A DNA stretch of 63,212 nt, filler included, from Octopus bimaculoides (Eukaryota), in the NCBI RefSeq assembly GCF_001194135.2. It is 3 parts of 3 records of this genome, joined end to end, with 100 filler letters (N's around TTAATTAATTAA, not from the genome) between each part and the next. Parts side by side here need not be neighbours in the genome. Positions count along the whole stretch, not along the records: positions 1 to 13,003 come from NC_068995.1; 2 more parts are not named here. The stretch is one strand, 5' to 3'. A model generated the notes under the pieces. It was not told the DNA's origin. It was given only the letters and a program-made list of their open reading frames with translations, and did no database searches. Shown here one piece after another: positions 1 through 63,212 of the stretch (position 1 is the stretch's first letter; the number at the start of each line of letters is the position of its first letter). The position numbers were made by a program, and so were the translations under genes.

Positions 1-99
<99 letters not shown>

Positions 100-116
100 C
101 ATTATTATTATTATTA

Positions 117-202
<86 letters not shown>
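1..202. repeat. (TAT)n microsatellite
   Basis: Near-perfect trinucleotide tract. Confidence 0.98.
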
Positions 203-206
<4 letters not shown>

Positions 207-330
207 CGAGCTGGCAGAATCATTAGCACGCCAGGTGAAATGCTTAGCGGAATTTCAACTGTATTTACGTTCTGAGTTCAAATTCCACCCATGTTGACTT
301 TGCCTTTCATCCTTTCGGGGACTATAAATT
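203..330 (+). mobile_element. tRNA-related SINE, family A (5' part)
   Basis: gcgagctggcagaatcattagcacgcc...gagttcaaattcc (B-box-like, 274-286)...ttgactttgcctttcatcctttcgggg; recurs many times in the window. Confidence 0.8.
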
Positions 331-1920
331 AACTAATTTGGTGTAATTAAATCTTAAAGTTTGTTTCTGAGCACTGCATATCAACACAACAGGGCATACT
401 TTTCAGATAACTTTCTGCTTAGCCTTTTCCAGCAGTTGGCATTGTCATTTTCCTTTCATTTCTCTCTGGTATTGCCCATGCAGCACTTTCATTTACTAGT
501 TGAAGAGAGAATACATATTCTGCTGAGCTTTTTTTTCTTTGCCCTTCATCATTTCTGAGTGGAGCAGGTGGCTTGTCTATTCGGAATTTGGTGTAATTAA
601 ATCTTAATCTTAAATCTTGTTTCCGAAATTCTTTTGGGCGTGCTACATTTTCACTAAGTATTGTGATATTATTTCTAACCGCAACAAATAAAAGTTCAAT
701 CTGCTATTTGACGTCCCATCCCTGATAGTTTCCATCAATCACAACACAGAACATGCAGCCTATGTGTCATCTTCGACCCTTGTCTCCTTCCACGACTCTA
801 ATAATTCATGCTTTGAGGGGTCTTCTCCTATTTTGATGTTGTTCTTTCCAATATGCTTATACAACCTCATTGGATTATTTTTAAACAAATAGTTACCTTT
901 CAAGGACCCGGATCATTTTTTGAAGCAGTATATAAGGGTGACTTTTCCCTAAATGTCTTCGTTTAACTTCTCAACTACTCCAGCAAACTAAAGTTCACAC
1001 TCCAATTTGCACTGTCTTATTCTCTTTCTCTTTTTAGATGGTTTTGTATCATGATAACCGCTTTTCAAGGTCTCCATTTCAGAAGCGTCGATTTGTTACT
1101 TGATTTTTTCTTGCTACTCTGGCCTTTTATAAGGCATTCCCACACTATTTTTCAGCTGAATGCCACACGTTTTGTTGTGTGGACTGTAGCAGCAGAGTAG
1201 AATATCCCATTGATGCATGTGATATTTACTTCGTATTTGATGCATTTGGTGGCTATGTTCATCTGGAAGATAATTTATTATTTTTTTCACTGTTGTGAAT
1301 CTTAAGATTGTCACTATATTTCATGTCCTTATTTTGGATTTTGATCCGTTCAGTGGCTATTTGTTCTTCAAGTATTCTATTTCAAAATGCCTTCTCTTGT
1401 TAGCAGCATCGATTATTTTCTCTGCAATGGTTTCATCACCAGGGAGAGTATTTAGGTTGTTTCTGATTGTGTGTCTCGTGTTGTTTACTTCTTGCTGACA
1501 CAGCCTCTGTCTGTTAATATTCCAGTTGCAATCGCTTTGTCGTTTCCTAGATCTCATTCTATATTTTATTTTATTTTGTCAAATTCTATGTCGGTTAACA
1601 ATTTCACATATATAATATTTCTTCATACGTTTGCAGTCTATGTTGAGTCTTATGTTAGGATTCTTTTCTCTCCAGATTCTATATGTTTGTTCAGTGTTTG
1701 AGATGCCAGTTGTTTGAAACAAAGCGGTGTAGTAAGCGTGAATGACTTTTTATTTATTATGACACTTGGAACATTTCCGTCTTTGGGTTTACTTTTGCCT
1801 GCAGATGTTGGGCATGGAAAGCCATTAGGAATTGTCCTTTTGTAGGCATCCTCTAGATTCATATTGATGGAGAGGTGTAAACCACTAGCAAACTGTATGC
1901 TCCGTGGCCGGCTCTGCATG
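330..1920 (-). mobile_element. Degraded 5' portion of an R4/Dong-like non-LTR retrotransposon ORF
   Basis: Broken frames give INGIFYSAATV (~1210-1180) and NYLFKNNPMRLYKHIG (~895-850), resembling pre-RT N-terminal motifs of R4/Dong ORFs. Many stops and frameshifts. Confidence 0.45.
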
Positions 1921-2729
1921 GGTTAAGGCGCCCCTTCCCCACTCGAACGAGGACAGATCCAATATAGATTTTGCTTTGTTAAACATTGGCCTGTTACCAT
2001 TAAAACAAAGTTGGTATTAGGATATGGAACTGTCTGTTTGGAGACGACTTTTTAACAAAACACCGCTTCCAAATTCTTTGAATAGATAAGTCTCTTATAT
2101 CGCAATTGCATGAAGCTTACGAACGAAATTCATCTCTATTTTTTTTCATTTTTTCATTTTCTTTTTCTTTTTAACTTTTTTGGGTACAAGTGTCTTCGAG
2201 CATGATAGTGTGCTAGATTAAATTCAGTGATTATTTGCCCCTATCGTGTTCGTGGAAAGTCGTGTTGTTTTTGGCTACTTTTGCTTCGCTTGCAATATGT
2301 GTTTTGTCGGCGCATGTGAGCATGTGTATATGTATGTGTGTATGTGAATGTGCGTGCGTGTGTATGTCTATGTGTGTGTTGTTAGCATTATTTACGTAGT
2401 TTATAAATATTAACATGTACACACGTATGCATAAACAGTTGAATATTTATGCATTTAATTTACGTACATACTGTGCATATAATGGTTTTCTCTCATGGTC
2501 CCTGATGTTGATTTCGATTTTCTGCACATGTCACTCTGAGGTATACACAGAAGAAACAGTGCTTAATATAGCAATTATTTTTTAGTTGATTTGCTTTAAA
2601 AGATCATTTCTCTTAGATTTATTACCAAGTTTTATTTCCATTTCCCATACGTTGTTGGAATTAAATTCGTTTTTTGGAGAGAGCTTCTTGCTGTACGTCC
2701 ATGTTGATTTTTAGCCCGGAGCTAGCTTT

Positions 2730-2986
<257 letters not shown>

Positions 2987-3521
2987 CAAACGAAAGGCAT
3001 TGTTTTGAAGGTCAGATGTTATACAATTTTGTCGTTTTGAAGAAATTGATTTTAGCTTCATTTTTTATCATGTTGTTATTATGCCAACCAACATCCTAAA
3101 AGTCTGTTCGTCGTAGAGAAGTTTTACTCTCAATTCGGTTAAATTTTTCCAAACTTTTTAATAGAGAATATAAATATGTTTATAAAAAAAACTAATATTA
3201 CTTCACAAATGCAATAGACATTTAAATTATCTAACATGCAACACAATAACCATTTTCCACTGCTACCTGTAAACAGAATAAATGAACATCAATTTGAAGA
3301 TCAAGAACAACAGCACCAACAAAAACCACACATTTGAAACATTAGTGAAAGCAATATCAACACTATCCTCACTAACCCCTACTAATGCGGATCGAAACAA
3401 TACCAACAACATTCAGAATGAAAACAACGGCTACAAAGATGTGTATGTAAAGAAGAAAAGTCTAAATTAACGACTAAACACACCTACAATTTCCACCTCC
3501 GCTGCCAGTACCACCATCTTA

Positions 3522-3748
3522 TTTCTTTATTGCCCACAAACGTAGAGGGGACAAACAAGGACAGATAAAGGTATTAAGTCGATTACATCGACTCTAGCGT
3601 GTAACTGGTACTTAATTTATCAACCCCGAAAGGTTGAAAGGCAAAGTCGACTCGGCGGAATTTGAACTCAGAACGTAACGGCAGGCGAAATACCACTAAG
3701 CATTTCGCCCGGCGTGCTAACGTTTCCGCCAGCTTGCCACCTTCTTAA
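3522..3748 (-). mobile_element. Full-length SINE, family A, with 12-bp target-site duplication
   Basis: Same body as 203-330 plus 3' tail; flanked by ACCACCATCTTA at 3510-3521 and 3749-3760. Confidence 0.9.
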
Positions 3749-4419
3749 ACCACCATCTTAAACACCAACAATCCTACCATGAATGGGTTCTCTGATGCCG
3801 TGCACCAGGTAGAAATATTACAATCGCTAGGTCAAGGTTTTTTATAAAAATACTAATACGTATGATTACTTGGTTTGGACAAAACTTTATATATACCAAA
3901 ATCCATCTGATCAGAAGCGAACCTATGGAACTTATAATTTTAAAGCTTGGACTAAAACGTCGGAAAATAGAATTAAGGGAGAAGGTAGTAGCAGATCACT
4001 AACGAAAGTAATCGCAATGGACTTTGGCGCGGCAAAACTAGCCATCGACAAATTCTCCAACGTGAAGCACGAAAGTTAACCCATGGATCAACATGGCAGA
4101 GTAACAACATGTAAACAAATCCACAATCGGTATTTTGCAGTTCACATTGAGTTTAGTTTATTTAATACCAAGGAGAATGGTGCTTTTTTCAGCTGTACTT
4201 ACCAAAAAGTGTACTGTACGAGACGTGTGTCAGAAAGCTAGATGGATTTTAGTGTCTACCTCAACTGCCTGCTTTATCTGTCGAAAAGAAAGGCGGAGTA
4301 TTGTGAAAAACGAAGAAAAGCCGAAGAAATAATGAAAGCGACTGTTGACCTGACGACGGGCAACTTGCCTAGTCTGACTGATTTATGCAACAGGCTTTAA
4401 TTTTCTATGCCTTGCTGAA

Positions 4420-4587
4420 AGTTTGGCATTTCGTCCATCTTAACGTTCTGAGTTCCAACTGAGCCGAGGTCGACTTGACCAGTCATCTTGAAGTGTCGAT
4501 AAAATAAATTTGTGCTGAACACTGGGATCGATGTAATCGACTTACTCCGCTCTCCGAAATTTCTGGTCTTATACCTAACTTCGAAAC

Positions 4588-4590
<3 letters not shown>
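4420..4590 (+). mobile_element. SINE family A copy
   Basis: acgttctgagttccaactgagccgaggtcgact...gtcgataaaataa...ggatcgatgtaatcgact. Confidence 0.7.
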
Positions 4591-4623
<33 letters not shown>

Positions 4624-6530
4624 NNNNNNNNNNNNNNNNNNNNNNNNNNNNNNNNNNNNNNNNNNNNNNNNNNNNNNNNNNNNNNNNNNNNTATACATAT
4701 ATAAATTTATAGACAAACCCGAAGAATTTAAATTACGGAGAAGAGTGACACAAAGAGGTCCTTTTTCATGATAATGATAACTATATAGATAATAATAATA
4801 TATTCTCCATTTAGAGCGACTAAACCTAAACTACTGACTGAAGAAAGATCGGCCGAACCACTGAGAATTGAACACGACATCAATGTTTACATGGCTCCGA
4901 ACGCACTCAATTCATCACAAAACGACAATACTGATACGACATATTGTCGTTCGTTTTGTATTGAGTGTATTACATAACACTTTTACGTAAGTACATCATA
5001 GAAATGGCATTTCTTCTATAAAAGATTTGCTGTTTTAATCGATAAATGCCACGATTCAAGAATAAATATATAAAGTATAAAAACTGTGCCAAAAGCAAAT
5101 ATTGTAAGTGGAATCACTCTTAAACTACCTCCATTCGTACAAATACGCATAAATATTTGCGTGCAAAAATACAAACATGATACGTTCTTGCATATCTATC
5201 CCTGTATCTCTGTATCGACTACACTGTGCGGTGTTACAAAAATTATTTAACTAAATCCATTTTCCATCGTTTTGTAAGTCTTCCCAATGGCCTTTTCCGA
5301 AATCTTGGATAGCATTCGGAAATACTACGGTTCACCTGTTTGTGTGAATTTCTGACATGTCCTACAACTCGGAATATTTATGTATATACACAATGTAGCA
5401 ACTACATATCGGAATGATGTAATATTGTTTATTGAAATTACTTCATCTTACAAAAATTATGAGGCGCTCTTTATAATTCTTATAAGTTGAACTCGTAATG
5501 ACATCAGTTATTCTACCTTAATAATGACAACTTGAATTTATTCACAAATGAAAACAATCATTATGAATATTTTGATTTTGTTATATGGATTACACAAATC
5601 CCTTTGTGACAAATCCACTGAATATACCTGACCATCCACAGGAAATTGTTAATTAGTCACAACCGTGGCATATTCTTTTTTTAATTTAGAGTTTACGAAG
5701 TATTAGTAAACATTTGAATATAGTTAACTTATAATTCGATTTATACCACCCACGCGACAAAAACTATAAATCAGAATTTTTGAAATCAACTGGTTTTTCA
5801 TTTCTAAATATTCTACATTTCTAAATATTCTAAAACTTGACAAGTAAATATCACTTAGCGAAATGCTCTTTTTACTCATTTAACTTCAGTTTCCAATATT
5901 ACTTGTTTTGCATTTAAGGATTTGAGACATACAGAGTGAATTCATTTTAATGATTATTGAAGTACTTTTAAGTTGTACATTTTTTACATCGCGATTCACT
6001 ATTCTGTGAAAATGAAAATTATTTTATGATATACAAATGTGGTTCGCCAACAAAGACAAGAGAAAAAAATCATGATTTTATGTAAGCAACTCTTGGTCAT
6101 AATTTCTCTATAGAATAAACATCAAAATTACTGGCTTAGTATATGGGCACAAATTCTTTCAATTGCACTTGCAAATCAGTATTTCAGGCCTTTTCTCATG
6201 ATATTTTCCTTAACCAGAATTTTTAAAGAAATTATGCATTTATAAAATTTCAGATAGTCATTAAAACATTTCTCAAAAATAATTACTACAATTTCAGTAG
6301 AGTTTGGAGTAATTCGTGACAGTAAATATTTTGGGTATTGGGGACAAATTTGTTTAAAAAAGAATACAAACGCCGCTGGACAAGAAAAAGATGTAATAAT
6401 TTTTTGATATTTTTCTGCGTATCTGCGTATAAAAATACGTGTTTGACAACAATGTTTACTAATTCTTTTCTGTATATATTGTGCCTAAACACACACACAC
6501 ATATATATGTATATACATATATATACACAC

Positions 6531-6573
<43 letters not shown>

Positions 6574-6618
6574 GATATATATAGATATATGTATGTATGT
6601 ATAATTACATATGTCAGG

Positions 6619-7737
6619 TTAGTGGAAAAAGTTAATAATTACAAGAAGAAGAGTAGACCCGAACAAACAAAGTGTGATAAAAAGTGAGAGTCGGTTAAGT
6701 TGTGTGTAATTTAATGATATTTTTCCACATTTCCTTGGCTGAACATTTTCCTTGTATCGATTATCAGAGTTTTGATTCATATTCTTTTCCAGTACTGCGT
6801 GTTGATAGAGCCGACAGATAAAGATGGATCCAACGCAGGAAAGACTGCTGACTGTTGTCAGAAAAAGTATGTAGAGTAGATACAAAGGTATTCCTGACCC
6901 ATCCGTAGTTATCGCTCTCCCACTTTCAACAAGATAGAGAATATTGGTGAGAAAGAGTGTAGTTGAAAATGTAACTTTCTCCCCACTCTCTGCAGGCAAA
7001 AGAAATACGCACATCGTCAGTAATGATAGCAACAAAATCCCTATAATTATCGCAATATTATTCGCAGATGAAGACTGTTCTAACATGATTATTAATTCAA
7101 AACCGTCTGTCGAATTGTCGTCATCATATTTATGACCATCCAGTTGAATATTCCAAATGGTTGTCCATATATTCGATGTGTTAGCTAAATCTACATTTTG
7201 TAACTTCAAGTACGAGACCATTTCATTGGATAACCAAAAATATATTTTACATACATTGAGTGAAAAAGGATATTTGTAAAAGTCAATCGAGCAGTATGTA
7301 CGATAAATACTTCGAATAAAATAGGAGGTCCTTCCGTCATAGCTCACTGTAATATATTCACTTAAACTTGGAATTTTAGTAACTTTTTCTGCATTGCTCA
7401 CAAATATATTCGGTGCCCAAATGGAGTCAGAATTGAATTCTATATGAGTTAGATTGTCATATTTAATGGGATCCCAGCAAAGATATTCGTCTGTCCATCT
7501 AGACTCTATAATTACTTTACTATGTAACATTCCTTCAAACAAATCCAAATTGAATATAACGATTGATTTGAAATATAAATCAATATTTAGATTTTGGGTA
7601 ATATTTCGTACAGGACGAACATCTTTGTTGTAACCTTTCAGAAGAGTATCTCTTAAATCACGGTCAGTTAAATAAGAACTTGAAAATATATGCGGTATAT
7701 ATAAGAGAATGAGTATGCTGCTTCTGATATTCATCAT
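6619..7737 (-). CDS. Intronless divergent nicotinic-receptor-like pentameric ligand-gated ion channel subunit; probable cephalopod chemotactile receptor (CR) family member, 372 aa
   Basis: Stop-free ORF. First ATG is at 7737 (the track's 7740 start is GTG); TAA at 6619-6621. Hydrophobic signal peptide, then LLKGYNKDVRPV, WTDEYLCWDP and IWAPNIF motifs, Cys-loop CSIDFYKYPFSLNVC (7293-7249), M1-FLLPAESGEK-M2, IPL-M3, a ~38-aa M3-M4 loop and a terminal M4. No loop-C vicinal CC; loop-A Tyr and loop-B Trp positions are Ser. The specific paralogue cannot be named without a search. Confidence 0.93.
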   Translation of the reverse strand: MMNIRSSILILLYIPHIFSSSYLTDRDLRDTLLKGYNKDVRPVRNITQNLNIDLYFKSIVIFNLDLFEGMLHSKVIIESRWTDEYLCWDPIKYDNLTHIEFNSDSIWAPNIFVSNAEKVTKIPSLSEYITVSYDGRTSYFIRSIYRTYCSIDFYKYPFSLNVCKIYFWLSNEMVSYLKLQNVDLANTSNIWTTIWNIQLDGHKYDDDNSTDGFELIIMLEQSSSANNIAIIIGILLLSLLTMCVFLLPAESGEKVTFSTTLFLTNILYLVESGRAITTDGSGIPLYLLYILFLTTVSSLSCVGSIFICRLYQHAVLEKNMNQNSDNRYKENVQPRKCGKISLNYTQLNRLSLFITLCLFGSTLLLVIINFFH

Positions 7738-7757
7738 CACGTATGAAAAAAGAATAC

Positions 7758-7780
7758 CTGAAATGAAAATAACATTGTTT
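7758..7780 (-). promoter_or_regulatory. Putative 3' splice acceptor of a 5'-UTR intron of the CR-like gene
   Basis: Minus strand reads ...ttattttcatttCAG|Gtattcttttttcatacgtg ATG: a pyrimidine tract plus CAG/G, 20 nt upstream of the first ATG. Confidence 0.5.
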
Positions 7781-8119
7781 ATTGAAATAGCAAATTAGAT
7801 AAGAGTGTAAGAAGTTAAGGACCGAAACACTTGCCAGTGAGAGTTTAGTATCTAAAGAACTTCTGCCGTTTAGCTCCTTAGAGTGTTAGTTGTCACTGAT
7901 TGATTTGAATAAAGGAGAACAAGACATAAAAGTTAAAAAATTTTTCTAACAGTAATAAATAAGAAATGATCACATTTATCAATGAATTATTAAATAATAC
8001 AGTTTATCATTAATGTCGTATTTAGTTGAGCCTTGAACGAAAGGAGGAATAGAAATATAACTATATTCATAATAAGAAGACAAAACAGCATTGACAACAG
8101 TGAAACCGTATGGCATATT

Positions 8120-8730
8120 ACTAGTCAATGTACATCAGTAGCTCAGATGGAATATAATAGACACCACGACAATATAGCCAGGCTTGTCCATTAGACACTT
8201 TGCAACAAGTATAGACTTGACAGAGCAAAAAATTGGTACGGTTACAAACCTGAAGGCATCGTCGTAAATAAAAATGCAAAGATCCTATGGGAATTTATGA
8301 TTCAGTGCGACAATGAGATAGAGAATAGGAAGCCAGTCAAAGTCTTAATTGAAATAGAAAACAAACTATGCTGGATCGTAGATATAGCATGCCCAGCTGA
8401 TAATAAGGTATTCGATAAGAAAGAAAGAAAAGTCGAGAGATATGACAGGTTAGCTTGGGAGGTTAAGCAGTTTTGGTCGATGAAAAAGGTAGCAGTAGTA
8501 CCAATAATTGTCCGAGCCCTGAGAACAGTGAGAAAAATTTCGAGATGTACAGCAAATATGGGCTGCAATAAGGGTAGAGCACTTGCAGAAAAGAGCACTG
8601 CTTGGAATCACCCGAATACTCTGGAAGCTATTCGAAAGATAAGAGGTGTTACCTTAGTTTATTGGTAGTGAACAGCTGACACCGCAGTACATATCTAGCG
8701 TTAGAAGCTGTGCAGAAGCAATGGTAATAA
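8120..8730 (+). mobile_element. R4/Dong-clade LINE 3' fragment (restriction-like endonuclease domain) with (TAA)n tail
   Basis: RHDNIARLVH..LCNKY..WY..KPE..KILWEF.IQCD..I.NRKP..C.IVDIACP.D..K..K.ERY..LA.EVK..W..VVPIIV.AL, then a short 3'UTR and (TAA)n from ~8722. Confidence 0.85.
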
Positions 8731-8741
8731 TNNNNNNNNNN

Positions 8742-8828
<87 letters not shown>

Positions 8829-8861
8829 TAACAATAATAATAATAATAATAATAATAATAA

Positions 8862-9240
8862 AGATTGAAAATTACAGACTACAAAAAGACGAAACTGCAA
8901 GAATGTCGACTAATAGGAGAGTGACTCATTCCTGTAGTTGGAGAGGCACTTGGAGCATTAACAACCTAATTCGAGAAATACGACAGAGAAATCGGAATTG
9001 ACATTAGAGCAGAGCAAACCGAAACAACTGCGCTGCTGGGGACAGCTAGGATTTTGAAATTGGTACTTGGATGATGAATGTCTCCCGCGATAATTAACAA
9101 CCAAGTAGCAAAGCTTATAATGTGCGCAAAGAGACCCTGTGAGACCTTTGACAGCAGGCTGCTGTCCGCTCTCATAGAATCTACCAGAACAAACAAGATC
9201 GAGCTCTCTGAGAAGTAAAACAACAACAATAATAATAATT
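8862..9240 (+). mobile_element. Second 5'-truncated R4/Dong-like LINE 3' end, starting directly after the (TAA)n tract
   Basis: KIENY..IPVVGEALG..EKY..IGIDI....TALLGTARILKLVL, followed by a 3'UTR and (CAA)n(TAA)n tail at ~9216-9238. Confidence 0.75.
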
Positions 9241-9244
9241 TTGG

Positions 9245-9420
9245 CACTAGGCCAACCATTTCAGTAATGAGGCTAAGTTGATTACATCGACCTCGGTATT
9301 CAAGAGGTACCTATTTTATCAACTCTGAACGGATGAAAGGCAAAATCAATCTGTGCGGAATTTGAACCCTGCTCGGAAGGTCTTTTGTCTCCTGTGCTGA
9401 TGATTCTACTACCTCACCAT
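9245..9420 (-). mobile_element. SINE family A copy
   Basis: ttgattacatcgacctc...atgaaaggcaaaatcaatctgtgcggaatttgaac. Confidence 0.65.
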
Positions 9421-10716
9421 CTTATAAAGAACATTTTTTTAAACTTAATTTCAACTACCTCAAAGAACCGTAACACAATTCATAGGTTTTGGTAGGCAAA
9501 ATAAATAGGAGTTGGAATAGTAAATTTAAGATTGTATATAACACTGCTACTTTGGGAATAAACAATGAATTTGGGCAAAAAAAAAAAAAAAATCTCTTAC
9601 AAGTATATGAAATACAAGCAGAAATTATAAAACGAAGACGCGCAATGATAACTTAATAGGAATACTTAAACTGGAAACAGAATTCTCAAATATCACAGAA
9701 CATTTATTACTAAAGATGTATTAAATATGAAACAGACAGATGGAGTCAAATAAATTACAAAATAAATTCAGAAATTAATACAGAAAACATTCAAATTAAG
9801 TAAAACTACAGAGCATATGATATTTATGAATGCGACATAGAGCGATTCTTAATGAGACTCTATCCAATAGACTAGCTGGAAGCCACTGCCTACCATTATG
9901 ATGAGCGCACATTTGCTTATTTATAAAATGAAATATAATTATGTACCGTAAATGAAACGGAAAAATTCACTTTATCGATTTTCTGTCTATGCCATGTGGT
10001 TCCCAACATGGGTAACGCGTACCTCTGCTGGTTCGCAAAGTTAGTACCGTGTGTCTGTAATCTACATTCAAATTTCGCCAACCCTTATATATATATATAT
10101 ATATNNNNNNNNNNNNNNNNNNNNNNNNNNNNNNNNNNNNNNNNNNNNNNNNNNNNNNNNNNNNNNNNNNNNNNNNNNNNNNNNNNNNNNNNNNNNNNNN
10201 NNNNNNNNNNNNNNNNNNNNNNNNNNNNNNNNNNNNNNNNNNNNNNNNNNNNNNNNNNNNNNNNNNNNNNNNNNNNNNNNNNNNNNNNNNNNNNNNNNNN
10301 NNNNNNNNNNNNNNNNNNNNNNNNNNNNNNNNNNNNNNNNNNNNNNNNNNNNNNNNNNNNNNNNNNNNNNNNNNNNNNNNNNNNNNNNNNNNNNNNNNNN
10401 NNNNNNNNNNNNNNNNNNNNNNNNNNNNNNNNNNNNNNNNNNNNNNNNNNNNNNNNNNNNNNNNNNNNNNNNNNNNNNNNNNNNNNNNNNNNNNNNNNNN
10501 NNNNNNNNNNNNNNNNNNNNNNNNNNNNNNNNNNNNNNNNNNNNNNNNNNNNNNNNNNNNNNNNNNNNNNNNNNNNNNNNNNNNNNNNNNNNNNNNNNNN
10601 NNNNNNNNNNNNNNNNNNNNNNNNNNNNNNNNNNNNNNNNNNNNNNNNNNNNNNNNNNNNNNNNNNNNNNNNNNNNNNNNNNNNNNNNNNNNNNNNNNNN
10701 NNNNNNNNNNNNNNNN

Positions 10717-10756
<40 letters not shown>

Positions 10757-11332
10757 GCACACACACACGTCCACACACGCACGTACACACACATATATAT
10801 CGATATGTACATAGATATATAAATGGATGCGTTGATTAATAAGGAGAGAGAGAAGGTGGCTAAAAGAGTGAGATAGGGAGTGTGATAGTGATAATAGAAC
10901 GAGTGCAGCAAGACAAAAATCAGAACAACTACAGAGAAAACTCGATAAGTGGTTCGGTGGCCAATTAGACGCAACAAAGTAACTTAGACGTCAATAAAAA
11001 TACAGCATATGTTTTTGAGTAATTAAATCCTGATTTCTGTAAATATTAGCAGTTGGGGACATCAGTGAAAATATTTAACAGTTAATTTGTTGAAATTTCT
11101 ATATTTCACTCATAATGACAAGGAACACATACCCTTTTAGTGAGTCAAGAAAGTAGATATTTGAAGGAACAACCAAGGCAATGTGATTAAGAAGTTCGTT
11201 TTATAAACAATTGTTTGCTACCTAGCTAGATAGATAGACATGTAAATAGAGAGACATATAGATAGACAGAGAGATATATAGATAGACAGAGAGACAGATA
11301 AATGTATACATATATATATATATATATATATA

Positions 11333-11589
11333 TAAGAATTTAAGGATTGGAGAAAACGCATGTTATAATTGCATATTTTATTCCTAGTCATAACCTTATC
11401 CATCTATTGTTTTCATAATCGGTCATAATGTCTTACGTCTAAGATGATTCCCATGCTTTCCCTGATGAGAAGGTTACAATTTTAATATCAAAGATCCCTA
11501 TGGATCACACAGGTTGTAATCCTTTGAAACATATGTAGGAATAAAGTATGCAATTATAACATGCGTTTTCTCCAGTCCTTAAATTCTTA
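11333..11589. mobile_element. MITE, ~255 bp, with 54-bp TIRs and TA termini/TSD
   Basis: 11333-11386 taagaatttaaggattggagaaaacgcatgttataattgcatattttattccta is the reverse complement of 11536-11589 with 2 mismatches. Confidence 0.85.
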
Positions 11590-11958
11590 AATATACTCNN
11601 NNNNNNNNNNNNNNNNNNNNNNNNNNNNNNNNNNNNNNNNNNNNNNNNNNNNNNNNNNNNNNNNNNNNNNNNNNNNNNNNNNNNNNNNNNNNNNNNNNNN
11701 NNNNNNNNNNNNNNNNNNNNNNNNNNNNNNNNNNNNNNNNNNNNNNNNNNNNNNNNNNNNNNNNNNNNNNNNNNNNNNNNNNNNNNNNNNNNNNNNNNNN
11801 NNNNNNNNNNNNNNNNNNNNNNNNNNNNNNNNNNNNNNNNNNNNNNNNNNNNNNNNNNNNNNNNNNNNNNNNNNNNNNNNNNNNNNNNNNNNNNNNNNNN
11901 NNNNNNNNNNNNNNNNNNNNNNNNNNNNNNNNNNNNNNNNNNNNNNNNNNNNNNNNNN

Positions 11959-12054
<96 letters not shown>

Positions 12055-12059
12055 ATTGT

Positions 12060-12960
12060 GAAAGGGGTACAATAAACCAGCCGTGAGGAGTGGAATATCT
12101 AACGTTTCGGATTCAAATCTTCGTCAGGGAGCAGAGTAAATGAGAAGAACAAGCGACAAGTCAAACAGAGTTTACATCGTCCTAGCTTGAAAAACTGGCT
12201 GCAACTGATAATGGACGCAGAATAACAGGGGTCGCTAACGGAAAAATAGAAATTATTGGAGAGGGCGTGCAGAAAGGAGAAGGAAAAGGGTAATGGAAGG
12301 AGTAGAGGTAAGTAAATACGGGAAAGTTGAAGAGAGAGGAAGGAGGGAGGAAAAAAAATGTAACAAAGAATTACAAGTAGGTGAAAGGATGAAAGGAATA
12401 AACGTCCATTCATACCTGTTGGGGACAGTGCCAAAATAAAATATGAGACATTGCTCCTTGCGTTTCCGTAGCCGTAGTACAAGGCCATGCCACACACTGA
12501 TCGAATGATTCATAGTGTTGAAGTGGGTGGCGACAGGTTGGCCTGGCATACGTAGCATTATGCTTCAGATGTATTCGCGAAAGCGATCCCCAAGGCGTCG
12601 CCCTGTTTCTCCAATGTAAAGAACGCCGCAGTGCTTGCATATGATGCAATATATGAGACTCGCTGAACAACAGAAGTGGCGTGTTATGTGATATTGCTAA
12701 TTGGGCCGCATGACGGTGGTAATATCGTTAATGTAGAGGCATGTATTACGACGTAGGCGAGAACATTTAAAGATACCTGGTTGTGCAGAGCTGGGAGCTG
12801 CGAAGATTCTAACAAAGAGATTTCTAATACTCCTATCTTTTTTAACAGGCAGGTGGGGTGGTGTTGAAAACATAAGGATGGACGTCAGAAAGAAGAATGG
12901 GTAAGTTGTAGGTGAGTTTGTGCTTTAGGGAGAGAATGGACGGGTAGTAGGTGACAATGG
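12060..12960 (-). mobile_element. Penelope-like element 3' fragment: Cys-rich linker, GIY-YIG endonuclease and terminal hammerhead-like motif
   Basis: PGIFKCSRLRRNTCLYI...HFCCSASLIYCIICKHCGVLYIGETGRRLGDRFREY*..PVATHFN..HS..RKRKEQCLIFYFGT; one in-frame stop. Confidence 0.9.
12100..12127 (-). ncRNA. Hammerhead-like core motif at the 3' end of the Penelope-like element
   Basis: CTGACGA-A-GAT(TTGA)ATC-C-GAAAC-GTTA, directly downstream of the GIY-YIG fragment. Confidence 0.45.
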
Positions 12961-12962
12961 AG

Positions 12963-13003
<41 letters not shown>

Positions 13004-13103
13004 NNNNNNNNNNNNNNNNNNNNNNNNNNNNNNNNNNNNNNNNNNNNTTAATTAATTAANNNNNNNNNNNNNNNNNNNNNNNNNNNNNNNNNNNNNNNNN
13101 NNN
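13004..13103. other. Artificial 100-bp scaffolding spacer (N44-TTAATTAATTAA-N44)
   Basis: Six-frame-stop palindrome centred in exactly 44 N on each side; identical structure at 34693-34792. Confidence 0.9.
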
Positions 13104-13865
13104 GATAGATATAGATATAGATATAGATTTACTCACATACATATATGTATATACATCTATATATATCTATGTGTGTATGTGTGTATACATATATAAGAAT
13201 ATGCAGATGATGTCGAAATGAGTGATAAACTATTTTAAGTAATATGTCATGTATCATGTCACCAGTCACTCAATAATTATTAACTCAATGACAACACGGT
13301 TATTTCACGCGATCTTTAGCCGATTGTTCAGGAATCATAGACATTATCACTCCGATCTAAAGAAACAAATTCTCTCTTCAATGTGTTGTTACTGTTTATT
13401 TTACGAAGAAGAGGATTATATGTAGCCATTATTATTATTTAAACTAGTTGAAATCAGTCATTAAAAGACAAGTTACTTGTGCAAATATTCTTGTTGTACC
13501 AATAACATTACACAAACAGTTACTACTACGGAACACACTATACGCATTCACAGTGCAGTAGTTCCATTATCGTATTAGCTGTATTTATATGTATGTCATT
13601 TTAAACTTCATTTCATCACTGCTTTCATTATTGAACGATTATTCTACATAAATCCCCTAACAAAATACAAAGCAACAACTCCTACGCAAGAAATCAATAA
13701 CTAATATCTATTATATACACCTCAAACCGTCAACACACAAAAATGACACATTAAATGCATTAAAACGTCTCAATTAATGACATTCTGCCAAGCTTCAGAC
13801 TCCTTTTAAAAGAAGGAAACACTCACACAAACACCCACATACTCCTCCCACGCACACACGCACAC

Positions 13866-13913
<48 letters not shown>

Positions 13914-14730
13914 NNNNNNNNNNNNNNNNNNNNNNNNNNNNNNNNNNNNNNNNNNNNNNNNNNNNNNNNNNNNNNNNNNNNNNNNNNNNNNNNNNNNNNN
14001 NNNNNNNNNNNNNNNNNNNNNNNNNNNNNNNNNNNNNNNNNNNNNNNNNNNNNNNNNNNNNNNNNNNNNNNNNNNNNNNNNNNNNNNNNNNNNNNNNNNN
14101 NNNNNNNNNNNNNNNNNNNNNNNNNNNNNNNNNNNNNNNNNNNNNNNNNNNNNNNNNNNNNNNNNNNNNNNNNNNNNNNNNNNNNNNNNNNNNNNNNNNN
14201 NNNNNNNNNNNNNNNNNNNNNNNNNNNNNNNNNNNNNNNNNNNNNNNNNNNNNNNNNNNNNNNNNNNNNNNNNNNNNNNNNNNNNNNNNNNNNNNNNNNN
14301 NNNNNNNNNNNNNNNNNNNNNNNNNNNNNNNNNNNNNNNNNNNNNNNNNNNNNNNNNNNNNNNNNNNNNNNNNNNNNNNNNNNNNNNNNNNNNNNNNNNN
14401 NNNNNNNNNNNNNNNNNNNNNNNNNNNNNNNNNNNNNNNNNNNNNNNNNNNNNNNNNNNNNNNNNNNNNNNNNNNNNNNNNNNNNNNNNNNNNNNNNNNN
14501 NNNNNNNNNNNNNNNNNNNNNNNNNNNNNNNNNNNNNNNNNNNNNNNNNNNNNNNNNNNNNNNNNNNNNNNNNNNNNNNNNNNNNNNNNNNNNNNNNNNN
14601 NNNNNNNNNNNNNNNNNNNNNNNNNNNNNNNNNNNNNNNNNNNNNNNNNNNNNNNNNNNNNNNNNNNNNNNNNNNNNNNNNNNNNNNNNNNNNNNNNNNN
14701 NNNNNNNNNNNNNNNNNNNNNNNNNNNNNN

Positions 14731-14980
14731 GTTCTCGGGGATATTCAGCGTGACACATTGTGACAAGGCTGACCCTTTGAAATACAGACACAACAGGAAG
14801 TAAGAGTGAGAGAAAGTTGTGGTGGAAGAGTACAGCAGGGTTCGCCACCATCCCCTGCCGGAGCCTCGTGCAGCTTTAGTTGTTTTCGCTCAATAAACAC
14901 TCACAACACCCGGTCTGGGAATCGAAACTGCGATACTATGATCGCGAGTCCGCTGCCCTAACCACTGGGCCATTGCACTC
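14731..14980 (-). mobile_element. SINE family B, truncated by the gap
   Basis: Reverse complement of the 34992-35364 head and body. Confidence 0.85.
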
Positions 14981-15219
14981 TACACAAATATATGATAGGT
15001 GAAGAAATAAGCAGATATGTTTTTATATTTGCGAATCATTGCTCCTTCACGTACACACGTGGGCGCGTAAGCATACATTTTAATCAGTGTTATATTACTG
15101 CGAAGACACATATCACCACGATAACACACATTCGAATTGGTATCCTCATTCCCACGTATTGTTGTAATAATGTTATCGCCTTTTAGTCAAGTTCAGTAAA
15201 GTTTATTTACCCGATATGT

Positions 15220-15619
15220 TTATGAACATGTGTGCGTGCGTGCGTAATTGAGTGCGTGTGCATTCAGGTGTGTGTATGTGTGTGTGTGTGTGTGTGTGTG
15301 TACGTTGTGTGCATGTCTGAGTGTATGCGGATCTTTGTGTGTGTGTGTGTGTATGTGTATCTTTGTCTGTTTTTGTGTGTGTGCGTGTGTGTGAGTCTGC
15401 GTGTGTTGTGTGCATGATGCGTGCGTATCTGAGTATGTCTGCTTCTGGTTAGCTCTGTGTGTATGTGTGCGTGTGTATGTGTGCGTGTGTGCATGACGTG
15501 TGTGTGTCTGACTATGTGTGGTTATCTGTGTGTGTGTGTGTGTGCTTGTGTTTGCGTGTGTGTAAAAACGTGCGCGTGCCTGTCTTTTGTATATGTGTGA
15601 ATGACGTCTGCGTGTCCGA

Positions 15620-15652
<33 letters not shown>

Positions 15653-15709
15653 AATGATGTGTGCGCGTCCGAGTACGTATGCTTCTGTGTGTGTGTGCGT
15701 GTGCGTGTA

Positions 15710-15740
<31 letters not shown>
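15220..15740. repeat. Degenerate (GT)n/(GTGC)n low-complexity tract
   Basis: Read directly from the sequence. Confidence 0.9.
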
Positions 15741-15741
<1 letters not shown>

Positions 15742-16239
15742 GGCGCGCTCGCACTGATGTAGTTGTGTTTGAAGTGCTCTGTAGGAAAAAAAAATGGAAC
15801 GACCAAAGATAAAAATAGTATAAATAAATACAAAATTGTAAAGTAGCGAAACACAGAATATCTGTAAACATTATGTCGGTCGCTATGGCAACAGATTACA
15901 TTGAAAGTAATTATTTCTCATAATTTTTAATATATTACTTTTCTATATTATAGTTTTCGTTCACCATTTTGATTCCAGCAGGCAATGAACACACCAATGA
16001 CGTATTTGAAAAATGAATATAGAATAATTGTTTTGACGAATCTGCTGATGTTATTCCAATAAGGTGTTCCAGAATGCCACATTTCTGTTGATAATTTTTT
16101 TCTGTTAATCTAAATTCACACATCAGTTGCAAATAATACATTATTATGGTTTTGTTTTTTAAAATTTTTATTATAATTTTATAAAGATGAAATCGAGTTA
16201 ACGAAATTAGGTCATTTCTAAACAAATTAAATTCTTGAT

Positions 16240-16560
16240 TGTATACATTATTGAATTAGATGCTGTAGCCTCTTCCCCACCCATACTCTTATGTATATGG
16301 CATCACAGTTCACTCATCATTAGTCTTCAGCAAGCACATGCCATCCACATGTAATGTACACACCTCACACCTAGCCTGAACTGCTTTCATGAGCAAACAC
16401 TCATCTTTGACTCGCACACATAAAAACTTCAAATACACTATTCATTCAAGTCATCAGAATCGGTAAAGGTCTGTCAGTGCAACTTCGTGATCCTTGTCGG
16501 ACACAGAAAACACATTCTGTTAAGCTCATTTTTTATTAACACACACAGCTTGACTATCTA
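16240..16560 (-). mobile_element. Highly degraded RTE-like RT remnant
   Basis: gtccgacaagga (VRQG) at ~16505-16494 in an RT-like context; frames are broken. Confidence 0.3.
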
Positions 16561-16843
16561 AAATTGTATCCATTCACCTACTTCGTGTACACCTCTTACA
16601 TTTTCTTTCTTTTTAATTACAAGGAAGCTGCATAGAAGCTCCGTCGGTCTTACACGAATTACACTCTGCTATTTATTATATACTAAACTGTTTCCGGACT
16701 CTTGAACTCGGTAGTTAACACGCTTTTTACAATCTGTATTTCCTAGTACGTCGCATTAAGAAATGTTTTCTCTGTCCACCGTCTTTCTAATGTACATGAG
16801 CCGCGGTGATTCAAGCTATATCAATACTACAGTGTGTGTGTGC

Positions 16844-16886
<43 letters not shown>

Positions 16887-18355
16887 TATGTGTGTGTGCG
16901 CGCGCTCACACGTGAGTATGTATGTATGTTTCAAGTTACTTATGAGTGTTTTTATATCGACTCCTATATTTCATATTATTTCTACAAGTAATATAACAAA
17001 AATCGTCATATAATTTAACTGAAATATTGATGAAACAGAAGTAATAATAAAAGAACTAGCACAGGCATAGCTCACCGGTTAAGATGCTCACTTCCTAATT
17101 ACGTGCTTCCTGGATCAATCGATCTACAGTGAGGCATGTTGGACGAGTGTTTTCAACGGTAATCTCGGCTTGACCAATGCTTTGTGAATGGAATTTTGTA
17201 TAAGGGCTCTACGGAAGGCTATCGTATATATGTATATGCCTGTGCATCTACGTCTGTGGTTGTGTTCATGTTTACCACTGTAAATGGTATCGTGTTTTAT
17301 ACCTTAAAGTACAAAAATAACGCAGTTTAGCCATTTAATAAATACATTTCAATAAAATAGCAGACCGATAAAAATACCGAGAAAAATACGATCGTTTAAA
17401 AGATTTGTAGGCGTTGTCCAGGCGTGGTTGCAGTTCAATGTCTGAAACCAATAAACGAGCAACATAATAATGACATCTATGAATAGTTACTAATATCCTA
17501 CATTAAAAATGTATATGAAAAAAATTAAGTCTACGTGCATTTTTATGTAGATAGATGTTCATAATTTTGAACAATAGGTTTTACATTCCCGTAGGAGAGC
17601 AAAATGAAAATAACATACTGCAACGTTGTTATTTGGACGAGACTCCAATACGAAAGTTTAGTAACAAGCCAAAATAACAACTGTGCCATATTAAAGAAGA
17701 TCAATTAGCTGTCCTCTTCGTACAAAATGCCTTTTACTATAATGACATCATCTAACCTTATACTTATCTTATACAGACTGCAGTTTCGACTTTTAACTAT
17801 AACAATCCAGCTACCAATTATTAGTAAAATTGCCCATGGGAATAATGTTAACGAATACAAACCTTGATCGATAAATTAAGAGGTGGGCTAAGTGTTTCGT
17901 TGTTTGAATAGTTGGAGTCGATTAATAAGGTAATAAGACATTATTTTTGTAATTTTCCAGGCATCGATCTAAACTGCCAGACAGAACAGTCTAAAGTATC
18001 TTACGTAGTATTAACATTATATTGTTTATCTAGTGAAGACTACAGTTGCTTAACACATAAAGTATTCTAAAATAAACTAGATTGTGTAAAGAAACTAAAC
18101 GAATTAATAAAACGTTATAATTTAGCAAACCAATTAAAAGGGCGATAATCTATTGATAAAGTACAATTAAAATTTCCTTTTTTTTTGGCAACTCGGGAGG
18201 GTCGTTATGCCAATAATAAGCATTGATTTTATTTCACTTCTTTTATTATTTCATATACGCTCAACAGATTAGACTGTTGAAAAATAAGAAAAAGTTCCTA
18301 ACATCGCGCTACAAGTAAGCTTAGACGCCAAGAACCCTCCTAAGTAGTTCAAGCC

Positions 18356-18628
18356 TAGCCAGACTCATGGGTCCGGTTTCTCGGTTTCTATGGCGTATGT
18401 GCTCCCCCCAGCTGGACGGGACGCCAGTCCATCGCAGCGTTACTCAAGAAACAGGAAGAAAGAGTGAGAGAAAGTTGGAGCGAAAGAGTACGACCCCCCC
18501 CCCACCAGAGCCTCGTGGAGCTTTAGGTGTTTTCGCTCAATAAACCACACAACGCCCGGTCTGGGAATCGAAACCGCGATCCTCCGACCGCGAGTCCGCT
18601 GCCCTAACCACTGGGCCATTGTGCCTCC
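18356..18628 (-). mobile_element. SINE family B head with an alternative V-/Meta-SINE-like 3' module
   Basis: Same tRNA head as 34992, then GTAACGCTGCGATGGACTGGCGTCCCGTCCAG (18443-18412)..AGAAACCG. Confidence 0.8.
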
Positions 18629-18630
18629 AC

Positions 18631-18714
18631 CCTAAGTATCCTAGCTGTTCCTAATAACAGTGTACTAAACTGAATTTTATGCACATTTCCTCTATCCACC
18701 TGTTGAAATCTTTA
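18631..18714 (-). mobile_element. Tiny R4/Dong-like 3' coding remnant, cut by a SINE
   Basis: Minus strand encodes KDFNRWIEEMCIK...LLGTARILR, the same terminal motif as the 8862-9240 copy. Confidence 0.55.
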
Positions 18715-18742
18715 ATCATCGTCATCATCATCATCATCATCA

Positions 18743-18810
<68 letters not shown>

Positions 18811-18813
<3 letters not shown>

Positions 18814-20735
18814 TAGTTTTATTTTTATAGCGTACTTTCACTTCACTACCAAACGCAGTTCTGTGTGCCTTGGGTATATGCTGTGATGCTCTTATGGGTA
18901 CTGTATTGAAAGTGTTTTGCGTAGGATGTGTGTGCAGTGACCAGTAGTGCAATTTTCTGTATGTTATATATACTTGTAAGTCCTGGTGGTTTTGTAATGT
19001 ATTTGTCTGAATATTTTTTTTATCATACCTAATCCGCCTACTATGAAAGGAATTGTTTCTGTTTTTAGATTCCACATTCGAGTTACCTCTATTTCCAGGT
19101 ATTTGTATTTTGAAAGTTTCTCCATTTCTTTTAGAAAAAAATGTTGTCATCTGCTGGTATTGATACATCAATTAGAAAGCATTTTTTCCTTCATGATCTC
19201 TGACAACTATATCTGGCCTATTGGCCTTAATTACTCTATCTGTGGGTATTGGCATATCCCAGAGTATGGTTGCTTTCTCGTTTTCTGTGACCTTTTCTGC
19301 CGTGTGTTTATACCATCTTTTTTCTGCTGTTATTCCATAGTGTTGGCATAGCTTCCAGTGTATGTAGGTCCCAGCTCTGTCGTGTCTGTGAATATATTCC
19401 TTCTTAGCCAGGACTGGGCAACCAGAGATAATATGATTTATTGTCTTTTGTCCATCGCCACATATTCTGCAGTTACTTGTTATGCTTCTTTTCATCATAT
19501 GTTTTTGGTACTTATTTCTGATGGGGAGGCCTTGGTCTTGTGCTGCAGTTAAAAATCCTTCAGTCGTTGCTTTGAGTCCTGAACTTCTCAACCATTGTTG
19601 GGATTTTCCCTGTCTATTTCTTTTGCATTTAGTTTAGCTCAGTATTTGACATGAAGTGGCTATTCTTGCCATCGTTTTATCATGGTCCGTTGCTGTTCTA
19701 GTTTTAGTTTGGATTTCATTTGTTTTATAGCTTTTGTTGTTTCTTCTTCTTCATATTTGTTAGGTAGTATGATTTCTTGTTTGTATTTGTCAGCTTCCTT
19801 AAATACTGTAAACAGTTCTTTGTTTTGCTCGTGTTTTGCGGCTATTTGTATTAGTTTTCCTTGCTTCTGAAGTAAGTATTTTTGCAGTCCTATGATGGTT
19901 ATTTTATAATAGTTTTCCAGCTGTATAAGGCCTCTACCACCTTCTGTACGTTGTATATATAGCCTTTCTATGTCAGAGTTTGGGTGGTGCATCCTAGATC
20001 CTGTCATTATTTTTCTTGTTTTCCTGTCTATTTTAGATAATTCATTTAGTGTCCAGTTAAGGATATTGTAGCTGTAACTTATAACTGGGACGGCTAAAGT
20101 GTTAAAACCTATTATCTTGTTTTTAGCTTTGAGCTCTGTTTTCAGTATTGATCTAACTCGTCTATAGTATTCTTTCGTTATTTTCTCTTACATTTGTGTG
20201 TGCTGTATCCTATCTAGTTCATTGATTCCTAAATATTTGTATGGCTGGCTTTCATCTAATTCTCTTATTTCATTGGCTTTATCTAGTGTGATGTTGCTAC
20301 ACTTAACTAGTTTTCCTATTTTCAGGGTTGCTTTAGCACATTTTTCTAATCCAAATTTCATATCTACTTCTCTGGTAAATCCATGTACTCTCTGTAGTAG
20401 TGTTTCCAGTTGTTTACCATTTGTGGTGTATAGTTTTAGGTCATCCATATATAAGAGGTGGCTGATTGTTTAGCCGTAACATTTGTATCCGCATCCAGTT
20501 CTGTTTAGCATGTCAGATAAAGGTGTCAGTGCCAAGCAGAAAAGGAGTAGAGAGAGCGTTCTCCCTGGAATATTGGGGATGGCCTTGGTTTTCACAAGTC
20601 CCTCTTTTGTTTGGAGCTGTAGCACTCTCTGCCATTTATTCATAGAGTGTCTTATGTATGTATTATAATTATTGGTGCTACCTTGTTTATGGCTAGTGTT
20701 TCGAGGATCCACGTGTTGGGAACACTATCAAAAGC
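18811..20735 (-). mobile_element. 5'-truncated R4/Dong-clade LINE: RT, CCHC zinc knuckle, RHD and PD-(D/E)xK endonuclease; frameshifted
   Basis: KAFDSVPNTWI at the 5' junction; LSLLLFCLALTPLS; MDDLKLY (~20448); KFGLEKC; YKYLG; CRICGDGQKTINHIISGC; YIHRHDR; ILWDMPIPTD..ANRPDIVV; 3' tail (TAA)n at 18746-18810. Confidence 0.93.
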
Positions 20736-20780
20736 CTTCTTCTTCTTCTTCTTCTTCTTCTTCTTCTTCTTCTTCTTCTT

Positions 20781-20860
<80 letters not shown>

Positions 20861-20878
20861 CATTATTATCATTATTCA
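20735..20878. repeat. Compound (CTT)n/(ATT)n microsatellite at the LINE 5' junction
   Basis: Read directly from the sequence. Confidence 0.97.
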
Positions 20879-21577
20879 ATTCTTTAACATATAATCAATT
20901 AACCATTCGATCTCTTAATCGTTTGATCAATCAATCAACCAGCTAGAACTGTCAAACTCCTTTCGAGACCATCGCGAGTTCATCAATGACAACTTCTATC
21001 TACTGTAGGCCACTGTAGGTTTGTCTGCTACAATTACAATATTCCTGAATATTAAAATTTATGTTGTCCCGGAAGATGATTCGTAAGACAACGGAATTTT
21101 TAGAGTGTAAGCTTTGGATTACAAAGTTATAACGGGAAAATTCCCTATGAGTTGTCTTTTGGGGTCCCTGTGAATTCTATTTTAGTTCGATTTTAAATGA
21201 ATATAATGACTAAATTAACAACGAAATAAGGATAAAATTTGGATCTCAATGAATTACTTATTTTCGAATATAAATATTTTCCAGACATATTTTGTTTAAA
21301 TTGGAGCCTTATTTCCTGATTCCAACAGAAAAGTCTTCGCTTCAGTTCATTGATCCATCTTGTCACAGTCTGAATCAAATTATATTTGGATAAGATTTGA
21401 ATTGATTTTATATTGTCCAAGCAATTCTAAACACAAGATAATAGTAAAATGTGAACAAAGAGTTGAAGATAAAATGAGTAAACAGGATAACCATTATTGA
21501 GTAAATCTTCAACATATAGAAATCAGTAGCTGAGCAAATCAAAGCAGAGGTGAACATGAACATGAATTAATTTTATT

Positions 21578-21727
21578 TAGGCGCAGGAGTGGCTGTGTGG
21601 TAAGTAGCCTGAGTTCCGGGTTCAGTCTCACTATGTGACACCTTGGGCACTTGTCTTCTACTATAAACTCGGGCCGACCAAAGTCTTGTGAGTAGATTTG
21701 GTAGATGGAAACTGAAAGAAGCCTGTC

Positions 21728-21789
<62 letters not shown>

Positions 21790-21982
21790 TTGTGTGTGTT
21801 TTTCCCCCACCATCGCTTAACAACCGATGCTGGTGTGTTTACGACCCGGTAACTTAGCGGTTCGGCAAAAGATTAAGATAGAAAAAATACTAGGCTTACA
21901 AAGAACAAGTCCTAGGGTAGCTTTGTTCGAAAAAAGGCGGTGCTCCAGCATGGTCGCAGTAAAATGACTGAAACAGATAAAA
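21578..21982 (+). mobile_element. Bipartite SINE, family C (CORE-like head, internal (TA)n(TG)n, conserved tail)
   Basis: taggcgcaggagtggctgtgtggtaag..ccgggttcagtc..caccttgggcacttgtcttctactata (CORE-like), microsatellite, then cccccaccatcgcttaacaaccgatgctggtgtgttt..ggcggtgctccagcatgg. Confidence 0.85.
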
Positions 21983-22349
21983 ACAAATAGCAACAAGTGA
22001 AACTTAAAAGTATTACAACTAACTTTAATTCAAAGACAAATTAGTAACAAAAAAGAAAGCATATATTTAAAGATATATATAAAGATATAAAAATAAACAA
22101 AAGACACCACGACACAAATCTTCAAAATCTGTTTAAATGTACTCATAGTTTTGCTGTTAAAACGTTAGCTTCATACCTACAAACATCGGGCTGCAGGACT
22201 TGAATTCACTGCGTAGAGACCTTGGCAAGTGTCTTCTACCACAAGCACTTTTGAGAATAAATTAGTGAAAGAAGCTGTCTGATTTTAGTAATATCGTGAG
22301 AGTGTGACATAGGGAAATGTGAATATGTATGTATGTATGTATGTATGTA

Positions 22350-22560
22350 TCTCTTACTCTTTCACTCTTTTACATGTTTCAGGCATTTTAGTGCGGCCAT
22401 GCTGGAGCACCACCTTTAGTTGAACGAATCAACTCCAGGACTTATTCTTTGTAAGCCTACTACTTTTTCTATCGGTCGCTTTTGCTGAACCGCTAAGTTT
22501 CGGGGACATAAATGTACCAACATCGCCTGTCAAGCGATAGTGGGTGGGACAAACACAGAC
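22350..22560 (-). mobile_element. SINE family C tail
   Basis: gcggccatgctggagcaccacc..ctgaaccgctaagtt..aagcgatagtgggtgggacaaaca. Confidence 0.8.
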
Positions 22561-22585
22561 ACACAGACACACAGACACACGCACG

Positions 22586-22642
<57 letters not shown>

Positions 22643-22799
22643 ACACGCACACACATATATTCACGACGGGTTTTTTTCAGTTTCTGTCCACCATACATAG
22701 TCGCTCACATGCGCGCGTGCAAACACACACGTATCTTTNNNNNNNNNNNNNNNNNNNNNNNNNNNNNNNNNNNNNNNNNNNNNNNNNNNNNNNNNNNNN

Positions 22800-22851
<52 letters not shown>

Positions 22852-24275
22852 TAAATGGCTCTCGATCAGAAAGTCGGCTGTGGCTTATCATTAATCCAAT
22901 AATTACAAATATCCTCCTATTAAGTATGTTTTTAAACCTGAAAGGTGTAGCACTGAATTATTTAGATTTTTAAAGTAGTTTACTATTGAGAAAGCATGTG
23001 GACAGTTTCTACCGTAGAAATATTGTAGTTCAGTTACGTTATCCACAGCAGAGAGAATATGTGACAGTCAATTCCAACAGAATTCCAGTTGAAAATATAG
23101 AAACTCTTGACCCGCTGCAATAAAATGTACGTCTTAAACTACTAACTCATTCTTTGAATATTAACTATGTTTCTTACATAACAGCAAAGAACATTTAAGG
23201 AAGAAATATGAGAAGTAAAGGACTTCACACCTATCTGCGTAGCGTTATATATGTAAGAAAGGAAAGTAATATTCGTAGCAACAGCAATAACATTACTTTT
23301 GATGCAAAATCAGCAATGGCAACTGAAGATACAAGTAGCATATTTCTTGAGATAAGCACGCTCAAAGTTTTTTATAATGCTGTTCATGAATTAAAAATAG
23401 AAAGTAAAAATGAGGTTATGCCATAATCAAGAACCTGAAAACGCGATGACATTTCCAAACAAGATTTAAGCAATTTCATTTTCCTTATGCAATTTCATTT
23501 CCCAGTGGTTTGCTAGTCGTAACCAACTCGCGCTTTTATTGATGTCAAAGGCGATGTATCCTTTATTTCTAAAGATGACAGAGTGTGAATTAGAGAATAT
23601 TTCGTAGCTATTTCAAGCAGATCGAGTTGTCGTGTAGAAGCTCCATCAATAACTGGTGAACAGAATTGTTAGATTATAGAAGTGTAAGAAATAAAAAGAA
23701 ATAATCTTATGTTGTCGATAGACGTTTGTTTAATGTGAAATCCTCATAATAGTTTCTCTGTAACATAGTTTCTATTAAGTCTGTGTAAATCTTTGAACAA
23801 TCCACCAGATGATTTATCAGTAATACTGAAAATAACACATAAATTCGAGAAAAGTTTTTAACTATCTACTGATCTGTCTTCAGAAATGAACAACCTTATT
23901 AACTTTACTCTGACAAGCAGACTAATATATCTGTCAGTGGCACTTCCTGCTCAGCTACTGTTGACCATATTCTTCTTTAACGAAACATGCTGATATAAGT
24001 GTAAGTAGATGAAATATTATGGCAATATATTCGTTTTTCTCTACATGTTTATTTTTCTTCTTTTGTTTAGTTGTTGTCTTAGCAAATAATGTCGCAAATT
24101 TTGTATTTTGTTTAGCGAATTTTCCAAGCAGACTGTACAAACGTCTACTCTGTGAGTTCAGATATAACTGTGTAGTTACAAAGGCCATCTCCCAAATGCA
24201 TGGTTCCTGGTTTGATTCCACTGCGCAGTACCTTGGACAGATGTTTAATTTGAACTCGGATACCTTGAGAATGGA

Positions 24276-24338
<63 letters not shown>

Positions 24339-24847
24339 CGCGCGCATATGTGCGAATGCATTGTGCATGCATATGTATATATTTATGTATGTATGTGTAT
24401 GCATCACGTACGTCCTCACGTTGTTTTATTTGTGGGGGTGATTGACTATATATATAAACATATTAAGGATGCTACAAGTTGTACCAGTATGCTAAAAATA
24501 GCAGCCAGAAGACGACTACAACCACAAATTTTCACTGATACACAATAACTGAAATCGGGGAAAATGAGCAGAAATTCTAAGCCTTCGTACCAATAACGAA
24601 AAGAAACGTAAATATAATTTGTTTTTTGTACATTTTGTTGCATGAATAAGAATTTTTAACTAAATTAAATTTTTTAATAATTTTTTTAACTGGTAATTTC
24701 CGGAAGAGATTTGAAACCACCACGTATGTGTTGTATTACTACTTCTCAACACCCACGCCTACTGGTCCACCGAAGTAATAACGTTCTTAATTGGAAAATT
24801 AAGATACTTAAATTTGACGCGTGTCGAGCAAGGGAGATAGAGGAAAG

Positions 24848-24885
<38 letters not shown>

Positions 24886-25469
24886 NNNNNNNNNNNNNNN
24901 NNNNNNNNNNNNNNNNNNNNNNNNNNNNNNNNNNNNNNNNNNNNNNNNNNNNNNNNNNNNNNNNNNNNNNNNNNNNNNNNNNNNNNNNNNNNNNNNNNNN
25001 NNNNNNNNNNNNNNNNNNNNNNNNNNNNNNNNNNNNNNNNNNNNNNNNNNNNNNNNNNNNNNNNNNNNNNNNNNNNNNNNNNNNNNNNNNNNNNNNNNNN
25101 NNNNNNNNNNNNNNNNNNNNNNNNNNNNNNNNNNNNNNNNNNNNNNNNNNNNNNNNNNNNNNNNNNNNNNNNNNNNNNNNNNNNNNNNNNNNNNNNNNNN
25201 NNNNNNNNNNNNNNNATTTCCTTTTTCTTGTCTCAAGTAATGGATGAAAGCATTAAAAAAAAAATAAAATTCATAGAGCCGAACAAAATCAAAAATATTA
25301 ATTCTATTTTTCCCTTCTCTTAATGCTAACAAGAGCATAATATGAGAGAGATTTGGCTGTTATTTCTAGCAAATGGAACAACCGCAGAGAGTTGTTCAAT
25401 TGGCTCATTTGTTAATATGCATATGTAAGCAAAAACTAAAAGACGCACACACACGCATACATATATGAA

Positions 25470-25670
25470 TGTAGCTGCGTTTGTCCCCCGCTACCATTGC
25501 TTGACAATTGACGTTGGTGTGTTTGTGTCCTTGTAATTTAGCTGTTCAGCGTAAGAGACAGATAGAATAAGCACTAGGCTTACAGGGGTCAATTTCTTCA
25601 CCTAAAGGGTGGTGCTCCAGCTTGGCTACCGTCAAATGACTGAAACAAGTAAAAGAATAAAAGAATACGA
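25470..25670 (+). mobile_element. SINE family C tail
   Basis: tttgtcccccgctaccattgcttgacaa..gatagaataagcactaggc..gtggtgctccagc..aaatgactgaaacaagtaaaag. Confidence 0.75.
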
Positions 25671-25844
25671 GAAAAACGTTCTGTACCACTAAACCAAGAG
25701 GGTTCTCTGAATATATACGATGTATTTTAAGGCTAAATAATAACACTGTTTACGTTTCCGCAACTGAGATATTTTGGTTATCGGTTTTATAGTTATCGGT
25801 TTTACCCTTCTTTCTATATTCTGTAAATGTCAGAATATACTTTT

Positions 25845-26055
25845 CTACTATAGGCACAAGTCCTGAAAATTTTTTTCGGGGACAGGGCCAGTCAATTAGA
25901 TCGACTCCAGGACGCCACTGGTACTTACTTAATTTATCGATCCCAAAAGGATGAAAGGTAAAGTCGACCTCGGGAGAATTTGAACTCAGAACGTAAAGAC
26001 TGACGAAATTCCGCTAAGCATTTCATCCGGCGTACTTACGATTTTGCCAGGTCAT
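25845..26055 (-). mobile_element. SINE family A copy
   Basis: gtacttacttaatttatcgatcccaaaaggatgaaaggtaaagtcgacctcgggagaatttgaactcagaacgtaaag. Confidence 0.8.
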
Positions 26056-28236
26056 GCTTTTAACTGTCACAATATAGAAACATTTCTCAAGGCACCAGCA
26101 CACAATTTACTTATGCTTACATTTTTATATTTTCCCCGAATTTTTCGCGGGTCCAGCTAGTTAATTTTTTTATTACAGCATCAACGCTGAGCAGTGATGA
26201 GAAATAAATGAACTTTTGATTAGATAAAATATATTTGTAATATATTTTAACTACTAAAAGCAAATTCACTGCAATTTCCATGAAGAAAAAAATTCTCTCT
26301 TATGCGGAAAGATGTAAAAATGCCATATCTACCAACTGGTTCCTACAGTCGGATTCCCAGACGGCCGTTTCTGGTTCTTTAGCTTTCCTTAATGGGAAAT
26401 AGCGAAGAGAGATAACCATGATCAGATTCGAAGCGGTAGTTTTAATTACAAAATCTTCGGCCGCCTGGTCGGAATAAATATAACAGCATATGTTTTTAGG
26501 CTTTTTGCAATAAAATAGATATTTTTACTGGTTACTATAACAATACCAGTCTGCAGATATCACTTTTATCCCCACCACATCTGAAAAACAACCTTTTTCT
26601 GGGAGGTGTATGTCAGTGTGAGCTCAAATGAAGTAATAGTGAGTTGTTAATATGTTTCCTTTAGAATCATGAGAATCCAGATTCAATATTTCTATGCGAC
26701 ACTTCTAATATGACCTAGGTTCACTACAACCCTTGTAAATGAAATTGGGCCAACAGAAGTTGAGGAAACTCGTCAGGTAAACTGGAGTCAGTCTTGTGAA
26801 GAGCAGTGTCACACAGACTATGTTTGAAATTTAGGTCAGGGGTGTCAGTGAGTGTGAGTGAAAGGATCAACAAATTACAACATAATACAATTAGTAATTC
26901 CATTGATTGAACTCACATAATATAGAAATGCAGACTGCAGGGCTCAAAGGGACGGGTACTATTAACTTTGATTCATGAACTAATATGTGGTATTGGATAT
27001 ACGACATAAGCAGAACCGTAAATCAAAAGGTAGGATTCTTGAAGAACTGTAACTAGAGATGAGTCTAATTTTTCTTTTATGACAATCTGCTTCCACTCTC
27101 AGAGAAGTTCCGAATAGTACAGCTTCACTACATGAACAAAATAACTGAATATATAATGTATGATTGTTTAACACCCGAACATTAAACAAAATAAGACTCT
27201 CAAATGTATCATGAGTATAGTATTGATTATCAGGTGGTGCACACAATAACAATGTGAAAATATAAAACAATTCGATATATATGAAATTTAAAACATATAC
27301 AAAGCAACAATGACCCCATGGTGTATTACGCTATTAAGTGCTCCCTTTGTAGTCATGTTTGAAACTACACAAGCAAGCAAAACTCCTCACCTCAGTTTCA
27401 GCAATGCGTACGCACAGTCGCTATTTGCAAAAATTCCGATCACTCTAAGTTAATAAGATGTTCGGTCTAATACTCTAAAACATCTTCAATGAACTGTTGA
27501 ATATTTCTCTTCTTACTGGAATTAACTCCGATCTGCACAGTAGCCGGAGAACGGCGACGTGATGGTTTTTGATGGGACACCTTTGTTGATGGCTATTAGG
27601 AAAATAGTTTTAAACTCCATCACTTCTTTGTGTTCCTCTCCATCGTCAGTGACGATCAGAAGAACTTTCGTACAGTTAGGTATATCTGAGCATATCTCTC
27701 CTATTTCATCTATAAGAAATCTCACCTCCCTTGCAATCTCGAAAGCAATTGACATTCGCAAGAATCCATCTTTAGTCTTCTCCAGCTTTTTTGCATATCT
27801 CTTCCATTCATCCCCCTAGAAACACCTATTTCCTGATACCTCTAATGTATTTTACTTCTCAAGTTGCAAAATAAACCTCTTGGACAACTTCCCATTGAAC
27901 TGCAACTATTTTGATCTCATTTTATGTCACGTTTATGTTGCAGACATTGATCTTAATCTTGAAAACTACATTAACTTTAGCGTTCTTGTCAGTTTAGGAC
28001 CCAAAACTTTACCTCTTTCCACTAACTTACAGAGAACAATAAATCATACGATTAATCAGCCTTGTTAAATCTGTGATTATAAAAATAGAAAACATTCTAT
28101 TAACAAAATAATTGAAAAGATAACAAAGAGAAAATTGGAAAGATAACCAAGAGTAAAATTTGACACATTTCCATAATAATTGTTATATTCTGCGCAAGCC
28201 TATCCTATTGATCCTCTTTTATATATGGATTTCTTG

Positions 28237-28520
28237 GTGCGTGGTTTTGTGGTTTTGGTGTTCGGCTCATGATCATAAGGTCATGAGTTCGATTCCTAGC
28301 TGCGCGTTGTGATCTTGGGCATGACAATTTATTACACGGTGTTCCAATCCACTCAGATGGCAAAAGTGAACGGCATCTGTATTTCAGCGGGCCAGCCTAA
28401 TCTCATTCTGTGTCACGTTGAATCCCTCTGAGGACTACATTAAGGGTACGCATTCTGTGGAGTGCTCTGCCAATTGCACGTGAATTTTACGAGCAGGCTG
28501 TTCCGTTGATCGTATCATAA
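28237..28520 (+). mobile_element. SINE sharing the family B tail but with a different tRNA-like head
   Basis: ttcggctcatgatcataaggtcatGAGTTCGATTCC head; tail actacattaagggtacgc..tgtggagtgctc..gagcaggctgttccgttgatc. Confidence 0.7.
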
Positions 28521-29576
28521 CTGACAGAGTACCTTTTTGTTCCCAGGAACGATTCACAGAAAACTCATTTGGAGGCAACATTACAGTTATTTTTGTCATA
28601 TTTCCCCTTTAACTTATTTACTTTAAGCTGCTATTGGTATATTTTATTTATTTTTGAATGCGTGACAGTTTGCAAGTTTCGGAACTCTCTAAAACTGGGA
28701 ACCGTTTACTCTTAAACTTGTCCAGCCTATAACACTTTTATAATATGGCATAGTCGTTAGTCCATTGGATAGAGCGCTTTGAGGTTGTACTTGTTCGGCA
28801 TATTGGTGTTCCGAGTCTATCGAGATAAAATTGCCCTTTATGCATTCAAAATCGATAGATAAGATAACAGTGAGATTCTGGGACTCGTTTTGCGTCCTTT
28901 TCTTCTCCCACTTCGCTTTCTTTTTCTCTCTCCACCGTTTTCTCTCTGGCCCTCAGAATCAGTTACATTGAAGTGACAGAAAAATAAGCGATCGTATCAT
29001 GGCCTATTTATTCTTTCACCACCACCACCACCACCACCATAACTCTGTAGATTCAATAATAGAGAAATAAACTGCAGCTTTATGATATAGTGACTACCAC
29101 TTTAATATCATATGCATTTATTTAAAAGACATATTCAGTAAGCTTAAATGGCTGACACCAGACTTCTGTTCACCTGAGATATACTTTCATTTATTTTGCA
29201 ATAAGATTTCCCATTGGCCATACTACTTTCATTGACATTTTCTAACGGTTTCGTGTTAGAAACTAACGCATCAAATAGTTCCCATGTTTTATTCACAAGA
29301 AAAATAAGCATTCATCATGAATATCATTACGAATATCAGTTTCTGTCTATGTTGCTATATATATTTTATAATTTCATATTTAAATTAAAACTTGTAAAAT
29401 TGCACTTGACGATTAGTCTATATATCACTAAAGTGGGTGAAAGGATGCAGGAGTGTTGATATGACATGAACACACATTCAAAGTGAAGGAAGAGAAAGAA
29501 AAAGGTGATTAGGATAATCACTCGCTACACGCATACATACATAAAGAGAGAGTTAGACATACATGCATACAGACAC

Positions 29577-29636
<60 letters not shown>

Positions 29637-30798
29637 GCTAATGTGTACCAACAAAGAGAACTATAACCGTCATTAAATATGACTGAAGGTATTATAAACT
29701 CCTACATGACTAAAAATAAGAGCTTAACGCTCTAATGCTACAGTCAAAGCACATGCTTCAATATTACATGCTGACAGGGACTGTAATCGCCCGAAAAGCC
29801 CCGGTCGAGATATCCTCAGACTGATCGGTCAGTTACAGCTTTCGCCGTAGCCTCTTCATTGGAATTGGCCCGACTCGGCTGATTCCAGACGACGATCACT
29901 CTCAGCCTATATGTATACACCATAGAAGTCTATAGATGATTTAGCGAATCTCTAATGTATAGATGATTTAACGAATCGCTAATGTGTATACAAATAATTT
30001 GTACCAAGAAGGAGAACTATAACCATCATTAAATATGACTGAAGGTGTTAAAAACACATAAGTTGCTAGAAATAAGGGCTAATCGCTCTAACTTTATATA
30101 AAGTCTAATGTGTCTCTAAGAAAACTTCGGGCTCTGAGCACATTGTTTGTTCTATTTGAAACGCAGGACGCTGGTACATGAAAAACCATGAGATAAAACG
30201 TGAAGACGGTGATGCATTAAGTGAAATAAGAAACTATGAGTAACTCCTCTCTTTATACTGTACAAATTAAATGATATGCATATATATATATATATATANN
30301 NNNNNNNNNNNNNNNNNNNNNNNNNNNNNNNNNNNNNNNNNNNNNNNNNNNNNNNNNNNNNNNNNNNNNNNNNNNNNNNNNNNNNNNNNNNNNNNNNNNN
30401 NNNNNNNNNNNNNNNNNNNNNNNNNNNNNNNNNNNNNNNNNNNNNNNNNNNNNNNNNNNNNNNNNNNNNNNNNNNNNNNNNNNNNNNNNNNNNNNNNNNN
30501 NNNNNNNNNNNNNNNNNNNNNNNNNNNNNNNNNNNNNNNNNNNNNNNNNNNNNNNNNNNNNNNNNNNNNNNNNNNNNNNNNNNNNNNNNNNNNNNNNNNN
30601 NNNNNNNNNNNNNNNNNNNNNNNNNNNNNNNNNNNNNNNNNNNNNNNNNNNNNNNNNNNNNNNNNNNNNNNNNNNNNNNNNNNNNNNNNNNNNNNNNNNN
30701 NNNNNNNNNNNNNNNNNNNNNNNNNNNNNNNNNNNNNNNNNNNNNNNNNNNNNNNNNNNNNNNNNNNNNNNNNNNNNNNNNNNNNNNNNNNNNNNNNN

Positions 30799-30831
<33 letters not shown>

Positions 30832-31149
30832 TATACTCACTCAAGTAGCAAAAAGTACAGTAAAAGACACAAGAGCAGTAACACTACACTAGTAACTCTC
30901 TATGTCGTTGCACAAACGTCTAGAAATAATAAACTCGCTCATATCACATTTCTCATTTATAAATTATGATTTATCTCTGAAAACAATTAAGTTTGAGAAT
31001 AAAACAGAGGGATATTTACGGCTGAAATCAGTTAATGATGAATATATTTATGGGATAAATCTGATCTGGATCTACACAATAATTACTGCAACATAATCTA
31101 TCCAGACATAGAGATTTATGTCATCAAACGCGCCTTATAATTCATTTAA

Positions 31150-31642
31150 TAATACAAATAATGTTACCCAGATATGCACCTATACATACAGGTGGATGTC
31201 GGTATGCACATACCTGTACGTATATATGCGCATACTCATTTACTATTTGTTTATATATATATATATGTATGTTTGTGTGTACGTGTGTGGGGGTATGTGT
31301 ACTTGTGTGTTTGCGTGTATGTTTGTGCGCGCGTGAATATATATGTATACATACATAATACATACATATAAACATACATACATGATGGCTTCCCCCTCGT
31401 TATCGATTATAGTCATTGCACGAGGCTTAACTATTAACGGTGGTGCAATCGAATGTGATTTTTGTAGCCCACATACAAACATGTTTCTATATATGTGTGT
31501 ATGTATTTGTGTGTGTGTGCGTGTGCGTGATCGTGCGTGTGTGCGTGCGTGCGTATGTATGTGTGTTTGTGTGTACGTGTATGTGTATGGGTAAGTGTAC
31601 TTGTCTGTGTTTGTGTGTCTGTGTGCGTATGTGTGTTTGCGC

Positions 31643-31703
<61 letters not shown>

Positions 31704-31850
31704 CGTACATACATACATATTTACATAAACGCATGCATGCATGCATATATACACACATACGTACTCACATACATACATGATACATACATACACACATACA
31801 TACACACATACATGCATGCATACATACATGCATACATACATAGGATGACA
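31150..31850. repeat. Degenerate (GT)/(TA)/(CATA)n low-complexity tract
   Basis: Read directly from the sequence. Confidence 0.9.
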
Positions 31851-31939
31851 CACATATTCTGCTGTAAATACCATAAACTTGTAGGAAGAGAGCATAGTTG
31901 TATAAATGAGTTAGTTGTATAGCTATTGGGAATCTGACA

Positions 31940-33140
31940 TAAACGTGGATTAGAATAACGTTTCGAACACTTGTCTTTCATCAGGATGATGTGGGAACAA
32001 AGTTTAATCAGAATAGAAGGAGAAATAACGTAGACGCTGGATGTTAAAATGCAAGCTGTTAGTGCGCAGGAGCTATGGACGAAAAGTATGGTTGCTGGTA
32101 GATGGAGTGAAGTATAAGAGAGCCGTTTTGAGAGAAAAGTGGACACAAGAGAAGAAAAGCAGTGATGAAGAAGAATGTTAGTGTGGATGTGAATGTAGGT
32201 GTTAATTGGCTCTATTGTAATTAACAAAGCAACGGTAGTGACATGTGGATATGGGGAGAGAAGATGGTGCTTCAAAGAGTCGATTGAAAAGAAGGAGTGC
32301 CATAGAATTAGGGAGTGTATGTGTAAAAGTGTATATGTGTGCATGAATGTGAAAATAGTAGGTGTATATATGTGTCTGAGCACCGGTGTGTGTGTATATA
32401 AAAGCTGTAAATGTTTTCAAATGATATGTATGTGAAGGAGGTGTAAAATCTAGCTGGCAGAGAAGGAGGTCGAGGTGATGGTGCGAGTGAGACTTTGGGT
32501 GAAAAGAAAAGAAGGGGCAAGGGGTAATTCTGCAGTAAGCGTTGGTAGAGGAAATGCAGATAAAACAAGTGAGGGTGAGTATTTAAAGAAGTTCTGAGAA
32601 AGAAATGGAACTACTGTTCTCTTTGGAATAGGGAGGTGATGTGGTACTGGAGGCGAATTCGTAGACTGAGTGGTATCAGGTGGAGTGGACGGCAGAGTGA
32701 AAATATCTAGCGGCAGGCGACCTGTTACTGTTTCACTTATTTCTGATTTAATCTGCGAGTGTCTCAGATAGTTGACGAGGGATTTATCTGATATAAATTG
32801 GTTTTCAAACGGATAATTGGAGCAAGTAATGAATTTGATAAGGATGCAACGGAAAGTATACCGAATGTAGAAGGTGTGGCGGTGAGGGTGGTGGTGTTAG
32901 AAAGAAAATGTAGGTGTGGCAACGGAGATCAGGGAGGGGGTCCGGAGGAAAGAACGCTGAACGAGGAGACTGCGTAGAATGAGAGCATTTTAAAATAGGG
33001 ATGTGGGAAACAGGAAAAGAGAGGTGGAATTGTAGAAGATGAAGAAAGAAAAGCGGTGAGTGAAGCTTCATACGCTAGATGTAAAGTTTGAAGTTCAGTC
33101 AGTGGCATGACTTCGAAAAAGGGTAGCTTGAACAACTTTT
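31940..33140 (-). mobile_element. Degraded pyrimidine-rich element, possibly a Penelope-like N-terminal region plus terminal motif
   Basis: One frame gives SLCRPLHLIPLSLRIRL, like PLE N-terminal C...LIP.GL. Hammerhead-like CTGATGA...GAAACGTTA at 31984-31956. Confidence 0.35.
31956..31984 (-). ncRNA. Hammerhead-like core motif
   Basis: CTGATGA-A-AGACAAGTGTTC-GAAAC-GTTA; canonical core but no clear helix I. Confidence 0.35.
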
Positions 33141-33980
33141 AGAAAAAGAAAAGTAATTTAATGATAAACAAAGTTTAGCAAGGGATGTCAACACTAGATA
33201 ATTTGAACAGACTTTAGGGTTAGGTCTTACGCTATAATATGTGTCTAGAGTTAAGTAATTAAGTTAGGATTTAGGTTTAGGTTATTTGGTGAAAGTGTGA
33301 GTCTTGTGGAAGAATTCAGACTTAGGATAGACGTTGAGTATTTAGGACTCAAGTTTGCGTTTAGAGTTAAATTTTGGGTTATGGTTTAGGATTATCGCAA
33401 GGATTCAGGATTAGGTCTGAAGTTTACGATGTGTTTAGGTTTAAATTTAGGCTTTAGTGATAGAATAATAATTAATGTCTTAAATTAGAATTAAAGGAAG
33501 AAAGGGATTGAAAAATATCAAATTCCTGCAACTTTTGTTGTTTTCAGAATCGTAATCACATCTGGTTAAGGTATTCTAAAGTAATTCCAAAAGAAAGTCA
33601 TAACTTAAACATAATTTCTCAAACTTTTTAAAACATTACCGTTATTTATCCCGTACAACGCCAAATACTTCGGCTAGTTACCCATAAAAAGATGTACGAT
33701 ATAATACAAAAACGTACATAATATCATAAAACGCATTTATATTATTGATAAACTCTATCTGTCTTCATATAACTCTCCTTGGATTTTACAATAAAGAGCG
33801 ATGGTGTGGTGAGGTCATTGGGTAATAAATCAGATTTATTAGTGTCGTAGTTGAATGTTAGATGACAACTCAGTGTATAAATAGAAGCAAGAAAGACGTT
33901 AATGTGGATTATTAGTAGTGCATAGCAATTCCAATAAATGTTAACTATTCTCATTATTGTTCTGTATCCATTGCATACTT

Positions 33981-34030
<50 letters not shown>

Positions 34031-34657
34031 GTGTGTGTCTGTGTGTACGTATCTATGTATATATTATTGCGGTATAAATTGGCTAGCTGTTGTAGAAACC
34101 ACTACGTAGCTGTTTAAGCGCTTGGAAATACCAGCTAAATACGTACACGCAATGCACAATATCATAATTTCTAATTTTTCATCACTCATACGCGTTTGCG
34201 ATGTCTTTATTAAAACTTCTTGACAAACGTGAATGAAGAAAGGTAACGAGTGAACCAATGAAAATCTATGTGAGCATAGTAGTCCAGAAGTTATTACGTG
34301 GACCATTCTGTTCTGCAAACAATAAAGAAGTGTACTGCAGATGGTACGTATATATGGCATTTATAGAGAGGTTGACACAGCCGTTGAGAAGAGAAACTTA
34401 TCTTTTGTTTCAAACATTATAATTCGTCTGCTTATCCATTAGTAAACAAGTAATCTTGGCATTCAAAATAGGAAGTTGCTACCCTTAGTAAGAAATTGTG
34501 TGTGGGTGTGTATACACACACACACACACACACATATATAAATATGTGTGTGTCTGTGTGTATGTATATATATATGATTACATACATATATAATACATAC
34601 ATGTGTGTGCAATATAAATATAACATATTTGCATACGTATGTATGTGAAAACCTATA

Positions 34658-34692
<35 letters not shown>

Positions 34693-34792
34693 NNNNNNNN
34701 NNNNNNNNNNNNNNNNNNNNNNNNNNNNNNNNNNNNTTAATTAATTAANNNNNNNNNNNNNNNNNNNNNNNNNNNNNNNNNNNNNNNNNNNN
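34693..34792. other. Artificial 100-bp scaffolding spacer (N44-TTAATTAATTAA-N44)
   Basis: Same structure as 13004-13103. Confidence 0.9.
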
Positions 34793-34814
34793 CTATCTAT
34801 CTCTCTCTCTCACA

Positions 34815-34985
34815 CACACACACACATATGTATATACGACTGGCTTCTTTCAGTTTCCGTCTACTAAATCCAATTACAAGGCTTTGGTCGACCCGAGGCA
34901 AATACAGAACACACTTGCCCAAGGTCCCACGTAGTGGAACTGAACTCGGAACCATGTGGTTGGGAAGCAAGCTTCTTACCACACA
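34815..34985 (-). mobile_element. SINE family C head
   Basis: cgactggcttctttcagtttccgtctac..acacttgcccaagg..ggaactgaactcggaaccatgtggttgggaagcaagc. Confidence 0.8.
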
Positions 34986-34991
34986 AACTAA

Positions 34992-35364
34992 GGAGGCGCA
35001 ATGGTCCAGTGGTTAGGGCAGCGGACTCGCAGTCGTGGGATCGCGGTTTCGATTCCCAGACCGGGCGTTGTGAGTGTTTACTGAGCGAAAACAGCTAAAG
35101 CTCTACGAGGCTCCGGCAGGGAGGTGGCGAACCCTGCTGTACTCTTTCACTACAACTTTCTCGTACTCTTCTTGTTTCTGTTGTACCTGTAATTCAAAGG
35201 GTCAGCCTTGTCACACACTGTGTCACACTGAATCTCCCCGAGAACTACGTTAAGGGTACACGTGTCTGTGGAGTGCTCAGCCACTTAGACGTTAATTTCA
35301 CGAGCAAGCTGTTCCGTTGATCGGATCAGCTGGGACCTTCGTCGTCGTAACCGACGGAGTGCCA
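34992..35364 (+). mobile_element. Full-length tRNA-derived SINE, family B
   Basis: Head ggaggcgcaaTGGTCCAGTGGttagggcagcggactcgc...GGTTTCGATTCCcagaccggg (Pol III A/B boxes); body and tail ending gtcgtcgtaaccgacggagtgcc. Confidence 0.9.
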
Positions 35365-35429
35365 TGATGCCTTCGTCTGTATATATATATATATGTATAC
35401 ATATGTGTGTGTGTGCATGTGTGTGTGTA

Positions 35430-35473
<44 letters not shown>

Positions 35474-36079
35474 TGCGTACTAGAAAAATTCCTGGTGTTG
35501 CTCAAGCTGAAAAATAGCTATAAATAGTCTAGATTTTTACTTAGTGAGACATAATCGGCTTAATAGTTCACAATTCAATATATCATGGAAAGTTTCCGTT
35601 CATTTAAGAAATGAATTTGCTTTCTACTACGCTTATAGCAGTCTCGTGACCCTGCACTAAGTTGCAGATACGCATTCGATATTAATAATACGTTTCGAAA
35701 ATTAATTGTGTAAATTACAATTTAATTTAAGCATTTTTAATAACACGGTATTAAAGTAAATGTGAAAACAGTCATATTTCACTTGAAACTATTATTGATA
35801 TTTGCCTTGTTTGTAATCTTGAAATTTATCAACTCTTAAAATAATTTGAAAAATGATTTGAAAACGGGGTGTCGGGAGGTAAATCTCTTTTTGTAATAAA
35901 ACCATTCTTATAACGACAGGAACCGAAGAACCCAGAAGAAAAGCGACACAATAAAAGACTGGAAGTGCAATACATGCTGTGTTAAAGAAATGTTAATAGT
36001 CAAAATGAATCCCAGTTTATTATGGATACAGGTTTCATGTAAGATATAAAACCTGTACCCATCATAGCTTCGACAATTC

Positions 36080-37000
36080 TGTATATTATTGTGCTAGTAA
36101 TTCAGGTTAAACAATGATTTGGGTTTTACAAGCAGAAGCATAAATAAATTATAGTAGCTTCCAACTCACAAGGCTTTGGTATCCTACAATGAAGAATTCC
36201 TCGAGCTGAGTTGCCAATGTTTGATCTTGGAATTTATTAACTGACATGACAAAGTTTATGCGTATTAGAAGTGGATATCTTCAAAAGTGAAAAAGGATCC
36301 ATTTGTTGGTATGAGTAGGTTTCAGGGTAAATTTGCATTCTTAATGACACCCACAGAGAATAATAGTCTCTATGATTGTGGTATAATTTTCTTAACCATT
36401 AATACTGAGCCTCTGCAAAGCTGTAGTTGATCTAAATCTGGCAGTAGAGTTATTGGGGATCCTTTTCTTTTAGTTTGCGTGATGGGAGATCCCAAAGGTT
36501 CTTAGAAATGTTAAAATCAAGTATTGTGAAATACTTCTTCCTGAATCGCAACAGTGTATATTTGATTTCTAAATATGGCTGATTCACGGGCGTGAATTTA
36601 ATATCTGTCTGTTGCTGTCAACAGCCCAGACTTTAGCGGTACACAAGTAATGGTGCAGGTTGAGGAGGACTTTCGATAACGAAATCCTCTGTGGCTTTAA
36701 CCGCCGCAATTATATAATTTGGCTCCGTTGCACCATTACTACCGGAATAAAATCCTCCTCTGTAACATTTAACGAATTTTTGGTGAAAAGGACTAGTCAG
36801 CCGATTTCCAACTGTAGAAAGTTTGTAGATTTAAACTTTAGTTAAACGAAATGACGATTTAAAGTAAACACGAATTCCATAGGCTTTTGTTGAGCCTGTC
36901 GATGATGTCTGCAGATTTCATCTGTATAACCCATTTCCGTACCAGGTTCATCTGTTGAATATGATGCTTGGAATTTTCGGAAATATCATAGCGATAACTG
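36080..37000 (-). mobile_element. Degraded Helitron PIF1-like helicase C-terminal region
   Basis: KGSPITLLPDLDQLQLCRGSVLMVKKII..IETIILCG (~36470-36370) and RYPLLIRINFVMSVNKFQDQTL (~36280-36216) match the helicase K.G.PIMLLRNL..LCNGTRL and QFP.RL.FAMTINKSQGQTL motifs. Confidence 0.75.
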
Positions 37001-37099
37001 AGCCAAAGCTAAAGCGGATTTAGTGGTTCACACTATTTTAAGAGCACGGTGAAAAGAATCCTACGACACTTGGCTGTTTGAGACAGAAAAGCTTCTGAT

Positions 37100-37734
37100 G
37101 GTTATCTCCTACTGGACATTGTTCTCCATCACTGCCTTTCTCAACATCTCAGATATTGCAGTGTATTAGATTACAATCGAAAGAATTCGGGGCCAGAAAT
37201 TGGGGCTGGTGATGTGGTTGAAATTCTCGAACGACCACTTTTCACTCTCACTAGAGGTATGGCTTGGTACCGAATCCTACTGTCACATATATTGTCTTCC
37301 AGCCGCAACCCTCTCCAGCCAGGATTTGCCCACTGTCTCCATCAACTTCACATAACCGTCTAAATTGAACTAAAGACTCTTTTCATCAGACGCTGGATGA
37401 ATGCTGGCGTGCGAACGCAGCCAGAACTCCTGTTGTGCCTCTTCCTGCTGGCCACAGCTTCGTAGTAGCTATGTCACACCTTACAGCCTTTACAGTGTTC
37501 ACAGAGCATTGAACAACGGTCATAATGTTGACATTTTGATACCCAGCGCCGATCATTATGAAACAGATTACCCTCTTTTAGTATTCAGATGGCTTCCAGT
37601 CCTCCATGTCAGCTAATTTTTTCTCAGCTACTACTCTAACCTTTATGTTCTCCAAAGGCATTGACTGTTCACCGATACATCAAGCTGTTCTTGAAAGAAA
37701 TAAACATAAATACCTTGAAATTTAGCCCGAACAC

Positions 37735-37738
<4 letters not shown>
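37100..37738 (-). mobile_element. Internally deleted Tc1/mariner-superfamily DNA transposon
   Basis: Terminal CAGGGTGTTCGGGCTAAATT at 37738; N-terminal ..QCSVNTVKAVR..YEAVASRKRH..CVRTPAFI; then LDGYVKLMETV.KSWLERVAAGRQY..QDSVPSHT..W.FENF....NFWPPNS. Confidence 0.8.
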
Positions 37739-37809
<71 letters not shown>

Positions 37810-37812
<3 letters not shown>

Positions 37813-37970
37813 CTTGTCCTCCCACCTTGTGCTTATTCTACCGGCAAAAGAGACTGATAGAATAAGTACCAAGAGTAAAAAGTACTGGGGGTCGATTCGT
37901 TCGACCAAAACCCTTCAAGGTGGTGCCACGGCATGGGCGCAGTCCAATGATTGAAAGAAGTCAAAGATAA
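37810..37970 (+). mobile_element. SINE family C tail
   Basis: accggcaaaagagactgatagaataagtacc..ggggtcgattcgttcgac..gtggtgccacggcatgg. Confidence 0.7.
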
Positions 37971-39280
37971 AAAAATGTATACGTATATACATATATGTAT
38001 GTGCGTAAGGGGAGACAGAAAATAGTTGTAAGGCTGTGGAATTCGAACGCAGTCCCTGCTGTATACTATATAGATTTGCGAATCGGTGGGAGCCTGAAAA
38101 ATCGGTGTGTAGAGCAAAAAATATAGAAGTGTTTTCTTCAGAAGTTATGCCTACTTACAACAAGACTGATAGGTTTTACAACTGCATCTTGCATCCGGAA
38201 AGGTAAAGAATAATTACCCGTCTAAGTAGTGGTGCTTAGATAATTAACTAAAACCGTAGAAGATGCTGCTCCAGTCCGGCCGTTGTCCAGTAACTAAAAC
38301 CATTAGAAGAATATATAATGATGATTGTTGCAATGGAAACTGTCATCTTATGGCTATTGAGTCTATCAATTTAGAAATCTGTGAATGTCATATATTATAG
38401 AGTACTTAGTTAACGTTGACAGAAATCAATACTAGTACAGAACACTAACGTAACAATTGTGAAATTGACAGCGCTGTCGCTTTTTATAGAGGTAATAAAA
38501 AACAGATAAGATACTATCACATGTAGTACTATAAAGGTAGGCGGGTTGAATTCTTGAAAGTTAAGTACGTAGAAAAGTTTAATAGATAATTGCATTTTCT
38601 TCATTTTAAATCCAATCTTTCGTGTTTCTTATTTCTAGTCTACGTTAGTTAAAAGGTGACATATCTCCCTCATGAAGTCTTTATGTTCCAACAGAAAATT
38701 GAATTCTTTTTTGGGGGAAAGAAAATCTGTCCAATTCTTGTTAAAAGAAAAGCTTACAGCCAAATAAAGTGTTGTTATAAGAAACAGAGGAGAAAATGAT
38801 ACAAAGAGTGACTGTACTTCTCGAATTTTCTGCATTACATTTCGATCAGAATATTTTTCTACAGTCATCAGGTCTTTCCTATTTTATTTTATTTATTCCA
38901 TGTCTTGTACACAATACTCTCACTTGCTCGATAGAAGAGTGGATTTTCAGTGAATAAACGGTGTAGGTGAGTACATAACGCATCTGCACAGAAACATTAT
39001 CTCACCGTACTACACTGAACACAGCTATACAGATTCCTTCTACCACCTAAACACACACAGATGGTTTTTCTTTGATTTATCTAAAAAAAAAAAAAAAAAA
39101 TCCTAGAAAGCTCAATAATACAACCTTGTGTTAGGCATGAAGCTTGAAATGTGTTCTATGTAAGATAAGCATTAATTACAATTCTAGCGCAAGGTTTATT
39201 TTTATCAAGAGTTCGAACAAACTGTTAATGATTAAATATCTCACTTGAATGATGACTTACACATCTACTCAACAGTTCTT

Positions 39281-39575
39281 CGCGTGGCTCAGTGGTTAAG
39301 GTGCTGGGCTCACGATTGTAAGGTTGTGAGTTCGATTCCCGGTGACGCGTTGTGTCCTAGAGGAAGACACTATTTGCTGTTCTCCAGCCCACTCAACTGG
39401 TAAAAATTAGCTGTGCCTGTAATGCAAAGGTTCAGCATGTTACATCAAATCTCCATGAGAACTACGTTAAGGGTACCTGTGTCTGTGGAGTGCTCAGCCA
39501 CTTGCACGTTAATTTCACAAGCAGGCTGGTCTGTTGATCAGATCAACTGGAACCCTCATCGTTGTATCCGACTGA
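39281..39575 (+). mobile_element. SINE sharing the family B tail but with a different tRNA-like head
   Basis: cgcgTGGCTCAGTGGttaagg..gtGAGTTCGATTCC head; tail gagaactacgttaagggtac..gtggagtgctcagccacttgcacgttaatttcac. Confidence 0.8.
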
Positions 39576-39601
39576 GTTACAAAATATATATATACACACA
39601 C

Positions 39602-39654
<53 letters not shown>

Positions 39655-39687
39655 CACACATATATATATATATACACACACACATGT

Positions 39688-39745
<58 letters not shown>

Positions 39746-39855
39746 TGCTATATCAATTTGAAAACACCTGTTCTCGTCCGGTCACCGAAGTTAATCAAAA
39801 TCGAACTTGTATTTATATGGACGAACCCTTGAGGAATCTAGGTGTTGTAAACATA

Positions 39856-39895
<40 letters not shown>

Positions 39896-42399
39896 TCTTT
39901 GGCTGAAATCTAACTCACTCTATTTCAATGCCAACATCCATCATGGCAGTGTTTCTAAGGCTGAAATGATAGTTATATACTATTTTTAAGAATATCCGAC
40001 TTCAGATAGCGTTGCACAAGTAGGAGAGGAATCCTGACATTCGTTTATAGTTTCCCAGCTCTGCTTTATAATGGTGGTCAAAATATTTGACTCAAATTAT
40101 TTATCCAACAACGTACTCCGTTGTCGAGGCATGAAATGGTGCTCTTTCGAAAAAGTAGAAGCATTGTAAACGAGGGTTTCATTGTTTTTCACTGCTGAAA
40201 GTTCAATTCTCACAACTGAAAATACAAAGGGAACAGGGAATCAAATCCAGCTGAACCTATATTTTTGTCGAAAGTGGAGGGGCGGTTGATATGCCTTATG
40301 TGCGCATTTGGTATAGGAAAATTGTGTTGAACCTCCTTGCTTTCTCATGCTATGTGTGTGCGATTTTGTATTTGTTTTCCCACAGATCAACGCGTGTTGG
40401 TTTGTTACTACGCCATCAGAGCGATAGAATAAGTATCAGATTTAAAACAAGCATTAGGGTCGTTTAGTTCGACTAAACCCTTTCAGAATATCCCCTACAT
40501 ATGTACGAAGGACGAAGCTGATTAGTGTTACTGTTCTCAAGAAGCATAGCTCATAATCCATATTTTATACATATTGATATAATAGACACACACACACACA
40601 CACAGCATGATGGCCAGTTTTCGGCTCACGATCGTAAGGTTGTGGTTTCAGTTGCTGAATAGGCAGTGTGCTATCTCTTTATACAAGGCATCTCATCTCA
40701 CTTTCTACTCAGCTGAAAAGGAGTACTAGCACACTCCTGCTGCAACCCCTGTCTCTACAGTTACCACATTGTAGAGACCGTGGTTGTCTGATGTGACAAT
40801 GTTTTATAATTGTCAAAAAAAAACAAACAAAAAAACAAACAAACTTGGAAGTCGCTTCCCACAGGAACATTTTGTTGAGATATTTGGACCCTCATCCACC
40901 CTTAAAGTGCTAGCAGCTTTTTAAACGACTGTAGTCTCAGTTGTAGTATTTTGCTTGAGGAGGTCCGGAAAACCTTAACATAAATCGATTAAATTTACTC
41001 TGGTCCTTAATACTGCGGAACTTGAAAGAGTAAAAGTCACCACTGCGATATTTGAGCTCAGAATATAAAGAGCTGTAACAAATAGAGCAAATCATTTTGT
41101 CCAAGAGTTCAATAATTCTGTGAATCTATCGCCTGTGTTTCTCACATAATATATTGATTCACTAATGAAAAAGTACACTGCATAAGTGCATAAGATACAC
41201 GCATACACGTAACCTAGGAACTTGTTAACATTGGATCTCTACCAAATGATATAAATACCAATGTCGATTTTTTTTCTTCGGTTTTATCTCTTATACAATT
41301 TCGTTTGTAAATTTATTGTTTTGAATATCTTTTCAAATATCTAATAAGATTTGATACCACTTATTAAAAATACACAACAAAGGCAGGGAATATAATTAAC
41401 ATTCCCCGCTTAAATAAACCATCTTAGAATATTTATTGAGTAAACGATGACTGTATATTTGGTCCGTTCATAAAAAAGAATCTCGAGTGAAGGGTCGTAA
41501 ATTAGATACCATTGAGAAAATAACTGTAAAGTTGTTGTCAACAACAGTAAAGAGAAAAAAATCTAAGGAGACAACAGGTCTGTGAGCAAGTGTCAAACAT
41601 TTTTATTGAACTAAAGTTCACTTCCGACACCGCGTCTAAGATTCCAGATTTAAATCAAACCAAAGTAATAACATTGTCCTAATCAAAGGCACTAATAAAA
41701 CGACTTATAAAATAAGCAAGATGTTCTATTGAGATTGATTAATTGATGCTATTCGCATAAACATTGCCAAATCTTACTTCTACCCTCCCCCCCATTCCTG
41801 ATAGGATTCAAACCAATGATATATTGATTTTTGTTCTGCTGACGTCAAGAATCGACTTGGAAAAGAAATTCAGTGAATATGAAACTTATTTTGGGTTGTT
41901 GGGAGAGTTTCTGGATTTTTGAAGTAAAAGGAAAACAATTGATAAATTGATATACAGTTCTCTTCGTTATTTTAATTTTATTAAGTTAATTAAAATATCT
42001 AATTTCATTTACGATATTCAACTTTGTTTTCGTTTTGATTAAACACAACCCAGAACTAGCACTTAGAACCCCTCGTTTTAATGTTTTCTTTATACATTAC
42101 TTACAAAAGGTGAACCCCACCCGCCTGTGTAGAGATATACAAGGAAGAGATACACAATCATTAATGAAGTGGACAGCGATGTGATTTGAACTCAGATACA
42201 GTAACTTCAAAATCTAACGCGTTTTAGGTTTCATTTTCACGACTAGTGTCCATCCTCCTAACACGCTGGACTACTTTATCAAAATCATTTCCCATATTGA
42301 ACTTTTGTAGAACTCCAGGTGGTGATTGGTTTTATGTCAGTACTGAATGAGCAGATTATGGGTCAAAAATGAGTCTTTCCTCCTTCTTCAGATTTAAGA

Positions 42400-42858
42400 C
42401 TATATATGGTGTCCATAAGCTCCCCATTTCAATAAAAATCTTTTACAATGTCCATAAAGTTCTTATATTAATGAAAATGCAGGATTTATGTTAACAGCAG
42501 TTAAAATAACTAGTATATGGAGAACCTGCCCTTATTAGGTTTAAAATGTTTGGAATAATCAGTGGATTAGATGTGGGTTTAACGGTACATGGCCAATCTG
42601 ATAGCCAGATCTAACCCCTTTCAGCTTCTTTACAAAAAGGTTTTATATCAAATTACAAGTCTACAAAACAAAGACTACTACCCTGCTCAAAATACTGAAA
42701 ATATCCAAGGATGGATTTTGGAAGGAGTTGAATAGTGTAGAGAAACCGTTGGCAACATATCGAACCATATTCTTCAAATAGTGCTACTAATGTTCAATTG
42801 TTATTTTTAAAATTTCCGTTGGTTTTAAATTGAATGGTTATTATATATGAACACCCTG
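42400..42858 (+). mobile_element. Degraded Tc1-like transposase 3' end with terminal repeat
   Basis: QWIRCG..TWP...PDLTPFSF (42558-42630), like WIGRGG..WPPRSPDLTPLDF; ends GAACACCCTG (42849-42858), the reverse complement of the CAGGGTGTTC terminus at 37738. Confidence 0.5.
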
Positions 42859-43800
42859 ATTTATTCAACGTGTTCTTATTTTAAGAGAACAAGTATGTAG
42901 TTTAAAAGGATATTTGACTGTGATGTGACAGAGTTTATACATTGCAAAGAGTGCCTCACTCGCTCCCAAGAGTTTAGAACAATTTCATGAGATTAGCAAC
43001 GGAAATTGGTGGAAAAAAAAAAACTAGACATGCATTCTAACCACAAACAAAACATTATCACAAGATTTGAACTTACGAACCAAAAGTGACATTTCTTTTG
43101 GGACAACTTAGTAGCAGCGGGTAGTTATGTTAATTTCAAGTGCATTGTTCACCGATGTAGTGGTTTGGCAAATGTTCGTTACTAAACACCTTTTGGGGTC
43201 ACCATAAACAAGTGAAATACATTGAACCACAATTATATGAATAGCAATAACGACCGACATGTATTGAAATGAACCCGGAAGGGGAAAGTAAAGCAAACCG
43301 CTGTATATTTGAACTAAGAACGTAAGGAATTGTGTCCGACTCTCTGCAGACATTGCCAGTCTACCTCTTTTAGTTGGTCACTAATATCGAACCAGTGATG
43401 GAACTTCTACATGCGACTTCACTTGCTAGAAACAGGAGCGATAAATTATCTCCAAAATCACATTCAACTGTCTTTATAAAAATGGAAGTGACACCTCGGG
43501 TAACATCCTGAATATTTCACCCCCGTCCATTTGCTGTAGGTACGGTATCGACTGATAATGTAGCCGAAATTTTGGTTTCGGATTTGATTACTGGTCGAGA
43601 TGACGCGGTCATTCGAGAATGGAAATACAATTACAATATAAAAATGACGGAACAAAATGTTGCAAGTTAAACATTTACTGTTTTTATTTTGAAGAAAATG
43701 GCGAGTGGAATGGTCATTAATATAGTTAGTGGTGATATGAACACGAATGTAAAAATATATAAAAATTATTTTAGAGTTCGACTAGTTTTCTTTCAAAATT

Positions 43801-43998
43801 TTAATGGAGTGGAATCTGTAGTTTAAAGAACTCAAACGAATTATACGAATCCCAAGCGAGAAAGATCGATTCTTCTTCATTCTCAACGAAAGGAGGAAAT
43901 GCAAAGTCAATGTCGGCAGGTTTTAGCAACCAGAAGGACTGGAACGAAATACGTCCAACCCTCTTATAATCCTGCCAGTCTGTCACCGAAATTGACCC
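43801..43998 (-). pseudogene. In-frame continuation of the orphan ORF beyond a single TAG (GSISVTDWQDYKRVG...KLQIPLH*)
   Basis: After TAG at 44001-43999 the same frame reads GGG TCA ATT TCG GTG... for 65 codons to TAA at 43803-43801. An AATAAA lies on the minus strand at 43688-43683. Confidence 0.5.
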
Positions 43999-44844
43999 CT
44001 AATACATAGGACCAATGAGGGGAACCCCAAGGTGGTGGTACAACCTTCTAGAAATAGAAGCGAAATCATACCTAATTGGCGCCATATTGGTGTTAAAAGA
44101 CGGAAAGAGTAAATCTCGGTACGTCTCGTGAAGAAGCCGAATAGTATTCAATGTCCAGTTGTCAGGGTGAGATTCCAAGTGGTCAACTATTAATGGAGGA
44201 AGAATGTGTCGAATGTTCCAAAGAAAATTTATGCATTCCTGAAAAGTGATCATCATATCCTCGATATCTTTGTGGACTGTACTCAGTTGCGCTTTTCTTA
44301 TGGCTATTGTGGTATTATTTGTACGGATTTCTTGGTAGTGAAGGATTTCTTCCAAGCCTGAACGATGCGGCATGTTCCGAAACCGTTCCCATGTTCGATT
44401 TCTAATGAAGTCAAGAATGTCCAACTTTAAATACACCAAAGTGATCGTATATGTATTATGTTTTGGATGAAAAATCTGCTGCGAAATTCGACGCATGTGA
44501 TTAGATGTTCGCAGGATCACAAATTTTGTGAGGTCTAAAATACTTGGAATACAATTGAGATCGGAAGGGGAGAGATATAGAAAAATATTGGTCAGTAAAT
44601 TTCTCTCGAGTGTACAATAATAGGGCGAATTGATTAATAAATGCAAAATGGCGAATTCTATGGTTTGAGTCAGTGGAATGTTTTCTTCGTATTTCAATTG
44701 ATTTAAAGAAGCCCTCACTTCATTAAAACCTCTCTTGAAAGTTTTGGACATTGATAATAATACATATTCAAAATAACCAACTGGTAACGGAAACTGACCT
44801 TCTATACTTTTTGCTACACCGTTCTTTTCTAAACACAAAGACAT
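43999..44844 (-). CDS. Orphan intronless ORF (281 aa, MSLCLEKNGV...LGVPLIGPMY) of unknown function; possibly viral/Polinton-like or an F-box-like orphan
   Basis: 846-bp stop-free frame with no microsatellite or SINE inside, protein-like composition, ATG at 44844 preceded by gaggaaa. The track's 344-aa ORF is inflated by the upstream gap and (TA)n. No family recognised. Confidence 0.6.
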   Translation of the reverse strand: MSLCLEKNGVAKSIEGQFPLPVGYFEYVLLSMSKTFKRGFNEVRASLNQLKYEENIPLTQTIEFAILHLLINSPYYCTLERNLLTNIFLYLSPSDLNCIPSILDLTKFVILRTSNHMRRISQQIFHPKHNTYTITLVYLKLDILDFIRNRTWERFRNMPHRSGLEEILHYQEIRTNNTTIAIRKAQLSTVHKDIEDMMITFQECINFLWNIRHILPPLIVDHLESHPDNWTLNTIRLLHETYRDLLFPSFNTNMAPIRYDFASISRRLYHHLGVPLIGPMY

Positions 44845-45099
44845 TTTCCTCTCTATACTCGTTTCAATAAAATAAATCCTTATATATATATATATATATA
44901 TATATNNNNNNNNNNNNNNNNNNNNNNNNNNNNNNNNNNNNNNNNNNNNNNNNNNNNNNNNNNNNNNNNNNNNNNNNNNNNNNNNNNNGTACACATTCAA
45001 ACCGATTAACTGCCAAATGGAAGAGTCTATCAAAAGGAAAATAGGTACGATATTTATAGGAATAACTCAACACTATAAACTACAGAAAAATTGGTAATT

Positions 45100-45310
45100 T
45101 CTTTACTGTGATTTCTAGCGTAGGTTTCAAAGCCTTACATTTTGAGAAAAGGGTAAAGTCAGTGATGATAACTCTTGTACTTGACTGGTACTTCATTTCA
45201 TCGATCCAAGTCAGATGAAAGTCTGTGTGTAACACAGTGTGATTTGAACTCAGAGAATATAGATTCGCATCCAAATACCACTCAAAAGATTTTGCCAATC
45301 CGTCGCAGCA
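45100..45310 (-). mobile_element. Diverged SINE family A copy
   Basis: gactggtacttcatttcatcgatcc...gatgaaagt...gatttgaactcagag. Confidence 0.55.
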
Positions 45311-45499
45311 CTGCAACAACGCTGATGAGTGTTTTGTGAGCTTGCAGCGATGAGTTCAAATCATTCTACAGCTTTGGCATGCACACCGTATGCATTCATA
45401 CATCTAGATTTTATTCTAGATTCTCAAAGGAAGGGAGTGTTCTAAGAAGCATCACACTGATTGCGAGACATACCATCTGTGCCATCATTAATTTTTGTT

Positions 45500-45730
45500 T
45501 TTAACGAGCCAATGAGGAAAACTCTATGTGATCAATTGATCGTTTAGAAATAGCAAACGAATCTCCCTAAAATGACAACCCTATCATCTTAGAAAAGAAG
45601 GGCACATTGGATACTATGATCTTAGGCACTGACTTCCTAGTAAAAATGTTGGGATGGTCGCGGTTGGAGTGTCTTTGATCACAGACAAAAGCAGAGCCAG
45701 GCTGATCCGAGGATAAGCAACAACAGTAAA
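45500..45730 (+). repeat. Dispersed short repeat family E (other copies near 23560-23650, 43370-43490, 46570-46800, 50360-50560, 63080-63150)
   Basis: Recurrent motif (g)ctagaaatagca..aaatctccctcaaatcaca..gtctt..aaa..ggg on both strands. Confidence 0.55.
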
Positions 45731-46009
45731 GACGACATGTATTTTAAATTTTACTTGAATCTTTAAAATATTTAGAGACGGTGAATTGGCACAATTGCTA
45801 TAGGGACTTTATGAGTTCACATCTCAGCAAGTTCGGTAACAATGCTGGGACCAGTTCTCTTTTCTTCACGTTAAACTCTTCGAAAATCACTCCTGCGTCC
45901 CAGTTTTCTATTCTAAGCTGAAGCAAAATTAATTTGACTGGTTTCACTGAATTCATTTTAGAACCGCATCAACGTCGTTACACCTTAAAAGGTTTGCTTT
46001 GTAGCTATT

Positions 46010-46320
46010 TGTTCTCAGGTCAGTCACCACCCGCCACCGCTTCTAGCTTACAGACGTGCTGTCTTTTCATTTTGTTTCTTTTAACGTCGCTTTTTTCTAG
46101 CAGTTATCTGGGATCGTACCACCTCCATGCATTTCCTCCTCTCACCAATCTACCCACTTCTGGCTCCACAGAATCAGCTTCGCCCAAATATTTCTTTCTC
46201 AGACAGTTTTCCCTCTGGAATTATCTTCTTGCTTGGCTACATTTTTCCTGCAGGCGTCAACTGGTAGATGTTCGAGAGGAACTCTAATCATGCCAATCTC
46301 ACCGGTCTCGTAGGAGCTGC
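46010..46320 (+). mobile_element. Degraded non-LTR retrotransposon ORF2 C-terminus (clade uncertain)
   Basis: LAYRRAVFS.CFF....ELSGIVPPP....DSF..LWNYL...FPAGVN..MF resembles the RR.VASL.LFY..CS.EL..VPP..SFFPRT..LWN.LP..FP motif. Confidence 0.45.
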
Positions 46321-47270
46321 AAAAGCTATAGGCACGGACTCCCCCCCCCATGAAGAAGCCTTTAAAAATAATCCTACAAAGATCTGTTTATATATGTAGA
46401 ATTTATTTCAGTTTAGACTTGAATATTAGTATTATAGAAGCAATTCCGCTAAACGTTATGAAATATCAAAACGTTGCTATTCTTTAGACTCAAGTCCTTC
46501 CTGATCGAGTAAAAACATGAACGGGTCTCAGGTGCTAACACATCATTCTTCTTTTCCAAGTCGAGTGCATTTAGGACGATATTGTTCCTCTTGTTTGTGA
46601 CAATGGATTGTGATTTAAGACAGATTTGGCTGGTGTTTCTAACAGTTCAAATGCACCACTGGCAGTCCTTGTTTGAAGATATTTGTTGTTGGTTACTTCA
46701 AGTTCAGATCTGATCGAGCAGACCTGTCTACTCTTTGACAATCCGTACTCGAATATATATACACGAATATATTATCCTGTTGAGACATCCCCTGCGAGAA
46801 TAGACTTGACCGAGTGACTATAAGTGGTAGCAGTCTGAGAGAGAGAGAGAGAGAGAAAGAAAGAAAGAGTTAATCTCTAGAAGTAGTAAGGTGTGGTTTT
46901 GGTAGTTTGTCGAAATATCGTTTGTTGGTTCGTGTATTGCTCGTGGAAAGTTTGTTGGCTTGTTACGTTGTTACTCTGCTTCGTTATATGTTTATTGTCA
47001 CTACACGGTTATAGTGTGAACAAGTATCGTCATAATTAGTGGCGATACTATAATAATTGGCGACGAGTAACCACGTTACAATATATTCAAATTGAGCTAT
47101 TTTAAGAGACAGAATGGTGTAATTTGAATATTTAGCCCCAAATCATCTCTGGTCGAGTAAATCTCTGCTAAAAGGCGTTCAAACCGTGATAAATCCGTCC
47201 TTCACACACACACAAACACACAGACACTTACATATGCACACATATATATATATGTGTGTGCATCTATCTA

Positions 47271-47416
47271 TAGGCATAGGCGTGGCTGTGTGATAAGAGA
47301 CCTGGTTCCCAATGCCATGATTCCGGACTCAGTCTAACTGCGTGGTATCTCGAGCAAGTGTCTTCTACTATAGTCTCGAACCGACCAAGGCCCTGTGAGT
47401 GGTTAAGCCTTGTATG

Positions 47417-47469
<53 letters not shown>

Positions 47470-47680
47470 CTTTGTTTCTGTGTTTGTCCCCCACCAACGC
47501 TAGACAGCTTGTGTTGGAGTATTTACACCCTCGTAACTTAGTGGTTTGGCAAAAGTGAGCGATAGAATAAGTACCAGACTGAAAAGCGAAAAAGTACTAC
47601 AGTCGATTCATCTCACTAACATTCTTGAAGGCGGTGCCCCAGCATGGCCGCAGTCTAATGATCGAAACAAGTAAAAGATT
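47271..47680 (+). mobile_element. Bipartite SINE, family C
   Basis: taggcataggcgtggctgtgtg..gagcaagtgtcttctactatag, (TA)n(TG)n, then tttgtccccc..gatagaataagtacc..ggcggtgccccagcatggccgcag. Confidence 0.85.
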
Positions 47681-47954
47681 AAAGTTGTATGTATCTATAT
47701 ACTGGATGATATTAAATGATCAAAGAGATCAAAATTATTTAATGATTTACTCAATAAGTGATTGGTTGTTTTAAATTATCATAAAACTTAATATCTTTCA
47801 AATCGTTCAGTGTGTTATATATTTTAATATCAACATTGCTGATGCATTCACAAAAACGTGTACAAACATACATACACACACACATACATACATACATTCA
47901 TTCATACATACATACATACATACATATATATATCTGTGTGTGTGTGTGTGTATA

Positions 47955-48046
<92 letters not shown>

Positions 48047-48581
48047 ATGGATATCTACGTTTTTAATGGAGAAGATTCTGGTTGGCAGAATTCCAATCAA
48101 TATTTTGTATTGTAGAAAATTTCATTTCGACAATTCCATTATTGAAAATTTACCAACGTTATATAAATTCAAATATTATTGCTTTATTTTAAATAAAATC
48201 ATATTTTATTATGTGATCACGTTTTTAATAACATTTTAATTAAGTCAAAATTTAAGCTTGGATGGTTTTAAATTCATAGGATTTTAATTAATGAAATGAA
48301 GTCGATTAATTTGTAAAGTAGGTACCAAAGCTAAAGGGGTCCGCTGCTTCACAGGCACAATTTTAGGTTTTCTCAAAGAATACGTAATCATGTTACTTTG
48401 GGAATTTTATTAACCGTTTTGCTTTTTCCGCAACATTTCATAAAAATATTCGTAGAACCATTTTTGGTTTTCATTTGTGTCAGTGCTGAAATCGTATTAG
48501 TTTGACATTATTATTGGCAGTCTATAGAGTAGATTAATATCAAGAATGAAGGTATTTCTTTATGTAGGGTTTAATTGGCAC

Positions 48582-48648
<67 letters not shown>

Positions 48649-48670
48649 CCTGCCTGCCTGCCTGCCTGTA

Positions 48671-48703
<33 letters not shown>

Positions 48704-50058
48704 TGATCTCACGTTTAATAATTGTTATAATTATGCAAATTACCTTAGGCTATATATGCTTTATATATTCCCTTTGTATAAATCCGAGTCTTATATCGCG
48801 CTGTAATCAAGATGTCGCATCTGCTGTGCTGATGATGCGAAAGGAGGGAGGAGCACGTGAAAACATTTGTTGTCTAAAAATATATTTAAAAGACTGTGTC
48901 TTTTTCTTAATAATTGCGCGCCAATCCCGGAAGATTGTAGATTAGCAGAGTTTGTTTCCCTTTCTCTAAATGAGAATGTTCCAATTCTTACTAAGTACTT
49001 GCTCACCTTTTTCTCGAAGCGAAGTTATTTGGAATAAATCAAGAATTTATCTTGTATGTTATTTAGTATACCTATCTTTGTCGTTGTTCCTCAAATTCAT
49101 GCCACTTGCCACTTTGAGTTCTTCTTCTCAGCAGGTCACTTTACGCATGTGTGTACGTGTAGATTTGTGCATGCGCGCGTGTGTGTGGGTGCGTGGTATA
49201 CAAACTTAGAGGTCTCATTTGAACTAAGTAATAATTAGATATTGTTTTGGACAAAAGATGTCAGATGCCTTGGACTAATTTGGTTTCATATTTAAACAGA
49301 AATATCATTATCGTCGTCGTCGTCATCATCATCATCTGCAGCAACAGACGCCGGTCATTCAACGTGTACAGACGACACAATTACATCTCATAGGAAGTTC
49401 TGTAATTTACACAATTAAAACATTTTCAGACTGGAAGGAGTCTGAAAATTTACTTGTATATAGAATTTCATGAATATACAAGTAAAATAGTGTATCGGGC
49501 AACGAACTGGCAGGGTCGGCGGAGCATCGGATGAAGTTCTTTGTGGTATTCATCGCCCTCAAATCAAATATAGCCATGTTGATTTCATCTTTCAGCCTTT
49601 CCAGGTCGATGACTTAAGAACTACTCCAGTTCTTGGGGCGAATCTGTCCTTCAGTCTCTCAGTCTCGCTTTCTACAAACATACATACATACATACATACA
49701 TACATACATACATACACACAGATATGTAAGTGGTTGGGGTCAAAGTCTAACACTGATGGATCCGGCCACGTTTAGATGCCTTAAATGCCACGAGAGTGCC
49801 ACTATGATTTCACCATGAGTTTACGGCCCAAGGTAAATATTGGTGTATGTATGTATGTATGTATGTATGTATGTATGTGTGTGTGTGTGTATGTGTATGT
49901 GTGTATGTATGACCATATTTATGTATGACTATGTATATATGTATGTATGTCAGTATGTACGTATGTATGTATGTATGTATGCATGTCCTGATAGATCACT
50001 GACCGCTACATTTATATATTTTTTCTCCTTGTTTCTCTCCTTATTTCTTTCTGTGTTC

Positions 50059-50094
50059 CTTTCTGTTGAAGATCGTAGGCTCGAAACATCAAAG
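50059..50094 (+). ncRNA. Minimal type-I hammerhead-ribozyme-like motif (Penelope pLTR type), with deviant core
   Basis: cttt-CTGTTGA-A-GATC(GTAG)GCTC-GAAA-C-ATC-aaag; helix I cttt/aaag; helix II with one mismatch; A6 replaced by U. Confidence 0.4.
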
Positions 50095-50596
50095 ACTTTC
50101 TCTATTCCCGAACGTTAAACTAATACATCCATTTGTTGTTTACACCACCTGTCTTCGTCTGTTGTTTTTTTCGTAAATTCTCCCATATGTATGTAGGTAG
50201 GTAAGTTGGTTGGTATATGGCTATCTTCGATTCTTATCTCTTCAGGCGCATGGTCATCACGAGATCACCCCTAATCGTTCAGACTTAAAACCTATGATCA
50301 TATGTACTCCAGCCGTGTCTACCTCGCCTTTTTTTCTATATCTGGCAGTTACACTTTTACAATGTGACTGTATACTTTGTTTTTAAGATGGTAGAACGTG
50401 ATTTGAAGGGGGAGGAGGCGGAGATTTGGTTGGTGTTTGCAGCAAACTGGACGGTCACTACGTAAAAGACGCACTGATTGACTCAACTTTCGTTTCTTGA
50501 TTCTGTATAAAGCCCTCTGTTCAAACGTCCATTTATCTAAGTGGAAAGCACAGAGAAGAGGAAAAGAAAGGAGAAAACATCTCAAAAATGGCAAAG

Positions 50597-50659
<63 letters not shown>

Positions 50660-51706
50660 ATAAACATGAAGGTTTTGACCCTGGATTAATGAGAATCTGT
50701 TTGTGCTTCGTGTTTTAATTACTTTAACGAAATCAATCAACTCTTTCACTATTATTTCTCTTAGTAAACCATTTCATTTAGCAAGGGATTATCCGATGCA
50801 CTCATCCTCTTGTGTCTTTCTGGATATAACATATTGCCTCTCGATATCACATAACCCTTCGTCATATCAAATGGTCTTTCCAATTCCTATGATTCGCCTT
50901 TGGCCACTGGATGTATGTTTATGTAAGCGTGTGTACTTTTATTTATGTGAACGTGTGTGTATATGTGTGTATATGTGTGTATATGCTGGTGTGCGTAAAT
51001 GATTTTTGCACGAATGTATAAAGCTGTATAAAAATAATGTCTCTGAGGTGTATAGTTAAGTGTGTAACATTGTGTGTGTGTGTGTATATGTGATAGTATT
51101 AATATTATATATTAAAAGATGTGATTTTATGTGAGTTAGTGTGTTTGTGTTTGTCTAATGTTTGTCCGAGTGTTTTTTTAATTGTATGTGTGTGCATACT
51201 TCTGTGTGTGTATGAACTCGAATGTGCGTACGGATGATTTTAGACTCAAAAGACTCAATAGAAGTGTAAATATATATATGGTTGTATAAGAGACAACTTG
51301 CGTATGTATGTAAGTTAGAGAGATTGATAGATAGAGAGTGAATGTGAGTGTATATGCGTGTGTGTCTGTGTGTGTGTATGTTTGTGTGTCTGCGCATATG
51401 AACTCGTGTTTCAGGATGATTTTAGCCTCAATATAAGTGTGAACATGTATAATTGCATAAGACAGCAATGTGTACCACAGTGTGTGTATGTGTGTATGTC
51501 TAAGATAGATAGATAGCTAGATAGACATATACGTAGATAAATAGATAGACAAACAGGTATATATATAGAGAGAAAGTGAAAGAGACTGTGTGTTTGTAAT
51601 TGAATGAATTTACTTTGACTAAAGTGTAAATATCCATGGGTGTAGAATAATCAGCGTGCGTAAATGAGAGCGTATATGTATATGCATGATTCAAAGATAT
51701 GTTAAA

Positions 51707-51786
<80 letters not shown>

Positions 51787-51799
51787 GCCCACCTGCCTG

Positions 51800-51990
51800 C
51801 ATAAGGCGAGCTAACAGAATTGCCACCGCACTGGACAAACGAACAAAATGCTTAGCGGCATTTCTTCTAATATTACATTCTGAGTTCAACTGCCGCAGGG
51901 TTCGACATCGTCTATAATCCTTTCGGGGTCCATAAAATAAGTACCAGATGTAACCTACCCCGAATTTGCTGGCCTTCTGTTAATCTGAGA
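51800..51990 (+). mobile_element. SINE family A copy
   Basis: aaggcgagctaacagaatt...aaatgcttagcggcattt...ttctgagttcaa...cctttcggggtccataaaataagtacc. Confidence 0.75.
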
Positions 51991-52329
51991 TCAACATCTA
52001 TCTATAAATCTGTCTGTCTGTCTGTGTAGGTGGCAGGTAAGTATGCGTGTATATGTTGGATAAGATCGCTTGAAATCATAATGTTCGTACTTCACTTCCA
52101 CCATGATGTAAAATTTGGGAATAAAATTGGCGACATGTAAACTGCGGAACCCAATAGAATAGTCTGAATTAGTAAGTCAAAGAAACAGTTTTCTTAAACA
52201 ACAAGTGATGTTGCTTCTACCATGGAATATTCAGCCAGTTACACAACGATACAATGATGAATCGTTTGTATTTAACTCATCGAAACCGTCGTAGATCCCT
52301 TTTCTTTTGTGCGCAAATATTAATTTAGC

Positions 52330-52380
52330 ATAAATATAAATGTGGAAATATAAATGTGGAAATATAAATGTGGAAATATA
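52330..52380. repeat. 14-bp minisatellite (AAATATAAATGTGG) x ~3.5
   Basis: Read directly from the sequence. Confidence 0.85.
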
Positions 52381-52476
52381 CGGTTATATCGTTGTGTAAG
52401 TGCGTGTATGAACACTGCATAGGCACAAGCATAAATGAATATTGTTGCCCGAGAGCCTCTTTCTGTATGTGTGTGG

Positions 52477-52512
<36 letters not shown>

Positions 52513-53271
52513 CTGTGTGTGTGTATTTGTATGCGTGTATATAAATATTTTCTGTGTGCGTATAATTTCTATTTCTTCTCACGTTCGTAGATGAGATTTA
52601 GTTCTTACGTTCTTGTATTTNNNNNNNNNNNNNNNNNNNNNNNNNNNNNNNNNNNNNNNNNNNNNNNNNNNNNNNNNNNNNNNNNNNNNNNNNNNNNNNN
52701 NNNNNNNNNNNNNNNNNNNNNNNNNNNNNNNNNNNNNNNNNNNNNNNNNNNNNNNNNNNNNNNNNNNNNNNNNNNNNNNNNNNNNNNNNNNNNNNNNNNN
52801 NNNNNNNNNNNNNNNNNNNNNNNNNNNNNNNNNNNNNNNNNNNNNNNNNNNNNNNNNNNNNNNNNNNNNNNNNNNNNNNNNNNNNNNNNNNNNNNNNNNN
52901 NNNNNNNNNNNNNNNNNNNNNNNNNNNNNNNNNNNNNNNNNNNNNNNNNNNNNNNNNNNNNNNNNNNNNNNNNNNNNNNNNNNNNNNNNNNNNNNNNNNN
53001 NNNNNNNNNNNNNNNNNNNNNNNATATATATATATATATATGTGTGTATATATATATATATACATACATGTATATATACATATATGCATATATATATGTG
53101 TATACATACTTGTATATATACATACATGCATATATATATACATACATACACACACACATATATATATATATATATGCATATATATGTATATATATATATG
53201 TATATATATGTGTGTGTGCATAAATATACATATATATATGTATAAAGTATATATCATAGTATATTTCTATA

Positions 53272-53309
<38 letters not shown>

Positions 53310-53546
53310 NNNNNNNNNNNNNNNNNNNNNNNNNNNNNNNNNNNNNNNNNNNNNNNNNNNNNNNNNNNNNNNNNNNNNNNNNNNNNNNNNNNNNNNNNCG
53401 CGCACGCACTCATATAGACATATATGTACATGTAATTTATAGTTCTAGAAAGACATCTGAGAATGCTATGACTCAATGAAAAGACTCCATACATACAAGG
53501 AGTGTTGACTTCCATCAAAAAATACCTGACTAAACTCCTAAAATAT

Positions 53547-53594
<48 letters not shown>

Positions 53595-53639
53595 CACTAA
53601 GCTACGCGCCTTATATATGTATATATATTTTCTTTTTTT

Positions 53640-53810
53640 TCTTTTCTTTTATTTGTTTCAGTCATCGACCCTAGGACTTATTCTTTGTAAGCTTAGTACT
53701 TATACTATCGGACTCTCTCTTGCCGAACCGCTAAGTGACAGGGACGTAAACACACCAGCATCGGTTGTCAAGCGATGTTGGGGGGACAAACACAGACAGA
53801 CACACAAACA
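53640..53810 (-). mobile_element. SINE family C tail
   Basis: gtcgaccctaggacttattctttgtaagc..ttgccgaaccgctaag..cggttgtcaagcgatg. Confidence 0.8.
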
Positions 53811-54485
53811 TTTATATATATATATATGTTGTTGTACTTGGGGATGGTCATATTGCCTGTTTAGCCAATAAAAACACACGCACTGTATATTTGGTGTTAA
53901 TTTGCTTCAGCTTTATATTACATTAATCTTAATCTTATTTTATATATATATATATATNNNNNNNNNNNNNNNNNNNNNNNNNNNNNNNNNNNNNNNNNNN
54001 NNNNNNNNNNNNNNNNNNNNNNNNNNNNNNNNNNNNNNNNNNNNNNNNNNNNNNNNNNNNNNNNNNNNNNNNNNNNNNNNNNNNNNNNNNNNNNNNNNNN
54101 NNNNNNNNNNNNNNNNNNNNNNNNNNNNNNNNNNNNNNNNNNNNNNNNNNNNNNNNNNNNNNNNNNNNNNNNNNNNNNNNNNNNNNNNNNNNNNNNNNNN
54201 NNNNNNNNNNNNNNNNNNNNNNNNNNNNNNNNNNNNNNNNNNNNNNNNNNNNNNNNNNNNNNNNNNNNNNNNNNNNNNNNNNNNNNNNNNNNNNNNNNNN
54301 NNNNNNNNNNNNNNNNNNNNNNNNNNNNNNNNNNNNNNNNNNNNNNNNNNNNNNNNNNNNNNNNNNNNNNNNNNNNNNNNNNNNNNNNNNNNNNNNNNNN
54401 NNNNNNNNNNNNNNNNNNNNNNNNNNNNNNNNNNNNNNNNNNNNNNNNNNNNNNNNNNNNNNNNNNNNNNNNNNNNNNNNNNNNN

Positions 54486-55460
54486 TTGCTGAAATACATC
54501 AAAAGTTTCATTAGAGACGATTCCGACATGCTAGAGCACTTACCAAAAACAATTAATGAAGAGGCATTATTGGTTTCTCTCGATGTTATCAATCTTTACA
54601 CCAACATCCCACATGAGTATGGAATAAAAGCAATCAAATTCTGGTTAGAAAAGTACCCCGAAGTGCTCCCGGAACGCATAAATCAGATCTTTCTTGTTGA
54701 ATCTTTAAAATTTATACTTCAGAACAATTATTTCCTATTTGATGACACATACTATCGTAAAAAATGCGGAATTGCGATGGGAACGAAAGCAGCCCCTGTT
54801 CTTGCGAACCTGATAATGGGTTATTTTGAATTCACCATATATGAGGTGTCACTTCAAAAATATGGTTATCCATTTTACTATTACATAAGAGAAAGCTGGA
54901 AAAGATACCTGGATGACTGTTTTATCATTTGGAAGGAGACCATTGGCAATATTTTGGACTTCAAATCAACACTAAATGATATAAATAGTAACTTTCAATT
55001 CACAATGGAATATAGCAAAGAACAGCTCCTATTTTTAGATATTAAAAAAGTCAACAACCAAATTATAACTGATATCTATCATAAACCAACGGACTCGAAG
55101 CACTATCTTCTCTTTAGCTCATGCCACTCGAAATACGTCAAAATAAACATTCCCTTTAATTTGGCAGAAGGAATTAGTGTCTGATAGAACTACTCGGGAC
55201 CTTCGTCTTCAAGACCTCAAAACAACACTAACTGAAAGACAATATCCACCTTCACTTATAGACGATGGAATTAAGTGTTCTAAGAAATTAGACATAAAAA
55301 CACTAAGGACAACAAAGCATAACACCACACCACATCTCAAAACACTACTGTATATATCAATTTACAACCATAGAAACAATGAGGCATTCAACACTATTGT
55401 GCAAAATCTCCCTCTATTAACTAGAGACCCAAATATGAACAACATCCTGAAAGCGCATAA
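54486..55460 (+). mobile_element. Penelope-like element reverse transcriptase fragment, 5' end lost in the gap
   Basis: LVSLDVINLYTNIP, NNYFLFDDTYY..GIAMGTKAAPVLANLIMGYFE, WKRYLDDCF (~54906), FTMEYS...FLDI, TDIYHKPTDSKHYL; frameshift near 55180, then RQYPPSLI thumb region. Confidence 0.93.
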
Positions 55461-55578
55461 TTTTAATATGCTGGCCACTGATAAAATTTAAAAAAAATAT
55501 GTTTTTAAGCTTTATATAACGTACATGTGCTTTCACAAGCTGATCGACATACTTCCAAGGTATTAAAAGCACCCCCAC

Positions 55579-55620
<42 letters not shown>

Positions 55621-56243
55621 AACAAAAAAAAAACAACGATAGAACGTGGCTCGAACTCCGCACACTAACCTTTCTATTTTATGATCGTTGTATTCAAAGT
55701 ACTTGGAGTGTGGAAATGTTTACTAACAAAACTATTTGCTAACGTGTCCGGCCTTTCACTACACTTTTAAATTGTATACATGATCTATGTTTGCATGCAT
55801 GTATGTATGTAGCAAAATATATATTTATATGTAAGTATCTATCAATCTATCTATCCTTATATTAACTATATACATTCTAAATACGCATGCAAATTTATAC
55901 GACCCTAACAATCGTTATTTACAGTGACGTCTTGATTTAGTCCTTTATGCATATGTAGTATTTTTCGTGCGTCACTTCACATGACGTCTGTGTATGTGTG
56001 TTTGCGCGCATGTGTGTGGGGGGTGTGAGGGTGGTGATGAATGTCTTTGAATTTAACTGAATGTTTGGGTTGATATATATATATACGTGATTTGTCTTTG
56101 TCTTTTAATGAGATTTGGAAGAGTTTGTGCACGGAAATGTGTGATTGTATCTGATTTATAAGTTACTAACGGTCACATTTTATTGCAGGAGCAGACCCGT
56201 GTACATATGTGTTTCTGTGTATGTTTGCGTCTATGTATGTATG

Positions 56244-56287
<44 letters not shown>

Positions 56288-57229
56288 GTTTTTGAATGAA
56301 TACATTCTTACATATACACACGCACACAAGCTCACTTTGATACACATATGTACGCGTCGGACTATATGTAGATACACACAAATAAGTACGAGAAAGCCGC
56401 AGGAATGTGTACGTATGTATGGATGTGTATGTTTATGCGTATGTGATTGTATGGCAACTAATGTCTGTTGAATATATAATGTGGTACATATATAATCCAA
56501 GCATGAACATTTAAAAAGAAACGACACAAACACATAAAGAACAATAAAAACAACAAAAACTTAGAAGCTTAAAAAAATGTAAACAGAAAAATAAAAATAA
56601 AAATAAAAAGAAAAGCAAATAATCTGAAAATAAAGAATCATAACTCCAAACGAAAAGGTAACAAAATAATAAAATAAATGAAATAAATATAATAAAAGAA
56701 ATGACCACGACTAAATATTGGCAGGAATTTCTAAAGAATCCACCAACATACATAACAATGACACATATATCTGTTATATAGGACAAAATAGTGAGATTTT
56801 ACAGGTGAGACACCGAACAGAACGGAAAACACAATTAATTTGATGAAAGCGAGAGAGAAAAAAAGCTATATTCAAAAAATGCCTTCAACAAAATATCTTC
56901 AACAAAAGTATCTTTGACAATATTTAAAAATAAACGAATAATATTATTTGTTCATATATTTTATTAAGACAGTTAATGCCACTTGCCTTCCCACTCACCG
57001 ACCCAGTTCAACCTGCCCCGAAAATCTGAAAATGCAGAGAATTTAGCTTTAGTTTTTTTTCTGTTTGTCTTTGCTTTTATATAAATTTTATTTTATTTAA
57101 AAAAATTTTTGGTTTTTGGTGTTTTTTTTTGCCTGTGCCGTCGCTGGTGCGTTTCTATTGTAGCTGAAGAATATTGACATTTGGTTTTAGTTCATTTACT
57201 AGAAACTATTTAGAAACATTAGAAATGTC

Positions 57230-57420
57230 CAACAAAATTCTTTGCGATATGTTGTTACAATGCTTAACTTTCTGAGTTCAAATCCTGTCAGGGCCAATTA
57301 TTTTGCACTTATTCTTCCGGGATCGATAAAATAAAATACTAGTCAAATACTGGAATCGATAGTATCGACTAGCCTCTACTTCTCAAACTTCCTGTCTTCG
57401 TACCTAAATTAGAAACAAAT
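57230..57420 (+). mobile_element. SINE family A copy
   Basis: ttctgagttcaaatcctg...ccgggatcgataaaataaaatactagtcaaatactggaatcgat. Confidence 0.6.
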
Positions 57421-57459
57421 ATTTATCAGGCGGCCAGCTGGAAAAACTCTAAAGCAGCG

Positions 57460-58460
57460 GAAAAAATGCTTAACGGCATTGATGTGGGGGCGGTGGATAA
57501 TGACTTTGGTGTTGTTGCAGGTGGTTTTGCTGGTGCTAGTGATGTTTGTTGTTCTCGTCCCGGCGTAGGCAGCGATGGAGGCCGTTGGTGGCAGCAAACC
57601 CGCAAATGAGTCCGTGCATCAGAAATGACATCGAATACATAGCGAGGGACAAACAATACGGCACCATTTCGGTGCTGTTTAAGTCAGAAGCCCTTGCTAT
57701 GAGACATTCAATGACGTCTTGCAAAACCAGTATCCGTTCCTTCCACGATTACGCATCTTAGAACCCACCAAACATCTAGTCCTGGTAGGATTGCGGACAC
57801 GGGCTGTATGTTTCCGTATGTGAGATAGGTACATGAAGACTTTGCTGGTTTTGCAGGAGGTCATTGAATGTTTCATAGCGAGGGCTTCTGACTTAAACAC
57901 CACCGAAATGGTGCCGTGTTGTTTGTCCCTCGCTATGCATTCGATGTCATTTCTGATGCACCTCAGCGCCGCCTCAATATCTACTTGGGCTATCAAAGCC
58001 GCTCTTTTTGTGTCTGCTGAAATGCATCTGAAAAGCACCGTTCTTCTCTCCACTGCTTCAATTGCCTCTGATGAGACTGTCAGATTTGCCCAATTCTTCT
58101 CTTGTTTTATTAGTCTCTGTTCCTGTGGTAACATATGCTCCCTATTCGTGAGGTCTGTGGTAAAGCGGTGTTTGGTCTTCACTGCTGATGCTGTCGTTCT
58201 TGTTGCCGTTGTTCTTATCGATATTGTTGGTATTGGTTTGTTGTTGTTGCTGTTCTCTGTTGTCATGACAGTCTGGTTTTTTCCTCCTCCCCTTCCCCTG
58301 TATTGTTGCCCGTGACGGAGAGAAAGGGAGGGAAGTCTTCATCCATTACCATATTGGTGGGAGAGTTTGTTTTGTTTTTTCTCAACTCTTTGAAGACGTG
58401 CTCCGTCATCTTGTTAAGTTGTATTTGATTCAATTAAATTTAACGCCAACCGAAGTTATT
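57460..58460 (-). mobile_element. LINE ORF1 (gag-like) 5' fragment with an internal inverted duplication
   Basis: RRTVLFRC..DIEAALRCIRNDIECIARDKQHGTISVVFKSEALAM (RRM-like), then after a frameshift ILPGLDVWWVL, and a knuckle-like HLRVCCHQ followed by a Pro/Thr-rich tail. 57615-57730 is an inverted copy of 57845-57960. Confidence 0.6.
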
Positions 58461-59189
58461 TGGTGGGTCGAAATTCACTCCTCTGGGGGCTCCACAACTA
58501 TAAAAAAACAGTAATAGGTTCCCGGTGATTCTATTCACAACTTGGAATAAAATAATTATGGACAAAGAACACCAATCTTGGTGTAAATAGATATTTTGAA
58601 CTCAACTTACTTGGAACGTTCGAAAACGCATCCGATGTGTTCCGCAGCAAATATAATAATAATGATAATAATAATAATAACAATAAGCAACAGTAAGAGA
58701 AATAAAGCAAATGGTGATTAATTACGATGAGAATTAAACAAGGCTACTTTTCAAAAATGTTGATTGTCACAAAACCGAGTTCATAAATCCCCAACGTATA
58801 ACTTATAATAAAAATAAAACATCGCCGTCAAATCATATATTGTATTTGTTACATAATACATCTGAGCAGAATTGTATGTTTGTTTTGTAGTTCCAACGTT
58901 TAAAAATCTTCGATTACATACGTTTCTTTCTTTCTTTCTTTCTTTCTTTCTCTGGTATACGTAAGATTGTCTTTGAACTTGCCAGCATCAAGAGCTTTAA
59001 TGTAGTGGGCTGGGGGCCGCATTGTCCAAGAATGCTTCATTCAGTCACAGAGTGGAGATGCTTCAACTGATATTTTTAATCAAGTTCTTCAGAGAGGGAG
59101 AAAGAGAGAGAGAGAGAGAGTGGATGAAACACACTCACATGCATACACACAGACACATACACACACGTATACAAACACATACACACACG

Positions 59190-59256
<67 letters not shown>

Positions 59257-59899
59257 ATATATGCGTATGTGTTTGTGCTTGTCTTTCACCCTTCTCCTCT
59301 ATTTTTCTTTTTCTTAATGTTATTAAATAACGAACTACAGGGTAAGATAGAAATGGTATAGAAAAGCCTGTGTGCCACACCTAGAGAGAAAGCAGCTGGC
59401 TGCTATACAACCAATATATACTTTATTTTCGTAAAATTTAATTACGCAACGTTTACAACGCATTTCAATAAATTTCGGCTGAAATACTCCGCCATCCTCC
59501 CGCCTGCCACCAACAGATTTCACCACGCTATCAGCTTTCAACATGTCAGAATTAACTGTAAACTAAATATAGACGAAGATAATTAACACTGAATGGTTTT
59601 GGCGGTGTGTGTAACCAATGACGTAAAAACCATTCACGAAATGTATCATACTTTCATCTGCTCATCTTCATGCACAAAACACGTGATATTTCCATGTATT
59701 CATGTACGGAGACGCTTTGTGTTTCCATATCTAAAATACCACATGTAAAAAAAAAGAAGAAAATAACAACCAGAAACAGTTCCTGTTGCAGATTTTTAAT
59801 TCTATAAATGTCTTTCAGTCCATAGCAAATGAATTACGTCGGAAATAAATTATGCTGACCTGTTGGAAGTTTGAAATCATTTAATAAAAAGTGTTAGGG

Positions 59900-60130
59900 G
59901 TGTCTACAAAACTCTTCCTATTCCGATCTTTTGCTGAAAATACTAAAAGAATGTTATGTTTCTTTGAATGACAGAGATCGTATCTTCCGGAACCATGAGT
60001 AAAGTGAGAGACTTGGTGTTTGTAATGATCCGATCTATCTGATAATCCTAAATGTTGTTATCATTTAAACTCTCGATATGCTTGAATAGTGAAGTGGCAA
60101 GGTGTCTTTCTGAGTGTTCATATAAAATAT
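59900..60130 (-). mobile_element. Penelope-like GIY-YIG C-terminal remnant
   Basis: TSLFKHIESLNDNNI*DYQIDRII...GSGRYDLC..K.NILL resembles the PLE T.LSKHIW.LK..NI.Y.I.W.II..GS..C.LC..EK..IL motif. Confidence 0.4.
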
Positions 60131-61341
60131 TTATATAAAAATGTTTATATAAAAATACACTCAGACAATAGAAAACAACATGTCATTACTTTACTATCTA
60201 TATCCATTTGGAATATTTGACAATATTAATAATTGTTTATTAAATAGATTGATCCATATTAGAGTATACATCGCCCAACATTGATAATTTCAGATACTGC
60301 AGTTTATGTCTCTCAGAGAAGTATGATATTCAGTTACTATTTCCTGCATAATGTCATGCCTAGAAAGATGTTTAGATAATAAAGAAACAAAAACATTCAC
60401 TTGTTTACCAATACGACAACTTCAGCAAGAACCGTTTCAGAGTGTTATTTTACGCATGGTACTGCACATCTGAAAAGGTAATTATTTTGAACGCTCATAT
60501 GCACATTAGCACGCGTTATATTGCTTTTAGTTTTATATTTTTCTAATAATATTGAAGCGTCAAATAAGTTTTCGCCGTTCATTTATGATTTGTTCACAGA
60601 CAGTGAAGCTATTTAGTGAGTCTAGTCGTAGATGTAGCAGGAAAATGTTTCAGCACATTGTAACGTACAATGACATTGTTAGTAAATGAAGCGAATATAT
60701 ATTTGTGTGCTGGTAAAGGGCTAACAGGACACATCGGCAATGAAACTGTTTCAGCTTCAACACACTATCCATAATCCCATCACAAACACTATATGCTCAT
60801 ACAGGAGGACACGTATACGTACGCAAACTCATATAGAGATTAAGAAACGTACAAACACACACAAATATACATAGTTACAAACACATATACACATACGTAT
60901 ACACACACACACACATATACATAGGTACGAGTACACACGGCTTAGAAGTGCCTCGAAGAAGAAATATGAGAAAAAACGTTCTCTTTAAATTTAGCTATTT
61001 CTCTGTTCATAAATTCAAAACTGTGTTTTCATTCCATCACCAGCGAAAGTTCCCAATATTTGCAGCGTCTGTTTGTCTGTCTGGTTGTCTGTCTATCTGT
61101 CTGTCTGTCTGTCTGTCCGTTTGTCTGTCTGTCTGCTTATCTGTCTGTATGTGTGTGTATACACGTGTACATATACGTATGTGTACATGTATATATGTTT
61201 GTGTGTGCATGTGTGTGTGTATGTATGTGTACATATGCGTATATATGTATTGAATGTGTAATAGACACACAAATGGAAGTAAATGTAAGCACATACACAC
61301 TTCTAAGAATATATATATGTGTGTGGGGTGTGTGTGTGGTA

Positions 61342-62471
61342 TGATCAATAAGTATCCGGATTTTTTTAATAGTAGCGAAGCTAAAGCACGCAGAGTAAAG
61401 CTACTCAGGCACTGGTTGACCTTGAACTCTGCTGTGCATGCGCACTAAGTGTTAACGTTCTAGCTCACTTCCGCTGTTTACAGTNNNNNNNNNNNNNNNN
61501 NNNNNNNNNNNNNNNNNNNNNNNNNNNNNNNNNNNNNNNNNNNNNNNNNNNNNNNNNNNNNNNNNNNNNNNNNNNNNNNNNNNNNNNNNNNNNNNNNNNN
61601 NNNNNNNNNNNNNNNNNNNNNNNNNNNNNNNNNNNNNNNNNNNNNNNNNNNNNNNNNNNNNNNNNNNNNNNNNNNNNNNNNNNNNNNNNNNNNNNNNNNN
61701 NNNNNNNNNNNNNNNNNNNNNNNNNNNNNNNNNNCTGTGCATGCGCACTAAGTGTTAACGTTCTAGCTCACTTCCGCTGTTTACAGTAGTGCTTGGAATG
61801 AGGGTATGTAGCGTGTGATCGTCGCAATGACCATGACAGAAAATTGAGCAGAGAATCTGCATCAAATTTTGCTAAAAGCCTGGCGACACCTGCTCAGAGG
61901 CCTGCGCAAAGTTTTAAAAAAGTTTTTACCGTTCTCGATACAATCTCTTGCAACTGAAACCCGAGTTTTTGTAAAATAGTTTTGGCAGACACGCATCTCA
62001 TATCCAAATCTTCAGTGATAATGAAGTGAAGTAAACCGTAACTAATCTGCACATTCACCGATAACTTACGGATGGTGATTTGACGATTTCTCCTCGCAGC
62101 TGCACGCACATCTGCGATATTTTTCTCAGTTGTGCTTGTTGTGGGTCGTCAATATTGACACTTTTTCGGCCATCTTGGAAACGTCTGAACCTCACTCACA
62201 CTTGTGTGAAGCTCACACTCCTCTCCATATACTTTCTGCAACTTTGCGAAGGCTTCTCAGCAGGTGTCGCCATGACAACTTTCTCTGTCATGGTCAATGC
62301 GACAATCACAAGTTACACACCTTCCTTCCAAACACTGCTGTAAATAGCGGAAGTGAGCTAGAACGTTAAAACGCATGCACAGCAGAGTTGAAGATCAGTC
62401 TTTGCCAATCGGCTTCTCTTTGCGTGACTCAGCTTTGTTACTATGGCAACAATCCGGATACTTATTGATCA
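61342..62471. mobile_element. Non-autonomous mariner derivative made of two inverted 5' ends
   Basis: TIRs TGATCAATAAGTATCCGGA (61342-61360) and TCCGGATACTTATTGATCA (62453-62471). Left arm (+) encodes MTE..EQRICIKF...GDTCSE. Right arm (-) encodes MTEK..FAKLQKVYGEE..WFRRFQDGRKSV..RQITIRKLS..ISYG..IITEDLDMRCVSAK (mariner HTH region). Confidence 0.88.
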
Positions 62472-62492
62472 GATCTCGTGTGTATGTGTGTG

Positions 62493-62528
<36 letters not shown>

Positions 62529-63212
62529 AGCATGCGTACACGCATACACATCGACATATATCTGTCTATCTGTTTGACTATATGCATTTGATTGTATAAT
62601 GTATATGTCTTTGTGTGCACGTGAGTGTGTGAGTTGTATTTATGTAAACCTGAAAGACACACACATTCACACGTGTACAAACACACTTATCTCCGTAATT
62701 ACGCTCCATTGAAATATAAATCAACCATTGATGTTATTGAACAGTCTTATGACAGAAGGATTTGGTTATATTTCGTGGTCGAGTGCTTGTTACAACGAGG
62801 GTAATGTAGCTTAGAAATAGCTGGACGTAAGTAACTTGTTGTGTCGCTTTAATTCTGAACTTCATAAACCATTGAATAGTGAGGAGATACCTAACTGGAT
62901 CAGCCAAAAGAAGCGATAGACAAGAAAAGCAATACAGCCATGAAACATATCTCCTGTCTGCCGCTACGCTATGACCGGTAGTGGTAAAATTAACTTTTGA
63001 CCATTCTACGGTCCAGTCCGTCTAAATGGAATTAAATACCATGGAAAGTTGAAAGTTATAGTTCACCATCGAGCCAACGATGGTAATTCTACTCGGCCGG
63101 CCAAACTGCTAGAAATAATGGGCAAATCTCCTTCAAATAACACCCAACTGTTATATACATCTAAATCTGTATTTTTCTCTCCCCACCTATATATATATAT
63201 ATATATATATAT

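What the first reader, a model, noticed from the sequence alone, without database searches (positions are those of the whole stretch)
6619..7737. Intronless nAChR-derived receptor with the acetylcholine site dismantled: candidate chemotactile (taste-by-touch) receptor
Seen: an intact 372-aa pentameric-channel subunit in one coding exon. Loop A WxPDIxLYN reads WAPNIFVSN (Tyr to Ser), the loop-B Trp position reads Ser (CKIYFWLS vs CKLKFGSW), loop C is about 6 residues shorter than alpha7 with no vicinal CC (WNIQLDGHKYDDDNSTDGF), and the M3-M4 loop is only ~38 aa. Known: octopus and cuttlefish CRs are intronless, clustered, ACh-insensitive nAChR derivatives expressed in sucker sensory cells that detect poorly soluble compounds. 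Inference: this is a CR paralogue, possibly one with no assigned ligand; the acidic DDD loop C suggests a different pocket chemistry.
Basis: partly seen in the sequence, partly recalled or inferred. Interest (0 to 1): 0.8.

Follow-up and report, generated by a model that had tools for sequence, protein, structure and literature searches.

The report
Octopus chemotactile receptor gene, uncharacterised paralogue
This is an intact gene from the California two-spot octopus for one subunit of the known "taste-by-touch" receptor family, which derives from acetylcholine receptors; it is ordinary for that family, although the current public gene model truncates it.

Summary
Window 6619-7737 (minus strand) holds one uninterrupted 372-codon frame (371 from the conserved ATG at 7734). 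It encodes a complete pentameric ligand-gated channel subunit. The window is Octopus bimaculoides chromosome CM046615.1.

Three tests place the protein in the cephalopod chemotactile receptor (CR) family rather than among canonical nAChRs:
- HMMER against PDB: CRT1 156 bits, squid CRB1 104, alpha7 95.
- Foldseek: best match is CRT1 8eis (TM 0.88).
- NJ trees: a 20-member clade containing CRT1 and CRB1, bootstrap 0.79 and 0.87.

None of the aligned aromatic-box positions is aromatic (S114, S170, T210, I76; alpha7 Tyr188 falls in the loop-C deletion). Loop C is 6 residues shorter than in alpha7 and has no Cys-Cys. The cation-pore motifs are kept. Intact, indel-free 371-codon orthologues exist in O. 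sinensis and a third octopod, with dN/dS 0.28-0.47, so the gene is functional.

- The coding sequence is one exon, but a conserved acceptor 17 nt upstream of the first ATG indicates a 5'-UTR intron.
- Only "DDNSTDGF" of loop C is conserved.
- The pocket chemistry lies within the family's normal range.

RefSeq XP_014771421.2 truncates the gene. The full-length protein is already in UniRef. Expression and ligand were not testable. Low novelty.

The parts
6619..7737 (-). Complete coding sequence of the CR-family subunit. It is 372 codons from the first ATG (7737). The ATG conserved in orthologues is at 7734-7732, giving 371 aa. The stop codon TAA is at 6621-6619. The coding sequence is a single exon.
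7678..7737 (-). Predicted signal peptide, about aa 1-20 (MMNIRSSILILLYIPHIFSS). The solved mature CRT1 chain 8eis starts its alignment at query residue 21.
   Evidence: 8eis residue 3 aligns to query 21; helix 3-16. The cleavage site is inferred.
7063..7677 (-). Extracellular ligand-binding domain, aa 21-225: N-terminal helix plus beta-sandwich. N-glycosylation sequons at N45, N95, N186 and N208.
7393..7419 (-). Loop A, WAPNIFVSN (aa 107-115). alpha7 Tyr93 aligns to Ser114. The same column holds Cys96 in CRT1.
7249..7293 (-). Cys-loop, Cys149 to Cys163 (CSIDFYKYPFSLNVC). Both cysteines are conserved in all three orthologues.
7219..7251 (-). beta7 / loop B, CKIYFWLSNEM (aa 163-173). The alpha7 Trp149 column holds Ser170. 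Trp168 occupies the column of CRT1 Cys150.
7099..7155 (-). Loop C, WNIQLDGHKYDDDNSTDGF (aa 195-213). It is 6 residues shorter than in alpha7 and has no vicinal Cys-Cys. DDNSTDGF, with sequon N208-S-T, is conserved in three species.
6805..7062 (-). Transmembrane helices M1-M3 (aa 226-311). This is the most constrained part of the gene (dN/dS 0.11-0.17 against the distant orthologue).
6916..6981 (-). Pore-lining M2, E253(-1') to R274(20'): EKVTFSTTLFLTNILYLVESGR. It keeps the SGEK motif, the -1' Glu and the 9' Leu, as in CRT1, CRB1 and alpha7.
6691..6804 (-). Short M3-M4 intracellular segment, about 38 aa (aa 312-349). It is the least constrained region (dN/dS about 0.5-0.6).
6622..6690 (-). M4 helix and C-terminus (aa 350-372).
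7741..7757 (-). 5' leader of the coding exon, between the splice acceptor and the GTG/ATG cluster.
7758..7775 (-). Conserved 3' splice site (polypyrimidine tract plus AG, 'ttattttcatttcag'). It marks an intron in the 5' leader. The RefSeq exon 1 lies about 18 kb upstream, outside the window.
7007..7012 (-). Cryptic donor GTGCGT inside the M1 codons, used by RefSeq model XP_014771421.2 to leave the ORF. The GT is absent at this site in O. sinensis (ATGCAT).
3096..3153 (-). Terminal coding exon of the RefSeq model (…LEKFNRIESKTSLRRTDF*). It has a weak acceptor and is probably not part of the functional mRNA.

Best explanation
The locus is a functional, single-coding-exon gene of Octopus bimaculoides for a subunit of the chemotactile receptor (CR) family. 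This family is the cephalopod-specific offshoot of nicotinic receptors.

Proposed mechanism:
- The protein is made with a signal peptide and assembles into a pentamer, either alone or with other CR subunits. The pentamer forms a cation channel.
- The acetylcholine site no longer exists. None of the aligned aromatic-box positions is aromatic, and loop C is shortened and has lost its Cys-Cys.
- Gating would therefore come from some other small molecule bound in the remodelled pocket at the subunit interface. Binding would open a pore that keeps the -1' Glu ring and the 9' Leu gate, and cation entry would depolarise the sensory cell.

What is shown here: gene integrity, family membership, loss of the ACh-site residues, retention of the pore motifs, and purifying selection.

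What is inferred from the family's published biology: pentamer assembly, ACh-insensitivity, ligand class, and expression in sucker sensory cells.
For: - Intact ORF, far beyond chance.
- pLGIC domains.
- Best PDB sequence hits are CRT1 (1.1e-44, 156 bits) and CRB1 (104 bits), ahead of alpha7 (95 bits).
- The AF2 model is confident (pLDDT 88.4, pTM 0.78) and shows the N-helix, beta-sandwich and four TM helices. Its best Foldseek match is CRT1 8eis_A (TM 0.88, rmsd 2.7 A).
- NJ phylogeny: the query and its orthologue lie in a 20-member clade with CRT1 and CRB1, bootstrap 0.785 (163 sequences) and 0.87 (75 sequences, L-INS-i).
- In that clade 0 of 20 members have the loop-C Cys-Cys or the loop-B Trp. 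Outside it 85 of 143 have the Trp.
- Pore motif SGEK and 9' Leu are conserved.
- Orthologues in O. sinensis (88% identity) and a third octopod (81%) are exactly 371 codons with no indel or stop. dN/dS is 0.28-0.47 overall and 0.11-0.17 in M1-M3.
- Other single-exon CR-clade genes lie on the same chromosome, 200-290 kb away. In O. sinensis one lies about 37 kb from the orthologue.
- Published family properties (ACh-insensitive, hydrophobic ligands, sucker expression, intronless, 26 genes in O. bimaculoides): PMC11526382, bioRxiv 10.1101/2025.03.03.641191, 10.1101/2025.10.28.685082, PMC13174522.
Against: - No expression evidence was obtainable. Neither the 372-aa nor the 371-aa product is on record on any assembled contig. 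The 90% cluster holds only database gene models.
- The gene's position inside the CR clade is unresolved (sub-clade bootstraps 0.19-0.43), and it sits on a long branch with at most about 33% identity to any paralogue.
- Trees are NJ only. No ML or Bayesian program was available.
- The pocket is more polar than the hydrophobic CRT1 pocket: K57, R142, N171, T187, S209, T210. It also lacks the clade-typical Cys pair.
- RefSeq predicts a truncated 286-aa product, so some aberrant or alternative splicing may have RNA support that I cannot see.
- I could not check whether this gene is one of the 26 published CRs.
Confidence: 0.78

Rival explanations
1. It is a canonical acetylcholine-gated nicotinic receptor subunit, as its RefSeq name ('acetylcholine receptor subunit beta-type unc-29') implies. 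For example, it could be a non-alpha structural subunit of a neuronal or muscle receptor.
For: The automated name comes from NCBI. Non-alpha subunits of real nAChRs also lack the vicinal Cys-Cys. The fold and pore motifs are shared with nAChRs.
Against: - Both the principal-face and complementary-face aromatic positions are lost, including the loop-D Trp (Ile76), which canonical complementary subunits keep.
- It scores 60 bits higher to CRT1 than to any nAChR.
- It sits in the CR clade.
- The single-exon CDS and the 38-aa M3-M4 loop are typical of CRs, not of canonical subunits, which are 450-600 aa.
Confidence: 0.04
2. It is a decaying or non-functional copy (a retrocopy or unitary pseudogene) whose open frame survives by chance or youth.
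For: - The CDS is intronless, which is a hallmark of retroposition (PMC11526382).
- No transcript contig was found.
- RefSeq could not build a full-length model.
- dN/dS between the two closest species is fairly high, at 0.47.
Against: - The frame is intact, indel-free and 371 codons long in three species separated by dS up to 0.38. dN/dS is well below 1, and 0.11-0.17 in the channel helices.
- The splice acceptor in the leader is conserved.
- The Cys-loop and pore motifs are conserved.
Confidence: 0.05
3. It is a CR-family subunit that does not sense ligands itself. Instead it serves as an accessory or structural partner in heteromeric CR channels, tuning conductance or trafficking.
For: - CR subunits are reported to combine into heteromeric complexes (bioRxiv 10.1101/2025.03.03.641191).
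- This lineage has 1:1:1 orthologues without indels.
- It lacks the clade-specific Cys96/Cys150 pair.
- It has a polar pocket with a glycosylation sequon on loop C.
- It has no acidic residue at the CRT1 E104 vestibule position (K121 or I122).
Against: - Its conservation is not exceptional. Another CR orthologue pair between O. bimaculoides and O. sinensis is at least 90% identical, against 88% here.
- The ECD dN/dS of 0.24-0.47 is typical of chemoreceptors and not co-receptor-like.
- Pocket polarity lies within the family range.
Confidence: 0.1
4. The true product is the RefSeq 286-aa protein: the extracellular domain plus part of M1 and a short alternative tail. This would be a truncated, non-channel binding protein.
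For: The current RefSeq model XP_014771421.2 has this structure. O. sinensis RefSeq also truncates its orthologue to 177 aa.
Against: - The two species' models leave the ORF at different sites.
- The O. bimaculoides donor GT is absent in O. sinensis.
- The upstream 'coding' exons of the two models are unrelated in sequence.
- The discarded M1-M4 part is under the strongest purifying selection.
- The 3' exon has a weak acceptor.
Confidence: 0.03

Closest known systems
Octopus bimaculoides chemotactile receptor CRT1 (CR518; PDB 8EIS, 9E6B-D)
   Same: - Same species and same clade.
- Same fold (TM 0.88).
- Single-exon CDS and a size of about 370-400 aa, with a short M3-M4 loop.
- No loop-C Cys-Cys and no loop-B Trp.
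- Identical pore signature (PxESGEKV…L9'), and the Cys-loop is kept.
   Different: - Only about 29-30% identity.
- The CRT1 ligand-contact residues Y39, Y58, W122, F124, L153, S169, L191 and F192 correspond here to K57, I76, F140, R142, N171, T187, S209 and T210. That is 1 aromatic and 2 charged residues, against 5 aromatic and 0 charged in CRT1.
- The CRT1 vestibule residue E104, which tunes Ca2+ permeation, is K121 or I122 here.
- The CRT1 Cys96/Cys150 pair is Ser114/Trp168 here.
Squid chemotactile receptor CRB1 (PDB 8EIZ)
   Same: Member of the same 20-sequence clade. It also lacks the ACh-site residues and the Cys96/Cys150 pair (Tyr/Tyr).
   Different: It is more distant (104 bits). It comes from a decapod lineage and is a bitter-tastant receptor (PMC10338036, PMC11526382). 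The present gene has orthologues only in octopods among the data searched.
Human alpha7 nicotinic acetylcholine receptor
   Same: pLGIC fold, Cys-loop, cation-selective GEK motif, 9' Leu gate, and capacity to form homopentamers.
   Different: - alpha7 Y93, W149, Y195 and W55 align to S114, S170, T210 and I76. Y188 and C190-C191 fall in the 6-residue loop-C deletion.
- The alpha7 gene has many introns and the protein has a long M3-M4 loop; the chain is 502 aa, against 371 here.
Alpo4-type and other 'CR-like' divergent molluscan/annelid nAChR-like subunits
   Same: They are lophotrochozoan nAChR-like subunits that have lost the ACh signature motifs and have unknown agonists (PMC10338036, PMC13174522).
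   Different: They fall outside the clade that contains CRT1, CRB1 and this gene. The Alvinella receptor 8bx5 scores only 80 bits.

Membership tests
Cephalopod chemotactile receptors (CRs) | Phylogenetic position inside the cephalopod clade that contains the functionally proven CRs (octopus CRT1, squid CRB1), apart from canonical nAChRs | tested here: met
   NJ bootstrap is 0.785 (163 domains) and 0.87 (75 domains, L-INS-i, 500 replicates) for a 20-member clade with CRT1 and CRB1. HMMER gives 156 bits to CRT1 against 95 to alpha7. Placement within the clade is unresolved, and no ML tree was possible.
Cephalopod chemotactile receptors (CRs) | Loss of the acetylcholine-coordinating residues (aromatic box, loop-C vicinal cysteines) | tested here: met
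   Y93 to S114, W149 to S170, Y195 to T210, W55 to I76. Y188 and the Cys-Cys are deleted with 6 loop-C residues. Pairwise HMMER offers an alternative loop-B alignment with W168.
Cephalopod chemotactile receptors (CRs) | Intronless gene structure | tested here: met
   The whole CDS is one exon in three species. One caveat applies: a conserved acceptor 17 nt upstream of the first ATG, together with RefSeq 5' exons, indicates an intron in the 5' UTR.
Cephalopod chemotactile receptors (CRs) | Genomic clustering with other CR genes | tested here: inconclusive
   No second pLGIC gene lies within 28 kb upstream or 13 kb downstream. CR-clade genes P0011 and P0017 lie about 200 and 290 kb away on the same chromosome. 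In O. sinensis, P0003 lies about 37 kb from the orthologue. This is a loose cluster, not a tandem array.
Cephalopod chemotactile receptors (CRs) | Hydrophobic orthosteric pocket suited to poorly soluble ligands | tested here: inconclusive
   By alignment, the 8 CRT1 contact positions have a mean Kyte-Doolittle value of -0.85 here, against +1.11 in CRT1. The clade ranges from -2.3 to +1.1 (CRB1 is -1.84), so the measure does not discriminate. No pentamer model or coordinates were available.
Cephalopod chemotactile receptors (CRs) | Expression in sucker sensory epithelium | not testable with these tools
   No RNA-seq mapping tool was available. Exact-product look-ups found no contig.
Cephalopod chemotactile receptors (CRs) | Insensitive to acetylcholine; gated by terpenoids, bitter compounds, steroids or microbial metabolites | not testable with these tools
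   This needs electrophysiology. It is a family property described in PMC11526382, bioRxiv 10.1101/2025.03.03.641191 and 10.1101/2025.10.28.685082.
Cephalopod chemotactile receptors (CRs) | Listed among the 26 CR genes published for O. bimaculoides | not tested
   The primary papers (PMC7605239, PMC10228259, PMC10262778) are not held. No held paper mentions XP_014771421.
Pentameric ligand-gated ion channels (Cys-loop superfamily), cation-selective branch | ECD beta-sandwich with a 13-residue-spaced Cys-loop, four TM helices, M2 with -1' Glu (GEK) and 9' Leu | tested here: met
   Pfam domains; C149-x13-C163; AF2 secondary structure; M2 alignment.
Canonical nicotinic acetylcholine receptor subunit (as named by RefSeq) | Conserved ACh-binding residues on the principal face (Tyr A, Trp B, Tyr-Cys-Cys-Tyr C) or the complementary face (Trp D) | tested here: not met
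   None of these positions is conserved. The gene lies outside the groups that carry the loop-B Trp.

The most novel reading that the evidence does not exclude
This is an old, single-copy, octopod-wide CR lineage that differs structurally from most CRs. It lacks the CR-specific loop A-beta7 cysteine pair (Ser114/Trp168 instead). It has a polar, partly charged pocket with a conserved acidic, glycosylated loop C (DDNSTDGF). It has no acidic vestibule residue at the CRT1 E104 position. It could therefore detect a different ligand class, polar or cationic rather than greasy. Alternatively it could act as a shared accessory subunit that sets the conductance of heteromeric CR channels.
Probability: 0.12. 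Interest if true: 0.5.

Novelty: already known. Interest (0 to 1): 0.25.

Why it matters
This matters little beyond annotation. The CR family, its nAChR origin, its intronless genes and its role in octopus 'taste by touch' were described from this very genome. The full-length protein has been in UniRef and EukProt since the first annotation.

Useful by-products:
1. The current RefSeq models in two species (XP_014771421.2 and XP_036366081.1) truncate a gene that is intact and under selection. Anyone counting or cloning CRs from RefSeq would miss its channel domain.
2. The gene has a 5'-UTR intron, which qualifies the 'intronless' label.
3. A perfectly covarying, clade-specific cysteine pair separates most CRs from a minority that includes this gene and squid CRB1. 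It may be a handy structural marker.

If the gene turned out not to be among the 26 listed CRs, it would be one more orphan receptor to screen.

Tried and rejected
- Primary CR papers. I tried to read van Giesen 2020, Allard 2023, Kang 2023, the Curr Biol primer and Albertin 2015, by DOI and by PMC id. None is held, so the list of 26 CR genes could not be checked.
- Naming guess. I guessed that CR names follow accession digits ('CR421'). There is no such name in the literature. A search for CR518/CR840 found only the paper already read. A search for XP_014771421 gave 0 papers.
- Supplements of two relevant preprints are not held.
- Exact-product look-ups, to find transcript contigs and so tissue evidence. 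Neither the 372-aa nor the 371-aa product is on record.
- The third species (Logan runs SRR11869384-94) could not be identified. The literature search hit an unrelated paper.
- Pocket hydrophobicity as a discriminator. I rejected it because the contact positions vary across the whole clade.
- Co-receptor idea based on unusual conservation. It is not supported, because another CR orthologue pair is at least as conserved.
- Rest of the window. There are no Rfam families and no Pfam domains in the other ORFs. It holds only microsatellites and assembly gaps.
- The first MAFFT L-INS-i run on 163 sequences timed out. It was replaced by --auto on the full set and L-INS-i on a reduced set.
Full report
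**1. Observation**

The window is Octopus bimaculoides. It matches, at 100%, the reverse complement of chromosome CM046615.1 (GCA_001194135.2) around 38.24-38.26 Mb.

On the minus strand, the ORF listing finds one long open frame, 6619..7740, from a GTG. The window is AT-rich, with a stop probability of 0.075 per codon. Under that composition such a frame has a probability of about 6e-9 for the whole window. Every other long 'ORF' is a microsatellite, an N-run or under 135 aa.

Pfam finds the ligand-binding domain (7.9e-30) and the transmembrane domain (3.9e-6, a hair below the curated cut-off) of neurotransmitter-gated channels.

The claims check out as follows:
- Loop A Tyr to Ser114 holds in both HMMER and MAFFT alignments.
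- Loop C has no Cys-Cys and is 6 residues shorter than in alpha7.
- The M3-M4 segment is about 38 residues.

The loop-B claim depends on gap placement. The 163-sequence alignment puts Ser170 in the alpha7 Trp149 column. Pairwise HMMER instead matches Trp168 through a 2-residue gap.

**2. What it is**

Against all PDB sequences the best hits are octopus 'Chemotactile receptor CRT1' (9E6B/8EIS, 1.1e-44, 156 bits) and squid CRB1 (104 bits). Human alpha7 and 5-HT3A follow at about 95 bits.

An exhaustive HMMER scan of 1.84 billion representatives found 1,984 relatives at E<=1e-10. Apart from orthologues, none is more than about 33% identical.

I split the top 150 hits into single domains, because many are fused gene models of 600-1,469 aa. 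I added the CRT1, CRB1 and alpha7 segments printed by the PDB search and built neighbour-joining trees.
- The query and its orthologue (bootstrap 1.0) fall in a 20-member clade with CRT1 and CRB1.
- That clade has bootstrap 0.785 with 163 sequences and 0.87 with a 75-sequence L-INS-i alignment and 500 replicates.
- The clade members that could be named are Octopus bimaculoides, O. sinensis and O. vulgaris proteins.
- Placement inside the clade is unresolved (0.19-0.43).

An AlphaFold2 model built on a 63-sequence alignment is confident (pLDDT 88.4, pTM 0.78). It shows the canonical N-terminal helix, beta-sandwich and four TM helices. Its best Foldseek match in the PDB is CRT1 8eis_A (E 3e-27, target TM-score 0.88, rmsd 2.7 A), ahead of muscle, alpha7 and alpha4beta2 receptors.

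**3. Is it a live gene?**

O. sinensis carries an intact, gap-free orthologous frame (88% identity). Five Logan runs of an unidentified, more distant octopod each yielded a contig carrying the same orthologue (81% identity). The contigs are identical where they overlap.

All three orthologues are exactly 371 codons with no indel. Nei-Gojobori estimates are:
- dN/dS 0.47 between O. bimaculoides and O. sinensis (dS 0.12).
- dN/dS 0.28 against the distant species (dS 0.35-0.38).
- Against the distant species, by region: 0.11-0.17 in M1-M3, 0.24-0.26 in the extracellular domain, and 0.56-0.62 in the M3-M4 loop plus M4.

This is the pattern of a working channel with a fast-evolving ligand domain. 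It is not the pattern of a pseudogene.

**4. Gene structure and annotation**

The start codon shared by the orthologues is the second ATG (window 7734).

Seventeen bases upstream of the first ATG lies a good 3' splice site (…ttttcatttcag|g, exon start 7757). It is conserved in all three species.

RefSeq joins it to an exon 18 kb upstream that has a consensus donor (AAG|GTACGT). The 'coding' extensions that RefSeq derives from the upstream exons in O. bimaculoides and O. sinensis are unrelated to each other. These exons are therefore most likely 5' UTR. The CDS is intronless, but the gene probably is not.

The current RefSeq protein XP_014771421.2 (286 aa, 'acetylcholine receptor subunit beta-type unc-29') leaves the frame at a cryptic donor in M1 (window 7012). 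It ends in a small exon at about 3096-3153. The O. sinensis model XP_036366081.1 leaves at a different site. The O. bimaculoides donor GT is not even present in O. sinensis. Both truncations discard the most constrained part of the gene, so I regard them as annotation errors.

The correct 371-aa protein is nevertheless already in UniRef, EukProt and MetaClust (P0155).

**5. Context**

No other pLGIC gene lies within 28 kb upstream or 13 kb downstream. Two CR-clade, single-exon genes lie about 200 kb and about 290 kb away on the same chromosome: P0011, the closest relative of CRT1 in the tree, and P0017. In O. sinensis a CR-clade gene lies about 37 kb from the orthologue, with another pLGIC gene 9 kb beyond it. 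This is a loose cluster, not a tandem array.

The rest of the window holds microsatellites, five assembly gaps, no Rfam family, and no further recognisable protein domain.

**6. Mechanism**

Shown here:
- A signal-peptide-like N-terminus.
- The Cys-loop (C149-C163).
- A pore helix with SGEK (-1' Glu), 2'/6' Thr and 9' Leu. The -1' Glu, 6' Thr and 9' Leu positions match CRT1, CRB1 and alpha7; the 2' position is Thr here and in CRB1 but Ser in CRT1 and alpha7.
- No aromatic residue at any aligned position of the ACh aromatic box.

Inferred: the subunit forms homo- or heteropentameric cation channels that ACh cannot gate. Another ligand would open them by binding in the remodelled interface pocket, as published for CRT1 and CRB1 (PMC11526382; bioRxiv 10.1101/2025.03.03.641191; 10.1101/2025.10.28.685082).

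Mapping the published CRT1 contact residues (8EIS numbering, verified against the printed sequence) gives the following:

| CRT1 | This protein |
|---|---|
| Y39 | K57 |
| Y58 | I76 |
| W122 | F140 |
| F124 | R142 |
| L153 | N171 |
| S169 | T187 |
| L191 | S209 |
| F192 | T210 |

This pocket is more polar than CRT1's. However, these positions vary just as wildly across the whole clade, and CRB1 is more polar still.

Of the 'DDD', only DD is conserved. The conserved block is DDNSTDGF, with an N-glycosylation sequon at N208.

The CRT1 vestibule residue E104, reported to set Ca2+ permeation, aligns to K121 (HMMER) or I122 (MAFFT). Ca2+ permeability may therefore differ. That is inference on a variable loop.

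**7. Comparison and novelty**

The gene meets the testable defining features of the CR family: clade, loss of the ACh site, intronless CDS, cation pore and short intracellular loop. It fails the defining feature of canonical nAChR subunits.

Clustering and pocket hydrophobicity are inconclusive. Expression and pharmacology are untestable here.

The family was described genome-wide from this species ('up to 26 CRs', PMC11526382). The protein has been public since the first annotation. I therefore rate the finding as already known in kind and, very probably, in instance.

I could not read the primary papers to confirm that this gene is on the list, and no held paper names it. If it is not listed, it would be a new member of a known kind.

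**8. Verdict**

Family membership has high confidence. Sensory function is inferred from the family. Novelty is low, and I score interest at 0.25.

Noticed in passing
window 6619-7757 (-), 3096-3153 (-); L006 10001-10058; L007 10001-20959: The current RefSeq models of this gene in two species are truncated chimeras: O. bimaculoides XP_014771421.2 (286 aa) and O. sinensis XP_036366081.1 (177 aa). Each has an unrelated upstream 'coding' exon, part of the ORF, and an exit at a different cryptic donor. The genomic ORF is intact in both species.
   Followed up: yes
window 7396-7398 (Ser114) and 7234-7236 (Trp168); alignment columns of CRT1 Cys96 and Cys150: A cysteine pair (loop A 'xCN' and Cys-loop Cys+5 on beta7) covaries perfectly. 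In the CR clade, 13 of 20 members have both and 7 of 20 have neither. Outside the clade, 0 of 143 have both. It is probably a CR-specific extra disulfide. This gene (Ser/Trp), squid CRB1 (Tyr/Tyr) and a few others lack it. No coordinates or literature statement were available to confirm a bond.
   Followed up: partly
window 7114-7116 (Asn208), loop C: An N-glycosylation sequon, N-S-T, sits at the tip of loop C inside the block DDNSTDGF. The block is conserved in all three octopod orthologues. A glycan there could partly cap the orthosteric pocket.
   Followed up: partly
window 8297-8668 (+): A 123-aa ORF (MIQCDNEIENRKPVKVLIEIENKLCWIVDIACPADNKVFDKKERKVERYDRLAWEVKQFW…) lies about 560 bp upstream of the receptor ORF, on the opposite strand, inside the presumed 5'-UTR intron. 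It has no Pfam hit. From memory it resembles the C-terminal tail of retroelement ORFs common in invertebrate genomes. This was not verified.
   Followed up: partly
window 1-203, 2728-2983, 6501-6603, 8742-8861, 11978-12054; N-runs at 2832-2841, 4624-4691, 8732-8741, 10105-10716, 11599-11958: The window has dense tri- and dinucleotide microsatellites: (TAT)n, (TTC)n, (ATT)n, (AT)n, (TAA)n and (AGAG)n. The (AT)n run starts about 16 bp after the stop codon. There are five assembly gaps, several of them flanked by these repeats. They generate the long spurious 'ORFs' in the ORF list.
   Followed up: yes
representative-library hits P0007, P0008, P0010, P0022, P0028, P0063 and others: Many of the closest database relatives are proteins of 600-1,469 aa containing 2-4 (in one case, by the library's own stretch count, up to 6) consecutive pLGIC domains. 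They are almost certainly neighbouring intronless genes fused by gene predictors. This would distort family counts.
   Followed up: partly
L001-L005 (Logan SRR11869384, -385, -390, -391, -394): Five runs each gave a contig, identical where they overlap. The contigs are genomic in type and collinear with the window through the splice acceptor and the 3' flank. They carry the 81%-identical orthologue from an octopod more distant than O. sinensis. The species could not be identified.
   Followed up: partly

What the first reader, a model, noticed from the sequence alone, without database searches (positions are those of the whole stretch)
6900..7545. Concerted loss of the conserved Cys-loop gating residues in an otherwise intact subunit
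By-eye alignment to muscle alpha1 numbering: loop-2 E45 to Leu (NLDLFEG vs NVDEVNQ), Cys-loop D138 to Ser (YPFS vs FPFD), pre-M1 R209 to Gln (MLEQSSS), M1 P221 to Gly (IIIG vs IIP), and M2-M3 23' Pro to Thr. E45, D138 and R209 form the established salt-bridge network coupling binding to gating, so losing all three together looks compensatory rather than random decay. There are no stops or frameshifts, and the Cys pair, GEK and 9' Leu are kept. Inference: a subunit with a rewired gating interface, or an obligate heteromeric/modulatory or non-gating partner that tunes other CRs.
Basis: partly seen in the sequence, partly recalled or inferred. Interest (0 to 1): 0.72.

Follow-up and report, generated by a model that had tools for sequence, protein, structure and literature searches.

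The report
Octopus chemoreceptor subunit lacking gating-coupling residues
This is an intact, evolutionarily maintained octopus "taste-by-touch" receptor subunit that has lost several amino acids that nearly all channels of this superfamily keep to link ligand binding to pore opening, so it probably either couples the two in a different way or works only as a partner of other subunits.

Summary
Window 6619..7737 (-) is one uninterrupted coding exon of Octopus bimaculoides, chromosome CM046615.1. It encodes a complete nicotinic-receptor-like subunit of the cephalopod chemotactile receptor (CR) clade.

Three independent alignments place Leu, Ser, Gln, Gly and Thr at muscle alpha1 E45, D138, R209, P221 and P265 (23').

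- E45 is absent from all 18 CR-clade representatives, including the working channels CRT1 (Phe) and CRB1 (Leu). It is not part of a gene-specific loss.
- R209Q is found in O. bimaculoides and O. sinensis, but a third octopod keeps Arg. The loss was stepwise: D138S and P221G came first.

The "concerted" idea survives an unbiased test. Of 28 columns at least 80% conserved in 146 relatives, this orthogroup departs at 7. Six of the 7 lie at the interface between the extracellular and transmembrane domains (D138S, Q140N, R209Q, P221G, P265T/S, S268G).

The gene is not a pseudogene. The ORF is intact in three species, dN/dS is 0.28-0.47, and it is 0.11 across M1-M3.

An unrelated cephalopod CR-like protein (P0080) shows the same set of losses.

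Function is untested. The favoured reading is an accessory heteromeric subunit, or a rewired coupling interface.

The parts
6619..7737 (-). Complete coding sequence in one exon: 372 aa from ATG 7737-7735, stop at 6619-6621. The mechanical ORF begins one codon earlier, at GTG 7740.
   Evidence: ORF list and sequence. Pfam Neur_chan_LBD 7.9e-30 plus Neur_chan_memb. Best PDB matches are octopus CRT1 at 1e-44 and squid CRB1 at 6e-29. The window is 100% identical to O. bimaculoides CM046615.1.
7758..7759 (-). Splice acceptor AG (tttcag|GTATTC). The coding exon starts at 7757, 20 nt upstream of the ATG, so at least one 5' exon lies outside the window.
   Evidence: Sequence. The NCBI model P0002 joins an exon about 18 kb upstream to this acceptor. 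The acceptor is conserved in O. sinensis and in species X.
7540..7542 (-). Loop 2 (beta1-beta2) Leu at the alpha1 E45 position, in the motif NLDLFEG.
   Evidence: Glu is absent here in 18 of 18 CR-clade sequences, so this change is not specific to the gene.
7249..7293 (-). Cys-loop, CSIDFYKYPFSLNVC. Ser (7261-7263) replaces the invariant Asp (alpha1 D138), and Asn replaces Q140.
   Evidence: Ser is shared by all three orthologues.
7075..7077 (-). Pre-M1 Gln (CAG) at the invariant Arg position (alpha1 R209), in the motif MLEQSSS.
   Evidence: O. sinensis also has Gln (CAG); species X keeps Arg (AGG).
7000..7068 (-). M1 helix. Gly (7039-7041) replaces the superfamily-conserved M1 Pro (alpha1 P221).
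   Evidence: The AF2 model has a helix at residues 224-246. Alignments. Gly is present in all three orthologues with three different Gly codons.
6919..6984 (-). Pore-lining M2 helix, with GEK (6976-6984; -1' Glu) and the 9' Leu (6949-6951) retained.
   Evidence: M1-M3 dN/dS is 0.11.
6886..6918 (-). M2-M3 linker. Thr at 23' (alpha1 P265; 6907-6909), Gly at the alpha1 S268 position (6898-6900), and the gating Pro (alpha1 P272; 6886-6888) retained.
6772..6885 (-). M3 helix, followed by an unusually short M3-M4 loop of about 17 residues.
   Evidence: The AF2 model has helices at 285-322 and 340-371. There is a gap of about 45 columns against other CRs in alignment A1.
6625..6720 (-). M4 helix.
   Evidence: AF2 model. 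Foldseek matches to whole nAChR and CRT1 subunits.

Best explanation
The gene encodes a real, selectively maintained subunit of the cephalopod chemotactile-receptor branch of nicotinic-like pentameric channels. Its interface between the extracellular and transmembrane domains has been remodelled.

How the interface changed (shown or directly inferred from sequence):
- In CRs generally, the conserved Arg-centred salt-bridge network is already reduced. E45 is gone and E175 is mostly gone, leaving one pair: the Cys-loop Asp and the pre-M1 Arg.
- In this orthogroup that last pair was dismantled stepwise. Asp became Ser and the M1 Pro became Gly in the common ancestor of the three species.
- Arg became Gln later, in the O. 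bimaculoides / O. sinensis lineage.
- Changes at Q140, 23' Pro and S268 accompany these.

What was kept:
- The beta-sandwich core.
- The Cys-loop YPF.
- The M2-M3 gating Pro.
- The pore (GEK, 9' Leu), which is strongly constrained.

Most likely mechanism (inferred, not shown): the subunit still assembles and lines a cation pore but does not itself drive binding-to-gate coupling. It would act as an accessory partner in CR heteropentamers, tuning conductance, kinetics or ligand sensitivity while the other subunits do the coupling.
For: Identity and completeness:
- Searches show a full pLGIC subunit.
- CRT1 8eis_A matches with TM-score 0.79 (normalised to the target) and rmsd 3.8 A.

Placement in the CR family:
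- The NJ tree puts the orthogroup inside an 18-member cephalopod CR clade.
- The gene lies about 200 kb and about 300 kb from two CR genes on the same chromosome.

Substitutions.

Selection:
- Intact orthologous ORFs exist in O. sinensis (88% aa identity) and in a third octopod (81%).
- NG86 dN/dS is 0.28, 0.28 and 0.47, all significantly below 1 (p = 2e-12, 3e-13 and 0.002).
- By region, M1-M3 is 0.11, the ECD 0.26 and the ICD plus M4 0.54.

Interface concentration:
- 6 of 8 conserved interface columns changed, against 1 of 20 elsewhere, and that one is the conservative V255L.
- The orthogroup and P0080 are the extreme outliers among 149 sequences. They have 5-6 interface departures; the median is 0 and the next highest is 4.

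Stepwise order: species X has Arg encoded by AGG.

Literature:
- D138K and D138A are non-functional (PMC2151658).
- At R209, only Q, K and H work on the wild-type background; A and N work on E45R or E45L backgrounds (PMC2151659).
- R209Q alone gives no expression, but E45R+R209Q is close to wild type (PMC10899235).
- Conventional mutants of the M1 Pro are non-functional in nAChR, 5-HT3R and GLIC (PMC4813548).
- In the non-agonist-binding beta1 subunit, coupling positions hardly affect gating while M2 does (PMC3806828). This mirrors the constraint pattern seen here.
- CRs form both homomers and heteromers (PMC11526382; bioRxiv 10.1101/2025.03.03.641191).
Against: - There is no expression or electrophysiology evidence. 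The only octopod contigs outside the two reference assemblies are genomic, not cDNA, and the exact protein is not on record elsewhere.
- Known accessory nicotinic subunits such as beta1 still keep the Asp, the Arg and the Pro. There is therefore no precedent that an accessory role frees these residues.
- dN/dS for the closest species pair is fairly high (0.47).
- Only three species were available.
- The NJ topology on sequences about 25-30% identical is weak.
- The 26 O. bimaculoides CRs were sampled only as 50%-identity cluster representatives, so another CR with the same changes cannot be strictly excluded.
Confidence: 0.5

Rival explanations
1. It is a self-sufficient, possibly homomeric, ligand-gated CR channel. 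Coupling has been rewired to non-ionic contacts: loop-2 Leu-Phe and Cys-loop Tyr-Pro-Phe packing against the retained M2-M3 Pro. Gly in M1 would supply the helix flexibility normally given by Pro.
For: - The elements that physically push on the linker are kept: YPF, the hydrophobic residue at the V46 position, and P272.
- The same interface residues are fixed across species with different codons, e.g. Gly GGG/GGA/GGT and Ser TCA/TCC. This argues for selection on the new state.
- Mutant-cycle work shows the salt bridge is not strictly essential once its partners change (PMC2151659, PMC10899235).
- An unrelated CR-like protein, P0080, has the same combination in an intact ORF.
Against: - D138A and D138K, conventional M1-Pro mutants and R209Q alone are each loss-of-function or non-expressing in canonical receptors (PMC2151658, PMC4813548, PMC10899235).
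- No functional data exist for this subunit.
- In current work only a subset of CRs could be probed functionally in expression systems (bioRxiv 10.1101/2025.10.28.685082).
Confidence: 0.25
2. It is a gene under relaxed constraint on its way to pseudogenisation, or one that has lost channel function and is kept for something else, such as assembly or a chaperone or decoy role.
For: - dN/dS is 0.47 between O. bimaculoides and O. sinensis.
- R209 was lost only recently.
- The M3-M4 loop is very short.
- The octopus-CR extra Cys pair is missing.
- The NCBI models in both species truncate the ORF through internal donors.
- No expression evidence was found.
Against: - The 371-372-codon ORF is intact in three species, with no indel apart from one N-terminal codon, at dS up to 0.38.
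- dN/dS is significantly below 1 in every pair and is 0.11 over M1-M3.
- All 20 conserved non-interface columns are kept or changed only conservatively.
- Coding identity is 85%, against about 68-73% in the flanks.
Confidence: 0.15
3. The substitutions are an alignment artefact, and the canonical residues are present a few positions away.
For: None.
Against: - Three alignment methods agree.
- The positions are anchored by invariant YPF, both Cys, GEK and the LLP turn.
- There is no Arg or Lys in the 21 residues before and into M1, and no Pro in M1 (sequence).
Confidence: 0.01

Closest known systems
Octopus bimaculoides CRT1 (PDB 8EIS, 9E6B), the chemotactile receptor for terpenes
   Same: - Best sequence match among solved structures (E = 1e-44).
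- Same fold (TM-score 0.79 normalised to the target).
- Intronless coding region.
- No ACh aromatic box and no vicinal Cys.
- E45 already replaced (Phe in CRT1).
- Same M2 motif (GEKV...T.FL.N..YLV).
- A CRT1-type gene (P0015) lies about 200 kb away on the same chromosome.
   Different: - Only about 30% identical.
- CRT1 keeps the Cys-loop Asp, the pre-M1 Arg, the M1 Pro and the 23' Pro (alignment); this gene has Ser, Gln, Gly and Thr.
- CRT1-type CRs carry an extra Cys pair (alpha1 Y93 position, and 5 residues after the Cys-loop) that this gene lacks.
- This gene's M3-M4 loop is much shorter.
Squid CRB1 (PDB 8EIZ)
   Same: - CR-clade member.
- Leu at the E45 position, exactly as here.
- Also lacks the octopus-type extra Cys pair, judged from its squid-type relative P0038.
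   Different: - Keeps Asp, Arg, M1 Pro and 23' Pro.
- Weaker match (E = 6e-29).
P0080, an unnamed 385-aa CR-like ORF on ENA assembly ERZ21867824, contig ctg118071l
   Same: Intact single-exon CR-clade protein that departs at the same conserved interface columns: D138S, Q140V, R209N, P221F, S268T, plus F137L.
   Different: - Only 24% identical to this gene and placed in another subclade, so the loss is probably independent.
- Keeps the 23' Pro.
- Has three further departures outside the interface.
- Source organism unknown.
Muscle nAChR beta1, a non-agonist-binding accessory subunit
   Same: It is a model for a pore-lining subunit whose own ECD-TMD coupling positions contribute little to gating while its M2 contributes strongly (PMC3806828). 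That parallels the constraint pattern here (M1-M3 dN/dS 0.11).
   Different: - By my own knowledge of the family (not checked here), beta1 still retains the Cys-loop Asp, the pre-M1 Arg and the M1 Pro.
- It is an ACh-receptor subunit, not a chemoreceptor.

Membership tests
Pentameric ligand-gated ion channel (Cys-loop receptor) superfamily | Neurotransmitter-gated channel ligand-binding domain followed by the transmembrane region | tested here: met
   Pfam PF02931 at 7.9e-30. PF02932 scores 27.7 bits, just under its 28.1 cut-off. There are 250 PDB pLGIC matches.
Pentameric ligand-gated ion channel (Cys-loop receptor) superfamily | Signature disulfide loop: Cys, 13 residues, Cys, containing (F/Y)P(F) | tested here: met
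   C150-SIDFYKYPFSLNV-C164.
Pentameric ligand-gated ion channel (Cys-loop receptor) superfamily | Beta-sandwich ECD plus four transmembrane helices M1-M4 | tested here: met
   AF2 model with pLDDT 74 and helices at 224-246, 252-273, 285-322 and 340-371. Foldseek TM-scores 0.64-0.79 to nAChR and CRT1 chains.
Pentameric ligand-gated ion channel (Cys-loop receptor) superfamily | Near-invariant coupling hallmarks: Cys-loop Asp, pre-M1 Arg, M1 Pro. These are conserved features, not formal membership criteria. | tested here: not met
   Ser, Gln and Gly here. In 146 relatives the counts are D 144, R 142 and P 142.
Cation-selective nicotinic-type subunits | Glu at -1' in the GEK motif at the cytoplasmic mouth of M2, and 9' Leu | tested here: met
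   ESGEK and L264.
Acetylcholine-binding nicotinic subunits | Aromatic box (alpha1 Y93, W149, Y190, Y198) and the loop-C vicinal Cys pair | tested here: not met
   Ser, Ser, gap and Thr at those positions, and no CC. The same holds for all CR-clade sequences.
Cephalopod chemotactile receptors (CRs) | Closest relatives are CRT1- and CRB1-type receptors rather than canonical nAChRs | tested here: met
   CRT1 1e-44 and CRB1 6e-29, against alpha7 3e-26. It falls inside an 18-member CR clade in an NJ tree. The tree is only a rough distance tree.
Cephalopod chemotactile receptors (CRs) | Genomic location with other CR genes, and a coding region in a single exon | tested here: met
   Same chromosome, about 0.2 and 0.3 Mb from P0015 and P0021. 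Single coding exon. No CR lies within +/-10 kb.
Cephalopod chemotactile receptors (CRs) | Octopus-type extra Cys pair in the binding-pocket region. It co-varies across CRs; that it forms a disulfide is my inference. | tested here: not met
   Ser and Trp here. Most octopus-type representatives have Cys and Cys. P0021 (Leu/Gly) and squid-type P0038 (Tyr/Tyr) also lack both.
Cephalopod chemotactile receptors (CRs) | Expression in sucker sensory epithelium | not testable with these tools
   No transcript evidence could be retrieved.
Cephalopod chemotactile receptors (CRs) | Channel activated by poorly soluble contact chemicals | not testable with these tools
   Needs electrophysiology.

The most novel reading that the evidence does not exclude
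A pentameric channel subunit lineage kept by natural selection has dispensed with the superfamily-invariant Cys-loop Asp / pre-M1 Arg salt bridge and the M1 proline, yet still takes part in ligand gating through a different, non-ionic coupling mechanism. The same solution has arisen at least twice in cephalopod chemoreceptors (this orthogroup and P0080).
Probability: 0.3. Interest if true: 0.7.

Novelty: new variant of a known kind. Interest (0 to 1): 0.45.

Why it matters
The Cys-loop Asp, the pre-M1 Arg and the M1 Pro are conserved from bacteria to humans. Individually they are loss-of-function sites in every channel of this superfamily that has been tested.

A natural subunit lacking all three, yet under purifying selection, is a ready-made experiment. 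It can show which parts of the coupling machinery are truly indispensable, which sets of changes compensate for one another, and whether "silent" subunits add to the combinatorial coding of octopus taste-by-touch receptors.

There is also a practical point. The current NCBI models of this gene in both Octopus species are truncated, so the gene may be missing from CR catalogues.

Tried and rejected
Searches that gave nothing useful:
- A profile search of the 5.8-billion-protein index with a CR alignment returned only 4 hits, because the candidate list was saturated by generic nAChR words.
- A search with the distant orthologue P0001 found no further orthologues. Only three species are therefore available.
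- Exact look-ups of the full-length protein (372 and 371 aa) found nothing on record, so there is no transcript evidence.
- The Logan contigs of species X are colinear with O. sinensis genomic DNA through the intron. They are genomic, not cDNA.
- A literature search for the SRR accessions found nothing, so species X is unidentified.
- The primary CR papers (van Giesen 2020, Allard 2023, Kang 2023) are not held. The gene could not be mapped to a published CR number.
- A Biopython NJ run timed out and was replaced by my own NJ code.

Ideas rejected:
- Pseudogene.
- Alignment artefact.
- E45 as part of a gene-specific concerted loss.
- A tandem paralogue array within the window or within +/-10 kb.

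Weak evidence:
- The raw association of D138 loss with R209 loss across all domain copies is significant (Fisher p = 5e-5). It rests on only about two independent lineages besides this one, so I give it little weight.
Full report
WHAT IS THERE

The piece (window 1-13003) is 100% identical to Octopus bimaculoides assembly GCA_001194135.2, chromosome CM046615.1, at about 38.25 Mb. It is AT-rich and full of microsatellites and assembly gaps.

Its only convincing gene is an uninterrupted ORF at 6619..7740 on the minus strand. A splice acceptor (tttcag|GT, AG at 7759-7758) sits 20 nt upstream of the first ATG at 7737, so the 372-residue coding sequence lies in a single exon preceded by at least one 5' exon.

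The product has the Pfam ligand-binding domain of neurotransmitter-gated channels (7.9e-30) and the transmembrane region (27.7 bits, just below the 28.1 cut-off). Its best matches among solved structures are:
- octopus chemotactile receptor CRT1, 1e-44
- squid CRB1, 6e-29
- alpha7 nAChR and 5-HT3A, about 1e-26

An AlphaFold2 model (pLDDT 74) shows the N-terminal helix, the beta-sandwich and four transmembrane helices. It superposes on nAChR and CRT1 chains with TM-scores of 0.64-0.79.

CHECKING THE OBSERVATION

I then aligned it in three ways:
- query-anchored phmmer against 158 relatives
- MAFFT of 14 CR-like sequences
- MAFFT of 149 full-length domain copies

All three agree:

| alpha1 position | Residue here |
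|---|---|
| E45 | Leu |
| D138 | Ser |
| R209 | Gln |
| P221 | Gly |
| P265 (23') | Thr |
| P272 | Pro (kept) |

Codon coordinates were verified. The assignments do not depend on small shifts. There is no basic residue anywhere in the pre-M1 stretch, no Pro in M1, and Ser directly follows the invariant YPF inside the Cys-13-Cys loop.

HOW UNUSUAL IT IS

An exhaustive HMMER scan of 1.84 billion cluster representatives gave 4,819 relatives, and I analysed the best 150. In the 146 full-length copies outside this orthogroup:
- D138 is Asp in 144
- R209 is Arg in 142
- P221 is Pro in 142 (two of the three Phe calls are one-residue shifts)

E45 is different. It is Glu in only 82 of 146, and in none of the 18 sequences of the cephalopod CR clade, where it is L, V, I, M, F, T, Y or S. 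The characterised homomeric channels CRT1 and CRB1 have Phe and Leu there. The E45 "loss" is therefore ancestral to CRs and says nothing about this gene.

The alpha1 E175 position, the third acidic partner of R209 in the tripartite salt bridge described in PMC10899235, is also mostly non-acidic in CRs. In ordinary CRs, then, only the Asp-Arg pair of the network is left.

ORTHOLOGUES AND SELECTION

The NCBI model for this gene is a truncated 286-aa protein, P0002, named "unc-29". It leaves the ORF at an internal donor in M1 and joins an exon at window 3173..3099.

Two orthologues were found:
- The O. sinensis locus (L006) carries an intact 371-codon ORF, 88% identical, although its NCBI model (P0010) is cut to 177 aa.
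- A third octopod, known only from Logan assemblies of SRR11869384-94 (genomic contigs), has an intact 371-codon ORF, 81% identical.

Nei-Gojobori estimates:

| Pair | dS | dN/dS | Fisher p for dN/dS below 1 |
|---|---|---|---|
| O. bimaculoides - species X | 0.35 | 0.28 | 2e-12 |
| O. sinensis - species X | 0.38 | 0.28 | 3e-13 |
| O. bimaculoides - O. sinensis | 0.12 | 0.47 | 0.002 |

By region, for O. bimaculoides against species X, M1-M3 is 0.11, the ECD 0.26, and the cytoplasmic loop plus M4 0.54. Coding DNA is 85% identical, against 68-73% in the flanks.

This is not a pseudogene, and the pore domain is the most constrained part.

ORDER OF EVENTS

All three species have Leu (E45), Ser (D138) and Gly (P221). 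The Ser and Gly codons differ synonymously between species. At R209, O. bimaculoides and O. sinensis have Gln (CAG) but species X has Arg (AGG).

The rest of the CR clade carries Asp and Pro at these two sites, apart from P0080, and nearly always Arg at R209. Parsimony therefore gives D138S and P221G in the common ancestor and R209Q later. So "all three lost together" is wrong in detail. A stepwise dismantling, in which the Arg becomes dispensable once its last acidic partner is gone, fits well.

IS THE PATTERN CONCERTED?

I listed every alignment column that is at least 80% conserved in the 146 other sequences. There are 28.
- The orthogroup is identical at 21 of them, including every conserved ECD-core position, both Cys, YPF, the LLP turn, SGE and the 9' Leu.
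- It departs at 7: D138S, Q140N, R209Q, P221G, V255L (conservative), P265T/S and S268G.
- Six of the eight conserved interface columns depart, against one of twenty elsewhere (Fisher p = 5e-4).

When all 149 sequences are ranked by interface departures, the three orthologues (6, 6, 5) and one other protein, P0080 (6), stand apart. The median is 0 and the next highest value is 4.

P0080 is an intact 385-aa single-exon CR-clade ORF on an ENA contig that also carries the CR-type gene P0016. It is only 24% identical to this gene and sits in a different subclade. The same set of positions has therefore probably been abandoned twice. Because the lineages involved are few, it remains suggestive.

WHERE IT SITS IN THE FAMILY

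A distance tree places the orthogroup inside an 18-representative cephalopod clade. That clade contains the CRT1-type O. bimaculoides protein P0015, P0021 and squid-type sequences. The gene lies about 0.2 Mb and 0.3 Mb from P0015 and P0021 on the same chromosome. No other CR lies within 10 kb.

Like all CRs, it lacks the ACh aromatic box and the vicinal Cys pair. Unlike most octopus-type CRs, it lacks a co-varying extra Cys pair, and its M3-M4 loop is very short.

MECHANISM

Published mutagenesis shows each change alone is damaging in canonical receptors:
- D138K and D138A are non-functional (PMC2151658).
- R209Q fails to express in oocytes (PMC10899235).
- The equivalent Asp and Arg are required in ELIC and GLIC (PMC4778918).
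- Conventional substitutions of the M1 Pro abolish function in nAChR, 5-HT3R and GLIC (PMC4813548).

The same papers show the effects depend on context:
- Several non-Arg residues at 209 work on E45A, E45R or E45L backgrounds.
- E45R+R209Q is close to wild type.

In the non-agonist-binding beta1 subunit, coupling positions barely affect gating while M2 does (PMC3806828). CRs are reported to form both homomers and heteromers (PMC11526382; bioRxiv 10.1101/2025.03.03.641191).

Taken together, my preferred reading (confidence about 0.5) is a pore-lining accessory subunit of CR heteromers that does not drive coupling itself. The main rival (0.25) is a self-sufficient channel whose coupling relies on the retained hydrophobic contacts: loop-2 Leu-Phe, Cys-loop YPF and the M2-M3 Pro. 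A decaying or non-channel gene (0.15) is disfavoured by the selection data but is not excluded without expression evidence.

Shown here: the substitutions, their rarity, their concentration at the interface, their order, and purifying selection. Inferred: assembly, pore function, and the accessory role.

NOVELTY AND SCORE

The family is known, and the gene exists in NCBI only as a truncated model. What is new is the recognition of a conserved CR orthogroup, and a second convergent lineage, lacking the superfamily's invariant coupling residues.

I rate it a new variant of a known kind, with interest 0.45. It is a good experimental lead for channel biophysicists and for octopus sensory biology, but it rests on sequence alone.

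Noticed in passing
window 3099-3173 and 7012-7758 (-); L007 10001-10060: The NCBI O. bimaculoides model of this gene (P0002, 286 aa, named unc-29) starts at an ATG in an exon about 18 kb upstream. It leaves the ORF at an internal GT in M1 (about 7012) and ends in a small exon at 3173..3099, which removes M2-M4. The O. sinensis model (P0010, 177 aa) is truncated at a different internal point and uses a non-homologous upstream exon. Both look like mis-modelled versions of a single-exon CDS.
   Followed up: partly
window 7396-7398 and 7234-7236 (-); residues S115 and W169 in 373-aa numbering: Most octopus-type CR representatives carry two extra, co-varying Cys. One is at the alpha1 Y93 position (motif xCN) and one is 5 residues after the second Cys-loop Cys. 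This orthogroup has Ser and Trp instead. P0021 (Leu/Gly) and squid-type P0038 (Tyr/Tyr) also lack both. The pair probably forms a CR-specific disulfide near the ligand pocket.
   Followed up: partly
L010 10001-11158 (protein P0080; ENA ERZ21867824 ctg118071l): A second, unrelated (24% identity) intact CR-like ORF from an unidentified cephalopod has the same interface losses: D138S, Q140V, R209N, P221F, S268T, plus F137L. It lies on a contig of the same recorded length (194,260 bp) as the one carrying the CR-type gene P0016.
   Followed up: partly
protein P0039 (Bagarius yarrelli, TSK87574.1): A catfish protein annotated as 5-HT3A contains three tandem receptor copies. All three have Val at the Cys-loop Asp position and Ser, Ile or Pro at the pre-M1 Arg position. 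This is another case of joint loss outside the cephalopods.
   Followed up: no
window 6721-6771 (-): The M3-M4 cytoplasmic loop is only about 17 residues, which leaves a gap of about 45 columns against other CRs in the alignment. It is also the fastest-evolving part of the protein (dN/dS 0.54 for the loop plus M4).
   Followed up: partly
window 8297-8668 (+): A 123-aa ORF (…IACPADNKVFDKKERKVERYDRLAWEVKQFW…) has no Pfam match. From memory it resembles the conserved tail of some metazoan retroelement ORFs. This was not verified.
   Followed up: partly
window 1-203, 2728-2983, 6501-6603, 8742-8861, 11978-12054; N runs at 2832-2841, 4624-4691, 8732-8741, 10105-10716, 11599-11958: Long microsatellites are present: (TAT)n, (TTC)n, (ATT)n, (AT)n directly 3' of the stop codon, (TAA)n and (AGAG)n. 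There are five assembly gaps, and several mechanical ORFs in the list are artefacts of these features.
   Followed up: no

What the first reader, a model, noticed from the sequence alone, without database searches (positions are those of the whole stretch)
43999..44844. Unexplained 281-codon intronless ORF: candidate endogenous viral element or orphan gene
Seen: 846 bp without a stop, free of microsatellites, with a globular helical-looking composition and no RT, integrase, transposase, gag-knuckle or helicase motif that I recognise. At an assumed ~65% AT, stop codons are ~7% of triplets, so a random 281-codon frame has probability of order 1e-9 per start; the frame is therefore coding-derived. 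Its intronless, compact layout among TE debris suggests DNA-virus/Polinton-adintovirus cargo, an RNA-virus EVE, or a lineage-specific retrogene. I cannot assign it.
Basis: partly seen in the sequence, partly recalled or inferred. Interest (0 to 1): 0.7.

Follow-up and report, generated by a model that had tools for sequence, protein, structure and literature searches.

The report
Unannotated single-exon cephalopod orphan gene
The open reading frame is real and sits on the minus strand; it is most likely an intact, intronless host gene from a small, fast-evolving protein family so far seen only in octopods and a few unidentified relatives, and nothing links it to a virus or transposon.

Summary
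A 281-codon ORF runs from the ATG at 44844 to the stop at 43999-44001, on the minus strand. It contains no microsatellite and is far longer than chance allows (simulated maximum 157±24 codons).

The ORF is not an isolated orphan. A full HMMER scan of 1.84 billion proteins found two relatives that align along their whole length:
- a 262-aa 'hypothetical protein' of the octopod Argonauta hians (E 7e-28), encoded by a single exon;
- a 260-aa clade (E 6.5e-11) from many Tree-of-Life-type sequencing runs, plus one 524-kb contig.

In that second clade dN/dS is 0.15-0.25, and the coding sequence is conserved while its flanks are not. The window copy keeps ancestral residues as well as the Argonauta gene does.

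No Pfam, PHROG, PDB, IMG/VR, BFVD, prokaryotic-genome or metagenome relative was found. There are no terminal repeats, no second copy, and no viral or TE genes beside any of the three genomic copies.

The best reading is a lineage-restricted, single-exon host gene for a soluble, mostly helical protein. A winged-helix-like module is a low-confidence hint. Expression, copy number and function were not tested. The result is ordinary but adds a useful annotation.

The parts
43999..44844 (-). Complete single-exon coding sequence: ATG at 44844-44842, 281 codons, TAG stop at 44001-43999. A at -3 relative to the ATG.
   Evidence: ORF and sequence; chance statistics; start and end match the full-length homologues
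44104..44799 (-). Family core, residues 16-247: the stretch that aligns colinearly with the Argonauta hians protein (its residues 15-244) and with the 260-aa clade.
   Evidence: E 7.1e-28 and 6.5e-11; 25 invariant columns across 6 sequences; tblastn
44428..44667 (-). Predicted winged-helix-like module, residues 60-139: helix, short strand, helices, then a long beta-hairpin at residues 117-126 and 130-139. Low confidence.
   Evidence: AlphaFold2 with a 6-sequence alignment; block pLDDT about 47-75 here; best but non-significant Foldseek hits are winged-helix-containing proteins
44107..44358 (-). C-terminal helical region, residues 163-246: one 48-residue helix and two or three shorter ones. This is the most confidently modelled part.
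   Evidence: block pLDDT 66-87
44881..44988 (.). Upstream boundary: (TA)n microsatellite at 44881-44905, directly followed by an assembly gap of 83 N at 44906-44988. The gap begins 62 nt upstream of the ATG and hides the promoter region.
43683..43688 (-). First AATAAA on the coding strand downstream of the stop, about 310 nt away. It is a possible polyadenylation signal, supported by pattern only.

Best explanation
The ORF is an intact, single-exon, protein-coding host gene. It belongs to a small, taxonomically restricted and rapidly evolving family. Known members are this window (octopod-like genome), Argonauta hians, and a second clade of at least four related genomes whose taxon is unidentified.

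Shown:
- The frame is real.
- It is full length relative to its homologues.
- The family is under purifying selection where that can be measured.
- The family has no detectable viral, TE or prokaryotic relative.

Inferred:
- The product is a soluble intracellular protein of about 30 kDa. It has no signal peptide, no transmembrane segment and no classical nuclear localisation signal.
- It is built mostly of alpha-helices.
- It has a central winged-helix-like module (three or four helices plus a long beta-hairpin), followed by a long helix and a small helical C-terminal bundle.

My best guess at mechanism is that the protein acts as a binding or adaptor protein. The winged-helix-like module would contact a partner (protein or nucleic acid), and the long helix would mediate self-association. 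I put this mechanistic part at only about 25%. The 'genuine lineage-restricted host gene' part I put at about 80%.
For: ORF and chance:
- 281 codons against a simulated maximum of 157±24.

Homologues:
- P0001 (GAB1607794.1, Argonauta hians 'hypothetical protein', 262 aa): E 7.1e-28.
- P0002 (260 aa): E 6.5e-11.
- These were the only hits among 1.84 billion representative proteins.
- A profile search added P0006, on a 524-kb contig.
- All members align from the first methionine to about residue 250, with 25 invariant columns.
- All genomic copies are uninterrupted ORFs: the Argonauta gene is 789 bp in one piece on a 28.9-Mb scaffold, and L015 carries ORF 10019-10798.

Selection:
- dN/dS is 0.15-0.22 at dS of about 0.09, and 0.22-0.25 at dS of about 0.75-0.84, within the 260-aa clade.
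- Between L002 and L015 only the CDS and about 80 nt upstream still align. Among the three closest genomes the CDS is about 96.5% identical (27 differences in 783 nt), against 88-90% over the whole contigs.
- Relative-rate test: the window has 22 unique changes and Argonauta 25, with P0002 as outgroup (chi-square 0.19). The window copy is therefore not decaying faster than the annotated gene.

Single copy:
- No paralogue lies within ±10 kb in any of the three genomic loci.
- No second copy of 42500-46500 exists in the piece.
- A search with P0001 found only P0001 itself, so no Argonauta paralogue was seen.

Possible conserved locus:
- A 5S rRNA gene or relic lies 4-8 kb downstream on the opposite strand in both the window and Argonauta.

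Protein features:
- Maximum Kyte-Doolittle (19-residue window) is 1.07-1.50, with no hydrophobic N-terminus.
- The best Foldseek hits are TFIIE-alpha, RPC3 and the N-terminal domains of plant O-methyltransferases. All contain winged helices, but none is significant.
Against: Gaps in the evidence:
- No expression evidence. The Logan contigs break at A-runs and TA-runs and show no poly(A) tails, so they may be genomic.
- The exact protein is not among the genes called in the public collection, so nobody has annotated it there.
- The promoter is hidden by an assembly gap.
- Copy number in the source genome could not be measured.
- The taxon of the 260-aa clade is unknown.

Weak points:
- Window versus Argonauta is only 28-32% identical, with saturated synonymous sites (pS 0.70, pN 0.50). 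Constraint on this particular copy therefore rests on its intactness and on the rate test.
- The structure model is weak: mean pLDDT 58, pTM 0.46, from 6 sequences.
- No Foldseek hit reaches E<=0.001.
- pI is near neutral to mildly basic and there are no basic clusters, which argues against a classical DNA-binding factor.
Confidence: 0.72

Rival explanations
1. Endogenous viral element or cargo of a Polinton/adintovirus-like or other DNA virus: a viral gene captured in the genome, intact by recency or by co-option.
For: The gene is intronless and compact, and the protein has no cellular homologue outside a narrow clade. BFVD gives only generic small helix-turn-helix phage proteins at E 0.04-0.2.
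Against: No relative turned up in:
- IMG/VR;
- PHROGs;
- BFVD at E<=0.001;
- JGI metagenome contigs;
- 185,579 prokaryotic genomes.

No ORF with a viral or TE Pfam domain lies within about 10 kb of the window, Argonauta or L015 copies, apart from one distant RT fragment. The family is single copy per locus and colinear across at least 5 genomes, with dN/dS of about 0.2.
Confidence: 0.04
2. Accessory or domesticated ORF of a cephalopod transposable element: a non-catalytic TE protein, possibly co-opted.
For: The genome around it is repeat-rich. It holds SINE-like copies, an RT fragment at 54486-55184 and microsatellites. Single-exon genes of unknown origin are often TE-derived. This last point is general knowledge and was not tested here.
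Against: There are no TIRs, LTRs or direct repeats bracketing the ORF between 40000 and 49000. No transposase, integrase or RT domain is present. There is no second copy in the piece and no Argonauta paralogue. Flanks of more than 2 kb are colinear among three related genomes, which suggests a stable locus.
Confidence: 0.08
3. Still-open but functionless relic: a family member that lost function recently in this species and has not yet acquired stops.
For: It is not annotated in the public gene collection. It has a C-terminal extension of about 20 residues that no homologue shares. There is no expression evidence. dN/dS against Argonauta is uninformative because synonymous sites are saturated.
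Against: All 281 codons are open while every other frame has 14-22 stops. The start, length and 25 invariant family positions are retained. The relative-rate test shows no acceleration.
Confidence: 0.1
4. Retrogene: a processed copy of an intron-containing parent gene.
For: The coding sequence is intronless.
Against: All homologues found are themselves uninterrupted ORFs, so the intronless state appears ancestral to the family. No poly(A) tract lies within about 800 nt downstream. No multi-exon relative was detected among 1.84 billion proteins.
Confidence: 0.04
5. Chance open frame in AT-rich DNA.
For: None beyond its existence.
Against: About 1e-4 such frames are expected in the piece, and homologues score E 7e-28.
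Confidence: 0.005

Closest known systems
GAB1607794.1, 'hypothetical protein Ahia01_001063300' of Argonauta hians (assembly GCA_054771915.1; genome described in bioRxiv 10.1101/2025.05.16.652989)
   Same: It aligns colinearly over residues 16-247 (E 7.1e-28, 28-32% identity). It has the same N-terminal start and similar length (262 versus 281 aa), and is a single uninterrupted ORF. A 5S rRNA gene lies a few kb downstream on the opposite strand.
   Different: It is very divergent. The window protein has about 20 extra C-terminal residues. Flanking DNA shares only repeats. Orthology versus old paralogy is not settled.
Unnamed 260-aa clade (P0002-P0006): Logan contigs from ERR3431203, SRR8281669, ERR12921336, ERR12408770 and others, plus ENA metagenome-type assembly ERZ21867824
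   Same: The family architecture and length are the same, and the ORF is uninterrupted. Purifying selection is measurable, with dN/dS 0.15-0.25.
   Different: Identity to the window protein is only 23-25%. The taxon is unknown. These loci carry a conserved upstream block with an ATGCAAAT octamer that is not seen near the window or Argonauta genes.
Cephalopod taxonomically restricted gene families (reflectins, suckerins, histidine-rich beak proteins, unnamed clade-specific arrays; Albertin et al. 2022, PMC9068888)
   Same: It is a lineage-restricted protein family with no similarity to known proteins. It is the same kind of object that paper describes as 'novel gene formation'.
   Different: Those families are clustered in tandem arrays and have biased, repetitive composition. 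This one is single copy per locus and looks like an ordinary globular helical protein.
Winged-helix proteins such as TFIIE-alpha and RNA polymerase III subunit RPC3 (extended winged helix)
   Same: These are the best Foldseek matches, and they share a helix-helix-helix-hairpin module.
   Different: The matches are not significant (E 0.07-0.3, TM 0.16-0.26). There is no sequence-profile match to any PDB chain or Pfam family. This is a resemblance only, not membership.

Membership tests
Uncharacterised family defined here (window ORF / Argonauta GAB1607794.1 / P0002-P0006) | Significant full-length sequence similarity | tested here: met
   E 7.1e-28 and 6.5e-11 against a 1.84-billion-protein library, covering residues 16-247 and 20-245. 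Reciprocal tblastn confirms it.
Uncharacterised family defined here (window ORF / Argonauta GAB1607794.1 / P0002-P0006) | Shared start, length (about 260-280 aa) and invariant positions | tested here: met
   There are 25 invariant columns in 6 sequences, including the initiator Met. Lengths are 260, 262 and 281 aa, and about 260 aa for the real ORF in L015.
Uncharacterised family defined here (window ORF / Argonauta GAB1607794.1 / P0002-P0006) | Uninterrupted (single-exon) coding sequence | tested here: met
   Window; Argonauta 789-bp gene; L015 and the Logan contigs.
Endogenous viral element / Polinton-adintovirus cargo | Homology of the protein to a viral protein | tested here: not met
   PHROGs gave 0 hits. 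IMG/VR gave 0 confirmed loci. BFVD Foldseek gave no hit at E<=0.001.
Endogenous viral element / Polinton-adintovirus cargo | Linkage to viral hallmark genes (capsid, pPolB, integrase, ATPase, protease) | tested here: not met
   ORFs of at least 100-120 aa within about 10 kb of the three genomic copies have no such Pfam domains. Smaller or degraded remnants were not searched exhaustively.
Transposable-element protein | Catalytic or structural TE domain (RT, integrase, transposase, gag) | tested here: not met
   Pfam gave 0 families at E<=10 for the window protein and only noise for the relatives.
Transposable-element protein | Terminal repeats around the gene | tested here: not met
   Only microsatellite-derived repeats were found between 40000 and 49000.
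Transposable-element protein | Multiple dispersed copies in the genome | not testable with these tools
   The source genome is not available. Within the 28-kb piece and the two 20-kb homologous loci there is one copy each.
Retrogene | Intron-containing parent gene | tested here: not met
   No other relative was found among 1.84 billion proteins, and all relatives are uninterrupted ORFs.
Retrogene | Poly(A) remnant and target-site duplications | tested here: not met
   No A-tract lies within about 800 nt downstream of the stop, and no flanking direct repeats were found.
Winged-helix fold | H1-S1-H2-H3-S2-wing-S3 topology in a confident model, with a significant structural match | tested here: inconclusive
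   The topology is present in the AF2 model, but block pLDDT is only 47-75 there. The top Foldseek hits contain winged helices but score E 0.07-0.3.
F-box proteins (considered because residues about 79-110 look superficially F-box-like) | Match to an F-box profile | tested here: not met
   No Pfam F-box family was reported at E<=10 for the window protein or any relative.

The most novel reading that the evidence does not exclude
The family is a previously undescribed, cephalopod-born (or anciently domesticated) intronless gene. It would encode a new type of winged-helix or coiled-coil regulator, kept at a conserved locus next to a 5S rRNA gene since before the split of argonauts and benthic octopods, and present across coleoids.
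Probability: 0.12. Interest if true: 0.55.

Novelty: new member of a known kind. Interest (0 to 1): 0.3.

Why it matters
The finding adds a probable missing gene model to an octopod genome. It also defines a small protein family with no Pfam entry, no structure and no named member.

Such lineage-restricted genes are the raw material invoked for cephalopod innovations (PMC9068888). Most are known only as arrays of biased-composition proteins. A single-copy, globular-looking family under purifying selection is a cleaner case for asking where new genes come from.

It also shows that an intronless unassignable ORF in a repeat-rich genome should not be read as an endogenous virus by default.

Beyond that it is an ordinary annotation result. 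No function is known and nothing about it is mechanistically surprising yet.

Tried and rejected
Searches that found no relative:
- Single-sequence word-indexed protein search: no hits. It missed relatives that full HMMER later found.
- Pfam, PHROGs, and PDB by sequence and by profile: nothing significant.
- Exact-sequence lookup of the window protein: not on record.
- IMG/VR, JGI metagenome and prokaryotic genome scans: no relatives. One call failed for lack of a conserved stretch.

Structure:
- Single-sequence AlphaFold2 was unusable, with pLDDT 36.

Synteny and repeats:
- DNA or tblastx synteny between the window and Argonauta or L015 flanks showed only repeats and a 5S element.
- A TIR/LTR search found only microsatellites.
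- The bacterial-type promoter/terminator scan is not meaningful for a eukaryote.

Expression:
- I tried to show expression from the Logan contigs. They end at genomic A-runs and TA-runs, not poly(A) tails, so expression is not shown.

Taxon of the second clade:
- I tried to identify the taxon behind the sequencing runs from the literature. Exact accessions were not found.
- Prefixes only show that the runs belong to Sanger Tree-of-Life series.
- The one cephalopod genome note found (Sepioteuthis lessoniana) lists different runs.

Ideas dropped:
- F-box-like motif: no profile support.
- MAGE-like tandem winged helix and Hop2/Mnd1-like architecture: considered from memory only. No named hit came back from any search, so these are not claimed.
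- Treating the 66 further open codons after the stop as part of the gene: rejected, because all homologues end about 20 residues before the window protein's own stop.

Full report

Yes, on the minus strand. The ORF listing and direct translation show an ATG at 44844 and a TAG at 44001-43999, with 281 sense codons between them.

Read on the plus strand, the same coordinates are full of stops. The other five frames across the ORF contain 14-22 stops each.

With the piece's own base composition, 6.9% of triplets are stops:
- P(281 open codons) is about 1.9e-9 per start.
- About 1e-4 such frames are expected in the whole 28.4-kb piece.
- In 200 second-order Markov simulations the longest open run averaged 157±24 codons, with a maximum of 235.
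- The observed run is 301 codons, because the frame stays open upstream into a (TA)n tract and an N gap.

The ORF itself contains no tandem repeat. The only one nearby is (TA)12.5 at 44881-44905.

**2. What is it related to?**

The first searches were empty:
- Pfam at E<=10, PHROGs, and PDB sequences returned nothing meaningful.
- The fast word-indexed protein search returned nothing.

The exhaustive HMMER scan of 1.84 billion representative proteins found exactly two relatives:
- P0001, E 7.1e-28, 262 aa.
- P0002, E 6.5e-11, 260 aa.

[quoted passage not shown] Its gene is a single 789-bp piece on a 28.9-Mb scaffold of GCA_054771915.1. That assembly is described in bioRxiv 10.1101/2025.05.16.652989.

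P0002-P0005 are near-identical 260-aa proteins on 1.2-3.1-kb Logan contigs from more than a dozen sequencing runs.

A profile search added P0006, on a 524-kb contig of ENA assembly ERZ21867824. There the true ORF is L015:10019-10798, about 260 aa. The deposited 289-aa product reads through a stop.

All members align from the initiator Met to about residue 250, with 25 invariant columns. The window ORF is therefore a complete family member, with an extra unshared C-terminal tail of about 20 residues.

**3. Is the family a functional gene?**

Within the 260-aa clade the answer is yes.
- Three closely related genomes give dS of about 0.09 with dN/dS 0.15-0.22.
- Comparison with the more distant L015 gives dS 0.75-0.84 with dN/dS 0.22-0.25.
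- Among the three close genomes the whole contigs are colinear at 88-90% identity, while the CDS is about 96.5% identical (27 differences in 783 nt).
- Against L015 only the CDS and about 80 nt upstream still align.

For the window copy itself the closest relative is too distant. Identity to Argonauta is 28-32%, with pS 0.70 (saturated) and pN 0.50. I therefore used a relative-rate test with P0002 as outgroup:
- The window lineage has 22 unique changes and the Argonauta lineage 25 (chi-square 0.19).
- The window keeps 47 of 165 positions fixed in the outgroup clade, against 43 for Argonauta.

The window copy is thus no more decayed than the annotated Argonauta gene. Together with the intact full-length frame, this makes an active gene the most likely state. 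It is an inference, not a demonstration.

**4. Virus, transposon or retrogene?**

None of the defining features was met.

Viral origin:
- No relative in IMG/VR viral contigs.
- None in JGI metagenome contigs.
- None in 185,579 prokaryotic genomes.
- No BFVD structural match at E<=0.001.

Gene neighbourhood:
- ORFs of at least 100-120 aa within about 10 kb of the window, Argonauta and L015 copies are microsatellite or tandem-repeat artefacts without Pfam domains.
- The single exception is a weak reverse-transcriptase fragment at 54486-55184, 9.6 kb away on the other strand.

Mobile-element features:
- No TIRs, LTRs or bracketing direct repeats between 40000 and 49000.
- No second copy of 42500-46500 in the piece.
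- No paralogue within ±10 kb at any locus.
- No Argonauta paralogue retrievable.

Retrogene features:
- No poly(A) remnant within about 800 nt downstream.
- No intron-containing relative anywhere.

One positive hint of a stable, possibly orthologous locus did emerge:
- In Argonauta a bona fide 5S rRNA gene (105 bits) lies 8.0 kb downstream of the gene, on the opposite strand.
- In the window a degraded 5S copy (39.5 bits, about 80% identical over the 5S body) lies 4.1 kb downstream, also on the opposite strand.
- A SINE-like repeat follows in the same order and orientation. That repeat has at least 6 copies in the Argonauta locus, so it carries little weight.
- I cannot estimate the genomic density of 5S-like copies, so this is suggestive only.

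**5. What might the protein do?**

Sequence features:
- No signal peptide or transmembrane segment (maximum Kyte-Doolittle 1.07-1.50).
- No basic clusters in three of the four proteins checked.
- pI 6.5-8.9.

Structure prediction with AlphaFold2 on the 6-sequence alignment is weak overall (mean pLDDT 58, pTM 0.46). It is best over residues about 120-250, with blocks up to 87. It predicts:
- helices at 24-54, 60-72, 80-90, 93-98 and 102-116;
- a long beta-hairpin at 117-126 and 130-139;
- helices at 142-157, 163-210 (48 residues), 217-224 and 232-246.

The segment 60-139 has winged-helix topology. The hairpin is plausible from sequence, because alternating hydrophobic residues surround a tight turn in all clades.

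Foldseek against the PDB gives no significant hit. Its top matches (E 0.07-0.3) are TFIIE-alpha, Pol III RPC3 and the N-terminal domains of plant O-methyltransferases. All of these contain winged-helix domains.

I therefore commit, at about 25% confidence, to a binding or adaptor role. The winged-helix-like module would bind a partner, and the long helix would mediate self-association. The lack of basic patches makes protein binding at least as likely as DNA binding. This is inference from a weak model.

**6. Comparison with what is known, and novelty**

The closest known object is an unnamed 'hypothetical protein' of Argonauta hians. There is no Pfam family, solved structure or literature description that I could find.

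As a kind, it matches the taxonomically restricted genes reported for coleoid cephalopods (PMC9068888). It differs from the well-known examples (reflectins, suckerins) in being single copy and of ordinary composition.

I rate it a new member of a known kind: a lineage-restricted single-exon gene. It is apparently missing from the gene calls of the collection searched.

**7. Limits**

- The source species of the window is not known to me. Octopod affinity is suggested by shared repeats with Argonauta at 76-88% identity and by Argonauta being the closest protein relative.
- The taxon of the 260-aa clade is unidentified. The run prefixes belong to Sanger Tree-of-Life series. The 'ctg...l' contig name fits the metaMDBG host-plus-microbiome assemblies used for cephalopods in that programme. 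Neither observation proves the taxon.
- Expression, genome-wide copy number and promoter structure could not be examined. The promoter is hidden by the N gap at 44906-44988.

**8. Verdict**

The EVE/Polinton interpretation is not supported, and the 'orphan gene' alternative is supported.

Confidence in the 'real host gene' core is about 0.8, and 0.72 for the statement as a whole. Interest is 0.3: a useful annotation and a clean small orphan family, but nothing that would surprise a specialist.

Noticed in passing
window 39740-39853 (+); L001 18828-18947 (-): The window has a degraded 5S rRNA copy (39.5 bits, gathering threshold 38) embedded in (TA)n/(CA)n microsatellites. The Argonauta locus has an intact-looking 5S gene (105 bits). 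In both, the 5S lies a few kb downstream of the family gene on the opposite strand, which may be micro-synteny.
   Followed up: partly
window 54486-55491 (+): A reverse-transcriptase-like ORF fragment matches PF00078 at E 4.4e-5, below the gathering score. It is followed by a second short ORF and is truncated on its 5' side by the assembly gap at 53958-54485. This is a retroelement remnant unrelated to the finding.
   Followed up: partly
window 34836-34944 (also about 47287-47454); L001, at least 6 copies: A SINE-like repeat of about 110 nt is shared with Argonauta hians at 77-88% identity, in both orientations. It is the only non-coding similarity between the two loci besides the 5S element.
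   Followed up: no
window 43801-43998 (-): After the ORF's stop codon the same frame stays open for another 66 codons, which has roughly a 1% chance by composition. No homologue extends this far, and all end about 20 residues before the window protein's stop. It is probably chance or a lineage-specific 3' feature.
   Followed up: partly
L003 about 80-130 and L015 about 9830-9880 (upstream of the homologous genes): A block of about 50 nt containing the octamer ATGCAAAT is conserved about 140-190 nt upstream of the ATG. The two genomes have coding dS of about 0.8, and the surrounding upstream DNA is not conserved. It is a candidate promoter element of the 260-aa clade. It is not seen near the window or Argonauta genes, but the window's upstream region is hidden by an N gap.
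   Followed up: partly
L015 10001-10870: The deposited 289-aa product (P0006) does not translate exactly from the DNA under the standard code, because it reads through a stop. The real ORF is about 260 aa, like its relatives. This is a gene-calling artefact in a metagenome-style assembly of host DNA.
   Followed up: yes
window 52621-53023, 53310-53398, 53958-54485, 61485-61734, 44906-44988: There are five assembly gaps (83-528 N), most of them flanked by TA/CA microsatellites. Many of the 'long ORFs' in the piece are artefacts of N runs or microsatellites.
   Followed up: no
L001 14341-15246 (-) and 2911-4100: The Argonauta flank contains long open frames made of imperfect tandem repeats (His/Thr/Pro/Gln-rich). 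They have no real Pfam domain and are low-complexity DNA rather than genes.
   Followed up: partly
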